Made by a program: the position numbers and the translations under genes | The notes under the pieces: generated by a model | Told to the model about the DNA's origin: nothing | The model's input: the letters and a program-made list of their open reading frames with translations, nothing else | The model's database searches: none | Part shown: positions 1 to 64,000 of the stretch, piece after piece | Layout of the letters: the number at the start of each line of letters is the position of its first letter | How positions within the stretch are numbered: the first letter of the stretch is position 1 | Virus record (IMG/VR): IMGVR_UViG_2548876947_000004 | Origin: a virus | Lineage: Duplodnaviria; Heunggongvirae; Uroviricota; Caudoviricetes | DNA length: 64,000 bases | Reading direction: 5' to 3' (one strand)

Positions 1-207
1 TGGCAGAACCGCATTAAATTTACACTGGACCATAACTTCAGCCTTACCAGCGTCAAATTTGCGGATGAATTGCTTGAGCAGAACTCTGATATTGATAGTG
101 AAGATGTAGCGCAGCGACTGGACGCAGATTTCTTCCTGTTGACCAGTGAAATTTCGTGCCTGGTTGATGCTCTGGTAAATGCCCTTGGTGGAGAGGCTAA
201 GCAGTGA
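1..207 (+). CDS. 3' end of upstream gene (hypothetical; position of hrdC in P1 by memory), partial
   Basis: Frame 1 is open from window start to TGA at 205-207, overlapping the dmt GTG start (GTGA). No motif recognised. Confidence 0.45.
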   Translation, partial: WQNRIKFTLDHNFSLTSVKFADELLEQNSDIDSEDVAQRLDADFFLLTSEISCLVDALVNALGGEAKQ

Positions 208-3200
208 AAGAGCTGTGCTATGGATCTGTTTGCAGTGGAATTGAAGCTGCGAGTATTGCTTGGGAACCTTTGGGTATGCGTCCGGCCTGGTTTGCTGAAA
301 TTGAGCCTTTTCCATCTGCCGTTCTTGCGCACCGTTGGCCTCATGTCGCCAATCTTGGCGACATGACAAAACTTGCCAAAAAAGTCCTGGCAGGGGAAAT
401 CGAATCCCCTGATGTGCTGGTGGGAGGGACACCATGTTTTGCCGCGGGCCATATGGTTCTTTGTAAAAATGGTTATAAACCAATAGAAGATGTTTGCCCA
501 GGCGATTACGTAGTCAGTCATCTCGGGCGGTTACAACAAGTAAAAAGAGTTGGTTCAAAAATAGCTAATACGGGGTTACTTAATGCCGTTGGGCAGCCTT
601 TAGGTATAAGAACAACCAATGACCATCCCTTCCTGGCGGTTCGGTGGAAAGCCCAAAACACCCGGAAAAATGGCACATATTTTAAGAGAGAGTTGTTGTC
701 TGAACCGGAATGGCGAGCAGCATGTGATATGCCGGGATATCAATGGTGTGCTCTAACTAATTTCAATATTGCATCTCCAGATATTTGTTCTCGGTTCTTG
801 TCTGAAGAACAGGCTATGTATCTTGCGGGCGCTTATGTTGGCGATGGATATATTAGGAGATGGAGAGGTAAATCTAAGAAGGCGGTTGTTTTTGGCATAA
901 ATTGCCAGAAATTGAGAAAGTTTCATTGCCGCATACCAGAAAACATATTTTCCGTGGCAAGCGAAATCCGAGGGAGCATCAAAGTAACCTTGAATGATAC
1001 GTGTTATGCCAATTGGCTTAATGAACATTTTGGCGAGTTAAGCCATGCTAAGCGTATCCCTGCATGGGTGATGTCGCATCCATTGCGTCATGTGTTTTTA
1101 CAAGGCTATCTTGATACTGATGGGACACCAAGTGGTAAAGCGGGATTTAGAATTAATAGTGTTAGTCCTGCGCTTGCTTGGGGCGTTGCGGAGTTGTCAC
1201 AGACTTGTGGTTATGTTTCTTCGGTCAGCTTTATTGAAGTTGAGCCCAAAAAAGTGATTGAGGATCGCGTGGTAAATCAACGGAATTATTATCAGGTAAC
1301 AATCTGCCCGCAGAAATTGTCACGTAAATCAAGATTGGCTCATGGAATGCTTTTACGAACAGTCAAAGAGTTTAAATCGGTAGGCCTAGATACTGTATAC
1401 AACATAGAAGTCGAAGGTGATCATTCCTATATCCTCAATGGTGCGGTGGTCCATAACTGTCAGGCATTCAGTATCGCTGGATTACGTGGTGGGCTTGATG
1501 ATGAGCGTGGCGCGCTAACTTTAAAGTATGTGGAGCTTGCAAATGCAATTGACGACAAACGGGCTGAGTCATTTCTCAAACCAGCCGTTATCGTCTGGGA
1601 AAATGTCCCAGGAGTCTTGTCATCGGCAGATAACGCCTTCGGATGTTTCCTTGCCGGATTGGCTGGAGAAGATGCGCCATTCGAACCAGGTGATCGACCT
1701 GAATCAGGAAAAAGTAACGCGTTCTGGCGGTGGGATGTCAAAACCGGTTGCCATGCTCCAAAGTGGCCGCAGTGTGGTTGTATTTATGGACCGCAGCGAA
1801 AAGTGGCCTGGAGAATCCTTGATGCCCAATACTTCGGAGTGGCACAACGACGCCGACGCGTGTTTGTTGTCGCAAGTGCTCGAACAGACCTCGATCCCGC
1901 AACGGTACTTTTTGAGTTCGAAGGCGTGCGCCGGAATATTGCGCCGAGCCGAAAAAAGAAGGAAATCGCTTCCGCCATTATTGCAAATGGCGCTGCAATC
2001 AGTGGCGAAAGCCTAAATCCATGCCTACACGCTGACATGCCACCCGGTATGAAATCGACGAAAGCCGTAAACGCTTTCAGGATGGCAGCATTTGGGGAAT
2101 ATATTGACGATGAAACCGCATCGACAGTAAAGGCAAGAGATTTTAAAAATGCCACTGATCTTGCCGTTTTTAGCAGCACAGGAGCAGGTTTTTGGTCAGA
2201 AGGGCATGGTACATTGCGGGCACGTGAGCAAGAAAGCCATGAGCATCTTGTTACATTGGCTTTTCCTGAGCGTATAAGCGGTACACAACATGCTGCAACT
2301 AAGAATACTTCACCATCTCTAATGGCTAAAAATCCAACAGCTGTTTGCTATGAAGTAAGAAACGCAGAAGTAGCTGTCCGCCGTCTTACCCCTGTCGAAT
2401 GTGAAAGGCTGCAAGGTTTTCCTGATGGGCATACGTTGATCCCTACGGAAAAGCGTAAAAAAGTTAATTCAGATGAACTGGCATATCTTCGCAATCACTA
2501 TCCAGATTTAAGCGAAGAAGAGGCCGCGATGCTTGCAGCTGACGGACCGCGTTACAAAGCGATCGGCAATAGTATGGCGATACCAGTAATGTGCTGGATT
2601 GGCGATCGGATTACTAAGGCCGTATGCCGGCAGAAAGAAGGAAGTGAAACAAAAGAGCGAAAAGTTAAACCAGCGGCAGAATTCGAACGGTCCATATTCA
2701 AATGGGCTGGTGGAAAATTTGGTGTTCTGGAACAAATCTTTCGCTATTTGCCAGAAGGGAAGCGCCTGATTGAACCTTTCGTTGGTGGCGGAGCTGTCTT
2801 CATGAATGCCGGATACCAGGAAAATCTGCTAAATGATGTGAATGCTGACCTGATTAACTTTTACAAGACTCTGCAACGCGAGGCGCATTCACTTATCACT
2901 CTGGCACATCGTTTCTTCCTGGACTACAACACCCAGGAGGGATTCCTGGCAGTACGGAATGCGTTTAACAAACAAGTCTATGATGATTTACATCGCGCAG
3001 CGGCGTTTTTGTTCCTGAACCGACATTGTTTTAATGGATTGACGCGCTACAACCAGGCCGGTGAGTTCAATGTCGGTTATGGGAAGTATAAAACTCCGTA
3101 TTTCCCATTACAGGAGATGGAAGCCTTCCTCGGTGCGGAAGGGCGGTCTGAGTTTGTATGCGGTGATTTTGCAGCAGTGATTGAAGCTGCCGGAGAAGGA

Positions 3201-3491
3201 GATGTCATCTTTTGCGATCCGCCGTATGAACCGCTCCCCAATACAGAGGGGTTCACGAACTATTCCGGTCATGACTTTAAGTTTGAAGAGCAAAAACGCC
3301 TGGTGTCTCTGTTGACGGATGCTCATCGCCGAGGTGCAAAGGTACTCATTACTAACAGTGGCGCGCCAAACATCAGAGAGCTTTATCAGGACAGTGGCTT
3401 CAGAGTGGAACCTCTCTTTGCCAGACGTTCTGTGTCTTGTAAGGGAGACACTCGTGGTGTTGCTCATGACGTTATGGCAATATTGCTCTAA
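204..3491 (+). CDS. dmt: Bifunctional DNA methyltransferase (N-terminal C5-cytosine MTase fused to C-terminal Dam-like N6-adenine MTase), interrupted by an intein
   Basis: C5-MTase motifs: GGTPC...QAFSIAG (PCQ split by intein), ENVPG, QRRRRVFVV, GNS. Dam-like motifs: KWAGGK, FVGGGAV, DPPY. GTG start. Extein parts sum to 754 aa. Confidence 0.9.
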   Translation: MKELCYGSVCSGIEAASIAWEPLGMRPAWFAEIEPFPSAVLAHRWPHVANLGDMTKLAKKVLAGEIESPDVLVGGTPCFAAGHMVLCKNGYKPIEDVCPGDYVVSHLGRLQQVKRVGSKIANTGLLNAVGQPLGIRTTNDHPFLAVRWKAQNTRKNGTYFKRELLSEPEWRAACDMPGYQWCALTNFNIASPDICSRFLSEEQAMYLAGAYVGDGYIRRWRGKSKKAVVFGINCQKLRKFHCRIPENIFSVASEIRGSIKVTLNDTCYANWLNEHFGELSHAKRIPAWVMSHPLRHVFLQGYLDTDGTPSGKAGFRINSVSPALAWGVAELSQTCGYVSSVSFIEVEPKKVIEDRVVNQRNYYQVTICPQKLSRKSRLAHGMLLRTVKEFKSVGLDTVYNIEVEGDHSYILNGAVVHNCQAFSIAGLRGGLDDERGALTLKYVELANAIDDKRAESFLKPAVIVWENVPGVLSSADNAFGCFLAGLAGEDAPFEPGDRPESGKSNAFWRWDVKTGCHAPKWPQCGCIYGPQRKVAWRILDAQYFGVAQRRRRVFVVASARTDLDPATVLFEFEGVRRNIAPSRKKKEIASAIIANGAAISGESLNPCLHADMPPGMKSTKAVNAFRMAAFGEYIDDETASTVKARDFKNATDLAVFSSTGAGFWSEGHGTLRAREQESHEHLVTLAFPERISGTQHAATKNTSPSLMAKNPTAVCYEVRNAEVAVRRLTPVECERLQGFPDGHTLIPTEKRKKVNSDELAYLRNHYPDLSEEEAAMLAADGPRYKAIGNSMAIPVMCWIGDRITKAVCRQKEGSETKERKVKPAAEFERSIFKWAGGKFGVLEQIFRYLPEGKRLIEPFVGGGAVFMNAGYQENLLNDVNADLINFYKTLQREAHSLITLAHRFFLDYNTQEGFLAVRNAFNKQVYDDLHRAAAFLFLNRHCFNGLTRYNQAGEFNVGYGKYKTPYFPLQEMEAFLGAEGRSEFVCGDFAAVIEAAGEGDVIFCDPPYEPLPNTEGFTNYSGHDFKFEEQKRLVSLLTDAHRRGAKVLITNSGAPNIRELYQDSGFRVEPLFARRSVSCKGDTRGVAHDVMAILL
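435..1457 (+). mobile_element. Intein (341 aa) with LAGLIDADG homing-endonuclease domain, in frame within dmt
   Basis: Starts CFAAGHMVL (Hint block A), TTNDHPF (block B), LAGLIDADG-type YLAGAYVGDGY and FLQGYLDTDGT, ends VVHN followed by +1 Cys; splicing would restore GGTP-CQAFS. Confidence 0.85.
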
Positions 3492-3509
3492 TAAATTTAT
3501 TAGTGTAAT
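3482..3509. promoter_or_regulatory. C1 repressor operator pair (overlapping inverted copies) spanning the dmt stop codon
   Basis: 3482-3498 ATTGCTCTAATAAATTT is 17/17 to the P1 C1 operator consensus; 3493-3509 is a 15/17 inverted copy. Confidence 0.7.
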
Positions 3510-3675
3510 ATCGCCTCAATGAATCGTGATTTATAGAGCGATTTAGCTGTTAGCCGCGACAGGCGCGGCGGCAAGTATGGCGGGGTAGTGACTCCTTCCC
3601 CCTCATGACGCCGAGTTGCCAGGTTGACCATACGCCTAAGTGGCAACACCGAAGTGCGTTACGAGCTTCCAGTTT

Positions 3676-3701
3676 GCCCATCTTCGGGTGGGCGTTTTTT
3701 T
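3676..3701 (+). terminator. Rho-independent terminator
   Basis: 7-bp GC-rich stem (GCCCATC/GGTGGGC) with TTCG loop followed by GTTTTTTT. Confidence 0.6.
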
Positions 3702-4166
3702 CAGGGTTTTCGTCATGGTTAGCGACTTTGCGGCGGTTTAGAAACTGACCATTAAAGTAAATGCAAACGATGATCTGATGATGGTAGCGGCCTAAGAAGC
3801 CAGATGCCACGGGGTATGAGTCGTCACCCGTCAAAAAATCGACCGCAGAGTGTCCCCGTCTGTGTATTAGGGAACGGGGAGGCACAACAGGTAAGGGCGC
3901 TGGTGTGATTAACCAGATGAACGAGAAGGGGCCATCTGTTGGTCAGCGTCCTTTCCTGTTGCGTCTTCTTTTCAGCGTAACAGCGGTGCTTAACAGCACT
4001 TTGGGTACAGTTCCACGAATTTACGGGTATATCCCGTCATGCTGAAGGCGCTAATCACGCTGGAAGCCAGGGTTATGCATCCCCTGTTACCGAATTGCAG
4101 TCAGGGCGCGGTGCGCCGAAAAGCATACGGAGGTGGAAGCCCTCGCCGGAGACGTACCCGGCAAGT

Positions 4167-4242
4167 GATGGTGTAGCTCAGTGGTTAGAGCGGTTGACTG
4201 TTAATCAACGGGTCGATGGTTCAAATCCATCCACCATCGCCA
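4167..4242 (+). tRNA. tRNA-Asn (anticodon GUU), with CCA
   Basis: Acceptor stem GATGGTG/CACCATC, D-arm AGCTCAGTGGTTAGAGC, anticodon loop CTGTTAA, T-loop GGTTCAAATCC, 3' GCCA. Confidence 0.9.
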
Positions 4243-4244
4243 AT

Positions 4245-4320
4245 GCCGGTTTAGCTCAGTTGGTAGAGCGCCTGCCTTGTAAGCAGGATGTCAGCGGTTC
4301 GAGTCCGTTAACCGGCACCA
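4245..4320 (+). tRNA. tRNA-Thr (anticodon UGU), with CCA
   Basis: Acceptor stem GCCGGTT/AACCGGC, anticodon stem-loop CCTGC-CTTGTAA-GCAGG, T-loop GGTTCGAGTCC, 3' ACCA. Starts 2 nt after tRNA-Asn. Confidence 0.9.
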
Positions 4321-4569
4321 ACACAACAGGTAAGGGTATTTTGCGACGTCGGAGATCGCCGTGCTTGGCAGAGGGTTCGAATCCCTACGAAGTACCCTTA
4401 CCGTTGTGATGAAGTGCAGCTCTTTGAAGCAACCAGAAGATAAGCATCTGGCTTCACAACATAAACCGCAGGAACGACCAATAAACGGTAGTCCGTATGG
4501 AGAACACCCCGTTGAGGAAGAGGCCTGGCCGGAACCGTAACCGGCACTACAACGTTGAGAACACTGGCG

Positions 4570-4594
4570 TAACGGGGTCATATCCCAATCTACG
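4570..4594 (+). repeat. Direct repeat copy 1 (GTAACGGGGTCATATCCCAATCTAC)
   Basis: Exact 25-nt match to 4848-4872; both followed within about 60 nt by GTTGCG and GGTGAATGC. Function unknown. Confidence 0.6.
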
Positions 4595-4847
4595 AATAAA
4601 TGTTGCGTTGCAGCGTGACAACCAGTGTTCTCAACATTGTGGTGAATGCACAGGCTGATGTGCCGCAACTACAGTAGCGCGCGCTTTGTGGGGCTTGCTA
4701 CAACCCTGTGTCGGAGTTCAGCACCGACCATCACAGTTTGATTCTCTGGCATGAGCATAACGCTGAAATAAGTCCAGTCTGGTGCGGTCTGATCACCTGC
4801 CGTTAGCTCCACGAAACGGAGCACGTAACAGGTAAGAGCATTCTCCT

Positions 4848-4872
4848 GTAACGGGGTCATATCCCAATCTAC
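4848..4872 (+). repeat. Direct repeat copy 2 (GTAACGGGGTCATATCCCAATCTAC)
   Basis: Exact 25-nt match to 4570-4594 in the ORF-poor region after the tRNA pair. Confidence 0.6.
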
Positions 4873-5055
4873 AGGTCCACCAAGAATGCTCTTTCCGTTG
4901 CGGTGAATGCGGCTAAGCGCATGCGGGGAAATGGTTATATCTGTCCATTATTTCTCCTTGTTTCCCCGCCCACGGTGGATAACCAGCCAAAGGACACTGG
5001 GAGGCACCCGGCACCGCAATCTAATAAATATGTCACTTTTATTGAGGGATAACCA

Positions 5056-5490
5056 ATGTTCGGTAAATTGTTCGGCAAGAAAGTTGCTTCTGCAAAAGTA
5101 GAGCTGAAAAAAGTTGAGAATCGCGATCTGATGGAGGCCATTATCGGTGGCTGTTTGTTGGTGTCTGCCGCTGATGGTGAAATCGAAAAAGAAGAAACAG
5201 CGAAACTTGATCAGCTTGTCCGCTCTAATCCGCGTCTTAGTCATTTTGGTAACGAAATTACTGCAACAATTACCCGCTTTACCGAGCAACTGGAAGCTGG
5301 CTTCCGTGTTGGTCGCATGAATATCCTTCGCGAAATTGAAGATATCAAAAACGATCCAAAAGAAGCGGAAGAAGTATTCGTTAACATGCTGACAATTGCA
5401 GAAGCGGACGGTGAAATCGAGCCAGCAGAACACAAAGTACTGGAAGAAGTAGGCCGTCGTTTAGGTCTTCGTGTGGAAGATTATCTGTAA
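5056..5490 (+). CDS. tciA: TerB-like tellurite-resistance family protein
   Basis: 144 aa with paired ADGE-I-E motifs typical of TerB; located where P1 has tciA (memory). Confidence 0.75.
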   Translation: MFGKLFGKKVASAKVELKKVENRDLMEAIIGGCLLVSAADGEIEKEETAKLDQLVRSNPRLSHFGNEITATITRFTEQLEAGFRVGRMNILREIEDIKNDPKEAEEVFVNMLTIAEADGEIEPAEHKVLEEVGRRLGLRVEDYL

Positions 5491-5654
5491 TGGCAAGCAA
5501 GGCACGTATCGCAATCGCCATTGGTTTTCTCTTGCTGTCCGTGCTGGTGGATTTCACCAGCACAATCCTGTCAGTTTTATCGGACGGGGCGTTGGTGGCA
5601 GTAGCTGTAACATTGGTATGGCCGATATTTAAAACAGCTTCGAAGGATCAGTGA
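5490..5654 (+). CDS. Small membrane protein (54 aa), translationally coupled to upstream gene
   Basis: ATG overlaps upstream stop (TAATG); hydrophobic IAIAIGFLLLSVLV segment; hand-translated, below the ORF-track cutoff. Confidence 0.45.
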   Translation: MASKARIAIAIGFLLLSVLVDFTSTILSVLSDGALVAVAVTLVWPIFKTASKDQ

Positions 5655-5761
5655 TGGGCTTCTGGGATTTTGCTGACAAGTATCCAATTGTTCTCATTAT
5701 TATTGTTGCCATAGTTGTAGGCGGCATTGTTAGCGCCATTGAAGCACTTAGTAAACAGTAA
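5654..5761 (+). CDS. Small membrane protein (35 aa), translationally coupled
   Basis: TGATG overlap with upstream gene; single hydrophobic helix PIVLIIIVAIVVGGIV; hand-translated. Confidence 0.4.
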   Translation: MGFWDFADKYPIVLIIIVAIVVGGIVSAIEALSKQ

Positions 5762-5764
5762 TCC

Positions 5765-5840
5765 GGCCCCTTAGCTCAGTGGTTAGAGCTGGCGACTCAT
5801 AATCGCACGGTCACCGGTTCAAGTCCGGTAGGGGCCACCA
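5765..5840 (+). tRNA. tRNA with anticodon CAU (Ile2-like, ileX-type; could be Met), with CCA
   Basis: Near-identical in acceptor, D and anticodon arms to the enterobacterial ileX tRNA as recalled; anticodon loop CTCATAA; acceptor GGCCCCT/AGGGGCC. Confidence 0.85.
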
Positions 5841-6120
5841 TATTTGGTTGTAACACGGCGTCTGGCACATGCGTCGTTAGCGGTCTGGTGACGTTAAAGG
5901 GGTAACCTTTCCCCTAGCTCAGGCAACAAACCAGGTAGCCGGAATGTGCAAGCCCCGTTCATAGCGTCGGACTGCGGATTCACCATCTTGGCGATTCGGT
6001 GTGACAGCCGGGAAGAGTCCGGCGAATTAATCCTGATTTTCTGGTGATGACTCATATCGTTAGGAGTGATTTGAGTATGCCGATTATATCTGACATTCAG
6101 CACGCCTGGGTGGAGTGCTA

Positions 6121-7485
6121 ATGTCTGCATCCCCTCTTGAATCCATGCCAAATTCCCTTAGTGCAGAACAAGCTGTACTTGGTGGCTTAATGCTTGATAA
6201 CTGCCGCTGGGATGAAGTGGCAGATCGTATAGTTGCTGATGATTTTTATACCAGTGCTCATCGTGAAATTTTCAGTGAGATGGAGAGGTTATTAAGTCAT
6301 GGCAAACCGATTGATTTGATAACACTTGCTGAAGCACTTGAACAGAACGGTAAATTAGAACGCGCTGGTGGTTTTGCGTACCTTGCGGAGATGTCAAAGA
6401 ACACGCCCAGCGCGGCAAATATCTGTGCTTATGCGGATATCGTTCGTGAACGCGCGGTTGTTCGTGAAATGATTTCCGTCGCAAATGAAATAGCTGAAGC
6501 TGGATATGCGCAGGATGGCCGGGGCAGCAATGAATTGATGGATATGGCCGAGCGCCGCGTTTTTGAAATAGCTGAAAAACGACAAAAGAGCGGTAGTGGT
6601 CCAAAAGATATCGCCAGCATTCTCGATGCAACGGTATCTCGCATAGAAGAGTTGTTTCAGCGACCGCATGATGGTGTAACGGGGCTTGATACCGGATTTA
6701 CCGATCTCAATAAGAAGACGGCAGGACTTCAGCCGTCCGATCTCATTATTGTCGCCGCCCGCCCATCGATGGGGAAGACCACGTTTGCGATGAATCTCGT
6801 CGAAAATGCCGCAGTTCGTAACGATAAGCCCGTATTGGTTTTTAGCCTTGAGATGCCGAGCCACCAGCTGATGATGCGCTCACTGGCTTCTCTTGCACGC
6901 GTTGATCAGACTCGTATTCGAACAGGGCAACTTAACGACGAGGATTGGGCGCGGGTTTCTGGCGCAATGGGGATTCTGTTGGACAAGCAGAATATTTTTA
7001 TTGATGACTCAAGCGCCCTGACACCTACAGAGCTTCGTTCCCGCGCTCGTCGTGTTTATAAAGAAAATGGTGGTTTGAGCATGATTATGATCGACTACCT
7101 GCAACTTATGCGCGTCCCCGAGCTGCAAGATAACCGAACGCTGGAAATTGCCGAGATTTCTCGCTCACTGAAGGCGTTGGCGAAGGAATTACAAGTACCG
7201 GTGGTGGCATTGTCACAACTTAATCGATCGCTTGAACAGCGTGCGGACAAACGACCGGTAAATTCAGATTTACGTGAATCAGGAGCTATTGAGCAGGACG
7301 CAGACCTGATCATGTTTCTGTATCGCGACGAAGTTTATCACCCGGATAGCGAAATGAAGGGCATTGCCGAGGTAATTATCGGAAAGCAACGAAATGGCCC
7401 AATTGGCACGGTGAGATTGGCTTTTAACGGCCAATACTCACGGTTTGATAACTATGCCGGTGCTGACTGGCAAGAGGATTATTAA
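6121..7485 (+). CDS. ban: Replicative DNA helicase, DnaB family
   Basis: DnaB N-terminal domain (SAEQAVLGGLMLD), Walker A GKTTF, Walker B IMIDYLQLM, arginine-finger region; ATG at 6121 preferred over GTG 6115. Confidence 0.93.
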   Translation: MSASPLESMPNSLSAEQAVLGGLMLDNCRWDEVADRIVADDFYTSAHREIFSEMERLLSHGKPIDLITLAEALEQNGKLERAGGFAYLAEMSKNTPSAANICAYADIVRERAVVREMISVANEIAEAGYAQDGRGSNELMDMAERRVFEIAEKRQKSGSGPKDIASILDATVSRIEELFQRPHDGVTGLDTGFTDLNKKTAGLQPSDLIIVAARPSMGKTTFAMNLVENAAVRNDKPVLVFSLEMPSHQLMMRSLASLARVDQTRIRTGQLNDEDWARVSGAMGILLDKQNIFIDDSSALTPTELRSRARRVYKENGGLSMIMIDYLQLMRVPELQDNRTLEIAEISRSLKALAKELQVPVVALSQLNRSLEQRADKRPVNSDLRESGAIEQDADLIMFLYRDEVYHPDSEMKGIAEVIIGKQRNGPIGTVRLAFNGQYSRFDNYAGADWQEDY

Positions 7486-8483
7486 TGCAATGGAATGAGG
7501 AAAAGCCGATGAACATCCTGATCATTGGGCGAAAATTTGAAGCCATCAGTGATGTGAAAACATATACGGAAATGTGGGCTTATAACCTGGCCTGCGCCTT
7601 TAGTGAGGCAGGGGTAACATTGCAATACCATCGTCCATATTCCCCCGGCGTCGAAAGCCCGGAGGATTATGTTGAAGCTGTGTTGACCGCTGCGACCTCG
7701 TGTTCTGCGAAAGCCATTTTAGCGCCAGGATTGCGGTATTTTACTACGGTGCCCAGGGAAATAGGCGTGCAACTGCGTCGTCGATTCACTGGATGGGTAG
7801 CCCAGGTATACGACGGTTCTATGCTGGATTCGGCACCAGTCGATATTACTTTTACTGTCCGCGATGATACCTGGCGGTACCTGGATAATCCAGGCAGGTT
7901 AGAGCGTCATAATCGCTTTAACAAACATGTTGGATGGGCAGCGAATCAGGATCTGTTCCATCTGGAAACCAAAACAGACGATGTTCTGCGTATTTTTGTA
8001 GACCACGCTGCATTTGATGTTAGTGGGTTTGATCACTCCTTAAGTATCCTTATGAACCTTCAGCGTCTGACCGTTCCGTATGAGGCCAGAACGTTGACCG
8101 ATGACGGATTGATTACCATTGATCCGGGGAATATATCGGTAACCCCATACAGACGGACGCCGGTACCAGCAACCGAATTTGCAGCTGAATTGCGTAAGAG
8201 TGACGTGTTTATCGTTACGCATCCCGAAAGCCTTGGATTAACTGTACTTGAGGCGGCAATGTGCGGGGCGTTGGTATTAACGCCTCCCGATTGCCTTCCG
8301 CCAGATCGCCTGGCTTTGGTGAACCATATGGTTATCAAGTCGCGGATTGATTGGGATGAGGTTATTGCTCGCGTTGATCGCGTGAAAAATGCTGAAAAGG
8401 TCCAGTGTCACACCTGGTCGGCAATTGCGGAAAAGATGCTTGAGACGTTTATCACGCAGAAACCGTCGCGCGGTAACGGATAA
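7485..8483 (+). CDS. Hypothetical protein, possibly glycosyltransferase-like (position of dbn)
   Basis: 332-aa ORF coupled to ban stop (TAATG); C-terminal region weakly resembles GT-B fold proteins; not firmly recognised. Confidence 0.55.
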   Translation: MQWNEEKPMNILIIGRKFEAISDVKTYTEMWAYNLACAFSEAGVTLQYHRPYSPGVESPEDYVEAVLTAATSCSAKAILAPGLRYFTTVPREIGVQLRRRFTGWVAQVYDGSMLDSAPVDITFTVRDDTWRYLDNPGRLERHNRFNKHVGWAANQDLFHLETKTDDVLRIFVDHAAFDVSGFDHSLSILMNLQRLTVPYEARTLTDDGLITIDPGNISVTPYRRTPVPATEFAAELRKSDVFIVTHPESLGLTVLEAAMCGALVLTPPDCLPPDRLALVNHMVIKSRIDWDEVIARVDRVKNAEKVQCHTWSAIAEKMLETFITQKPSRGNG

Positions 8484-8508
8484 AAAATTGAACCCGTCAT
8501 AACAGAAA

Positions 8509-8529
8509 AGCCCGAACGCCGGGCTTTTC
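8509..8529. terminator. Bidirectional rho-independent terminator between convergent genes
   Basis: AGCCCG-AACGC-CGGGCT hairpin flanked by an A-run upstream and TTTTCTT downstream. Confidence 0.6.
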
Positions 8530-11676
<3,147 letters not shown>

Positions 11677-21976: not shown

Positions 21977-23271
21977 TCACTATTACCAAAGAGCGACTAC
22001 TGACAATCAAGCAGTGGCGCGAAACATACGGACCTGGTAGCAACGTTGTACTGCCAGCAGAAGAAGCGGAAGAACTGGCACGAATTGCTCTGGCATCGCT
22101 GGAAGCAGAACCAGTTGCTTATATTTTCAAACATCCGGCCGGGAAATTATTCTGGGCTTTAACGGATGAAAGCAATAAAGAGCAACCGGACGTTATTCCT
22201 GTTTATGCTGACTCACCTGCGCCGGTTGTGCCGGATGAAATAGACGTAAACGATGTACCAAGGGCGGTGACATATTTCAAGACACACAGAGATTGTTACG
22301 CAGATGGCTGGAACGCCTGCCGCGCCGCCATGCTTCAGTCCGGAAACTTTCGGGAAAACAAGAATTCGTCAACCAATAATTTTCGGGAAATCGCGGAAAC
22401 GTCAACCAACTATCCGGTAATTCCTAGTGAGGTGTTGTCCGCAATCCTGAAGGTTGCCAAGATTCGTGCCGATTTCGATGATTTTGACGGTGACAGGCGA
22501 GGTATCGGTGATTGTCTGGATGAGGCTGAGCAAGAGCTTATCGTTACCATTAACAAATATGCCAGTCAGTTGGCAGCAGAACCGATAGCGACTAATGACG
22601 TTCGAGAGCAAACAGCCGTTCCGCCAGTTCCTGTAATACAGGCTGATGTCGCGCAGGCAATTGAAAAACTCAAACGGAAATTAGTGGAATGCAATCGCTA
22701 TAACTACTGCGCAGATGCAGTTAAGGGCGTTGAGTATGCCTGCCACGCTGCCATGCTTCAGGGTAGCCAACCTGTAAGCCAAAGTAAGACTTACAGGTTG
22801 GATTTTGGGCAATGGCTGGAACAGCAACGCGGGAAAATCGATGTGGACTGTGGTTGTGTGTCCACTGAAACATTCATGCACTGGCTGCGGGTAGCTTACG
22901 AGGCTGGCAACTATCCGGATATTCCGGATAGTTCGGTGCCAGCGCCAGGAAAGGGCGTCACCGGTGAACGTATCCGCATTAAGCCGCATGTTTATCGCGA
23001 ACTGGTTAACCGTCTCCACGATACAGCGATCAAGTGTGCTGGCACCCAGCAATTACGAGAAAGAATTAGCCGTGTTTTGGGCGACGTTATTACGCCATAT
23101 CATCATAAACAAGCCGAGAAAAGCGGTCTGGAAAGGTGTCATCTTGAGGCAGCATTAAACATTAAGCCGGGGCATACGCTTGGCATTATTGATGCACTGT
23201 TGGTTCATAAGATGGCCAGGGCTTTATTGTCGTTGGTGGACGCTGGTGATACAAGCGAGGGTGAAGTATGA
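21973..23271 (+). CDS. Hypothetical phage protein
   Basis: 432-aa ORF overlapping neighbours by 4 nt. Confidence 0.5.
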   Translation: MITITKERLLTIKQWRETYGPGSNVVLPAEEAEELARIALASLEAEPVAYIFKHPAGKLFWALTDESNKEQPDVIPVYADSPAPVVPDEIDVNDVPRAVTYFKTHRDCYADGWNACRAAMLQSGNFRENKNSSTNNFREIAETSTNYPVIPSEVLSAILKVAKIRADFDDFDGDRRGIGDCLDEAEQELIVTINKYASQLAAEPIATNDVREQTAVPPVPVIQADVAQAIEKLKRKLVECNRYNYCADAVKGVEYACHAAMLQGSQPVSQSKTYRLDFGQWLEQQRGKIDVDCGCVSTETFMHWLRVAYEAGNYPDIPDSSVPAPGKGVTGERIRIKPHVYRELVNRLHDTAIKCAGTQQLRERISRVLGDVITPYHHKQAEKSGLERCHLEAALNIKPGHTLGIIDALLVHKMARALLSLVDAGDTSEGEV

Positions 23272-23630
23272 GAGTTGCAGATCACATCAAACACCTTGAA
23301 AGAATTATCGAAAACGGTGAACTCTTAAGAGATCAGATGAGACGCACGGCAGAAGCCAGGGAGGCGATAATCCGCAGTCAGGCTGGTAAATTAAAGCAAT
23401 TGTCAGAGATTAACACGCTATACAAGAACAGATGTAACCGGGCGGTGATGCGGCTTCAGAAAGCACGTAATGAAATTAAATTGGTGGAGGCAAAACTGAA
23501 AAAACAGATCCAGCGTTACGATCAGCAAGATGCTTTTTATGCCGCCATCAAGGCGGCTGCTAATGAAATAGGCATCTGGAAGTTGCTGGTGGAGAAAGCA
23601 AAGACGAAGTTAAATGCCAACGAAAGCTGA
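23268..23630 (+). CDS. Hypothetical coiled-coil protein
   Basis: 120-aa ORF, K/E/R-rich helical pattern. Confidence 0.5.
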   Translation: MRVADHIKHLERIIENGELLRDQMRRTAEAREAIIRSQAGKLKQLSEINTLYKNRCNRAVMRLQKARNEIKLVEAKLKKQIQRYDQQDAFYAAIKAAANEIGIWKLLVEKAKTKLNANES

Positions 23631-23704
23631 ACTACAGGTGCCCACCAGCACATACAGAAAATGATTGTTTCCACATCAAGGAGATTTTAATGTTTCACTG
23701 AAAC

Positions 23705-23842
23705 ATTAAGTAAGCCAGTGCATAATTCCATTTTTTACTGACCTTAAAAGCAAAATCAAAACGATGATGAGGATAATAGCCAGAATCTGGCTAATAATAG
23801 GCGCATCTAAAAATGCACTCAGGAACTGAAAAAAAGCGTTCA
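23705..23842 (-). CDS. Small hydrophobic peptide (45 aa), possible membrane toxin or holin-like
   Basis: Hand-translated MNAFFQFLSAFLDAPIISQILAIILIIVLILLLRSVKNGIMHWLT; AAGGAAC SD upstream of ATG; single TM helix. Confidence 0.3.
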
Positions 23843-24831
23843 TTCAGGTGGTTCCTTGTCAAATGTAAAGGTGCACTTGCTCACGTTGACGTAGAAACCC
23901 AACCCCTATATAGTTGGATTCGGTGAATGAAAGTCGTTAACGTGAGCTTACGGCACATGTTTTCGGAAAAACATCAGGGAACGGCTAATTCCTTGATGCG
24001 GGTGGGGTCTGTAATGCAGACCCTATCTATTAACGTCATGATTGCATCTCAAATTTTCTCCTTATCTTCAATTAATCTACATTCATTTCATCTGTTAGCC
24101 ACCACAATATGTAGAAAATGGCCCTCTTGCAAGTGCATAACTTTGTGGATAACTCAGGAAGGAAAAAGTGGCTTTCGCGCACCTTCGGTCAGACAAGGTG
24201 TCCGGGAAAGTCAACGCAAAGAAAAAAATTGTTAAAAATAACGTTTGTTGGAATTGTATATTTTTACCCCCTTCAATGGTTAGCATTCTATTAACATCTT
24301 TTTTTAGAGACAGAAAAACATATCGTAACAACATATATACAGTATTAAGAGGCGAGTATTATCCTGCGGTGGGAATTCTGGGCGCTGTTAGATTCGACTT
24401 TCTCAGCAGGATTACATCGTCAACTTGCGACGTTGCCGTATGACTTTCGTGTAATAGGTGACAATGATGCGGCTAGTGAGTTACTTGTGAAGTTTTTCGG
24501 AAAAGGTTTTGTGGCCTCGGATCTTGATGAGCTACAGCAACATGAAGTGTCTAATTTGATTTTTAGCCATAGCCAATAAGCCTCCCTCCTCCATCAAGGC
24601 CACAATTTGTGACCTTAAACAATTTTTTTTCTGCTTTTTCTTATTTGAGGAAATAACGTTGTTGACAGCTAATAGGCTCGTTGTTGTTATACATGCCTGT
24701 ATAGATTATGACCGTAAATTATTAGCGGATTTTAAGCCATATTCACCGTTGTAGAAATTACTCATGTTCCATTCATTAGGAAGTTCTTTTCTGTCCAATG
24801 TATAGTGGCGCACGATATAACGATCTTCATC

Positions 24832-25062
24832 TTATTCGATGGACAGGCGGACATAGCCAATGTGAATCACCGATACGGGCGGTGTTCGTATTGCATAGAT
24901 GTCGCGGAGATATACCGGCAGCTCGACAAATGCATCAGGTGCATCTGTGATGCTCGTTTTTTCACAGTATTCATATAACGCATCGTTGATATCGTTAAGA
25001 GATTCATGATCGTATATTTCCAGGTAATTACCGCGATCGCGATGGTACTCGATTTTAGCCAT
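24832..25062 (-). CDS. Small protein at the position of P1 hot (theta-subunit homolog)
   Basis: 76-aa ORF immediately downstream of the lxr-like gene; assignment by position only. Confidence 0.4.
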   Translation of the reverse strand: MAKIEYHRDRGNYLEIYDHESLNDINDALYEYCEKTSITDAPDAFVELPVYLRDIYAIRTPPVSVIHIGYVRLSIE

Positions 25063-25647
25063 TCAAAATCCCCTGTTATCGTTTTGCATTTCTCTAATCC
25101 GGTTCAGAACTACTTCGTGCTGGACTTGGATAGCGGCTTTTTCGTTTTCAAGCCGGGCAATAGACATCTCTAATTCTTTGCTGTACCAGGCGAGCTGGGC
25201 TAGGTTCATCCGGTTGTGGTCGAGAGTTGGAGACACTTCGACGCGATCCCTTTCTTCCTGCTTTAATGAGAAGAGATTCATCTCATCCATTGAGGAAAAT
25301 TCAGCAACAATTTCTTGTTGATGATCCGGTCGCTGCGGCATCCTCGCCAGTATAAATGGCGGTTCTTTTGAAAACATGAATGTCGGTTCAGACCGTGTTT
25401 TTACCCAGCTTGCCTGCTGTCTTTCGGCAAGTTCACAGGCTTCATCATAGTTATCTGCCAAACAAAGCACGGATGGACGGTCCCACGCCCCACCATTCAG
25501 ACAATAAACTACAATTTTCCCGTCAGGTTGTGTAACCCCATATGGATGGTCCCACCAGGCGTCCAGCTGAGCTTTAGAGCGTTTCTCGTTAGGAGTGCAG
25601 TCAAAATTTTTGGGCAATACAGGATCGAGAGGAATGCGATTAGGCAT
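25063..25647 (-). CDS. Hypothetical protein at the position of P1 lxr (LexA-regulated)
   Basis: 194-aa ORF; promoter region contains a LexA box; no domain recognised. Confidence 0.5.
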   Translation of the reverse strand: MPNRIPLDPVLPKNFDCTPNEKRSKAQLDAWWDHPYGVTQPDGKIVVYCLNGGAWDRPSVLCLADNYDEACELAERQQASWVKTRSEPTFMFSKEPPFILARMPQRPDHQQEIVAEFSSMDEMNLFSLKQEERDRVEVSPTLDHNRMNLAQLAWYSKELEMSIARLENEKAAIQVQHEVVLNRIREMQNDNRGF

Positions 25648-25782
25648 AGCTAATTCCTTATTAACTGATTGGCAACGAGGTTACGCTGATCCCGCGGTGA
25701 TGAATAGTAGCAAAGAGCACAAAATCATCAGCGGTGGTTGATGTACGTAACGCGTTTGCACCAAAGGTGTCTCTTTAATGTA

Positions 25783-25802
25783 TACTGTATAAATGAACAG
25801 TA
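25783..25802. promoter_or_regulatory. LexA box (SOS operator) in the divergent lxr/humD promoter region
   Basis: TACTGTATAAATGAACAGTA matches CTGT-N8-ACAG with the flanking TA. Confidence 0.7.
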
Positions 25803-25821
25803 TTATTGAGGTAAAAACGCT

Positions 25822-26211
25822 ATGGGCTTCCCTTCTCCTGCGGCGGATTATGTTGAAAGCCGAATTTCTCTTGATCAGCAACTAATCAGGCATCCATCAG
25901 CAACCTACTTCATGCGGGCAGCTGATAGCCATCACCGTGAGGGAATATTGCAGGGTGCTTTGCTGGTGGTTGATTCCTCGCTTACTCCGGTTGATGGTTC
26001 TCTGCTTGTGTGCGCTATGGAGGGTGAATATCGCATAAAGAGATACCGAAAGTATCCGCGCCAGCACCTGGAGGATTTAAGCACCGGGAAGAAAGAGGCG
26101 TTACCAGTAGATGACGATGGTTACACGGGTAGTAATGCTGTTTTTGGTGTGATCACTCATGTCATCAATGATGCCCGGAGTGGGGAGTTTGATGATTGTC
26201 CGGTCATTTAA
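25822..26211 (+). CDS. humD: UmuD'-like translesion-synthesis accessory protein
   Basis: LexA/UmuD peptidase S24-like core; 20 nt downstream of the LexA box. Confidence 0.8.
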   Translation: MGFPSPAADYVESRISLDQQLIRHPSATYFMRAADSHHREGILQGALLVVDSSLTPVDGSLLVCAMEGEYRIKRYRKYPRQHLEDLSTGKKEALPVDDDGYTGSNAVFGVITHVINDARSGEFDDCPVI

Positions 26212-26277
26212 GCTGCAAAGTGCTGGTGCTTTATGCCTGTGAAGTTTATAATTGTGTACACATAACGAGTACACGAG

Positions 26278-26505
26278 GTGTTTATGCAATCCATTAACTT
26301 CCGTACCGCGCGCGGCAACCTTTCTGAAGTGCTCAACAATGTTGAAGCCGGGGAAGAGGTTGAAATCACCCGCAGAGGCCGTGAGCCAGCAGTAATTGTC
26401 AGCAAGGCTACTTTCGAAGCCTACAAAAAAGCGGCGCTGGATGCTGAATTTGCATCCCTGTTTGACACCCTGGACTCCACCAACAAGGAACTGGTTGACC
26501 GATAA
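26278..26505 (+). CDS. phd: Phd antitoxin (prevents host death)
   Basis: [39 protein letters not shown] matches Phd as recalled. Confidence 0.9.
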
Positions 26506-26885
26506 TGAGGCATATATCACCGGAAGAACTTATTGCGCTTCATGATGCGAATATAAACCGCTACGGCGGCCTGCCGGGAATGTCAGATCCGGGTAGGGCA
26601 GAGGCCATTATCGGGAGAGTTCAGGCCAGAGTTGCCTACGAAGAGATCACCGACCTTTTCGAAGTCTCCGCCACCTACCTGGTGGCTACAGCGAGAGGGC
26701 ATATATTCAATGATGCCAATAAGCGTACCGCGCTAAACAGTGCGCTGTTATTTCTACGCCGTAACGGGGTGCAGGTATTTGATTCACCTGAACTGGCAGA
26801 CCTTACTGTAGGCGCTGCGACTGGCGAGATATCTGTATCTTCTGTCGCCGACACGTTACGTAGATTGTATGGTTCTGCGGAGTAG
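26505..26885 (+). CDS. doc: Doc toxin (Fic-fold kinase)
   Basis: 126 aa with Fic-like [11 protein letters not shown] motif; start overlaps phd stop. Confidence 0.9.
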
Positions 26886-26889
26886 ATTA

Positions 26890-27069
26890 ATGGCACGCAA
26901 ATACAACAAATTGTCCCGTGAAGCGTTAAAGATGCTTCTTGATGGCGTGAGTCGCCGCGAGGTAAAGCAATACCTGGTTGGTAAGCAAATTGGAGCCAGG
27001 ACTGCTATTGCTGTGTTATGCCGTCAGGAAATGGTTGTGCTTAAACAGAGAATGCCGGGCAGCAGATAA
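26890..27069 (+). CDS. Small basic hypothetical protein
   Basis: ATG at 26890 inside ORF 26869-27069; 59 aa. Confidence 0.35.
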   Translation: MARKYNKLSREALKMLLDGVSRREVKQYLVGKQIGARTAIAVLCRQEMVVLKQRMPGSR

Positions 27070-27096
27070 AGCCCAATCAGTGATGAAAGGTGTGAT

Positions 27097-28140
27097 GTGA
27101 AAGCCGTAATTACTCCCTTTGTACAAAAAGAGCTTGGCGTCGCCACATTCAAAGTGGATCAGGAAGTCAGAAAGCTGGTGGAGGCTGGCCGTAAATTTAT
27201 TATGGAGCCGGTGCCGCGTGAGTTAATCGAGCACATGGACGACGGCCTCGTTGTTTCCGAGCAAACCATGGCAACAAATGAGGCGTTGCAGCCGTTTTTT
27301 AACAGCGATGAGCTGTTTCGTCGTATTGGTGGAATTGACGCGCTGGTGGCGTGGTTGCGCAGGAAAGAGGGGCGATGCCAGGCCGCAGATCGTAGCTGGT
27401 GTGACAACCATATTGTCCACGCTGAACGAGACAATAGCGCGGTGTTGTTGTGCTGGCATCACGATAACCATTACCGGATGCGTGGTTTTAATGAGCTGAA
27501 AGAAACGCTGCATAATAATCGCGTTAACTGGATACTGGATGTCGCCCGTCAGGAAATGGGGCTTTCAGATGGCCATGATTTAAGTATTCAGGAACTGTGC
27601 TGGTGGGCTTTCATGCGCAACATGATGCACCTGATGCCGGAAGAAGTTTGCCGTATATCAATAAATAAGATGAAAGCCGCAACGCAGGATAGCGGACCTC
27701 TGAAAGAGGCGGATATTCGCCCGTATGACGATCGCGCTACAGCATATGTTCAGATGATGGAAGAACGCGCCGCGCCGATGCGTGCAAAAGTATGCCCTGT
27801 GGATGTTGACTCCGACCCTGGCATGGCGCATTTCAAAATACCAAAACTGCAATCGCTAAAATTACCTGAGTACATGGACTTTGTTGCTTCCCGTCCATGC
27901 TGTGGGTGTGGAGCGGCGGGAGCTGGCGCTCACATTACGCCTTATATCGTTCGTCATAGTCGATTATGCGCGCATGACATTTACGCAATTCCTCTGTGCC
28001 AGTCATGCCAGCGTGATATTGAGCGTGACCGCGATAATTGGGAGAAGACGCACGGTAGGCTGGCGATGCATCAACGATTGTTCTTTGATTACGCGCTTGG
28101 AGTCGGCGCTATCACAAGTCACTCGTCGAGCGTTAGATAA
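27097..28140 (+). CDS. Hypothetical Cys-rich protein (position of pdcB)
   Basis: 347-aa ORF, GTG start; C-terminal CCGCG...CQSCQ cluster. Confidence 0.55.
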
Positions 28141-28141
28141 A

Positions 28142-28158
28142 GTTGCTCTAATGTATTG
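28142..28158 (+). promoter_or_regulatory. Weak C1 operator-like site
   Basis: GTTGCTCTAATGTATTG, 13/17 to consensus, directly after the upstream stop. Confidence 0.35.
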
Positions 28159-28228
28159 CTATTTCTTTAATCGAGGGTATTATATTCCACGTTGATTAGT
28201 TGACATGGGCTAATCAGTAGGTGACAGG

Positions 28229-28681
28229 ATGTTACTTAACTGGCAGGGACGCCACTTCATGGAAATAAATCACTCACGAATAACATCGTACGAGATTGCG
28301 GATTACATGATCCGCACTAAATCTCTTCTATCCGCGAAAGAACTCGCAGCAATTCTTGAAAAGGAATACCCGCATCTGGATATCGATAAGCGCGATGTTT
28401 ATCTGCGCTTAAAGGCTATCGCTGTGTCTAAGTATTCGTCTGTTTTGATTGATGACAGTACACGCCCACGTAGATTTCAGATCCACTCTCTGAATCCTGA
28501 ATTCTTTCGCCGTAGCCGCGCTCCGCGCCGGTTTGATGAAAAACTCCAGAACGAACTCTATATGACGCAGGACGAAAAGGAACGCCGGGAGCACCAGCCT
28601 TGGGTAATGGCGCGTCAACTTTTCAATAAGGTGGCCCGTCAGCACCGTCATTACGGTAATGCCACATCCGCACGTATCTGA
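28229..28681 (+). CDS. Hypothetical protein immediately upstream of pacA (possibly the late promoter activator Lpa)
   Basis: 150-aa ORF behind an operator-like site; assignment by position only. Confidence 0.45.
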   Translation: MLLNWQGRHFMEINHSRITSYEIADYMIRTKSLLSAKELAAILEKEYPHLDIDKRDVYLRLKAIAVSKYSSVLIDDSTRPRRFQIHSLNPEFFRRSRAPRRFDEKLQNELYMTQDEKERREHQPWVMARQLFNKVARQHRHYGNATSARI

Positions 28682-28766
28682 TTGATTGCTTGCCCGTTCC
28701 GGGCCTTTTGACATGTGACTTTCGTTACCCTCGCGTCAAAAAGAGTTTTTACGAAAGGAAGCATAA

Positions 28767-29960
28767 GTGACCTGGGACGATCACAAGAAGAATTTTGCTC
28801 GCCTGGCGCGAGATGGTGGTTACACCATCGCACAGTATGCCGCCGAGTTTAATCTTAACCCTAATACTGCACGTCGTTATCTCCGTGCCTTCAAAGAAGA
28901 CACCAGGACAGCGGACAGCCGCAAGCCAAATAAGCCAGTCAGGAAGCCACTAAAAAGCATGATCATTGATCACTCTAATGATCAACATGCAGGTAATCAC
29001 ATTGCGGCTGAAATAGCGGAAAAACAAAGGGTTAATGCCGTTGTCAGTGCCGCAGTCGAGAATGCGAAGCGCCAAAATAAGCGCATAAATGATCGTTCTG
29101 ATGATCATGACGTGATCACCCGCGCCCACCGGACCTTACGAGATCGCCTGGAACGCGACACCTTGGATGATGATGGTGAACGCTTTGAATTCGAAGCTGG
29201 CGATTACCTGATAGATAACGTTGAAGCGCGGAAGGCCGCGCGCGCTATGTTGCGTCGGTCCGGGGCCGATGTTCTGGAAACCACTCTTCTGGAAAAGTCT
29301 CTTTCTCATCTCCTTATGCTGGAGAACGCCAGGGATACGTGTATTCGCCTGGTGCAGGAAATGCGCGATCAGCAAAAAGACGATGATGAAGGTACTCCGC
29401 CTGAATACCGTATCGCGAGCATGCTAAACAGCTGTTCCGCGCAGATAAGCAGTCTGATCAACACCATTTACAGCATCCGGAATAACTATCGAAAAGAAAG
29501 CCGGGAGGCGGAAAAGCACGCTTTATCTATGGGGCAAGCTGGCATTGTTAAGCTGGCATACGAACGAAAGCGTGAAAATAACTGGTCAGTGCTGGAAGCA
29601 GCTGAATTCATCGAGGCGCATGGCGGGAAAGTGCCGCCCCTGATGCTGGAGCAAATCAAAGCCGATCTGCGTGCTCCTAAGACCAATACCGATGATGAGG
29701 AAAGGCAAACAGCCGTCGGTGGCCCTTCTCTTGAAGATCTGGACAAAGTTGCGCGAGAACGGGCCGCCAACCGCCGCGCCGATGCCGCATTGTGGATTGA
29801 GCAGCGTAGGGAAGAAATCGCCGATATCGTTGATACAGGCGGTTATGGAGATGTTGATACTGAAGGTGTATCAAACGACCCATGGCTGGAACAAGACCTG
29901 GACGAAGACGAGGAGGAAGACGAAGAAGTTACCCGCAAGCTATACGGGGATGATGATTAA
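28767..29960 (+). CDS. pacA: Packaging protein PacA (small terminase-like subunit; contains pac)
   Basis: 397-aa ORF, GTG start after AAAGGAAG SD; carries the GATC-hexamer pac site; acidic C-terminus. Confidence 0.8.
28960..29118. other. pac packaging site: two clusters of TGATCA/G hexamers
   Basis: TGATCA at 28960, 28967, 28979 and TGATCG/TGATCA at 29090, 29102, 29113; about 159 bp span inside pacA. Confidence 0.75.
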
Positions 29961-31444
29961 TGGCCAGAAGTTGCGTAACGGATCCTCGTTGGCGCGAGCT
30001 GGTGGCGCTATATCGTTATGACTGGATTGCTGCCGCTGATGTTTTGTTCGGCAAAACACCTACCTGGCAGCAGGATCTGATTATTGAGTCTGTGCAGGAA
30101 CAGGGTAGCAAGACATCTGTTTCGTCTGGTCACGGTACCGGGAAATCAGACATGACTTCTATCATGATCATGTTGTTCATAATCATGTATCCCGGTGCCC
30201 GCGCCATTATCGTTGCGAACAAAATTCAGCAGGTAATGACCGGTATATTCAAGTACATCAAGATAAACTGGGCTACTGCCACCAGCCGTTTTCCATGGCT
30301 TGCTGATTATTTTGTTCTGACAGAAACCGCTTTCTATGAGGTTACTGGTAAAGGTGTATGGACTGTAGTACCGAAGGGCTTTCGTCTGGGAAGTGAAGAA
30401 GCTCTCGCCGGTGAACACGCAGATCATCTTCTGTATATTATCGATGAAGCCTCCGGTGTCAGTGATAGAGCTTTCGGTATCATCACCGGTGCTCTTACCG
30501 GACAGGATAACCGCATCTTATTGCTGTCACAGCCTACACGCCCAAGCGGCTATTTCTACGATACTCACCATAAACTGGCCAAGCGTCCTGGTAACCCTGA
30601 TGGCGTTTATACGGCGATCACGCTTAACAGTGAGGAATCACCGCTGGTAACGCCAGCATTTATCAAAATGAAGCTGGCGGAGTACGGCGGGCGCGATAAC
30701 CCTATGTACATGATTAAGGTACGCGGCCTATTCCCTAAATCACAGGATGGCTTCCTTCTTGGACGTGATGAGGTTGAACGTGCAACGCGGCGGAAAGTCA
30801 AGATTGCCAAAGGATGGGGCTGGCTTGCATGTGTGGACGTTGCTGGTGGTACGGGAAGGGATAAGTCCGTTATCAATATCATGATGGTGTCCGGCCAGCG
30901 AAACAAACGCCGTGTAATCAACTATCGAATGCTGGAATACACAGACGTTACAGAAACGCAGCTTGCCGCCAAAATTTTCGCAGAATGTAATCCTGAGCGA
31001 TTCCCCAATATCACCATAGCGATAGATGGCGATGGCCTGGGTAAAGCAACAGCGGATCTGATGTACGAGTATTATGGTATTACCGTACAGCGTATACGCT
31101 GGGGTAAAAAGATGCATAGCCGTGAAGATAAGAGCCTGTACTTTGATAAACGTGCTTATGCCAACGTTAAAGCCGCAGAGGCCGTAAAATCTGGTCGTAT
31201 GAGACTGGATAAGGGTAATGAAACTATTGAGGAAGCGTCGAAAATCCCTGTAGGGATTAACTCCGCAGGTCAATGGAAGGTGATGAGTAAGGAGGATATG
31301 AAGAAAAAACTCAACCTGCACTCACCAGACCATTGGGATACATATTGTTTCGCTATACTGGCGGATTATGTTCCCCAGGATGAAGTGCTTAGCGTCGAAG
31401 ACGAAGCGCAGGTTGATGAAGCTCTGGCATGGCTTAATGAATGA
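29960..31444 (+). CDS. pacB: Terminase large subunit PacB
   Basis: Walker A GHGTGKS, Walker B-like LYIIDEAS; start overlaps pacA stop (TAATG). Confidence 0.88.
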
Positions 31445-31447
31445 ATA

Positions 31448-31464
31448 TTTGCTCTAATAAATTG
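31448..31464 (+). promoter_or_regulatory. C1 operator
   Basis: TTTGCTCTAATAAATTG, 15/17, four nt after the pacB stop. Confidence 0.55.
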
Positions 31465-32001
31465 TGTTTTTTAGCTGCCGATGTTACATTGAACCTGACC
31501 TCTTGCGCCTTGAGGCATTTTCGGTTTATGCTTATCAGGCACCTCATTAAAACGGGTGCCGGGATTGGCCTCCCGCTTAAGTCTAAGGCGATACAGACGC
31601 CGCTCGCGTCTTTTTTTTGTATCGGCGTACACGCACACCTCTACAATGGTGGGCTGTATGGGGCTACCTTCGGGTAGGCTGGTTACCTTGGACGCCAGTA
31701 AGGCCAACTCCGTACAGTCCACCGCCAGCAAGATTGGTCTCTTCTGCGGTGGTTACATACCAACGTCTAAGGAGGCTGCCAATATGGCTACTATCCCTAC
31801 CCCAACTCATCCTGAATTTATCTGGCGCTTTTACTCCTGCCAAAAACGTCACTATCACTTCGTTATTGCACCAACAGAAGATGAGGCCCGCTCTCAGCTT
31901 CCTGACGCCCCATGTATTTTCTCTGCCCGTTTTTCCACTGATTCACGCAATTCTCTCAGTTACTGGTGCCTCCCTGTTAACGCTTCTGCTCAGGAGGGAC
32001 T

Positions 32002-33120
32002 ATGAGAACGTCATTAGTCACCCGTGAAGAGATGATCGAGGCAATTGAACAGCACACTGCCTGTATCAGTACCAGGGATATACCAGGCGTTATTGCCAAC
32101 TACTTCATGATCACCAAACAACTTTACCGGAGAAAGGACAAGAACGCGGTTCACCGTATCCTGTTGTCTGATATCCGCGAATACCTGCTCGAACAGGGTC
32201 ATCTGAATTACGCAACCGTCGCAGCCGAAGCACGCAAGGAGGCACACAGAATGAAAGCAACTAACGTTAAATCAGAAAAAATTCATGCACCTTCAGTTCA
32301 GGAATCGGAGCTGGTGGTTGTTCAGAATCAGTCTGATGAAATTCCCGTTCTGGAATGGCAGGGAGTGCGTGTAGTGACAACCGAGACTCTTGCTAGAGGG
32401 TATGGGACAGAAACAATCCGTATTCGCCAAAATCATCATGAGAACAAAGTACGCTTTGTTGAAGGGAAGCACTTTTTCAAAGTTGAAGGAGAATCATTGC
32501 GCGAGTTGAAGCACAGAGTAGCTTTAAACTACTCTGTAAAAATTGCTCGCAATGTTCGCTCACTCACCCTCTGGACAGAACGCGGCGCAGCCCGCCACGC
32601 TAAAATGCTCGAAACCGATCAGGCATGGGCATTCTTTGAAAAACTGGAAGACAGCTACTTCCGACAAAAAGAACAGCAACCGATCGCAATCCCCCAGACG
32701 CTTCCTGAAGCCCTACGCCTGGCTGCCGAACTGGCTGAACAAAAGCAACTTCTGGAACAGAAAGCCCACCAGCTAAATCAGCAGCTGGTGGCCGCCGCTC
32801 CTAAAGTCGATTTTGCCGACCGGGTATCAGTAGCTAAAGGGATCCTGATTGGGAATTTTGCAAAGGTTGTTGGACTTAAGCAAAACGCGCTGTTTGTCTG
32901 GTTACGGGAGAACGGCATCCTGATAGCGTCCGGTGGACGTAAAAATGTGCCGTTCCAGCAGTACATCAACGCGGGGTATTTCACGGTGAAAGAAGTGGTG
33001 CTGGATGATGAAGATGGCTACCAGATACGGTTGACGCCTCAATTAACGGGTAAAGGCCAGCAGTGGTTGACGCGTAAACTGCTCGATGCTGGCTTGTTAA
33101 AACCGGTGGCAGCTGAATAA
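32002..33120 (+). CDS. Antirepressor-like protein (Bro-N/ORF6N N-terminal domain plus KilAC/ANT C-terminal domain)
   Basis: 372 aa; LEWQGVRVVTTETLARGYG...FFKVEGESL (ORF6N-like) and C-terminal AKGILIGNFAKVVGL...GYFTVKEV (KilAC-like). Confidence 0.65.
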   Translation: MRTSLVTREEMIEAIEQHTACISTRDIPGVIANYFMITKQLYRRKDKNAVHRILLSDIREYLLEQGHLNYATVAAEARKEAHRMKATNVKSEKIHAPSVQESELVVVQNQSDEIPVLEWQGVRVVTTETLARGYGTETIRIRQNHHENKVRFVEGKHFFKVEGESLRELKHRVALNYSVKIARNVRSLTLWTERGAARHAKMLETDQAWAFFEKLEDSYFRQKEQQPIAIPQTLPEALRLAAELAEQKQLLEQKAHQLNQQLVAAAPKVDFADRVSVAKGILIGNFAKVVGLKQNALFVWLRENGILIASGGRKNVPFQQYINAGYFTVKEVVLDDEDGYQIRLTPQLTGKGQQWLTRKLLDAGLLKPVAAE

Positions 33121-33152
33121 TGGAAGAATGCCCGGTTGATGCCGGGCATAAT

Positions 33153-34004
33153 TTATTGCGCGCTTTCGGGGTTGTCGTTTACTGGCTGCCCCTTCTTGGT
33201 TTTACGGCTGCGCGTAACTGATGCGGCTGACTTAACCTTTTTCTCTTCGCGAGTGATGGCAATTTGTTTTTTTACATTTTCAATATCTGCCAGGCGATAT
33301 ATTTTTGCTTGCGGCCAGCGGTCGCAGATGATCGGTTCTATGGAGTCATAAAGGCTAAATTTTGCTTTTTCGAATTCACCGTTGATGATAATTCCATCAC
33401 GGAGAGTTTCATCGCAGATAAACACGCCACACAGTGGCACATGGTAACTAACTGATTTACCATCATTGTAGTTAGGGCTACTGGAAATGTAGTGGACGCG
33501 CAGCATTGTTTCGCTAAAGCCGTGTACGCGCATACGGAATTTTTCATCCTCCGGGTACTGCCTCATTAGCTCTTTTGTTGCTTCCAGGTTCTCTATGTAT
33601 TTCGCACTGTGCTCATTGATCCCCGCGCTTTTTTGGATGCGAATGTCCTTATCAATCAGATGAATAATGCGGCCAGCGGTCATGTTGACGCTGTTCACAG
33701 CTTCTGTCTGATAAGTTGTAACCTTGCGCACACCGCGAAGGATGTTAGGCACTGGATATAAAATAGTCTTTGGGATATTGAGGTCTGGGTACTGTTCCAG
33801 TTCCCGCGCCATTAAAGTCCATTTATCAATTTCAGCCTGAATGCTGTCAGTTTCTTTGAACGGTAGAACGACAACCGGGCGTACAGGACGACCGTCGCTG
33901 GCTGTATCAACGTGTTGGGCGCGTGCAACAGCTTTTTTTAGAAAGAGATCCCTGAAGCTGACGAACTCCTGGTACAGTTGTTCGCCGTAGACATAATTTA
34001 TCAT
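33153..34004 (-). CDS. c1: C1 repressor of lysogeny
   Basis: 283 aa, matches P1 C1 as recalled; flanked by C1 operators; Coi-like gene immediately upstream. Confidence 0.9.
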   Translation of the reverse strand: MINYVYGEQLYQEFVSFRDLFLKKAVARAQHVDTASDGRPVRPVVVLPFKETDSIQAEIDKWTLMARELEQYPDLNIPKTILYPVPNILRGVRKVTTYQTEAVNSVNMTAGRIIHLIDKDIRIQKSAGINEHSAKYIENLEATKELMRQYPEDEKFRMRVHGFSETMLRVHYISSSPNYNDGKSVSYHVPLCGVFICDETLRDGIIINGEFEKAKFSLYDSIEPIICDRWPQAKIYRLADIENVKKQIAITREEKKVKSAASVTRSRKTKKGQPVNDNPESAQ

Positions 34005-34098
34005 TGATCCTCCTCCAGAATTGACATGGTCAATAACGCCCGGCTGAGAAAACCGGTCATTACTGACCTATATTATAGAGGGATCAAACAAAAATAAT

Positions 34099-34115
34099 AG
34101 ATTTATTAGTGCATT
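34099..34115 (-). promoter_or_regulatory. C1 operator between coi and c1
   Basis: AGATTTATTAGTGCATT, 14/17 to the inverted consensus. Confidence 0.45.
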
Positions 34116-34324
34116 TATTGTGAGTCTAACTGGTTAGTTGCCATGAGATATTCGATTGTGTCAGTGAGGTCATCCAGGTCGTCTTGGGTGATGCGGTACT
34201 CCTGATTGGATATCTTTGAGTAGTGTTCAGCAATGGCGCGGGCAGCGTCGGTTTCGGCAGGGTCTACAGATAAAGCGTTAGAGCAATGTCTAACGTCGTC
34301 GATGGTTGGTTGAATGAAAGCCAT
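34115..34324 (-). CDS. coi: C1 inactivator Coi
   Basis: 69-aa ORF directly upstream of c1 on the same strand, behind two operators. Confidence 0.75.
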   Translation of the reverse strand: MAFIQPTIDDVRHCSNALSVDPAETDAARAIAEHYSKISNQEYRITQDDLDDLTDTIEYLMATNQLDSQ

Positions 34325-34562
34325 AATTATGCCTCACTGTATTGACAACACAGAGCCTGAAGCTCTGACCTACTGTTTCACCCATGATCCATGCTGGGGT
34401 AATCTAACAACATTGCGCTGTGTGTAAGATGAGCAATGCATAGCTGTAATGCCGTTGTATAAGGTTTCCCTGTTTGCTCATTTCCTTCTGAGCCGCTCTA
34501 CAACGCTGAAGACACATTAAATAGTGAATCCAAAGTCGTATTACGTAACGACGGCAAAACTA

Positions 34563-34579
34563 TAATTTATTAGAGCAAT
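34563..34579 (-). promoter_or_regulatory. C1 operator upstream of coi/c1
   Basis: TAATTTATTAGAGCAAT, 16/17 to the inverted consensus. Confidence 0.65.
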
Positions 34580-34644
34580 TGTCAAACAACTATGAAAAAC
34601 AATCCAGTTTTTAGCTGGTGGAGTGGGATTTTTCTCTCTAAATT

Positions 34645-34661
34645 TATTGCTCTAATAATTA
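34645..34661 (+). promoter_or_regulatory. C1 operator upstream of coi/c1
   Basis: ATTGCTCTAATAATTAT, 15/17. Confidence 0.6.
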
Positions 34662-34705
34662 TTGATTTTTGTGCACAGCTGGACGTAAACTCCCCTTCGG
34701 ACCTG

Positions 34706-34739
34706 ATAACTTCGTATAGCATACATTATACGAAGTTAT
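34706..34739. other. loxP site-specific recombination site
   Basis: Exact ATAACTTCGTATA-GCATACAT-TATACGAAGTTAT (13-bp inverted repeats around an 8-bp spacer). Confidence 0.97.
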
Positions 34740-35147
34740 ATTAAGGGTTATTGAACATGATCAATTTACCTGTAAATCCATACAGTTCAATACCTTAGCA
34801 GGTCAAATAGTGATCACTTGATCATCTGATAAAGGTTGCGCTACGTAAAATCTGTGAAAAGTTGGCGGTGTTAGTCCTACAGATTTCGCGTAGCGCACTT
34901 AGCACCACCAATCAATCAGAGGTGAAAAATGGGATATTCAACTGCTAAAGTGTCCACTCATCTTGAGCTTGAGAAAAACCGTGGTTACTGGCGTTTGATC
35001 GTGATAGTTGCCAACTGTCATTATTGCGTGGTGAAGAGAAAATAGAACGCACGCGCGGTCGCTGGCGTTTCTATGACGAGAACCATAAACAGGTAAAGGC
35101 AGAGCCGATCCTGTACACTTTACTTAAAACCATCATCTGAGTGTTAA

Positions 35148-36179
35148 ATGTCCAATTTACTGACCGTACACCAAAATTTGCCTGCATTACCGGTCGATGC
35201 AACGAGTGATGAGGTTCGCAAGAACCTGATGGACATGTTCAGGGATCGCCAGGCGTTTTCTGAGCATACCTGGAAAATGCTTCTGTCCGTTTGCCGGTCG
35301 TGGGCGGCATGGTGCAAGTTGAATAACCGGAAGTGGTTTCCCGCAGAACCTGAAGATGTTCGCGATTATCTTCTATATCTTCAGGCGCGCGGTCTGGCAG
35401 TGAAAACTATCCAGCAACATTTGGGCCAGCTAAACATGCTTCATCGTCGGTCCGGGCTGCCACGACCAAGTGACAGCAATGCTGTTTCACTGGTCATGCG
35501 GCGGATCCGAAAAGAAAACGTTGATGCCGGTGAACGTGCAAAACAGGCGCTGGCGTTCGAACGCACTGATTTCGACCTGGTTCGTTCACTCATGGAAAAT
35601 AGCGATCGCTGCCAGGATATACGTAATCTAGCATTTCTGGGGATTGCTTATAACACCCTGTTACGTATAGCCGAAATTGCCAGGATCAGGGTTAAAGATA
35701 TCTCACGTACTGACGGTGGGAGAATGTTAATCCATATTGGCAGAACGAAAACGCTGGTTAGCACCGCAGGTGTAGAGAAGGCACTTAGCCTGGGGGTAAC
35801 TAAACTGGTCGAGCGATGGATTTCTGTCTCTGGTGTGGCTGATGATCCGAATAACTACTTGTTTTGCCGTGTCAGAAAAAATGGTGTTGCCGCGCCATCT
35901 GCCACCAGCCAGCTATCAACTCGCGCCCTGGAAGGGATTTTTGAAGCAACTCATCGATTGATTTACGGCGCTAAGGATGACTCTGGTCAGAGATACCTGG
36001 CCTGGTCTGGACACAGTGCCCGTGTCGGAGCCGCGCGAGATATGGCCCGCGCCGGAGTTTCAATACCGGAGATCATGCAAGCTGGTGGCTGGACCAACGT
36101 AAATATTGTCATGAACTATATCCGTAACCTGGATAGTGAAACGGGGGCAATGGTGCGCCTGCTGGAAGATGGCGATTAG
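35148..36179 (+). CDS. cre: Cre tyrosine recombinase
   Basis: 343 aa beginning MSNLLTVHQNLPALPVD; matches Cre as recalled; loxP lies about 400 bp upstream. Confidence 0.97.
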   Translation: MSNLLTVHQNLPALPVDATSDEVRKNLMDMFRDRQAFSEHTWKMLLSVCRSWAAWCKLNNRKWFPAEPEDVRDYLLYLQARGLAVKTIQQHLGQLNMLHRRSGLPRPSDSNAVSLVMRRIRKENVDAGERAKQALAFERTDFDLVRSLMENSDRCQDIRNLAFLGIAYNTLLRIAEIARIRVKDISRTDGGRMLIHIGRTKTLVSTAGVEKALSLGVTKLVERWISVSGVADDPNNYLFCRVRKNGVAAPSATSQLSTRALEGIFEATHRLIYGAKDDSGQRYLAWSGHSARVGAARDMARAGVSIPEIMQAGGWTNVNIVMNYIRNLDSETGAMVRLLEDGD

Positions 36180-36196
36180 CCGTTCATTTGCACTTG

Positions 36197-36213
36197 ATTG
36201 CTCTAATTATTTG
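36197..36213 (+). promoter_or_regulatory. C1 operator-like site
   Basis: ATTGCTCTAATTATTTG, 14/17. Confidence 0.45.
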
Positions 36214-36229
36214 ATATTTATGGTGACGC

Positions 36230-36541
36230 ATGCGGAAGGATTTCAAAATAGACGGAAAATATGTGGTGCTGTCTGTAAGCTCTCAAATTCAGTCACCATC
36301 TGTCATTGTCACCGTAAAGTTGAGCGATAGGATACCTGATATCGACTCGATATCTGTTGCGTTCCCCGTTAAAAGCATGCGGAGTGCTGAACATTTTGTG
36401 ATGAATGCAACGGAGGAGGAAGCGCGGCGCGGGCTTACTAGAGTGATGGTGGAATTTGGCGAACTCCTGGGTAAGGTAAACAATGCCCTTTCAATCAGTT
36501 CAGCAAGATCCAAAGCGTTAACAGCTTCCATGATGAAATAA
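36230..36541 (+). CDS. Hypothetical protein at the position of cra (cre-associated)
   Basis: 103-aa ORF between cre and ref; assigned by position. Confidence 0.5.
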   Translation: MRKDFKIDGKYVVLSVSSQIQSPSVIVTVKLSDRIPDIDSISVAFPVKSMRSAEHFVMNATEEEARRGLTRVMVEFGELLGKVNNALSISSARSKALTASMMK

Positions 36542-36672
36542 AAAAAGCCTGGCAAGGAGCCAGGCTGCACAAAAGAGCGGGTTTGTATTCCGCATCCAAT
36601 CAATCAAGAAGGAGTATAGCACACAGGTACTGAAGTGAAAAAATGTGATTCGCGATTAACAAAATATCTACC

Positions 36673-36696
36673 ATTGCTCTAATTGATTGCTATAAT
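36673..36696 (+). promoter_or_regulatory. C1 operator overlapping a TATAAT -10 element (ref promoter)
   Basis: ATTGCTCTAATTGATTG (14/17) at 36673-36689, immediately followed by TATAAT at 36691-36696. Confidence 0.6.
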
Positions 36697-36756
36697 TAAG
36701 CCGCATTTTTTGTCAACTACGAAGACGTTGCCATTACTTAACTCCTTGACATCATT

Positions 36757-36782
36757 GGCGGCCATTAGGCCGCCTTTTTTTT
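36757..36782 (+). terminator. Terminator-like hairpin plus T8 in the ref 5' leader
   Basis: GGCGGCC-ATTA-GGCCGCC followed by TTTTTTTT, ending 5 nt before the ref ATG. Confidence 0.5.
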
Positions 36783-36787
36783 GCCAT

Positions 36788-37348
36788 ATGAAAACAATCG
36801 AACAAAAACTTGAACAGCGCCGCGAGTGGCAGAAGGCAGCCAGAGAACGAGCGATCGCTCGGCAACGGGAAAAGTTGGCTGACCCCGCCTGGCGAGAATC
36901 GCAATATCAGAAAATGCGGGATTCTATCGACCGCCGTATCGCTAAACAGAAAGAGCGCCCACCAGCCAGCAAAACGCGGAAAAGTGCGGTAAAGATAAAA
37001 TCTCGTGGCTTGAAGGGGCGAACACCGACGGCGGAGGAACGGAGCATCGCCAATGCTCTTGGTGCTCTCCCCTGCATTGCCTGCTACATGCATGGAGTAA
37101 TATCTGAAGAGGTGTCTCTGCACCATATCTCCGGTCGTACCGCGCCGGGTTGTCACAAAAAGCAATTGCCCCTTTGTAGATGGCACCACCAGCATGCAGC
37201 ACCGGCTGAAGTAAGAGAAAAATACCCCTGGCTGGGCCCTGTTCATGCCGATGGTGTGGTTGGAGGCAAGAAAGAGTTCACCTTGCTGAACAAGTCAGAG
37301 ATGGAGTTGCTGGCTGACGCCTATGAAATGGCAAACATCATGCACTAA
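36788..37348 (+). CDS. ref: Recombination enhancement function Ref (HNH-type endonuclease)
   Basis: 186 aa from MKTIEQKLEQ; HNH-like CxxC...RWHHQH core; ORF-track start at 36683 rejected. Confidence 0.88.
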   Translation: MKTIEQKLEQRREWQKAARERAIARQREKLADPAWRESQYQKMRDSIDRRIAKQKERPPASKTRKSAVKIKSRGLKGRTPTAEERSIANALGALPCIACYMHGVISEEVSLHHISGRTAPGCHKKQLPLCRWHHQHAAPAEVREKYPWLGPVHADGVVGGKKEFTLLNKSEMELLADAYEMANIMH

Positions 37349-37355
37349 TAAATAT
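37339..37355 (+). promoter_or_regulatory. Weak C1 operator-like site
   Basis: CATGCACTAATAAATAT, 13/17, overlapping the ref stop. Confidence 0.3.
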
Positions 37356-37536
37356 ATTATTTTTAATCTTAAATGATTGACAACTGACAAGTGACTTGAG
37401 TCAGAATCATCACACGCCCGGTACGGATGGATCCCTTTTCAAATATTCCATGGACGGCACCGTCTGAGTACCGGGCGCTACCTTCAGTTGTATTGCTAAG
37501 CCGCCGCTGGTGGCTTTTCTTTTTTGTAGGGGCGCT

Positions 37537-38178
37537 ATGGATAAGAAAATATGCGTTGTTTCAATGAGCGTCGGCAAACCGGCGTCAATGACTGCTGCAT
37601 GGATCAACAATGAGCTGATAATGGCTGAGCGGACCAGCTACCCTGAACGCCGCCGCGATATGGAACTCCAGCTGCTGCGCGAATTGCGAGAAAAAGAGGA
37701 AAAGGGTTTTATCGTGCTGGTGGAAGAGGAAAACAGCTTTATTACCGGTCGAGTTGGCCAGCGTGTAAGGTTGCGCGATCCCTTCATGAAGGGCAGGCCG
37801 GTACTAATTGAAGCAATGCAGATTTACAAGGAGCTGGAACGCCAGAAAGCGATCAAGTTACCGCGCAAAGAATCCGGCAAATACATCCTCCACCAAAGCA
37901 TCTTCGATTCCGAACACGACAAAAAAGGCGATGAATTTTTCAACATCAACTGGAGCGAAATAACGACAGAGCACGTTCTGACGTTGTTATGCTGCTTCGC
38001 AACGGAATATAACAACGTTGCAAGCGCCGACTACATTAGGGCAATGGCAGGAGAAGTTGATGCCCGCCAGGAATCATCGTTACTAAGCCCTCTGATTAAC
38101 ATAATTCGCGGAACCCAAACACTGGCACAAAAACGGGTGCCTAAAGGGGAGTTAACTGGAAAAGGAAATTATCTATAA
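37537..38178 (+). CDS. Hypothetical protein at the position of mat (particle maturation)
   Basis: ATG 37537 after GTAGGGG SD, in frame with ORF 37510-38178; no domain recognised. Confidence 0.5.
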   Translation: MDKKICVVSMSVGKPASMTAAWINNELIMAERTSYPERRRDMELQLLRELREKEEKGFIVLVEEENSFITGRVGQRVRLRDPFMKGRPVLIEAMQIYKELERQKAIKLPRKESGKYILHQSIFDSEHDKKGDEFFNINWSEITTEHVLTLLCCFATEYNNVASADYIRAMAGEVDARQESSLLSPLINIIRGTQTLAQKRVPKGELTGKGNYL

Positions 38179-38234
38179 ACGTCAATGCATTAGGGTATAC
38201 TTCTCCATAGAACTATAAGTAAATGGAGTAAGTA

Positions 38235-39542
38235 ATGAGCGAATATGTTGAGTTAGCATACGCTGCCGCTACAAGCAGGCTTTGTCTATTTACCGGGACT
38301 GGCTTTTCAAAGGCAGTCTCGAACGGTGAAGCTCCAACGTGGAAGGAACTATTAAAAAAAGTTTGCAGCAAAGTTCACAATGCCAAACAGTTGGAAGACA
38401 CGTTATTCCCTGATGATAAACCACCAGCACTGAGTCTTGAAGAAGCCGCACAAATACTATCTTTGAAGCTCAATATTGAGGGTAATTCGATTTATGATGA
38501 AATTGTTGACATCATATCTCCAATTCAACTTGGAGAAGACATATCAAATATAAAAGACTTTTTCCAAAAAAACTCATTCCGTATCATTACAACAAATTAT
38601 GACAAGTTGGCTGAATGCTTGGTTGGAGATGAAAGTGTACAGTCTATCACGCCCGGTCTGCCAATTCCAAAGTATCCATCCAAGGTGAAAATATATCATG
38701 TTCATGGTTCTATTGATTCGCCAAAAAATATGATTGTCACTTCAGATGATTACTTCAGATTTATAAATTCCGATACTTATTTTTCACGAAAACTTAGTAC
38801 GATGCTGCATGAAAATACAGTTGCGATATTAGGGTATTCTTTAAGCGACACAAATCTTAAAGCAATTATAAATGACTATAAAAAATTTTCGAAAAATAAT
38901 GCCCTGTGCTCTAATATCTTTTTGATATCTCGCAACAAAGTAAGTCAAGATATGAAGGATTATTACTTCTATTGCTTTGGTATAAGGGTAATTGACAATA
39001 CAGAAATAGATTGTTTCTTTAGTCGATTAAGTTATAAGATGTCTCTCATTAAAGACATCATTGAAAGAGCGCGTGAAAATATCAGAAAAGTTGTTTCAGG
39101 GGCTTATACTTATAAAGATGAATATCTTGAATTAGAGGACTCATTTTATCAAATTATATCATCAATTATATCGGAAGGTTTAGATTGGAATGATGATAAA
39201 GTCGTTTCTCTTTTCGAAAGGATAATAGAAAAAAAGCGAAAGTTAACCAGGAATGACGGAGCCTGGGAGCAATATGAACAGTTGGCAAAATGGCTTATAT
39301 ATTTTGGAAGCATCATAGAGGTTAGCAATACTAAGTATGAAAAAACATATTTAGACGCAGTTGAATTCTCGATGGGTCATATGAGTAAAGAAAGGACTTG
39401 GGGAGTTTCTTGGTATGCTTACAGAGCTTGGGAAACACGGTGGCCTGCAATAATTGCCTCAAATAGATTAATGATAAAAAACCACATTGAAACATTAGGC
39501 ACCTTGAAGGACGCCAACCTTATAGTTAAGAATATAGTGTAA
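38235..39542 (+). CDS. SIR2-family (sirtuin-like) protein with an uncharacterised helical C-terminal domain; candidate NAD-depleting defence effector
   Basis: LFTGTGFS (aa 18-25), TTNYD (119-123), HVHGS (155-159); GGAG SD; AT-rich relative to the backbone; strong terminator downstream. Confidence 0.8.
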   Translation: MSEYVELAYAAATSRLCLFTGTGFSKAVSNGEAPTWKELLKKVCSKVHNAKQLEDTLFPDDKPPALSLEEAAQILSLKLNIEGNSIYDEIVDIISPIQLGEDISNIKDFFQKNSFRIITTNYDKLAECLVGDESVQSITPGLPIPKYPSKVKIYHVHGSIDSPKNMIVTSDDYFRFINSDTYFSRKLSTMLHENTVAILGYSLSDTNLKAIINDYKKFSKNNALCSNIFLISRNKVSQDMKDYYFYCFGIRVIDNTEIDCFFSRLSYKMSLIKDIIERARENIRKVVSGAYTYKDEYLELEDSFYQIISSIISEGLDWNDDKVVSLFERIIEKKRKLTRNDGAWEQYEQLAKWLIYFGSIIEVSNTKYEKTYLDAVEFSMGHMSKERTWGVSWYAYRAWETRWPAIIASNRLMIKNHIETLGTLKDANLIVKNIV

Positions 39543-39559
39543 TTGTGGTCGATAAAAAT

Positions 39560-39587
39560 TTATCGGGCAGATAAAACTGCCCGATAA
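39560..39587. terminator. Bidirectional terminator between the SIR2-like gene and lxc
   Basis: TTATCGGGCAG-ATAAAA-CTGCCCGATAA hairpin with AT-rich flanks on both sides. Confidence 0.6.
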
Positions 39588-39588
39588 A

Positions 39589-39837
39589 TTAATCAGCATT
39601 CAGGAGCAATGCGTTATCTATGATAATCTGCTCCCATTCTTCGAATGCCCGGTCGCGGACGCCCTGGGGAACGCTGTTAGTTTTGAAATCGACGACCGTC
39701 CGCCATTTTCCGTCAGGACGGTACATGCGCAGAGCTTTACTTCCCCCTTCCCTGCGCACCTCAACGTTATGCTTATCAGCAAACTCTTGCAATGCTCGTA
39801 GCGTCCCATGCTTTACTGTGTAGTATCGCTTTTTCAA
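39589..39837 (-). CDS. lxc: Small basic protein, probably Lxc/Bof (C1 co-repressor)
   Basis: 82-aa ORF, the size recalled for Bof; 4-nt overlap with upstream gene; sequence not independently verified. Confidence 0.5.
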   Translation of the reverse strand: MKKRYYTVKHGTLRALQEFADKHNVEVRREGGSKALRMYRPDGKWRTVVDFKTNSVPQGVRDRAFEEWEQIIIDNALLLNAD

Positions 39838-40325
39838 GTTTTCTCTCCAGCCTGTGCTAAGGCTTCAACTTCCAAATCGTAAGACTCAAACTCATAGTCC
39901 TGGTCGTCAACCTCTTCAGACACTGGCAGTAAATGCCAGGCTGAGTATATCTGGCCATTATCGAAACGCTCCTGGCTGTAGAGCGTCGCGGCTATGAGTG
40001 TCAGCGCCGGGCGGTCATAACGGTAAATTTTGCGAACGTCATGGTCAACGAGACGACCGAAATTACCATAACCGTGCTCCAGTAATAATTTTTTAATTTC
40101 CGGCCAGTATGGGCCATAGCTGCGGTACAGGCGGGGATTTTTCAGTAATCGCCCGCGTAGCCCTGACAGGAAGAAATCAACGTATTCGTCTTCTGTCTTT
40201 CCTAACAACGCTGCACGGAGTACCGCCTCAAGATATGTTTTATTCGGTTTTATTGTATCAGATAGTGTGGCCATATTATGCGACGTCCGGCGAACCGGGC
40301 ATTGAAACAGAGTAATCACCTTCAT
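39834..40325 (-). CDS. Hypothetical protein upstream of lxc (ulx position)
   Basis: 163-aa ORF; true start may be the internal Met (MATLSD, 40274). Confidence 0.45.
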   Translation of the reverse strand: MKVITLFQCPVRRTSHNMATLSDTIKPNKTYLEAVLRAALLGKTEDEYVDFFLSGLRGRLLKNPRLYRSYGPYWPEIKKLLLEHGYGNFGRLVDHDVRKIYRYDRPALTLIAATLYSQERFDNGQIYSAWHLLPVSEEVDDQDYEFESYDLEVEALAQAGEKT

Positions 40326-40649
40326 CCGCTACAGTATAGTTCTGCTCAACAATCAGTTGAGCGGCATTCTCGTTAGTATTCTGGGCTAAAACATTGACGC
40401 ATCAGTGTTGTTCTGAAATGAGCGTATCACCTCTGTGCAGGTGGACAAATCCAGTAAACCACTACAGTCTTCAAAGGCTTTGAAGTTTTAGTTTGTTCAT
40501 TAGTCAGAGCCTGTACCTATTTTGTCTATAATTCAACCTATGTTAATAGTGAAAGTGAACGTATCAAAATCAAGCAATTACACAAATCGATGTACAGGCT
40601 CATTGGCACTTGAGGAATCTGATGACAATTACGCGGTAAGGTTTATGCT

Positions 40650-41597
40650 TTATAATATCGTAATTGTTGCATTTATCGTAACTATCCCGCTACCGGTATC
40701 TCCGCGTATTTTCATTGTAAGAGGTTCATCAACCCCTGCTCCAAAGGGAGGGACCACGTAATCTATTTGTTGCCCAATTGGTATATTGGACATTCCCAGA
40801 CCTTGTATTTCTACATCATACGTTCCAGTGGACACTATTTGGAATGTTAGTTTGGCGTTAATGGTTTCGTTATCTGAACTGTTAACAGCGTTTAGTGCAG
40901 TGGTTGCTGTGCAGGTGTTACCAGTAGTTGCCATACACGACAATTGGCTATCTTTGAAATTCATATTTACAGCATGGTTGTTGATCGCGGTATACGTAAT
41001 TACGAGTTTATTACGAATGTTACTTTGGTGATTGGACGTATCGTCGTCCGCGCTATATGCCCACTGGTCCTCAAGAGTTACGCTGTACGTCCCCTCTAAT
41101 GTTTCCGTTGTACTGAAAGGGCGTAATTTTATGTCGACATTAGGCCGATAGCTAGCTACTTTTCTCACTATGCCAGCACCTTGAACATCGTTGTTCTCGT
41201 ATTTTGCGTATCCTAGATTTAGTGTGCTAGCGTTATAGCCAATTTCTGCTATATATTGTGAATTGCCACTAATCGGTTTTTTGCTTCCCGGTATAACGGA
41301 GTAGGTATTTACGTTGTTCGAGTAATAGGACAGTCCCATGTATATCCTGTCAGCTCTATCGAGGGTGTATTTATAGGTGAACTCGCCTCCTCTGATACAA
41401 TCCCAGATCGACATTGTTTTTGTCGTGGACTCTCCATTAACCCATTGCGCATTCTTGTTAGTAGTAGCTCCTTGTATAAAAATGGATGTAGGACACATGA
41501 GCGATCCAGCGTGGCTGGATAGACTGGTAAGCAATATTGCTATAGATATATATTTGGTCATTCTTGGCAGTCTCATTGTTGATTTGTAAATTTTCAT
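40650..41597 (-). CDS. Secreted fimbrial adhesin/tip-like protein (last gene of fimbrial operon)
   Basis: Signal peptide (likely start at Met13 MTKYISIAILLTSLSSHA), S/T/N/Y-rich; very AT-rich codon usage. Confidence 0.4.
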   Translation of the reverse strand: MKIYKSTMRLPRMTKYISIAILLTSLSSHAGSLMCPTSIFIQGATTNKNAQWVNGESTTKTMSIWDCIRGGEFTYKYTLDRADRIYMGLSYYSNNVNTYSVIPGSKKPISGNSQYIAEIGYNASTLNLGYAKYENNDVQGAGIVRKVASYRPNVDIKLRPFSTTETLEGTYSVTLEDQWAYSADDDTSNHQSNIRNKLVITYTAINNHAVNMNFKDSQLSCMATTGNTCTATTALNAVNSSDNETINAKLTFQIVSTGTYDVEIQGLGMSNIPIGQQIDYVVPPFGAGVDEPLTMKIRGDTGSGIVTINATITIL

Positions 41598-41986
41598 ACG
41601 GGCAAAGCGCTCTTCTACTGCCCACGATATCCATCGTGCCGTATGATGTTTCCTCCGCTAGAGAACAATCTCTTCAGCCCCTCTTCGGGCATGTTTCTCA
41701 AGTCGCTGCTTGTTTTGCCCATAGCACTATCCTTGTGCTCTCGTTGCATAAAACTACACACCAAGCCAGTCAATCCACGCTCCATACGACTGACCTATGT
41801 TTTATCCGAATTGCATTATCCTCAAAATAATGACAGCACGCGTAACGGTTTGCGCCCTGTCCTGCGGTTCGAGAAAGCTCACTCTTCCGTAGCACCGATA
41901 TATTTCTGCAACTCATATTCCCTATGTGATGTTTGCGTTATAACGCGTCGTAAAACACTCTGCGTTATCCCAGCCCTTTGTCCCCT

Positions 41987-42628
41987 TTATTCCTGACGCT
42001 TCAGCAATCCGCTAACCACGTCCGCAAAAGCTTTTCCGTAGCCCTGCTCACTGGACGCCTGTATGGCTCCGTTATTCATCAAGTATTTTCCCCTGACGAA
42101 GAAAGAAGGTGTTCCTGTTACACCATAAGTTCTTGCCGCTTCCTGCTGTTTTGCCGTAAGGGCACGTACCGCCATACTGTTTTTTGCTGCATCATAGTCC
42201 CTTTCGGAAATACCGGCATCGATGAACACTTGGCGAATACTGGCTTCCGTCGTAATGTTCCTGTTTACCTGTACTGCCACAAATAGTGGTAACTCCACTT
42301 TGTCTTCCACACCCAGTACTTTTGCCACCGACCAAGCTTCTGTCAGCTCCTCTCCCATCGGCCCCATTGTGCTAACGTGATACTTAACAACTTTCTCTCC
42401 AGCTGGCAGGATTTTGTCCACTGCCTGACTGACAAAAAAACGACTGCTGAAGGCTGCACAGGGCGGACAGTAAAAGGAGAAAAACTCCACCACCGCCGGA
42501 GTATCCTCTACCGGCATCTTCAGCATGGTATAGTCCTTTCCTTCCACGGGAACTGCCGCCTGAGTATGGGGCATACAAGTGATGCCCAGCCCACAGAACA
42601 GCAGAAATATCAGTTTTCTGAACATCAT
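41987..42628 (-). CDS. Periplasmic thiol:disulfide oxidoreductase, DsbA family with CPPC active site (SrgA-like)
   Basis: Signal peptide then FFSFYCPPCAAF thioredoxin-fold motif; 213 aa. Confidence 0.75.
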   Translation of the reverse strand: MMFRKLIFLLFCGLGITCMPHTQAAVPVEGKDYTMLKMPVEDTPAVVEFFSFYCPPCAAFSSRFFVSQAVDKILPAGEKVVKYHVSTMGPMGEELTEAWSVAKVLGVEDKVELPLFVAVQVNRNITTEASIRQVFIDAGISERDYDAAKNSMAVRALTAKQQEAARTYGVTGTPSFFVRGKYLMNNGAIQASSEQGYGKAFADVVSGLLKRQE

Positions 42629-42871
42629 TAATTACCTTTCACTTTATTTATTAAAGAATAATAGAAATTGTTTTTCTGTCCGAAACACCATGCCGGATCA
42701 GTAATAATTCTGCAGCAAATGAGTTTCAAACCAGAGATAGCCCCAGAGAAAACAGTTCAGGATGAACAGAAAAATTTCTGCAAAATATTCTTTCAGCCTC
42801 CCTCCAGTTCTCTCCCCTTTTGCGTACACCTTTTTCCTGCCTACAGGTATTTGTTTCACCTTTGGCCTTCT

Positions 42872-64000: not shown

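What the first reader, a model, noticed from the sequence alone, without database searches (positions are those of the whole stretch)
435..1457. LAGLIDADG intein inserted in the catalytic PCQ motif of the phage C5/N6A methyltransferase
The dmt ORF is 1095 aa, but the C5-MTase motif reads GGTP then a 341-aa insert then CQAFSIAG. The insert starts with Cys, has Hint blocks A and B, two LAGLIDADG motifs, and ends His-Asn before a +1 Cys that is also the MTase catalytic cysteine. Removing it leaves 754 aa with intact C5 and Dam-like domains. Methyltransferase activity would then depend on protein splicing, and the homing endonuclease could spread the intein to intein-less dmt alleles during co-infection. 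I am not aware of this being described for P1-type dmt.
Basis: partly seen in the sequence, partly recalled or inferred. Interest (0 to 1): 0.75.

Follow-up and report, generated by a model that had tools for sequence, protein, structure and literature searches.

The report
Intein inside phage P1-type dmt methyltransferase
The DNA methyltransferase gene of this P1-like phage-plasmid is interrupted, just before its catalytic cysteine, by a self-splicing protein element (an intein with a homing endonuclease); about a third of P1-type dmt genes in E. coli carry it, and I found no paper describing it.

Summary
ORF 204..3491 encodes a 1095-aa P1-type Dmt (C5-cytosine plus Dam-type adenine methyltransferase). 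Codons 78-418 (nt 435..1457) are a 341-aa insert that is exactly absent from reference P1 Dmt (754 aa, GTP|CQAFS).

The insert has the sequence features of a class-1 intein:
- Cys1, a block B TxxH motif, two LAGLIDADG motifs with their Asp residues, block F, and a terminal His-Asn followed by Cys+1.
- A confident AlphaFold model (pLDDT 93) whose best PDB matches are the bifunctional inteins TliVMA, PI-SceI and PI-PfuI.
- Cys+1 aligns with the catalytic Cys81 of M.HhaI.

The element is polymorphic. It is in 152 of about 480 dmt-carrying complete E. coli genomes. All 30 copies examined were intact, and it occurs with three of four target-recognition-domain classes. Its synonymous diversity is lower than that of its flanks (2- to 9-fold), and flank linkage fades within about 200 nt. 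This fits recent spread, by homing or by recombination.

Related inteins occupy the same P|C site of C5 methyltransferases in many phyla, always after a -1 proline, which inteins usually tolerate poorly.

Splicing and endonuclease activity were not tested. The Dam domain probably does not need splicing. Verdict: a real new member of a known kind, of moderate interest.

The parts
204..3491 (+). dmt ORF: 1095-aa precursor (121.6 kDa) made of C5-cytosine MTase, intein and Dam-type N6-adenine MTase
   Evidence: ORF list; Pfam PF00145 and PF02086; 98% identical to RCS47 dmt and, outside the insert, to P1 dmt; masses
204..434 (+). N-extein, 77 aa, ending GGTP (first half of C5-MTase motif IV; motif I-like CSGIEAAS at nt 231-254)
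   Evidence: Alignment to intein-less Dmt and to M.HhaI
435..1457 (+). Intein, 341 aa (38.3 kDa), Cys1 to Asn341
   Evidence: Exact gap against 754-aa Dmt; Pfam Hint_2, LAGLIDADG_3 and Intein_splicing; AF2 pLDDT 93.1; Foldseek hits to TliVMA, PI-SceI and PI-PfuI inteins at E 1e-16 to 1e-11
435..473 (+). Intein block A (CFAAGHMVLCKNG), with Cys1 as nucleophile
   Evidence: C1, F2, A4, G5 and G13 invariant in 7 diverse same-family inteins
615..626 (+). Intein block B TxxH (T61-N-D-H64)
   Evidence: T61 and H64 invariant in alignment A3; coordinates
762..1304 (+). LAGLIDADG homing-endonuclease domain (about intein aa 110-290; borders approximate)
   Evidence: Secondary structure of the model; Foldseek matches to I-DmoI and I-SceI over about 180 columns; Pfam LAGLIDADG_3
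822..848 (+). LAGLIDADG motif 1 (LAGAYVGDG; Asp137)
   Evidence: D137 and G138 invariant in A3; no polymorphism in 30 copies
1098..1124 (+). LAGLIDADG motif 2 (LQGYLDTDG; Asp229)
   Evidence: G224, Y225 and G230 invariant in A3; no polymorphism in 30 copies
1395..1430 (+). Intein block F (VYNIEVEGDHSY; Asp329)
   Evidence: V321, N323, V326 and D329 invariant; aligns with the Spl DnaX mini-intein C-terminus
1446..1457 (+). Intein block G (VVHN; His340-Asn341)
   Evidence: N341 invariant in 15 sequences and in A3
1458..1460 (+). Cys+1: the splice-junction nucleophile and also the catalytic cysteine of C5-MTase motif IV (PCQ)
   Evidence: Spliced sequence GGTPCQAFSIAG aligns with M.HhaI AGFPCQAFSISG, placing this Cys at HhaI residue 81. 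That Cys81 is the HhaI nucleophile is established knowledge.
1458..3488 (+). C-extein, 677 aa: rest of the C5 MTase (ENV at 1599-1607, QRRRR at 1845-1874, motif IX at 2379-2426, motif X at 2565-2588) plus the Dam-type domain
1875..2378 (+). Variable target-recognition region of the C5 MTase (the 168-aa class, as in P1)
   Evidence: Four length classes among 80 alleles; the intein occurs with three of them
2703..3404 (+). Dam-type (D12 class) N6-adenine MTase domain, DPPY at 3216-3227
   Evidence: Pfam PF02086, 192 bits; coordinates
432..434 (+). Pro(-1) codon CCA, a synonymous marker perfectly linked to the intein (intein-less alleles have CCT)
   Evidence: 30 of 30 intein-bearing alleles have CCA; 49 of 50 intein-less have CCT and one CTT. 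In IMG/VR the empty site occurs 77 times with CCT and 0 times with CCA.

Best explanation
Nt 435..1457 encode a canonical class-1 intein carrying a LAGLIDADG homing endonuclease. It sits in frame between Pro and Cys of the PCQ catalytic motif (motif IV) of the C5-cytosine methyltransferase half of P1-type Dmt.

Inferred pathway, from the established class-1 mechanism:
1. The 121.6-kDa precursor is translated.
2. Intein Cys1 makes an N-to-S acyl shift at the Pro77-Cys78 bond, helped by block B Thr61 and His64.
3. Cys+1 (residue 419) attacks the thioester.
4. Asn341 cyclises, helped by His340 and block F Asp329, and releases the 38.3-kDa intein.
5. An S-to-N shift leaves an 83.3-kDa Dmt with a native GGTPCQAFS motif.

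Shown here: the anatomy, the exact junctions, the fold, conservation of the catalytic residues, and the polymorphic, unusually uniform distribution. Inferred: that splicing happens and restores C5 activity. The Dam-type domain lies entirely in the C-extein and most likely works with or without splicing.

The freed intein (or the precursor) would cut intein-less dmt alleles across the empty GGxACxCC|TGTCAGGC site when two P1-like elements meet in one cell. Repair from the intein-bearing copy would then copy the intein together with about 150 nt of flank. I rate this step as about even odds of being currently active.
For: - Exact 341-aa presence/absence against P1 Dmt and 50 other intein-less alleles.
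- Pfam Hint_2, LAGLIDADG_3 and Intein_splicing hits.
- Motif positions C1, T61xxH64, D137, D229, D329 and H340-N341, followed by C+1; all but D229 and H340 are invariant across inteins only 28-51% identical.
- AF2 model with pLDDT 93.1 and pTM 0.90. Its best PDB matches are HE-containing inteins: TliVMA at 8.7e-17, PI-SceI at 1e-16, PI-PfuI and PI-PkoII.
- Cys+1 aligns with M.HhaI Cys81.
- All 30 copies are 1023 nt with no stop or frameshift, and pN/pS in the splicing domain is 0.07.
- All 153 places in complete E. coli genomes cover at least 80% of the element.
- Evidence for mobility: the intein occurs with 3 of 4 target-recognition classes. Its synonymous diversity is 0.015, against 0.136 (N-extein) and 0.036 (C-extein) in the same alleles. 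Divergence between intein-bearing and intein-less alleles peaks at 0.05-0.07 within -150..+130 nt and falls to background beyond about 200 nt. No empty site carries the intein-linked CCA codon.
- Related inteins sit at the same G-x-P|C...HN|CQ site in C5 MTases of Gemmiger, Lachnospira, Chloroflexia, Flavobacteriales, Actinomycetota and Spirochaetaceae and Mannheimia, showing a long-lived adaptation to this site.
Against: - No experiment: neither splicing nor DNA cleavage was observed.
- The -1 residue is proline, which tested natural and engineered inteins generally handle poorly (PMC6486613). Splicing could therefore be slow or conditional, although Pro(-1) is the native context of the whole family.
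- The Hint_2 and Intein_splicing Pfam scores are below their curated cut-offs.
- pN/pS in the endonuclease domain is 0.62, against 0.07 in the splicing domain (Fisher p = 0.03 on small counts). This hints at relaxed constraint on the nuclease.
- The flank linkage and the low intein diversity could come from one insertion spread by ordinary homologous recombination among P1-like plasmids.
- C5 methylation by P1 Dmt is itself only 'perhaps' in the GenBank annotation.
Confidence: 0.85

Rival explanations
1. It is a genuine, splicing-competent intein, but its endonuclease is inactive or decaying. Its present distribution would then reflect one old insertion spread by vertical descent and ordinary homologous recombination among P1-like phage-plasmids, not by homing.
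For: pN/pS is 0.62 in the endonuclease domain against 0.07 in the splicing domain (Fisher p = 0.03). Linkage decay around the site is what recombination alone would also give. One 51%-identical relative (P0007) has Asn in place of the second LAGLIDADG Asp and Asn in place of the penultimate His, and mini-inteins lacking the nuclease exist at the same site (P0019, P0022). Loss of the nuclease therefore does occur in this family.
Against: Both catalytic Asp residues and Lys206 are unchanged in all 30 copies, and none has a stop or frameshift. Intein synonymous diversity is 2- to 9-fold lower than that of the flanks in the same alleles, which points to recent spread. No uninvaded allele carries the intein-linked CCA codon.
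Confidence: 0.4
2. The insert is an intein relic that no longer splices. Intein-bearing alleles would then make a Dmt with a dead C5 domain but a working Dam domain, tolerated because only GATC methylation matters to the phage.
For: Pro at -1 is unfavourable for most tested inteins. C5 activity of P1 Dmt is not established. The reference P1 allele carries Gly-to-Trp next to motif IV, which suggests the C5 domain can be dispensable. The Mannheimia relative P0008 keeps the intein in a C5 MTase truncated right after CQ.
Against: Every residue needed for the four splicing steps is present and invariant. The splicing domain is under strong purifying selection (pN/pS 0.07), which a dead insert would not show. 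All extein C5 motifs are intact. The same site is occupied across phyla with HN|C conserved.
Confidence: 0.08
3. The insert is an ordinary accessory domain of the methyltransferase, or an assembly or annotation artefact, and not a mobile element.
For: None beyond the fact that databases name the protein only 'Dam family site-specific DNA-(adenine-N6)-methyltransferase'.
Against: It is absent from about two thirds of otherwise 96-99% identical alleles, at exactly the same codon. It has an intein fold. It is present in more than 130 independent plasmid records and 152 complete genomes.
Confidence: 0.01

Closest known systems
Bifunctional LAGLIDADG inteins with solved structures: Thermococcus litoralis VMA intein (7qsu/7qss), PI-SceI (1vde, 1lws), PI-PfuI (1dq3), PI-PkoII (2cw7)
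   Same: Same two-part architecture, a HINT splicing domain split by a LAGLIDADG endonuclease. Foldseek E 1e-16 to 1e-9, TM about 0.55-0.62. Cys1, block B TxxH, two LAGLIDADG Asp residues and terminal His-Asn plus Cys+1.
   Different: Only 12-17% sequence identity. It is smaller (341 aa against 360-540) and lacks the extra DNA-recognition region of PI-SceI and the stirrup domain of PI-PfuI. The host protein and insertion site differ, and the -1 residue is Pro.
Inteins of actinophage and mycobacteriophage DNA methylases (Kelley et al. 2016, PMC5050341; Gosselin et al. 2023, PMC9957025; bioRxiv 10.1101/2025.01.02.630785, which lists C-5 methylase IPR001525 among invaded proteins)
   Same: Phage-borne orphan DNA methyltransferases invaded by LAGLIDADG inteins, with patchy distribution and signs of transfer between diverged host alleles.
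   Different: Those occur in Actinobacteria phages, and the ones described in detail are in N6/N4 methylases. I could not check whether the actinophage C-5 cases use the same P|C site. This one is in an enterobacterial phage-plasmid, in a fused C5 plus Dam enzyme.
Unpublished database relatives at the same site: C5 MTases of Mannheimia haemolytica (P0008, 47% identical), metagenomic P0007 (51%), P0013-P0015 (32%), Gemmiger/Lachnospira (39-40%), Chloroflexia, Flavobacteriales and Actinomycetota (31-33%), plus mini-inteins P0019 and P0022
   Same: Same insertion point, G-x-P | C...H-N | C-Q-x-x-S-x-A, with Cys1, Cys+1 and the CF[AT]AG start. These are allelic inteins of one family.
   Different: Only 28-51% identity. 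The host MTases are single-domain and unrelated in target-recognition region. Some lack the endonuclease or have lost key residues. None is in a P1-type Dmt.
DnaX mini-inteins (Spl DnaX 7cfv; Ssp DnaX)
   Same: Best PDB sequence match to the C-terminal splicing blocks F and G (E 0.0015). Engineered Ssp DnaX inteins are the published case of splicing with Pro at -1 (PMC6486613).
   Different: These are mini-inteins without an endonuclease, in a different host protein. The similarity is limited to about 40 residues.

Membership tests
Class-1 intein (HINT domain protein-splicing element) | In-frame insertion whose removal restores a contiguous conserved host protein; intein-less alleles exist | tested here: met
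   754-aa P1 Dmt and 50 other alleles lack exactly these 341 aa
Class-1 intein (HINT domain protein-splicing element) | N-terminal nucleophile Cys, Ser or Thr (block A) | tested here: met
   Cys1 (TGT, nt 435-437), invariant in the family alignment
Class-1 intein (HINT domain protein-splicing element) | Block B TxxH | tested here: met
   T61-N-D-H64, with both T and H invariant
Class-1 intein (HINT domain protein-splicing element) | Blocks F and G with terminal (His-)Asn, followed by a +1 Cys, Ser or Thr | tested here: met
   VYNIEVEGDHSY...VVHN|C. N341 is invariant in 15 sequences and the following Cys nearly so.
Class-1 intein (HINT domain protein-splicing element) | HINT fold | tested here: met
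   AF2 pLDDT 93.1; Foldseek top 16 hits are all inteins. Pfam Hint_2 scores 28.1 bits against a cut-off of 28.4, marginally below.
Class-1 intein (HINT domain protein-splicing element) | Autocatalytic excision and extein ligation | not testable with these tools
   Needs expression with SDS-PAGE or MS. Expected sizes: 121.6 kDa giving 83.3 + 38.3 kDa.
LAGLIDADG homing endonuclease (intein-borne, pseudo-dimeric) | Two LAGLIDADG helices, each ending in a catalytic acidic residue | tested here: met
   LAGAYVGD137G and LQGYLDTD229G, unchanged in 30 copies; Pfam LAGLIDADG_3 at 36.5 bits against a cut-off of 22.5
LAGLIDADG homing endonuclease (intein-borne, pseudo-dimeric) | Alpha-beta-beta-alpha-beta-beta-alpha fold, duplicated | tested here: met
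   Model helices and strands over aa 124-292; Foldseek hits to I-DmoI and I-SceI at E 3e-5 to 2e-4
LAGLIDADG homing endonuclease (intein-borne, pseudo-dimeric) | Site-specific cleavage of the intein-less allele, and homing | not testable with these tools
   Only indirect population signals are available. pN/pS of 0.62 in this domain leaves current activity open.
C5-cytosine DNA methyltransferase (PF00145), the host protein | Motif IV PCQ with catalytic Cys, motif VI ENV, motif VIII QxRxR, and motifs IX and X | tested here: met
   After in-silico splicing: GGTPCQAFS, WENVPG, QRRRRVF, RRLTPVECERLQGFPD and GNSMAIPV. Aligns with M.HhaI and M.HaeIII at E 7e-9; Pfam 103 bits.
C5-cytosine DNA methyltransferase (PF00145), the host protein | Demonstrated m5C formation | not testable with these tools
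   The GenBank note for P1 says 'perhaps at C5 cytosine'
Dam / D12-class N6-adenine methyltransferase (PF02086), the host protein | D12 domain with the DPPY catalytic motif | tested here: met
   Pfam 192 bits, aa 834-1067; DPPY at aa 1005-1008

The most novel reading that the evidence does not exclude
This would be an actively homing intein in the E. coli model phage P1 family that splices natively across a Pro(-1)-Cys junction and uses the methyltransferase's own catalytic cysteine as its +1 nucleophile. C5 methylation by Dmt would then be gated after translation by splicing, possibly in a redox- or condition-dependent way. Surviving intein-less alleles would be protected by the synonymous CCT codon at the cleavage site. 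If so, it offers a genetically tractable homing and immunity system in E. coli, and a proline-tolerant intein scaffold.
Probability: 0.3. Interest if true: 0.65.

Novelty: new member of a known kind. Interest (0 to 1): 0.45.

Why it matters
- P1 is a workhorse of E. coli genetics, and P1-like phage-plasmids are under close study as carriers of resistance genes. Yet about a third of their dmt genes, including one sequenced laboratory P1 isolate (OP279344), contain an intein that annotation pipelines label only as 'Dam family methyltransferase'.
- Intein-bearing and intein-less alleles both occur naturally in a phage with excellent genetics. Intein homing, co-conversion and target-site immunity (CCT against CCA) could therefore be tested directly by mixed infection in E. 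coli.
- The whole intein family sits after a proline, a junction that tested natural and engineered inteins generally handle poorly (PMC6486613). A member that splices well there would be a useful protein-engineering tool.
- Anyone measuring methylation or restriction evasion by P1-like elements should know that the C5 half of Dmt may need splicing, and that the reference P1 allele differs from the others (no intein, Gly-to-Trp next to the catalytic motif).

Tried and rejected
- Literature: ten full-text searches combined intein with dmt, phage P1, RCS47, P1-like, Punavirus, phage-plasmid, cytosine methyltransferase or motif IV. None described this element. Hits for 'intein + RCS47' and 'intein + dmt' were unrelated co-mentions. 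Gilcrease & Casjens 2018 (Virology), the most likely place for a mention, is not held, so I cannot exclude a mention there.
- PDB sequence search with the insert gave only weak hits (Spl DnaX at E 0.0015, PI-PkoII at 0.025). The fold search was needed for a clear answer.
- GC content: the insert is somewhat AT-richer (0.42-0.44) than its flanks (0.47-0.54). This is too mild to serve as evidence of foreign origin.
- Chance or artefact and 'ordinary domain present in all homologues' were rejected on the presence/absence polymorphism.
- I looked for degraded copies. L014 has a nonsense codon in the N-extein and L058 a poly-C assembly artefact, but neither affects the intein itself.
- The high pN in the Dam domain of intein-bearing alleles probably comes from an unaligned indel in a few loci. 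I did not use it.
Full report
**1. The observation**

The window opens inside the P1 hrdC/rdgC gene. ORF 204..3491 (+) follows, with a GTG start, and encodes 1095 aa. Reading the DNA directly:
- Codon 78 is TGT (Cys, nt 435-437).
- Codons 417-418 are CAT AAC (His-Asn, nt 1452-1457).
- Codon 419 is TGT (Cys, nt 1458-1460).

The protein therefore reads ...VLVGGTP | CFAAGHMVL ... Pfam places a C5-cytosine methylase domain (PF00145, 103 bits) and a D12/Dam domain (PF02086, 192 bits) in the flanking parts. In the insert it finds LAGLIDADG_3 (36.5 bits, above its cut-off), Hint_2 (28.1 bits, 0.3 below its cut-off) and Intein_splicing (21.6 bits, below).

**2. It is a precise presence/absence polymorphism**

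Megablast against phage records finds the full-length gene in phage RCS47 and vB_EcoM-Ro157c2YLVW. Reference P1 (AF234172/NC_005856), P7, SJ46 and others match only outside the insert. A protein alignment shows that reference P1 Dmt (754 aa) lacks exactly residues 78-418 and is 98% identical elsewhere.

I fetched 78 IMG/VR loci encoding Dmt:
- 30 alleles carry the insert, always 1023 nt. 50 lack it and read GGTPCQAFS at the junction.
- In complete E. coli genomes the insert DNA is in 152 of 5426 genomes, and every place covers at least 80% of it.
- The Dam-domain end of dmt is in 480 genomes. About 32% of P1-type dmt genes therefore carry the insert.
- It is also in 133 PLSDB plasmids of Escherichia (coli, fergusonii, albertii), Salmonella and Shigella.

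**3. It is an intein with a homing endonuclease**

The key positions are:
- Cys1
- block B Thr61-x-x-His64
- LAGLIDADG 1, LAGAYVGD137G
- LAGLIDADG 2, LQGYLDTD229G
- block F, VYNIEVEGD329HSY
- block G, VVH340N341, followed by Cys+1

In an alignment of seven family members only 28-51% identical, C1, T61, H64, D137, K206, D329 and N341 are invariant.

An AlphaFold2 model built on 15 homologues is confident (mean pLDDT 93.1, pTM 0.90). Its 16 best Foldseek matches in the PDB are all bifunctional inteins: TliVMA (E 8.7e-17), PI-SceI (1e-16), PI-PfuI, PhoVMA and PI-PkoII. Free-standing LAGLIDADG enzymes (I-DmoI, I-SceI) follow, matching the central domain.

**4. The +1 cysteine is the methyltransferase nucleophile**

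The in-silico spliced C5 domain aligns with M.HhaI. GGTPCQAFSIAGLRGGLDDERGAL pairs with AGFPCQAFSISGKQKGFEDSRGTL, which puts Cys+1 on HhaI residue 81. That residue is the catalytic nucleophile by established knowledge. Motifs VI (ENV), VIII (QRRRR), IX and X are intact. The unspliced precursor has 341 residues wedged into the catalytic loop. I infer, but have not shown, that C5 activity needs splicing.

The Dam-type domain (aa 834-1067) lies wholly in the C-extein and should not need it. This matters because the documented essential role of dmt is GATC methylation for pac-site packaging in dam- hosts (PMC12707154).

**5. Population signals of spread**

- All 30 copies are intact. There are 16 distinct sequences, with 15 synonymous-only and 16 non-synonymous polymorphic codons.
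- Synonymous diversity of the intein is 0.015. In the same alleles it is 0.136 in the N-extein and 0.036 in the first 160 C-extein codons. The element is much more uniform than the gene it sits in.
- The intein occurs with three of the four target-recognition-region classes of the C5 domain. Counts with / without the intein are: 86 aa, 15/1; 168 aa, 14/44; 221 aa, 1/1; 276 aa, 0/4.
- Divergence between intein-bearing and intein-less alleles is 0.05-0.07 from -150 to +130 nt around the site and falls to 0.01-0.02 beyond about 200 nt. This looks like a co-conversion tract or a decayed linkage block.
- The Pro(-1) codon is CCA in all 30 intein-bearing alleles and CCT (once CTT) in all 50 empty ones. 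Across IMG/VR the empty site occurs 77 times with CCT and never with CCA. Either every CCA target has been invaded, or CCA arrived with the intein. The data cannot tell these apart.
- pN/pS is 0.07 in the splicing domain and 0.62 in the endonuclease domain (Fisher p = 0.03 on small counts). Splicing is clearly under selection. The nuclease may be under weaker constraint, as expected late in a homing cycle.

**6. A wider family at the same site**

A protein search with the insert found related inteins in other C5 methylases: P0007 (51% identical), Mannheimia haemolytica P0008 (47%, in 578 contigs), P0013-15 (32%), and two mini-inteins without the nuclease.

A scan of one genome per species found full-length relatives in Gemmiger, Lachnospira, Chloroflexia, Flavobacteriales, Actinomycetota, Deinococcales and Spirochaetaceae. 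Most have the junction G-x-P | CF[AV]AG...HN | CQxxS.

The proline at -1 is thus native to the family. That is notable because tested natural and engineered inteins have generally worked poorly with Pro at -1 (PMC6486613).

**7. What is known**

- Inteins in phage DNA methylases are established for mycobacteriophage N6/N4 enzymes (PMC5050341) and an actinophage methylase family (PMC9957025). A 2025 survey lists C-5 methylases among invaded actinophage proteins.
- I found no paper linking an intein to P1, dmt or P1-like phage-plasmids. One likely source is not held.
- Databases name this exact protein 'Dam family site-specific DNA-(adenine-N6)-methyltransferase'. A few fragments are auto-labelled 'Hint domain-containing' or 'LAGLIDADG family homing endonuclease'.

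**8. Verdict**

- Splicing dependence concerns the C5 half only.
- Homing is plausible but unproven.
- The kind of element is well known.

I class it as a new member of a known kind, with moderate interest (0.45). The attraction is practical: natural intein-bearing and intein-less alleles in the best-studied E. coli phage-plasmid, a candidate immunity polymorphism at the target site, and a native Pro(-1) junction.

Noticed in passing
L002:3001-5262 (reference P1 dmt); equivalent window codon 74 = nt 423-425: Reference P1 (AF234172/NC_005856) reads VLVWGTPCQ where all 79 other alleles examined have VLVGGTPCQ (GGG to TGG). This Gly-to-Trp change lies three residues before the catalytic Cys. It may cripple the C5 domain of the laboratory reference strain, which could explain why C5 methylation by P1 is only 'perhaps' in its annotation.
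   Followed up: partly
window 1875-2378; loci L003, L046, L076-L080: The region between motifs VIII and IX of the C5 domain comes in four length classes (86, 168, 221 and 276 aa). The 276-aa form looks like a composite of the 221-aa and 168-aa forms. Target-recognition domains appear to be swapped or stacked among P1-like phages, presumably changing the m5C specificity.
   Followed up: partly
L003 (OP279344.1, 'Escherichia phage P1 isolate del res del mod'): A sequenced laboratory P1 derivative carries the intein plus the 86-aa recognition class (Dmt of 1013 aa), unlike the reference P1 genome. Laboratory P1 stocks therefore differ at dmt.
   Followed up: partly
P0008 (Mannheimia haemolytica, 439 aa, 578 contigs): A 47%-identical intein sits at the same site in a C5 methylase whose C-extein ends 21 residues after the intein (CQSDKGGTVKASGGGFEWRE). 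The intein is apparently intact in a truncated or decayed host gene, yet it is very widespread in that species.
   Followed up: no
window 441-443 (intein codon 3): The window's intein has Ala3 (GCC; CFAAGH). The other 15 distinct intein sequences among the 30 copies examined have Thr3 (ACC; CFTAGH). Most distant family members have Ala at this position.
   Followed up: no
L014:1501-1732 and L058:1501-1760: One intein-bearing allele has a nonsense codon (TTG to TAG) in the N-extein upstream of an intact intein. Another has a poly-C run that looks like an assembly artefact.
   Followed up: yes
E. coli chromosomes NZ_CP007392-4 (strain ST2747) and NZ_CP015229 (strain 06-00048): Five of the 153 intein places in complete E. 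coli genomes are on chromosomes rather than plasmids. Either a P1-like element has integrated, or a plasmid has been merged into the chromosome assembly. Strain 06-00048 has one copy on the chromosome and one on a plasmid.
   Followed up: no
window 31539-31729: Rfam hits to isrK (60.8 bits) and C4 antisense RNA (75.9 bits) lie side by side, as expected for the P1 immI (c4/icd/ant) immunity region.
   Followed up: no
window 4167-4320 and 5765-5840: tRNA-Asn(GTT), tRNA-Thr(TGT) and a CAT-anticodon tRNA (annotated tRNA-Ile2 in P1) lie downstream of dmt, in the same order and spacing as in P1.
   Followed up: no

Follow-up and report, generated by a model that had tools for sequence, protein, structure and literature searches.

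The interval at positions 3499-5055 is the untranslated, C1-repressed start of the ban operon in a P1-like genome, and between its flanks it carries two tRNA genes, four hairpins (U1-U4) and, at 3704-3885, an RNA of about 180 nt that on sequence grounds is a derivative of the mRNA-like, tag-coding part of bacterial tmRNA, here referred to as the tag RNA. We regard it as probable that the interval as a whole constitutes the non-coding, promoter-proximal part of this operon, organized as a mosaic "RNA island" that is read on the + strand. The interval belongs to a P1-like window of 64 kb (the whole stretch of DNA that was analysed); the 3499-5055 region shares 97% identity with P1, whose annotated features Pban/Op72, trnA, trnT, tciA and ban it carries. 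Its modules are common to several unrelated enterobacterial phage groups, in which they occur in differing combinations, and the "tRNA islands" of phages appear to share a repertoire of structured RNA modules, including long hairpins and STnc100-like elements. These findings re-annotate a long-standing blank in P1, SSU5/pHCM2/pMT1-type, Vi01, Felix O1-like and N4-like genomes, and put the P1 genes plp and upl in question.

Promoter, flanks and tRNA genes of the interval

The promoters P1ban and P2ban, together with the divalent C1 operator Op72, were mapped from the NC_005856 annotation to positions 3466-3511 of the + strand. The operator itself (Oban a/b in the P1 record) occupies 3482-3509, with ATTGCTCTAATAAATTT at 3482-3498, and an inverted repeat (I2) lies across it at 3476-3515. 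Some 190 nt past Op72, where an earlier note made from the sequence alone had marked a terminator following an operator-controlled site, there is indeed an intrinsic terminator (3675-3701, + strand) with a GC-rich stem of 7-8 bp (3675-3694), a UUCG loop and seven U residues, which would close a Pban leader RNA of ~190 nt; it is kept in D6 despite a differing upstream context. Within the leader, positions 3554-3651 of the + strand are homologous to the DNA that immediately precedes dicF in prophage Qin (82% identity over 100 nt; Qin locus L151 463-559, with dicF itself at 583-635), and overlap the "dicF-like region" annotated in P1 (window ~3606-3707). The ~50 nt at the DicF position (3652-3701) are unrelated to DicF, and the Rfam DicF model gave no match at E<=10. 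The earlier note was unaware that this terminator-ended leader is the "dicF-like region" of the P1 annotation.

At the other end of the interval, the 5' leader of tciA (4899-5018, + strand) contains an element resembling both STnc100 and the dicB leader, with the outer helix UGCGGUG/CACCGCA, which matches positions 31-147 of the 206 of model RF02076 with 30.6 bits, below the gathering score of 47 for family membership. STnc100 is a prophage sRNA and a relative of PasD (bioRxiv 10.64898/2026.05.13.724894). A relationship of 4899-5018 to STnc100 is likely, judging from its sequence, because the D6 orthologue of this segment shares 81% identity with the region between dicF and dicB in Qin. By sequence comparison, the outer flanks (the leader at 3512-3701 with its terminator, and 4899-5018) correspond to the lambdoid dicF-dicB locus. 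The interval differs from the Qin locus in that ~1.2 kb comprising the tag RNA, the tRNAs and the hairpins is inserted between the flanks, and in that the first downstream ORF is tciA instead of dicB.

The genes for tRNA-Asn (GUU, 4167-4242) and tRNA-Thr (UGU, 4245-4320) are present on the + strand as previously read, being found by ARAGORN as well as by RF00005 (76 and 75 bits, respectively), and tRNA was the sole family reaching threshold in the Rfam scan of the interval. A Y-RNA-like (YrlA) candidate was discarded, as its sole match (19.9 bits) falls on the true tRNAs. The spacer upstream of the tRNA genes (3967-4166, + strand) folds with a z-score of only -1.5; it includes the hairpin ACGGGTATATCCCGT (4023-4037), which had been noticed before as a relative of the repeated decamer described below, and CTGTTACCGAA (4084-4094). 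Both motifs were spotted by eye in the Schitoviridae phage TR2 (locus L015, ~1270-1340).

A template-only relative of tmRNA

The tag RNA (3704-3885, + strand) was missed in the earlier note, and is the most interesting element of the interval. Four Rfam tmRNA models gave sub-threshold matches at this position and at 8 other phage loci, with scores of 24.1 bits here and 13-31 bits elsewhere against gathering thresholds of 47-84; in a gathering-mode scan of the window no tmRNA model passed. The similarity is detected by covariance models both ways: R1, a model built from phage copies only, matches the tag region of E. coli ssrA (locus L019, 271-323) with 22.7 bits, corresponding to an E-value of 0.0036 in 87 kb and of 2.9e-5 in the locus alone.

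The mRNA-like domain of tmRNA is represented by a resume-codon context, a tag frame of 10 codons and a stop codon. As in ssrA, the resume codon is GCA and follows an A-rich UAA-NU context, the 10-codon tag starts with ANDx and ends with A, and the stop codon is placed in a hairpin loop. In the window the frame (3763-3795, + strand) reads GCA AAC GAT GAT CTG ATG ATG GTA GCG GCC TAA, that is ANDDLMMVAA followed by a stop, and this tag was reported by ARAGORN at a relaxed threshold. A length of exactly 10 codons plus stop is kept in 15 lineages; in their tags, AN is followed by acidic or polar residues and then by a hydrophobic stretch whose last residue is A, and the stop is TAA or TGA. Furthermore, codons 1, 2 and 10 show synonymous changes only, and divergence within the frame reaches 0.46 at third positions vs 0.25-0.27 at positions 1 and 2 (~1.8-fold). 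An alternative +2 tag frame starting from an overlapping AUG was rejected, as it is unconserved and lacks a Shine-Dalgarno sequence.

Directly after the tag, as in tmRNA, two H-type pseudoknots with covariation support are found. Pseudoknot a (3809-3843, + strand) consists of S1 (3809-3814/3826-3831) and S2 (3820-3823/3840-3843), with covariation assessed on alignment A2; in this window it contains a G:A mismatch at 3814/3826, which is a G:C pair in reference P1. Pseudoknot b (3844-3879, + strand) likewise shows covariation, its S1 (3844-3849/3859-3864) being 100% paired and its S2 (3854-3858/3875-3879) displaying compensatory changes in all five pairs. Taken together, the two pseudoknots are 90% paired, vs 27-48% with the partner slid, and 16 of their 20 pairs show compensatory changes, a score that none of 500 shuffles reached. 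No equivalent of PK1 was identified in the tag RNA. At the 5' end lies a conserved motif, GGGTTTTCGTC (3704-3714, + strand), whose core GUUUUCG is invariant across lineages and which is the reverse complement of ACGAAAAC, located in the tag codons of host ssrA.

Conversely, the tRNA-like domain (TLD) of tmRNA is missing: the tag RNA shows neither an acceptor stem with G3:U70, nor a T-arm pairing to the 5' end, nor a 3' CCA. At default settings ARAGORN gave no tmRNA call for the window or for 17 related loci; with lowered thresholds it found the tag, but with unconvincing tRNA-like halves, and at 60% it returned 13 overlapping "tmRNAs", so these calls were rejected. Other differences concern size (~180 nt vs 363 nt for E. 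coli tmRNA), the C-terminus of the tag, which in phages ends with LAVA, VAA or MAA and never with ALAA, and genomic location, the tag RNA serving as leader of tRNA operons in phages and plasmids.

Half-molecules of tmRNA do exist in nature, phages included, and three bacterial lineages are known to have two-piece tmRNAs, made from permuted genes. All of these retain the tRNA-like half, and the TLD-only forms have lost the template, whereas the tag RNA represents the reverse situation. The phage tmRNA genes reported so far are either whole or TLD-only. When plasmids and 543 bacterial viruses from RefSeq were surveyed in 2012-13, ssrA was found in eight mycobacteriophages only; Bacillus phage G and mycobacteriophage DS6A were added from outside the survey dataset (PMC4131195). 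TLD-only tmRNAs are present in DS6A and in jakobid mitochondria, and a TLD-only molecule inhibits tmRNA, perhaps via SmpB titration (PMC4131195). Our literature search returned no account of a template-only element, but only citations of ARAGORN or unrelated full-length phage tmRNAs. An RNA of this kind is invisible to search tools anchored on the TLD.

Homologues of the tag RNA were found in at least 749 phage records and in 773 SSU5-type plasmids, comprising Ackermannviridae, Felixounavirus and its relatives, Schitoviridae, siphophages of ~47 kb, and SSU5-like and P1-like elements. They are always located in ORF-free DNA, usually adjoining tRNA genes. Pattern scans of IMG/VR for the tag frame yielded no match in one case and seven chance matches within ORFs in the other; the element seems restricted to cultured phages and plasmids of enterobacteria. 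In swi2 and AYO145A, a sigma-70 promoter with 10-11 of 12 consensus positions puts the predicted RNA start at AGUUUUCG, within the 5' motif; in phage S5 a terminator is found ~200 nt past the tag, and in both TR2 and S5 the tag RNA is a stand-alone unit closed by a terminator. The tag RNA of P1 comes immediately after a strong terminator and lacks a dedicated promoter; it may be present at a low level. In one IncY plasmid a tnpB insertion between the 5' motif and the tag has disrupted the tag RNA, with loss of pseudoknot a, and the element is therefore dispensable for plasmid maintenance.

Possible roles of the tag RNA in ribosome rescue

The tmRNA-SmpB system is the main ribosome-rescue and protein-tagging system of bacteria, and it affects the growth of several phages. 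According to the mechanism proposed here, inactivation of C1 would allow Pban to fire, and transcripts reading past the terminator would form a long precursor, which host RNases would cut into tRNAs and stable small RNAs, the tRNAs being released by RNase P and 3' trimming, and the ~20-bp hairpins probably being cut by RNase III or RNase E. The tag RNA would keep the template features seen by the ribosome or SmpB, namely the resume context, the 10-codon frame, the stop codon in a hairpin loop and the pseudoknots, and its target would most likely be host trans-translation. It could act as a decoy for factors binding the template region, its 5' GUUUUCGU motif could mediate pairing with host tmRNA, or its altered C-terminus (...LAVA or ...VAA) could replace the ClpXP degron ...ALAA. 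The putative function that we favour is one in which the tag RNA interferes with host trans-translation or hijacks it. The broader proposal that a template-half small RNA, shared by at least six unrelated enterobacterial phage groups, reprograms or blocks host trans-translation during infection is advanced tentatively, as a possibility to which we give distinctly less than even weight. If true, it would define a new class of viral counter-measure against ribosome rescue and proteolytic tagging, and a conserved, widely transferred template-only derivative would give phages a means of influencing how ribosomes are rescued or what becomes of tagged proteins. Since P1 lends itself to genetics and the promoter is under C1 control, the hypothesis is directly testable.

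Concerning the pairing option, 80 of 120 genomes with an E. coli-type ssrA 5' end, mostly from Enterobacterales, carry ACGAAAAC in their ssrA tag frame, and in 10 of 12 lineages the best site for a duplex between the 5' motif and ssrA falls on the tag codons. The energies of these duplexes are no better than those of shuffles, and in Vi01 the 5' motif is paired within the tag RNA itself. Seed complementarity to host tmRNA, based on one motif of 8-10 nt, is accordingly a hypothesis.

A different reading, which we judge unlikely, takes the tag RNA as the coding piece of a split tmRNA, in which a separate tRNA-like RNA (a T-arm-bearing hairpin module, a neighbouring tRNA-like gene or host tmRNA itself) would supply the acceptor and T-arm, so that stalled proteins would be tagged. 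The coding-type constraint on the tag frame and the existence of two-piece tmRNAs in bacteria are in agreement with it. Several possible partners are found in the vicinity: T-arm modules near the tag RNA in P1 (U2), swi2 and Bue1; a tRNA-like RNA of 160 nt upstream of the tag RNA in phiEa104; a tRNA-like element with G3:U70, A73 and CCA directly after the tag RNA in AYO145A; and GGGCACA, just after the swi2 tag RNA, which ARAGORN pairs with the acceptor end of tRNA-Met. However, a systematic search for a T-arm accompanied by a strand complementary to the 5' end of the tag RNA yielded no partner that was consistent across lineages. The pairing found by ARAGORN in swi2 belongs to its single tmRNA call for that genome, which borrows tRNA-Met and whose predicted tag is not conserved, and the complete swi2 genome contains no TLD-like Rfam match anywhere. 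As for P1, the candidate acceptor pairing between GGGUUUUCGU at the 5' end and ACGAAGUACCC after the U2 T-arm was rejected: it lacks G3:U70 and CCA, it competes with a hairpin of -39.7 kcal/mol, and the U2 T-arm is missing in P7, Ro157c2YLVW and the SSU5-likes. Moreover, the stand-alone tag RNAs of TR2 and S5, each ending in a terminator, argue against this reading. Action of the tag RNA on host trans-translation is preferred over the split arrangement.

Hairpin modules and the antisense ORFs

The tag RNA and the tRNA genes are interspersed with four paralogous hairpins of 80-105 nt, whose ends are AACAGGTAAG and GTTG(C/T)G; AACAGGTAAG makes up the 5' arm, and CTT(T/A)CC together with GTTG(C/T)G the 3' end. 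All lie on the + strand. U1 (3883-3966; fold z = -4.39) and U2 (4322-4408; z = -5.31) hold the first and second copies of AACAGGTAAG, U3 (4824-4902; z = -7.37; I3, D2) holds the third, and U4 (4545-4650; z = -6.73; I1, D2) is located between U2 and U3. The three exact copies of AACAGGTAAG in the 64 kb start at 3886, 4325 and 4827 (0.07 expected; 4323 and 4828 had been given for the latter two). The exact 25-nt repeat GTAACGGGGTCATATCCCAATCTAC pointed out in the earlier note is also real, its copies lying at 4569-4593 (previously 4570-4594) in U4 and 4848-4872 in U3; no window shuffle yields any match, even allowing up to 3 mismatches. Coordinate offsets for these repeats are of 1-2 nt. The 25-mer corresponds to a duplicated inner stem-loop common to U3 and U4.

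Inside U2, the inverted repeat that had been read as 10 bp extends to 13 nt (4329-4341/4390-4402, 92% complementary) and encloses the T-loop-like GGGTTCGAATCCC at 4373-4385. In accordance with the previous view that this element is not a canonical tRNA, neither ARAGORN nor the Rfam tRNA model called one; U2 as a decayed tRNA was likewise rejected, with no RF00005 match at E<=10. Modules without the T-arm occupy the U2 position in P7, Ro157c2YLVW and the SSU5-like plasmids.

Within the window the hairpin family is restricted to this interval, but it is also found in P1-like and SSU5-like phage-plasmids, Ackermannviridae, Schitoviridae and siphophages of ~47 kb. Compensatory changes are found at 17 of 20 stem pairs across 25 modules; because a pairing filter was used in gathering the set and the arms were trimmed manually, the percentage paired is inflated. 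The + (tRNA) strand is the more stable one in 25 of 29 modules (Wilcoxon p = 1.8e-4). With fold z-scores of -4.4 to -7.4, covariation, this strand bias and the lack of conservation of plp and upl, the suggestion of structured sense-strand RNAs in place of protein genes is supported. No STnc100 match was obtained in the modules of other phages at E<=0.5.

The processing signals that the earlier note suggested as an alternative are putative: the length of the stems (~18-20 bp) and their position between transcript units are compatible with RNase III processing sites. RNase III processing hairpins occur in polycistronic phage transcripts, such as the T7 early RNA, and stable RNAs occur in the T4 tRNA cluster. 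U1-U4 resemble such sites in their repeated stems of ~20 bp with a conserved internal mismatch, located between the units of a long, tRNA-containing phage transcript; they differ in that their interiors are long, variable and in some cases T-arm-like, and in that the family spans unrelated phages, and cleavage is only predicted.

The hairpins might instead act mainly as DNA boundary or recombination sites, similar to integron attC sites or PeSLs, that would allow tRNA or small-RNA cassettes to be swapped between phages, with RNA folding being incidental; to this we assign a low probability, comparable to that of the split tmRNA. Like attC sites, they are imperfect hairpins in the range of 45-130 nt with an AAC...GTT base, a variable centre and frequently a bulged base, flanking exchangeable cassettes, and their ends resemble attC R boxes (..ACAAC / GTTGT..). 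Among close relatives the cassettes between hairpins differ, with tRNAs (Tyr, Ser or Arg) added or exchanged, a 66-nt module in place of U2 and an indel of ~194 bp; the modules are, in addition, common to unrelated phage groups. Nevertheless, homologous recombination at any conserved sequence would result in equal mosaicism. The ends, (C)ACAAC / GTTGTGA, deviate from the attC consensus RYYYAAC / GTTRRRY, since GTTGTGA does not match GTTRRRY, and the feature annotations of the P1 region and of the complete swi2 genome list no integron integrase. Finally, attC sites use the bottom strand, whereas here G:U pairs favour folding of the transcribed + strand, the better folder. We retain a role of U1-U4 at the RNA level as the preferred reading.

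It appears highly improbable that the region is functionless, decaying debris made of tRNA and tmRNA gene remnants gained by illegitimate recombination. U2 and the STnc100-like piece do resemble partial tRNAs, pseudo-tRNAs are frequent in phage tRNA arrays, the tag RNA is disrupted in one plasmid, and pseudoknot a has a mismatch in this window. However, compensatory substitutions preserve both pseudoknots and the stems of the hairpins between lineages sharing only ~65-72% identity, the tag frame retains its length, its stop and its synonymous-only positions, and in other phages dedicated promoters and terminators flank the tag RNA.

The description of the interval as ORF-poor was accurate for the + strand and failed for the - strand, which contains mechanical ORFs of 125, 63 and 111 aa. 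Two of these, at 4291-4860 on the - strand, are annotated in reference P1 as plp (4291-4668) and upl (4669-4860), and judging from the sequence comparisons they are probably not genes. That they encode a real lipoprotein (Plp) and Upl, the repeats being features of coding sequence, is the least credible of the readings considered: both ORFs (125 and 63 aa) are intact in the window and in reference P1, but plp has a TTG start, overlaps tRNA-Thr in antisense, is split by module replacement in OP279344 and P7, carries an in-frame stop in Ro157c2YLVW, is truncated in SJ46 and matches no Pfam family at E<=0.1, while upl has no match in D6, P7 or SJ46 and a single sub-threshold Pfam match (CdiA_helical, E 0.024, 14.9 bits vs a cut-off of 27); nothing is annotated at nearly all matching plasmid records, and stem covariation accounts for the conservation seen.

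One further segment of the + strand, following U4 at 4640-4745, comprises GGTGAATGC, a small hairpin and ...CACCGACCATCACA; its fold is unremarkable (z 0.2), and it is conserved as a homologue of the swi2 locus (L016, 1744-1847) and of an E. albertii plasmid locus (L007).

Structured RNA modules at the head of the ban operon

The window corresponds to a P1-like phage-plasmid, which shares 97% identity with phage P1 across positions 3400-5100. The queried stretch is covered to 80% or more by 18 phage records and 452 plasmids. The P1 reference annotation places here the dmt end and the promoters P1ban and P2ban, which are under C1 control and have the divalent operator Op72; it also lists a 'dicF-like region', trnA (Asn), trnT (Thr) and the minus-strand ORFs plp and upl, followed by tciA-tciB-tciC-trnI-ban. 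The interval 3499-5055 is thus the untranslated head, of about 1.5 kb, of the ban operon, and its tRNAs, operator and dicF-like label are already known.

An earlier note had proposed that this interval encodes structured RNAs rather than proteins, a reading which comparative sequence evidence now backs. All the features it described exist, with coordinates displaced by 1-2 nt in three places: the 25-nt direct repeat (exact copies at 4569-4593 and 4848-4872; no shuffle gave even one match), the decamer AACAGGTAAG in three copies (3886, 4325 and 4827; 0.07 expected), the inverted repeat around GGGTTCGAATCCC, which spans 13 nt (4329-4341 with 4390-4402), and the terminator (3675-3694 plus T7); the T-loop-like element, described in the note as not folding into a canonical tRNA, received no tRNA call from ARAGORN or Rfam. 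The description as ORF-poor holds for the plus strand and fails on the minus strand, where plp and upl lie. The former is split in OP279344 and P7, carries an in-frame stop in Ro157c2YLVW, is truncated in SJ46, and has no Pfam match; the latter has no match in D6, P7 or SJ46, and a single sub-threshold Pfam match (CdiA_helical, 14.9 bits where the cut-off is 27), and nearly all matching plasmid records have no listed feature there. As both are broken or absent in relatives, with little Pfam support and mostly unannotated, we conclude that they are probably chance ORFs opposite structured RNA.

The decamer opens the 5' arm of a long hairpin; on the 3' side, the arm terminates in CCTT(T/A)CC, with GTTG(C/T)G next. 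Three plus-strand hairpins carry it, U1 (3883-3966), U2 (4322-4408) and U3 (4824-4902), and a fourth, U4 (4545-4650, also plus strand), shares their design and differs in its stem sequence; the 25-mer is the inner stem-loop common to U4 and U3. Folding gave z-scores of -4.4 (U1), -5.3 (U2), -6.7 (U4) and -7.4 (U3), with 0/200 shuffles folding as well. The family is confined to this interval within the 64-kb window, the sole other scan match being AT-rich and unrelated. The shared design, in which (R)YAAC is followed by a stem of 13-15 bp, an interior that varies and then GTTRY, recurs in P1-like and SSU5-like phage-plasmids, Ackermannviridae (Vi01, Bue1, fGh-Ecl02), Schitoviridae (TR2, S5) and siphophages of ~47 kb (DP01, swi2). 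Among the arms of 25 distinct modules, changes on both sides occurred at 17 of the 20 stem positions, with a covariation score of 0.62 versus 0.23 in shuffles (0/500 reaching 0.62); in slid-partner controls, 34-53% of cells were paired. A pairing filter was applied in gathering the modules, and a single bulged base was taken out by hand, which inflates the percentage paired and leaves the compensatory pattern uninflated. Further, in 25 of 29 modules the plus strand exceeded the complementary strand in stability (mean 4.4 kcal/mol, p = 1.8e-4), and one stem position most often held a U:G pair, indicating that the hairpins probably function within the tRNA-bearing transcript.

The composition of the cassette varies: tRNA-Tyr is placed between Asn and Thr in Ro157c2YLVW, and tRNA-Ser(UGA) between U4 and U3 in D6 and P7; Arg(UCU) replaces Asn in one plasmid, one IncY plasmid has lost the tRNAs, and some relatives harbor a 66-nt module in place of, or beside, U2. 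Neither plp nor upl stays intact through this variation.

A tmRNA-like tag RNA

The permuted tmRNA model of Rfam matched weakly (24 bits) at 3690-3795, on the basis of the frame GCA AAC GAT GAT CTG ATG ATG GTA GCG GCC TAA (3763-3795), encoding ANDDLMMVAA*, to be compared with the E. coli ssrA tag, ANDENYALAA, which was checked in sequence. Homologues of this tag RNA (3704-3885, plus strand) were found in at least 749 phage records and 773 plasmids, and the frame was read in 15 lineages, including ANDNTFLAVA (Vi01), ANDNVFLAVA (Felixounavirus AYO145A, Sf14), ANDAQFLAVA (phiEa104), ANDDVVLMAA (TR2, S5), ANEEMYLAVA (swi2, DP01), ANDNQYLAVA, ANEEVYLAVA and ANEDTYLAVA (SSU5 group), ANDNEFKVAA (Bue1), ANSDEFLMAA and ANDSEVLMAA. 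Every tag comprised exactly ten sense codons and a stop (TAA/TGA), often with a second stop next; codons 1, 2 and 10 displayed synonymous changes only, and divergence was 0.46 at third positions versus 0.25-0.27 at the first two.

Two H-type pseudoknots lie 3' of the tag, with 90% of cells paired in a MAFFT alignment versus 27-48% with a slid partner, and with compensatory changes in 16 of 20 pairs; the observed score was reached by 0/500 shuffles, and G:U, the commonest pair at two positions, indicates a plus-strand RNA. A covariance model built from phage sequences only found a single site in the window (93 bits; next best, 9) and also matched the E. coli ssrA tag region (22.7 bits), and, in the reverse direction, four Rfam tmRNA models matched the element sub-threshold in eight other phage loci. 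The frame, the pseudoknots and these two-way matches point to an element that either descends from the mRNA-like domain of tmRNA or has converged on it, and we consider descent much more likely.

No tRNA-like domain was found for the tag RNA: ARAGORN at default settings called no tmRNA in the window or in 17 related loci, and across tag-RNA loci no T-arm preceded a strand with complementarity to the conserved 5' end. In Schitoviridae the tag RNA is a stand-alone unit, with a terminator ~200 nt after the tag, and the complete 47.6-kb swi2 genome held no other tmRNA-like match. The single ARAGORN tmRNA call in swi2 (12047-12421) reuses tRNA-Met, and its predicted tag is non-conserved; it starts with GGGCACA directly after the tag RNA, ends in the tRNA-Met acceptor/T-arm, and allows a G3:U70 pair. 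In AYO145A, the tag RNA is immediately followed by a weak tRNA-like gene (locus positions 1665-1743) that has G3:U70, A73 and CCA. We treat both arrangements as coincidental, although the tag RNA may conceivably be joined to the 5' side of a tRNA-like domain. In phiEa104, the tag-RNA promoter is immediately preceded by a 160-nt tRNA-like RNA, GGGUGAUUCUG...GGUUCGAAUCCUUAAUCACUCGCCA (locus positions 1254-1413), which has a tmRNA-like GAUUCUG at the 5' end and a CCA that is encoded; no tool recognised it. In the IncY P1-like plasmid NZ_CP148508.1 (locus positions 1140-2500), an IS605-type tnpB element, inserted at the equivalent of window ~3741/3742, splits the conserved 5' motif from the tag frame; this plasmid also lacks pseudoknot a and the tRNA genes.

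A survey of ssrA in RefSeq plasmids and 543 bacterial viruses found it only in eight mycobacteriophages, naming Bacillus phage G and DS6A, which has only the tRNA-like half, from outside its dataset (PMC4131195), and the Felix O1 genome paper mentions tRNAs and pseudo-tRNAs only (PMC3185647). A template-only relative of tmRNA was not described in the literature searched, which did not include the 2004 P1 genome paper, and most records opened leave the element unannotated, a few placing 'hypothetical protein' over it. The hairpin family and, above all, the tag RNA appear to be undescribed.

Possible expression and action of the tag RNA

A sigma-70 promoter close to consensus puts the RNA 5' end at AGUUUUCG in both swi2 and AYO145A. 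P1 has no promoter at that position, so expression of its tag RNA would depend on read-through of the terminator at 3701. The terminator ending the stand-alone tag RNA of S5 (locus positions 635-654; GCCCATCTCCCTTGATGGGC plus T7) resembles the one preceding the tag RNA in P1 (window 3675-3694; GCCCATCTTCGGGTGGGC plus T7); an ancestral cassette may have had a tandem or permuted arrangement.

Across lineages, the 5' region has a single invariant part, GUUUUCG(U), and the host tag codons GAC GAA AAC contain its reverse complement, ACGAAAAC; this octamer occurs in 80 of 120 ssrA genes with an E. coli-type 5' end, mostly from Enterobacterales. In 10 of 12 lineages, the host tag region was the site of the best predicted duplex, with an energy no better than that of shuffles, and in Vi01 the motif is paired inside the tag RNA itself; pairing with host tmRNA tag codons is offered as a hypothesis. 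Phage tags resemble the host tag in their N-terminal AND (some read ANE/ANS) and in an aromatic/hydrophobic position 6, and never end in ALAA, the C-terminus recognised by ClpXP; none of 120 host tags ends in AVA. That the tag RNA acts on host trans-translation is a tentative reading, which we consider clearly less probable than even.

Flanking sequences and other features

Over 3554-3651, identity is 82% with the 100 nt that immediately precede dicF in prophage Qin. The DicF position itself is occupied by ~50 nt (3652-3701, with the terminator at the end) that are unrelated to DicF and gave no match to its Rfam model. At the other flank, 4899-5018 matched STnc100 sub-threshold (30.6 bits versus 47), a prophage sRNA related to PasD (bioRxiv 10.64898/2026.05.13.724894). 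The orthologue of 4899-5018 in D6 shares 81% identity with the Qin dicF-dicB spacer. With Qin homology at both flanks, the P1 leader looks like a lambdoid dicF-dicB-type locus carrying an insertion of ~1.2 kb of RNA modules, a relation that also appears undescribed.

Upstream, the dmt ORF (204-3491, plus strand) encodes 1095 aa versus 754 aa in reference P1, and in its translation an intein-like insert splits the C5-methyltransferase PCQ motif (..GGTPC|FAAGHMV...VVHN|CQAFSIAGL..); the Ro157c2YLVW gene spans the same 3288 nt. At 31539-31729 (plus strand), which is the P1 immI region, Rfam isrK (60.8 bits) and C4 antisense RNA (75.9 bits) adjoin. A third tRNA (5765-5840, plus strand; anticodon CAU) is Met by ARAGORN and tRNA-Ile2 in the P1 record, the latter reading requiring lysidine modification. 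Finally, ~2.4 kb of Vi01 (locus positions 1230-3620) is ORF-free and contains, besides the tag RNA, several long hairpins and two tRNA-like modules that bear a T-arm. One of these two has the closing helix UGCGGUG/CACCGCA, as in the P1 STnc100-like element. The stretch suggests that the phage repertoire of RNA modules is much larger.

Follow-up and report, generated by a model that had tools for sequence, protein, structure and literature searches.

A strongly supported Rho-independent terminator in the C1-controlled leader of the ref gene of a P1-like phage

The stretch of DNA analysed in this work, a window of 64 kb, is to judge by its sequence a P1-like phage or plasmid-prophage. Its c8-ref region (36200-37400) shares 98.8% identity with Escherichia phages JL22 and RCS47 and 93.4% with phage P1. 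Coordinates of P1 (AF234172) were converted to those of the window by adding 34711, using the ATG of ref as anchor (2077 in P1, 36788 here). The features around ref are listed below.

35148-36179: Cre ORF.
36230-36541: C8 ORF.
36546-36566, minus strand: terminator, AGCCTGGC-TCCTT-GCCAGGCT followed by T7, directly after the c8 stop codon.
36668-36673, plus strand: -35 hexamer CTACCA of the C1-controlled promoter P2ref (P1 1957-1962, annotated in AF234172 as minus_35_signal).
36673-36689, plus strand: C1 operator Oref, ATTGCTCTAATTGATTG, identical to the annotated Oref of P1 (1962-1978).
36691-36696, plus strand: -10 hexamer TATAAT of P2ref (P1 1980-1985).
36703-36756, plus strand: 5' leader upstream of the hairpin, about 54 nt, without AUG and without Shine-Dalgarno sequence (SD).
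36728-36755, plus strand: predicted sigma-70 promoter P1ref, TTGCCA-16-TGaCATCAT (promoter scan, 9/12 with TG).
36757-36774, plus strand: predicted terminator hairpin, GGCGGCC (36757-36763), loop ATTA, GGCCGCC (36768-36774), read in the sequence and found by the terminator scan.
36775-36782, plus strand: T8 tract, the predicted U-tail of the terminator, read in the sequence.
36788-37348, plus strand: ref, 186 amino acids, RecA-dependent HNH nuclease, with an ATG start without SD.
37498-37526: terminator-like hairpin and T-run in the mat leader, between the mat promoter and the probable start at 37539.

The product of the ref ORF is 97% identical to a 'Ref family protein' (PF16786). Ref is a RecA-dependent nuclease which damages the host and reduces lysogenisation (PMC4713147). 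An in-frame ORF that starts at a TTG at 36683 and runs through the hairpin was considered as an N-terminally extended Ref and rejected. The frame is broken in relatives by the length of the T-run (7-10), by the spacer (GCCAT or GACCAT) and by a 1-nt leader deletion, all three differences between the P1 and window leaders would be non-synonymous, and the N-terminus MKT.E.KL is kept in relatives and clades whose ref does carry an ordinary SD. That ref itself has no SD, as had been claimed in a first-pass annotation of the same DNA, is true, the best anti-SD duplex in the region -22..-3 reaching only -2.4 kcal/mol, though this is not remarkable locally: cre (-2.5) and c8 (-2.8) have equally poor duplexes, and so do 28% of the long ORFs of the window.

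The operator differs from the C1 consensus ATTGCTCTAATAAATTT by three mismatches and has the same position as the annotated Op(ref) of P7. It is one of 14 C1-consensus-like sites in the window, where 0.38 are expected. The arrangement first described for this site, a C1 operator abutting a perfect TATAAT, is present in the sequence and is the same in P1, where it is annotated as Oref/P2ref; from the position of the -10 hexamer, transcription is predicted to start at about 36702-36705. The AF234172 features over the stretch upstream of ref comprise the promoters and the operator, without a terminator. Separately, a C1-operator-like site is found upstream of c8, and it is better in the window than in P1.

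A second promoter, P1ref, was overlooked in the first-pass annotation and is annotated in P1 at 2017-2044 as 'predicted sigma 70 promoter P1ref'. Transcription from it would begin at about 36761-36763, within the 5' arm of the hairpin, so that P1ref transcripts would escape termination. P1ref is not conserved in divergent clades, and it is altered in three loci close to the P1 type (L042, L046 and L061). A promoter built on the perfect TTGACA at 36746-36751 was rejected, as GCCGCC and no -10 hexamer is found 16-18 bp downstream.

The hairpin that directly follows c8 (36546-36566) carries a T-run on the minus strand but none on the plus strand, and therefore cre-c8 transcripts are not stopped there. 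The c8-ref spacer further holds a conserved pair of minus-strand promoter and terminator, which could encode an RNA of about 65-70 nt.

The 7-bp GC stem with eight T residues ending 5 nt before the ref ATG, which was the starting point of this work, can be read directly in the sequence. All seven pairs of the stem, whose length is within the range of about 5-14 bp typical of intrinsic terminators, are G-C and the loop has four nucleotides; the T8 is followed by GCCAT and then by the ATG at 36788. The hairpin itself is situated 61 nt past the -10 hexamer of P2ref and 14 nt ahead of the ATG. Its fold has an energy of -16.2 kcal/mol (z = -4.0), and none of 200 shuffled sequences was as stable. 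A strict scan of both strands of the window, requiring a perfect stem of at least 7 bp with at least 6 G/C and at least 7 T, returned 4 distinct sites compared with a mean of 0.01 in 100 dinucleotide shuffles, and the hairpin is therefore not a chance event. Read on the minus strand, it is followed by AATGATGT and no T-run, which means that the U-tract is one-sided. Both a minus-strand terminator and a DNA-binding palindrome were rejected as explanations, since the T-run is found on the plus strand only and the sequence of the stem is replaced elsewhere with pairing kept.

We parsed 78 P1-type loci, in which Ref is 93-99% identical. The stem is perfect in 73 of them and has weakened closing pairs in five (GGCCGCT in four, GGCCGTT in one). 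All 78 loci have ATTA or ATCA as loop, a T-run of 7-10 nt and GCCAT or GACCAT as spacer. In three further loci (L042, L046, L061) the loop is TAAA, the spacer is ACCTT and the leader is changed. P1 itself has the identical hairpin GGCGGCCATTAGGCCGCC and T8 between Oref/P2ref and ref, the T8 again ending 5 nt short of the ATG, and differs from the window by three leader substitutions (36699, 36706 and 36740).

The order of operator, promoter, leader, hairpin with T-run and ref is also kept in divergent P1-like lineages (Ref 60-66% identical) with a C1-type operator abutting the -10 hexamer. The stems, loops and T-runs of these lineages are as follows.

L085 and L086, Ref about 65% identical: GACGGTC-TTCG-GACCGTC, T8.
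L087, Ref about 65% identical: GACGGTC-TTCG-GGCCGTC, a U-G intermediate, T8.
L314 (Klebsiella aerogenes), Ref 66% identical: GACGGTC-TACG-GACCGTC, T7.
L254 (Pantoea alvi type), Ref 60% identical: GCCGCC-TCCG-GGCGGC, T7.

In an alignment of the stems, which comprises only nine distinct sequences from about four lineages, 98.4% of the cells are paired and three of the seven pairs are changed on both sides. The covariation score of these nine sequences is 0.389 compared with 0.222 in shuffles, and was reached by none of 500 shuffles; slid registers of the alignment are only 17-70% paired. The T-run is T7-T10 in all relatives having the hairpin. The leaders of L314 and L254 are only 26-45 nt long and have little sequence in common with P1. 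Covariation together with a U-tract is, at the level of sequence, good evidence for a selected RNA hairpin, i.e. a terminator.

The element is not found everywhere. L313 (Ref 66% identical) combines an operator-like site with a short leader that lacks the hairpin, and a clade with a Ref of 222 amino acids from Pantoea has an AT-rich palindrome in place of the G/C hairpin; therefore, the element is dispensable in some lineages. No hairpin in the ref leader was found outside the context of a C1 operator, i.e. in the clade with 171 amino acids from 35-45-kb prophages, in the clade with 215 amino acids and in the plasmid clades from E. coli, Enterobacter and Klebsiella, the last of which have other palindromic operators. 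In these other genomic contexts ref has an ordinary upstream region. Thus, the element is a feature of the P1-type regulatory region rather than of ref itself.

We consider it strongly supported that hairpin and T8 constitute a functional Rho-independent terminator in the leader of ref, because the structure is canonical, non-random and conserved with compensatory changes in the stem. What this work adds is the comparative support: P1-like phages of Salmonella, Klebsiella and Pantoea retain the hairpin and its T-run, the stem being altered in a compensatory manner. The idea of an attenuator in this leader is already known: 'attenuator-antiterminator control' of P1 ref stands in the title of Windle, Laufer and Hays (J Bacteriol 170:4881, 1988; GenBank M23246). 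Going by that title, the present observation is a rediscovery, and the second regulatory layer which the first-pass annotation proposed to add to ref has been in the literature since 1988.

The body of the leader was examined for elements by which termination could be controlled. Among 67 distinct P1-type sequences the diversity of the leader is 0.03-0.04, compared with 0.066 at the third codon positions of ref, and two clades share a CTGTCAAC-like motif. The fold of the leader body is weak (-4.6 kcal/mol, z = -0.5). No leader peptide was found in the leader sequence, which has no AUG, GUG or SD, and a search of Rfam in E-value mode gave no riboswitch or other family at its gathering score, the best matches having 17-25 bits compared with gathering scores of 41-75. 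Matches to rseX (24.6 bits, gathering score 50) and suhB (22.4 bits, gathering score 41) were rejected as sub-threshold and driven by the terminator. No mutually exclusive antiterminator helix is conserved across the window, P1, L085-L087, L314, L254 and L042/L046/L061. Leader attenuators of the trp and pyrBI type share with ref the G/C-rich stem, the short loop and the U-tract between promoter and start codon, whereas ref has no leader peptide, no signal for coupled translation and no conserved set of antiterminator and anti-antiterminator. The claim of an attenuator architecture is thereby divided. A terminator in the leader between the C1 promoter and ref holds, being conserved, covarying and in agreement with the label of 1988; a sign of regulated termination does not, as the leader yielded neither a leader peptide nor an Rfam family nor a conserved antiterminator.

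Our preferred reading, which we hold to be probable though by no means certain, is that the element is a leaky attenuator which limits ref and also insulates ref from upstream transcription. Transcripts from P2ref, a promoter repressed by C1 and by Bof/Lxc, would reach the terminator after about 80 nt, and only the fraction reading through would become ref mRNA. A leaky attenuator would in this way hold a toxic RecA-dependent nuclease low even with C1 off. The hairpin is also the first plus-strand terminator-like site past cre and c8, a position that the earlier annotation had overlooked, and in a lysogen it would shield ref from upstream transcription. In the mRNA that reads through, the folded hairpin would leave the U8 and the A-rich start of the coding region single-stranded, which probably replaces the missing SD. 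How efficient termination is, whether read-through is passive or assisted by a factor, and what U8 does in translation are matters that we infer from the sequence.

Several observations bear on the insulating part of this reading. The terminator scan of the window found no other plus-strand terminator-like site between cre and ref. Likewise, no plus-strand terminator-like site is found in L086 between the upstream co-oriented ORFs and ref. In L254 the upstream co-oriented ORF ends inside the operator, and no other plus-strand terminator precedes ref; in L314 the upstream genes are co-oriented and the gap is only 104 nt. Where no other plus-strand terminator precedes ref, transcription of the upstream unit would therefore end at the leader terminator as well. 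On the other side, transcripts from P1ref, if this promoter is active, bypass the hairpin, and a pure insulator would more simply be built without a promoter upstream of the terminator.

Read-through must occur, given the 73-fold increase of ref mRNA upon inactivation of C1 (PMC4713147). The terminator is therefore far from absolute, or it is antiterminated during lytic growth. The latter leads to the first alternative, which we take to be the model of 1988: the terminator is efficient by default, and a trans-acting antiterminator of the lytic cycle of the phage allows read-through into ref and perhaps into mat. We regard this regulated form of attenuation as rather unlikely, though it is the alternative to be taken most seriously. 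The wording of the 1988 title points to it, and so does a paper of 2023 (PMC10695390) which, citing Lobocka 2004 and Windle 1988, speaks of 'strong indications' of an antitermination protein, yet reports no direct evidence for one in P1. It is also consistent with the 73-fold rise of ref mRNA in lytic growth, but derepression of P2ref alone could account for this induction. A leader more conserved than synonymous sites and the CTGTCAAC-like motif of two clades also speak for it, as do the adjacent hairpin and T-run of mat, with a similar hairpin in L254. Against this, no candidate factor and no recognisable nut/put/qut-like element was found, and the leaders of L314 and L254 have, as described above, little in common with that of P1.

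A second alternative is that the element is mainly a signal for translation, in which the U8 beside a stable hairpin recruits the 30S subunit via S1 to a start without SD, and termination is incidental. The E. coli rnd leader resembles ref in having a hairpin with a U-run a short way before a start codon that is poorly signalled, though rnd still has an SD and a UUG start. Zhang and Deutscher reportedly described in 1992 that the leader of rnd (RNase D) consists of a hairpin followed by eight U and acts as a U-rich translational enhancer. U-rich tracts that act as translational enhancers and bind 30S subunits are documented, for example in rnd mRNA (PMC5934652, PMC7769764). In ref the absence of an SD, the end of U8 at 5 nt from the AUG and the A-rich, unpaired start of the coding region agree with such a function, and the T-run lies within 5-17 nt of the start in the types of P1 (5-6 nt) and of the Salmonella/Klebsiella clade with L085-L087 and L314 (10-17 nt). 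In L254, however, about 95 nt separate the hairpin with its T7 from the homologous start codon further downstream, which was fixed by N-terminal homology, and to judge from these sequences the closeness of T-run to AUG is not what is conserved. The distance of 5-6, 10-17 or about 95 nt across the types thus weakens the claim of the first-pass annotation that this RNA element controls the initiation of translation, and in this, as in its covarying stem, ref differs from rnd. Furthermore, a U-tract alone would not need a conserved, covarying G/C stem, and weak SDs are common here, as cre and c8 demonstrate. We find it improbable that translation is the main function; it is plausible that U8 serves secondarily as a U-rich landing site for ribosomes in the read-through mRNA, and the translational reading is compatible with the leaky attenuator.

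The possibility of a self-contained RNA switch, in which an upstream segment of the leader pairs with the 5' arm of the terminator and some signal picks the fold, was evaluated by comparison with shuffled leaders. As long as the 3' arm has not been transcribed, GUUGCCA (36726-36732) is able to form a helix with UGGCGGC (36756-36762); the energy of this 5' leader helix is -14.9 kcal/mol in P1 and -10.4 kcal/mol in the window, one of the substitutions between the two weakening it. ACUGUC(A) pairs with (U)GACGGU in L085-L087; in L085 and L087 an equally complete sequestration of the arm was reached by only about 4% of shuffled leaders. In the window and P1, by contrast, 27-30% of the shuffled leaders did as well. 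The pairing is missing in L314 and L254 and destroyed in L042/L046/L061, where GTTGCCA has become ATGGCCA, three arm nucleotides are paired and 87% of the shuffles are as good. Given also the lack of a leader AUG or SD and of an Rfam family at threshold, we judge such a switch to be highly unlikely.

Equally slight is the chance that P2ref and the terminator constitute a small-RNA gene, making a C1-controlled RNA of about 80 nt with a function of its own while ref is expressed by read-through or from P1ref: a discrete promoter, a predicted 80-nt transcript ending in a G/C hairpin, a U8 tail typical of Hfq-binding sRNAs, a leader under more constraint than synonymous sites and the analogous immI layout in the same window (3482-3700, a c4 RNA before icd-ant) speak for it, but there is no Rfam match, the leader body folds weakly, and the leader is poorly conserved between clades and only 26-45 nt long in L254 and L314. 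An own promoter and a U-tailed terminator, together yielding a discrete RNA of 50-300 nt, would be needed for an Hfq-type sRNA gene and are far from sufficient. The small-RNA reading and the primarily translational one are minor alternatives, and neither is mutually exclusive with a leaky attenuator that also insulates ref.

The P1 immI operon (Op51, c4 antisense RNA, icd-ant) is similar to ref: its C1 operator and promoter precede a short RNA region, behind which come a hairpin with T7 and genes reached by read-through. The segment 3482-3700 of the window, which we take to be the c4 region of P1 immI, shows this order of C1 operator, short RNA region, hairpin with T7 and then genes. The c4 RNA of immI is a processed antisense RNA with defined targets; the RNA of the ref leader resembles it in layout. 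A closer neighbour is mat, which adjoins ref, is controlled by C1 and Lpa and has the same layout of promoter, leader hairpin with T-run and start. In mat, a polymorphic G4/G5 tract decides the frame of the annotated start of P1. When the 13 other C1-operator-like sites of the window were surveyed for a nearby downstream terminator, two had one, those at immI (3482, terminator at 3675) and at the 3' end of pacB (31448, terminator at 31595), and a general pattern of operator followed by terminator beyond ref, mat and immI was not found among these 13 sites.

From these layouts one may speculate that in P1-family phages at least two neighbouring genes, ref and mat, each have a leader terminator behind their C1-controlled promoter and that these terminators are read through by means of a phage antitermination factor, or else that the 80-nt leader is a C1-controlled regulatory RNA; we consider this doubtful.

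The result is of use for annotation and for the engineering of ref expression and is not a discovery. As neither a leader peptide nor a conserved RNA antiterminator was found in the leader, the question is narrowed to passive leakiness versus a trans-acting factor. A tight, multilayer control of ref is biologically sensible, since Ref is harmful and lowers lysogenisation. If the speculation on ref and mat is true, the ref leader would be a handle for finding the long-suspected antiterminator of P1.

The ref leader terminator, a G/C hairpin with a T8 run between the C1-controlled promoter P2ref and the ref ATG, has a likely counterpart in the leader of mat, the downstream neighbour of ref. A second terminator-like hairpin, AAGCCGCC-GCT-GGTGGCTT followed by TTCTTTTTT, is found there, downstream of the annotated Pmat/LPmat promoters and upstream of an ATG at 37539 (MDKKICVV...). 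A related hairpin and T-run are present in the Pantoea alvi-type locus (L254). The coordinates are:

Window (mat leader), 37498-37539
P1 (L001), 2716-2830
Pantoea alvi-type locus (L254), 3075-3098

Judged from this arrangement, mat would probably have the same layout as ref, i.e. promoter, leader terminator and start. Directly 3' of the hairpin lies a polymorphic G-tract. Its G4 form occurs in the window and in 34 loci, its G5 form in P1 and 24 other loci. Because the tract is polymorphic and the annotated mat start of P1 (window 37427) is in frame only with G5, the true Mat start is probably 37539.

In two IMG/VR P1-type loci, identical over 201 nt of upstream sequence, both Oref, the C1 operator, and the P2ref -35 have given way to DNA ending in CTTAGCGTGCTTTATTTTCCGTTTTCTGAGACGACCCC. 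This end matches the terminal inverted repeats known from Tn21-family transposons. Such an insertion would free ref from C1 control, with the -10, the leader and the terminator kept intact. The H-NS nucleation motif reported for the region upstream of P1 ref is CGATAAA (PMC4713147); the window reads CGATTAA there (36652-36658), and both forms are common in relatives.

The G/C hairpin is absent from some ref loci. On ENA contig k119_34966 (L313, 100-1161), the gene of a Ref homologue of 66% identity is preceded by an operator-like AATTACTCTAATTTATA and by a short leader that lacks any terminator hairpin, and a Tad2-like (anti-Thoeris) gene is next after ref. In the 222-aa Ref clade (L234-L250, Pantoea-type contigs of about 90 kb), the place of the terminator is taken by a perfect, AT-rich palindrome that is conserved, (A)ATCTAAAAAATATTTTAGAT(T). 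It follows a C1-like site (ATTGCTTTACAG...) and is found some 10-35 nt before ref, ending about 10 nt 5' of an ATG without SD. This palindrome might serve as a protein operator or form a weak RNA hairpin.

The spacer between c8 and ref contains a small-RNA candidate on the minus strand (36539-36641), with these elements:

36641..36613, minus strand, promoter-like TTTTCA-17-TGcTATACT
36566..36546, minus strand, strong terminator with T7

Their positions predict a transcript of roughly 65-70 nt, with a fold of -23.2 kcal/mol (z = -3.2). With a diversity of 0.02-0.03, the spacer is conserved beyond the level of ref synonymous sites (0.066). The P1 record carries no annotation for the candidate, and the sole Rfam match was SorX, sub-threshold at 22.6 bits.

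Downstream of mat, where P1 has res/mod (EcoPI), the window instead has an ORF unrelated to P1 res in position and orientation:

38235-39542, plus strand, 435-aa ORF

The stretch downstream of mat thus looks like a locus of variable cargo or defence genes. Between cre and c8, a C1-operator-like ATTGCTCTAATTATTTG (36197-36213) has three mismatches to the consensus, whereas P1 has ATTGCTATAATTATTTG and no annotated operator at that position. The c8 gene of this phage might be controlled by C1.

Follow-up and report, generated by a model that had tools for sequence, protein, structure and literature searches.

SIR2 proteins in described defence systems

Abortive infection through depletion of NAD+ has been shown for DSR1, DSR2, ThsA and SIR2-HerA. 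In DSR2, the trigger is recognized by the helical repeats, which bind the tail-tube protein. DSR2 from Bacillus subtilis is the product of a single gene. Its SIR2 NADase domain is N-terminal and precedes helical repeats, and the protein is about 1000 residues long including the MID/CTD repeats that bind the tail tube. According to the published account (PMC11087589), this single-gene NADase has a phage tail-tube protein as its activator. Thoeris ThsA has a similar SIR2 domain, and its C-terminal SLOG (or Macro) domain binds a signal made by ThsB. Bonhomme et al. distinguish the defence-associated "sirims" from deacetylating sirtuins by GxG and xxNxD motifs, the lack of a Cys tetrad for binding zinc, and at least seven strands in the Rossmann sheet.

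The gene described here comes from a 64,000-nucleotide stretch (the window) of a P1-like phage-plasmid, the tailed-virus sequence of IMG/VR record IMGVR_UViG_2548876947_000004. It likewise combines an N-terminal SIR2 domain with a helical region in one protein, but its product has only 435 residues and no SLOG domain, and no TIR partner accompanies it.

The SIR2 gene and its flanks

The features of the locus are listed in Table 1. The gene product is matched over its full length by PHROG 7567 (7e-244). Homologues number 683 and are mostly full length, and dN/dS between alleles is 0.15, so this is not a chance ORF. A previous reading, made from the sequence alone, had placed the feature at 38235-39587. 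The start is correct, but the end includes the 3′ hairpin, as the ORF ends at 39542. The gene has its own GGAG Shine-Dalgarno site, as that reading had stated, and is AT-rich compared to the backbone (GC 0.30-0.38 over 38200-39600 versus 0.45-0.55 on either side). The neighbours had been recognized as backbone genes, and this holds for mat upstream as well as for lxc and ulx, which converge from downstream. The lxc/ulx flank occurs in 699 PLSDB plasmids.

Table 1. Coordinates of the SIR2 gene, its domains and its surroundings in the window.
Feature	Position	Strand	Basis
mat (maturation control), left flank of hotspot	37537..38178	+	ORF; annotated in pKFu022_2 and P1
Weak candidate sigma-70 promoter (TTAACT, 16 nt, TATAAA), inside mat 3′ end	38152..38179	+	read from sequence, speculative
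GGAG Shine-Dalgarno site, 6 nt before ATG	38225..38228	+	read from sequence
SIR2-family gene, 435 aa + stop, ATG start	38235..39542	+	ORF list
SIR2 (SIRim-type) domain, aa 1-255, with GTG21-23, Asn121 and His157	38235..38999	+	Pfam, PDB sequence/fold matches
All-alpha domain, aa 256-435, family-specific alpha-solenoid	39000..39539	+	
Hairpin, 14-bp stem, between convergent SIR2 and lxc genes	39557..39590		fold + sequence
lxc, right flank	39589-39837	-	ORF; P1 annotation
ulx, right flank	39834-40325	-	ORF; P1 annotation

The hairpin downstream of the SIR2 gene (-23.9 kcal/mol, z = -7.4 against shuffled sequences) shares 2 nt of its 3′ arm with the lxc stop codon. It had been proposed to be a strong bidirectional terminator. 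The hairpin is indeed strong and bidirectionality is plausible, but a T-run follows on the minus strand (lxc side) only, and the consensus terminator scan did not call this hairpin. The evidence for a terminator role is thus stronger on the lxc/ulx side than on that of the SIR2 gene. Every cargo class of the mat-lxc interval has its own hairpin at the matching position.

The SIR2 gene begins 56 bp downstream of mat, and no terminator lies between them. Upstream of mat, the Omat/Pmat/LPmat region hardly differs from that of P1, with the C1 operator and the late promoter being kept. Because of this arrangement, the SIR2 gene could be expressed in the lytic phase rather than during lysogeny. The candidate promoter inside mat was not reported by a consensus promoter scan. 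The 3′ end of mat is cassette-specific and co-varies with the cargo class, and the divergent allele C, which codes for a protein with 57-58% identity, is preceded by an almost identical copy of the 56-bp leader that contains the Shine-Dalgarno site.

The N-terminal SIR2 domain

The three motifs of the sirtuin-type triad claimed from the sequence could all be located: GTGFS at residues 21-25, TTNYD at 119-123 with Asn121, and HVHGS at 155-159 with His157. Among 55 homologues, G21-T-G23, T119-T-N121-Y-D123 and H157 are invariant. In a phmmer alignment, Asn121 corresponds to Asn133 of DSR2, and His157 to His171. The latter is replaced in the PDB entries that bear the name "DSR2 H171A".

The Sir2 fold was recovered by the profile searches that had been suggested as a check. 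Pfam SIR2_2 (PF13289) matches residues 117-252 (8.6e-24, 84.7 bits, cut-off 24.5), and the best Foldseek matches are DSR2 (E 4e-13) and ThsA. DSR2 and ThsA are also found by PDB sequence matches to the SIR2 domain, as is KomC (by sequence only). The AF2 model has seven beta-strands in this domain. Cysteines occur only at positions 17, 44, 128, 225, 247 and 260 and form no CxxC pairs; a zinc-binding Cys tetrad or CxxC zinc module is absent from the 435-residue sequence. The domain thus combines the sequence and structural characteristics of a SIRim (profile score above threshold, GxG, xxNxD, catalytic His, no Cys tetrad, seven strands). Judged by its sequence, it is an intact defence-type SIR2 domain in which the catalytic residues are present, and the protein is probably an NAD-destroying enzyme (NADase).

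The C-terminal helical domain

The last 170 residues or so had been characterized as helical and as having no recognizable relative, which is in agreement with our results. The C-terminal 180 residues are modelled with confidence as all-helical (pLDDT 91.7), and a fold search with this domain gives only a generic resemblance to HEAT/ARM-like alpha-solenoids. It has no Pfam, PADLOC or PDB sequence match: in Pfam, BBH37 stays below threshold (15.6 bits, cut-off 27), and matches in PDB sequence and profile searches are confined to the SIR2 domain. No specific similarity to the repeat region of DSR2 was found. The domain has invariant residues (Trp at 344, 353, 393, 399 and 403, and Asn410-Arg411). 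It occurs only fused behind the SIR2 domain of its own family, and no case of shuffling onto other effectors was found.

Repeat folds of this type are common in protein-binding scaffolds. No positive selection was detected over the domain as a whole, with a dN/dS of 0.15 as compared to 0.09 in the N-terminal domain. Given the negative selection test and the lack of shuffling, the case for a "sensor" is weaker than it is for some systems. We infer that the domain may act as sensor or gate of activation.

Relationship to described systems

A match to a characterized system with a distant partner gene, which would have spoken against an orphan gene, was not found, and all memberships that were tested failed. 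PADLOC has no dedicated model for this family. The best PADLOC match (9.5e-27) is to PDC-S25, a "phage defence candidate" that likewise consists of one SIR2 gene. The alignment is confined to the SIR2 core (positions 127-289 of 517); the rest of the profile (517-528 positions) and our C-terminal domain are left unaligned. In the literature searched, PDC-S25 is named in one unrelated paper. Membership in DSR2 and DSR1 is rejected, as the NCBIfam scores are 22.1 bits for Dsr2, over the SIR2 core only, and 26.7 bits for Dsr1, each with a cut-off of 1400; the PADLOC Dsr2 profile aligns over positions 121-243 of 1222.

The similarity to ThsA (PADLOC 1.5e-17, positions 107-227 of 478; PDB profile 3.6e-11 to 6lhx) does not extend to the Thoeris system. 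There is no Pfam domain besides SIR2_2, neither SLOG nor Macro, there is no ThsB, and the flanking genes are mat and lxc. The LmuA profile of Lamassu is of nearly equal length (433 positions) and matches the SIR2 half (6.5e-16), but only positions 14-224 are aligned, and neither LmuB/SMC nor LmuC is encoded near 53 homologue loci or the P1 cassette. As no neighbour family occurs in more than 4 of these 53 loci, a conserved LmuB/SMC-type partner does not exist. SIR2-HerA and PD-T7-2 do not apply to a lone gene between mat and lxc that has no recurrent HerA-type neighbour. Short prokaryotic Argonautes (SPARSA) and Avs5 are rejected as well, since neither APAZ nor a STAND NTPase was found in the Pfam and PADLOC protein scans.

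Two systems are related by position. In sister phage-plasmids, CapRelSJ46 or EcoP1I res/mod is found in exactly this mat-lxc slot. Like the SIR2 protein, CapRel is a single protein with an effector and a sensing domain. However, CapRel acts by tRNA pyrophosphorylation and EcoP1I by type III restriction, and the proteins and their chemistry are unrelated to the SIR2 gene.

The mat-lxc interval is an exchange hotspot

In the P1 reference (NC_005856), res and mod, together with an IS5, are found between mat and lxc, so that P1 does carry EcoP1I at the equivalent position, as the earlier reading had stated. A comparison across P1-like genomes bears out the proposed hotspot as a site of exchange. 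We counted about 11 states of the interval in 73 P1-like loci. It may be empty or carry EcoP1I res/mod, CapRel, a JukA-like cassette, PIN_12, DUF2971, GNAT and others, including a YaaC-like gene with a deoxyribosyltransferase-like gene, a lipoprotein, or AraC with EAL. The CapRel found here is 100% identical to the experimentally validated CapRelSJ46. Genes of the SIR2 family occupy the interval in 12 of the 73 loci, moving as a one-gene cassette between identical flanks. The gene has the features of hotspot cargo: it is located between the mat and lxc stops, is AT-rich, has a 3′ hairpin and alternates with other cargo between conserved flanks. The mat-lxc interval is thus a true exchange hotspot. 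Venturini et al. 2019 (PMC6906374) had already pointed out that it is variable, under the name "RD-1".

Distribution, neighbourhood and selection

The family is widespread and well conserved rather than a rarity. About 18% of the P1-like PLSDB plasmids carry a member, as do many proteobacteria, and most members are chromosomal, as seen in 53 non-P1 contexts. In these 53 loci from 53 species, no gene family is common to the neighbourhood of more than four. The lone-gene arrangement recurs in an E. coli prophage, in Pseudoalteromonas and in Paraburkholderia. With one gene between mat and lxc and no conserved neighbour in 53 species, we conclude that this is a single-gene unit, as the absence of a partner gene had suggested. 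Defence-type genes often adjoin the homologues (type I R-M, dGTPase, RT-TIR, retron RT, PD-T7-5, TIR, Mrr). The dN/dS of 0.15 was obtained in comparison to allele B and shows purifying selection; the difference between alleles A and B is accounted for by mosaic recombination.

Among the 50,697 phage genomes of INPHARED, no full-length homologue was found by megablast and tblastn, and there are weak matches to the SIR2 core in phages of Gram-positive bacteria only. The database label is already "SIR2 family protein", and the PGAP/RefSeq product name is "SIR2 family NAD-dependent protein deacylase". In the literature searched, there is no paper on this gene and no experiment on its family; Pfeifer and Rocha 2024, the iLund4u preprint, the Mordret preprint and a domain-centric screen do not mention it. 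Vassallo et al. 2022 describe a Sir2 homologue, which appears to be PD-T7-2 (Sir2/HerA-like) and not a member of this family.

Proposed function and alternative explanations

The computational checks suggested in the earlier reading all turned out in its favour. We consider it reasonably likely that the gene, as exchangeable cargo of the mat-lxc interval, codes for an anti-phage (or anti-competitor) immunity factor that consists of a single protein and would act by NADase-mediated abortive infection under control of the helical domain. The SIRim-type SIR2 domain would be the effector: once activated, it would hydrolyse NAD+, and the collapse of cellular NAD+ would abort the infection. The alpha-solenoid of 180 residues would be the regulatory part and hold the enzyme off. 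It may switch the enzyme on by binding a phage-made protein directly, or by driving oligomerization. Expression in lysogens would be expected of such a factor. The lack of the gene in free-phage genomes from INPHARED, the lack of a PADLOC model dedicated to the family, and the presence of no more than a weak promoter candidate for the gene itself are points against an immunity function. Whether the fusion of SIR2 and alpha-solenoid (about 434 residues) represents a distinct, undescribed single-gene anti-phage system with a new trigger sensor, and the mat-lxc interval a general defence hotspot, is in our judgement evenly balanced.

The gene might instead serve the lytic cycle of the phage itself, in host take-over or in counter-defence by destroying NAD-derived immune signals, being expressed from the C1-repressed and late mat promoters. 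The short distance to mat without an intervening terminator, the weakness of the gene's own promoter candidate and the nearly P1-identical Omat/Pmat/LPmat region would fit. However, the family is mostly chromosomal and often adjoins defence genes, it is seen in no sequenced free phage, and the slot is shared with R-M and CapRel, which act in lysogens. An NAD+-destroying enzyme in the phage's own lytic cycle would also hurt phage yield, and we regard such a role as unlikely.

It is rather improbable that the protein is an orphan ThsA- or LmuA-like effector, the partner of which (a signal generator, an ATPase or an antitoxin) is encoded by another part of the phage-plasmid or by the host. Many SIR2 effectors require partners, and there are the partial PADLOC matches to ThsA and LmuA, but these are restricted to the SIR2 domain, a SLOG or Macro domain is lacking, no neighbour is conserved across 53 species, and P1-like elements carry a one-gene cassette between identical flanks.

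We also have little confidence in a function in mobile-element competition or plasmid maintenance, by exclusion of related phage-plasmids or killing of element-free cells, rather than in defence against lytic phages. The gene replaces res/mod, which in P1 doubles as an addiction module (PMC6906374), and the hotspot is specific to the plasmid-prophage. Against this, no antitoxin-like partner is present, and chromosomal members of the family, outside plasmids, are common. The PGAP product name implies a housekeeping sirtuin with ordinary NAD-dependent deacylase activity on proteins, but this is very improbable, as the match is to SIR2_2 and not to a classical sirtuin, the NADases DSR2 and ThsA are nearest in structure (and KomC matches by sequence), the gene is AT-rich mobile cargo in a hotspot, and a classical sirtuin is rejected because the zinc module is missing, the Cys tetrad being used by sirtuins to bind substrate.

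Significance

What is new is the architecture, a helical domain of this type fused to SIR2; the effector class, the family labels and the variability of the interval were known already. If the function as an immunity factor is confirmed, the protein would be a small and tractable SIR2 NADase effector, encoded by one gene of 435 codons, in which the domain for sensing or regulation has less than one-fifth the size of that of DSR2. It would be useful for studying how such enzymes are kept inactive and become activated. The name "protein deacylase" given to the product in RefSeq would then need to be corrected.

The res/mod position of P1 would be a site for the exchange of defence cassettes, with type III R-M and CapRel found there and more candidates to be added. 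Should the system prove to be distinct, the mat-lxc interval would be comparable to the defence hotspots of P2 and P4, and PIN_12, DUF2971, the YaaC-like gene with the deoxyribosyltransferase-like gene, GNAT, the lipoprotein and AraC with EAL would be candidate systems. P1-like phage-plasmids are better known as spreaders of resistance genes. If our proposal is confirmed, about one-sixth of those from E. coli may confer NAD-depletion immunity on their hosts, a case of lysogenic conversion that would have a bearing on phage therapy and on how mobile elements compete.

The SIR2 gene and its surroundings

The gene lies in a P1-type backbone (c1, coi, cra, cre, c8, ref, mat, then lxc and ulx). Both its GGAG Shine-Dalgarno site and its AT-richness were found as the sequence-only reading had described them, with a GC content of 0.30-0.38 against 0.45-0.55 on both sides.

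Features in and around the mat-lxc interval of the window
Feature	Position	Strand	Remarks
Terminator-like hairpin and T-run (AAGCCGCCGCTGGTGGCTT TTCTTTTTTG)	37498-37516		just 5′ of the 213-aa mat start
Candidate SIR2-gene promoter, weak (TTAACT-16-TATAAA)	38152-38179		read by eye; scan made no call
GGAG Shine-Dalgarno site	6 nt 5′ of the SIR2-gene ATG	+	sequence reading
SIR2 gene	38235-39542	+	435 aa
Hairpin, 14-bp stem	39557-39590		3′ of SIR2 gene; -23.9 kcal/mol, z = -7.4
ulx	39834-40325	-	163 aa, (146 aa in P1 and in most other plasmids)
Fimbrial operon	40326-47100	-	F18/Pef-like, chaperone-usher type
Portal gene	resumes at 48703		beyond fimbrial operon

The hairpin downstream of the gene had been taken for a strong bidirectional terminator. 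It is indeed strong, but a T-run follows it on the minus strand only and a consensus terminator scan made no call, so that it is better supported as the terminator of lxc/ulx than of the SIR2 gene. Its 3′ arm reaches into the stop codon of lxc, which runs towards the SIR2 gene. No terminator was found between mat and the SIR2 gene, and the C1 operator, sigma-70 promoter and late promoter of mat are kept as in P1 (2 mismatches in ~120 nt). With conserved mat promoters upstream and only the weak candidate promoter at 38152-38179 attributable to the gene itself, the timing of expression carries real uncertainty. The terminator-like site near mat is placed relative to the start chosen by PGAP; it falls within the longer mat CDS of the P1 reference (2716-3468).

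On the right side, the fimbrial operon takes the position of the P1 anti-restriction gene darB. It comprises an adhesin-like 315-aa ORF and genes for a DsbA-like protein, the minor and major subunits, a chaperone and an 813-aa usher, and its best matches (92.9% identity) are ~96-100 kb P1-like plasmids of Escherichia albertii. The match of lxc-ulx to most plasmids ends at 712 of 737 nt, from which it follows that the 5′ end of ulx was replaced along with the exchange of darB for fimbriae.

A defence-type SIR2 domain with intact catalytic residues

The N-terminal domain is a defence-type SIR2. The proposed motifs GTGFS, TTNYD and HVHGS are all present (residues 21-25, 119-123 and 155-159), and the predicted fold with its Asn121/His157 pair was borne out by several searches. 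Pfam SIR2_2 matches with 84.7 bits (cut-off 24.5), and phmmer against PDB sequences retrieved DSR2 (1e-9), KomC and ThsA. In the alignment to DSR2, Asn121 corresponds to Asn133 and His157 to His171, the residue changed in PDB entries titled 'DSR2 H171A'. A family-profile search of the PDB returned the same set, with all matches within positions ≤257. DSR2 and ThsA were also the best Foldseek matches of the AlphaFold model, which was built on 55 homologues (pLDDT 84.4). GxG and xxNxD motifs are present, the model contains a seven-stranded sheet, and there is no zinc-binding Cys tetrad; these are the features by which Bonhomme et al. tell immune 'sirims' from deacetylating sirtuins.

The product name, 'SIR2 family protein' in the PLSDB copy, has since become 'SIR2 family NAD-dependent protein deacylase' in current RefSeq (e.g. 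NZ_CP091679.1, NZ_CP110512.1). As sirim-type features are present and the sirtuin zinc module is absent, the newer name is probably a misannotation.

A C-terminal domain exclusive to the family

Residues 256-435 are all-helical and, when modelled alone, reach a pLDDT of 91.7 and a pTM of 0.83. That this part resembles nothing familiar was upheld: its sequence has no match in Pfam, PADLOC or the PDB, and the structure search against BFVD gave nothing significant. When 1.84 billion cluster representatives were scanned in full with phmmer, 76 hits emerged. Each is either a short fragment or the region of about residues 255-435 in a protein of 420-480 aa, and SIR2_2 precedes the domain in 8 of 8 divergent full-length hits that were checked. 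Thus, the domain is exclusive to this SIR2 family, with no shuffling onto other effectors. Its mean identity (45%) is below that of the SIR2 half (62%), yet Trp344, 353, 393, 399 and 403 and Asn410-Arg411 form an invariant core.

The gene stands alone

At E < 1e-3, 683 homologues were found. Of the best 120, nearly all measure 431-441 aa; they align over the full length at 50-60% identity, with named sources in Gamma-, Beta- and Alphaproteobacteria. A scan with one genome per species gave 53 full-length loci from 53 species, among them Desulfobacter, Nocardioides, a Treponema MAG and a Caenarcaniphilales MAG. Members outside the Proteobacteria (Nocardioides marinus, an Actinobacteria MAG, and the Treponema and Caenarcaniphilales MAGs; loci L119, L129, L143 and L136) are full-length at 33-50% identity, which indicates that a one-gene unit has spread horizontally over a wide range.

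The reported lack of a partner gene held when all flanking ORFs within 6 kb on each side of the 53 loci were clustered: no neighbour family occurs in more than 4 of the 53 loci and none at a constant position. Individual look-ups concur; Pseudoalteromonas and Paraburkholderia copies, for instance, have no common neighbour. In E. coli chromosomes, too, a 58%-identical copy stands alone (L002-L005, gene at 6001-7311). It is found at the edge of a CPS-53/yfdP-type prophage and, in three of the four places shown, directly after the integrase and beside narP and the ccm operon, which is where a 'moron' classically sits; at the remaining place, no integrase gene was called beside it. One strain has an AIDA-type autotransporter gene next to it on the far side. 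The 148 nearest neighbours include type I R-M, dGTPase, RT-TIR, retron RT, NERD+UvrD, PD-T7-5, PDC-S05, PDC-S66, TIR and Mrr, a pattern suggestive of a defence-island resident.

The mat-lxc interval is a hotspot

In reference P1, the order is mat, res, mod (with IS5), lxc, ulx, darB, so the SIR2 gene does occupy the res/mod position, as the sequence-only reading had stated. The comparison of this interval across P1-like genomes drew on 80 IMG/VR loci fetched via the Lxc gene; interval length was measured in the 73 that retain both flanks, and this revealed a real hotspot with 11 size classes. Content was determined by scanning one or two representatives per size class; the rest were assigned by identical interval length or tblastn.

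Content of the mat-lxc interval in P1-like loci
Interval	Content	Loci
36-46 bp	empty	8
588 bp	132-aa lipoprotein-like ORF	2
879-922 bp	GNAT acetyltransferase (~200 aa)	9
1051-1061 bp	PIN_12 protein (316 aa), PDC-S34-like C-terminus	6
1197 bp	DUF2971 / PDC-S31-like protein (336 aa)	9
1273-1278 bp	CapRel	9
1409-1417 bp	SIR2 family	12
1705 bp	YaaC-like gene (346 aa) and nucleoside 2-deoxyribosyltransferase-like gene (169 aa)	3
~1750-1773 bp	AraC-type regulator and EAL protein	3
~3570 bp	JukA-like, HTH and antirepressor-like genes	4
~5090 bp	EcoP1I res/mod	8

Salmonella phage SJ46 has the same CapRel cassette (100% identity), and its CapRelSJ46 is a validated fused toxin-antitoxin defence activated by a phage capsid protein (PMC9712102). 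Besides SIR2, uncharacterised cassettes are found among loci L015-L094 (representatives L043, L051, L050, L057, L081, L053 and L038), namely those with the PIN_12, DUF2971, YaaC-like, GNAT, lipoprotein-like, AraC-type and JukA-like genes. All unassigned-class cassettes measured are AT-rich, as are the SIR2 allele C and GNAT representatives (GC 0.32-0.43). Every cassette examined, including the 'empty' allele, carries a GC-rich hairpin of its own immediately ahead of the lxc stop, and the last ~40 nt of mat co-vary with the cargo; thus, recombination within the flanking genes exchanges the cassettes. That res/mod is a hot-spot of variation among P1-like plasmids ('RD-1') was already noted by Venturini et al. 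2019 (PMC6906374), who did not interpret it as a defence site.

Alleles, selection and prevalence

Three alleles of the SIR2 gene were distinguished in this interval: A, that of the window, with 97-99% identical copies elsewhere; B, with ~86% aa identity; and C, with 57-58%. A and C have a 56-bp leader and the Shine-Dalgarno site in common while their 3′ hairpins differ. Between A and B (window 38235-39542 vs L173 1501-2808), the first ~90 codons are the same, synonymous sites included (dS = 0), and dS is mostly ~0.8-2.4 from codon 136 on, which implies that a recombination breakpoint lies within the gene at about codons 90-135. With a dN/dS of 0.15 overall (SIR2 half 0.09, C-terminal half 0.15) and no sign of positive selection in this comparison, the two alleles are mosaics shaped by recombination and purifying selection.

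Among 699 PLSDB plasmids with lxc-ulx, allele A or B is present in 61 and allele C in 66 (together ~18%); P1-type res occurs in 108 PLSDB plasmids. Allele A or B was found in 64 of 5426 complete E. coli genomes, with 66 of 67 copies on plasmids. No genome deposited as free phage (INPHARED) has the gene.

Relation to known systems and a possible mechanism

The protein is most like DSR proteins in its presumed working, although it scores 22-27 bits against NCBIfam cut-offs of 1400 and is no member of that group. Thoeris does not apply (no SLOG, no ThsB at the locus), nor do SIR2-HerA (no HerA), Lamassu (no SMC partner) or systems of the APAZ or STAND type (both domains absent). The PADLOC search that had been suggested gave a partial match to PDC-S25, an untested candidate, limited to the SIR2 core (positions 127-289 of 517). 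PHROG 7567 matches end to end and has no known function. A literature search of incomplete coverage found no paper describing the gene.

The best-supported model, by analogy, is a one-protein sensor-effector in which the alpha-solenoid would keep a SIR2 NADase inactive until an infection cue is perceived. Most simply, this cue would be a directly bound phage protein, as for CapRel in the same slot with a phage capsid protein and for DSR2, which is activated by a tail-tube protein (PMC11087589). NAD+ depletion after triggering would then abort the infection.

Effector and logic are familiar, and a defensive role is what specialists would anticipate for a gene of this kind; the compact architecture and the C-terminal domain are undescribed in the literature searched. 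What makes the gene valuable is that it is tractable, that it is prevalent among P1-like phage-plasmids and that a catalogue of the hotspot comes with it.
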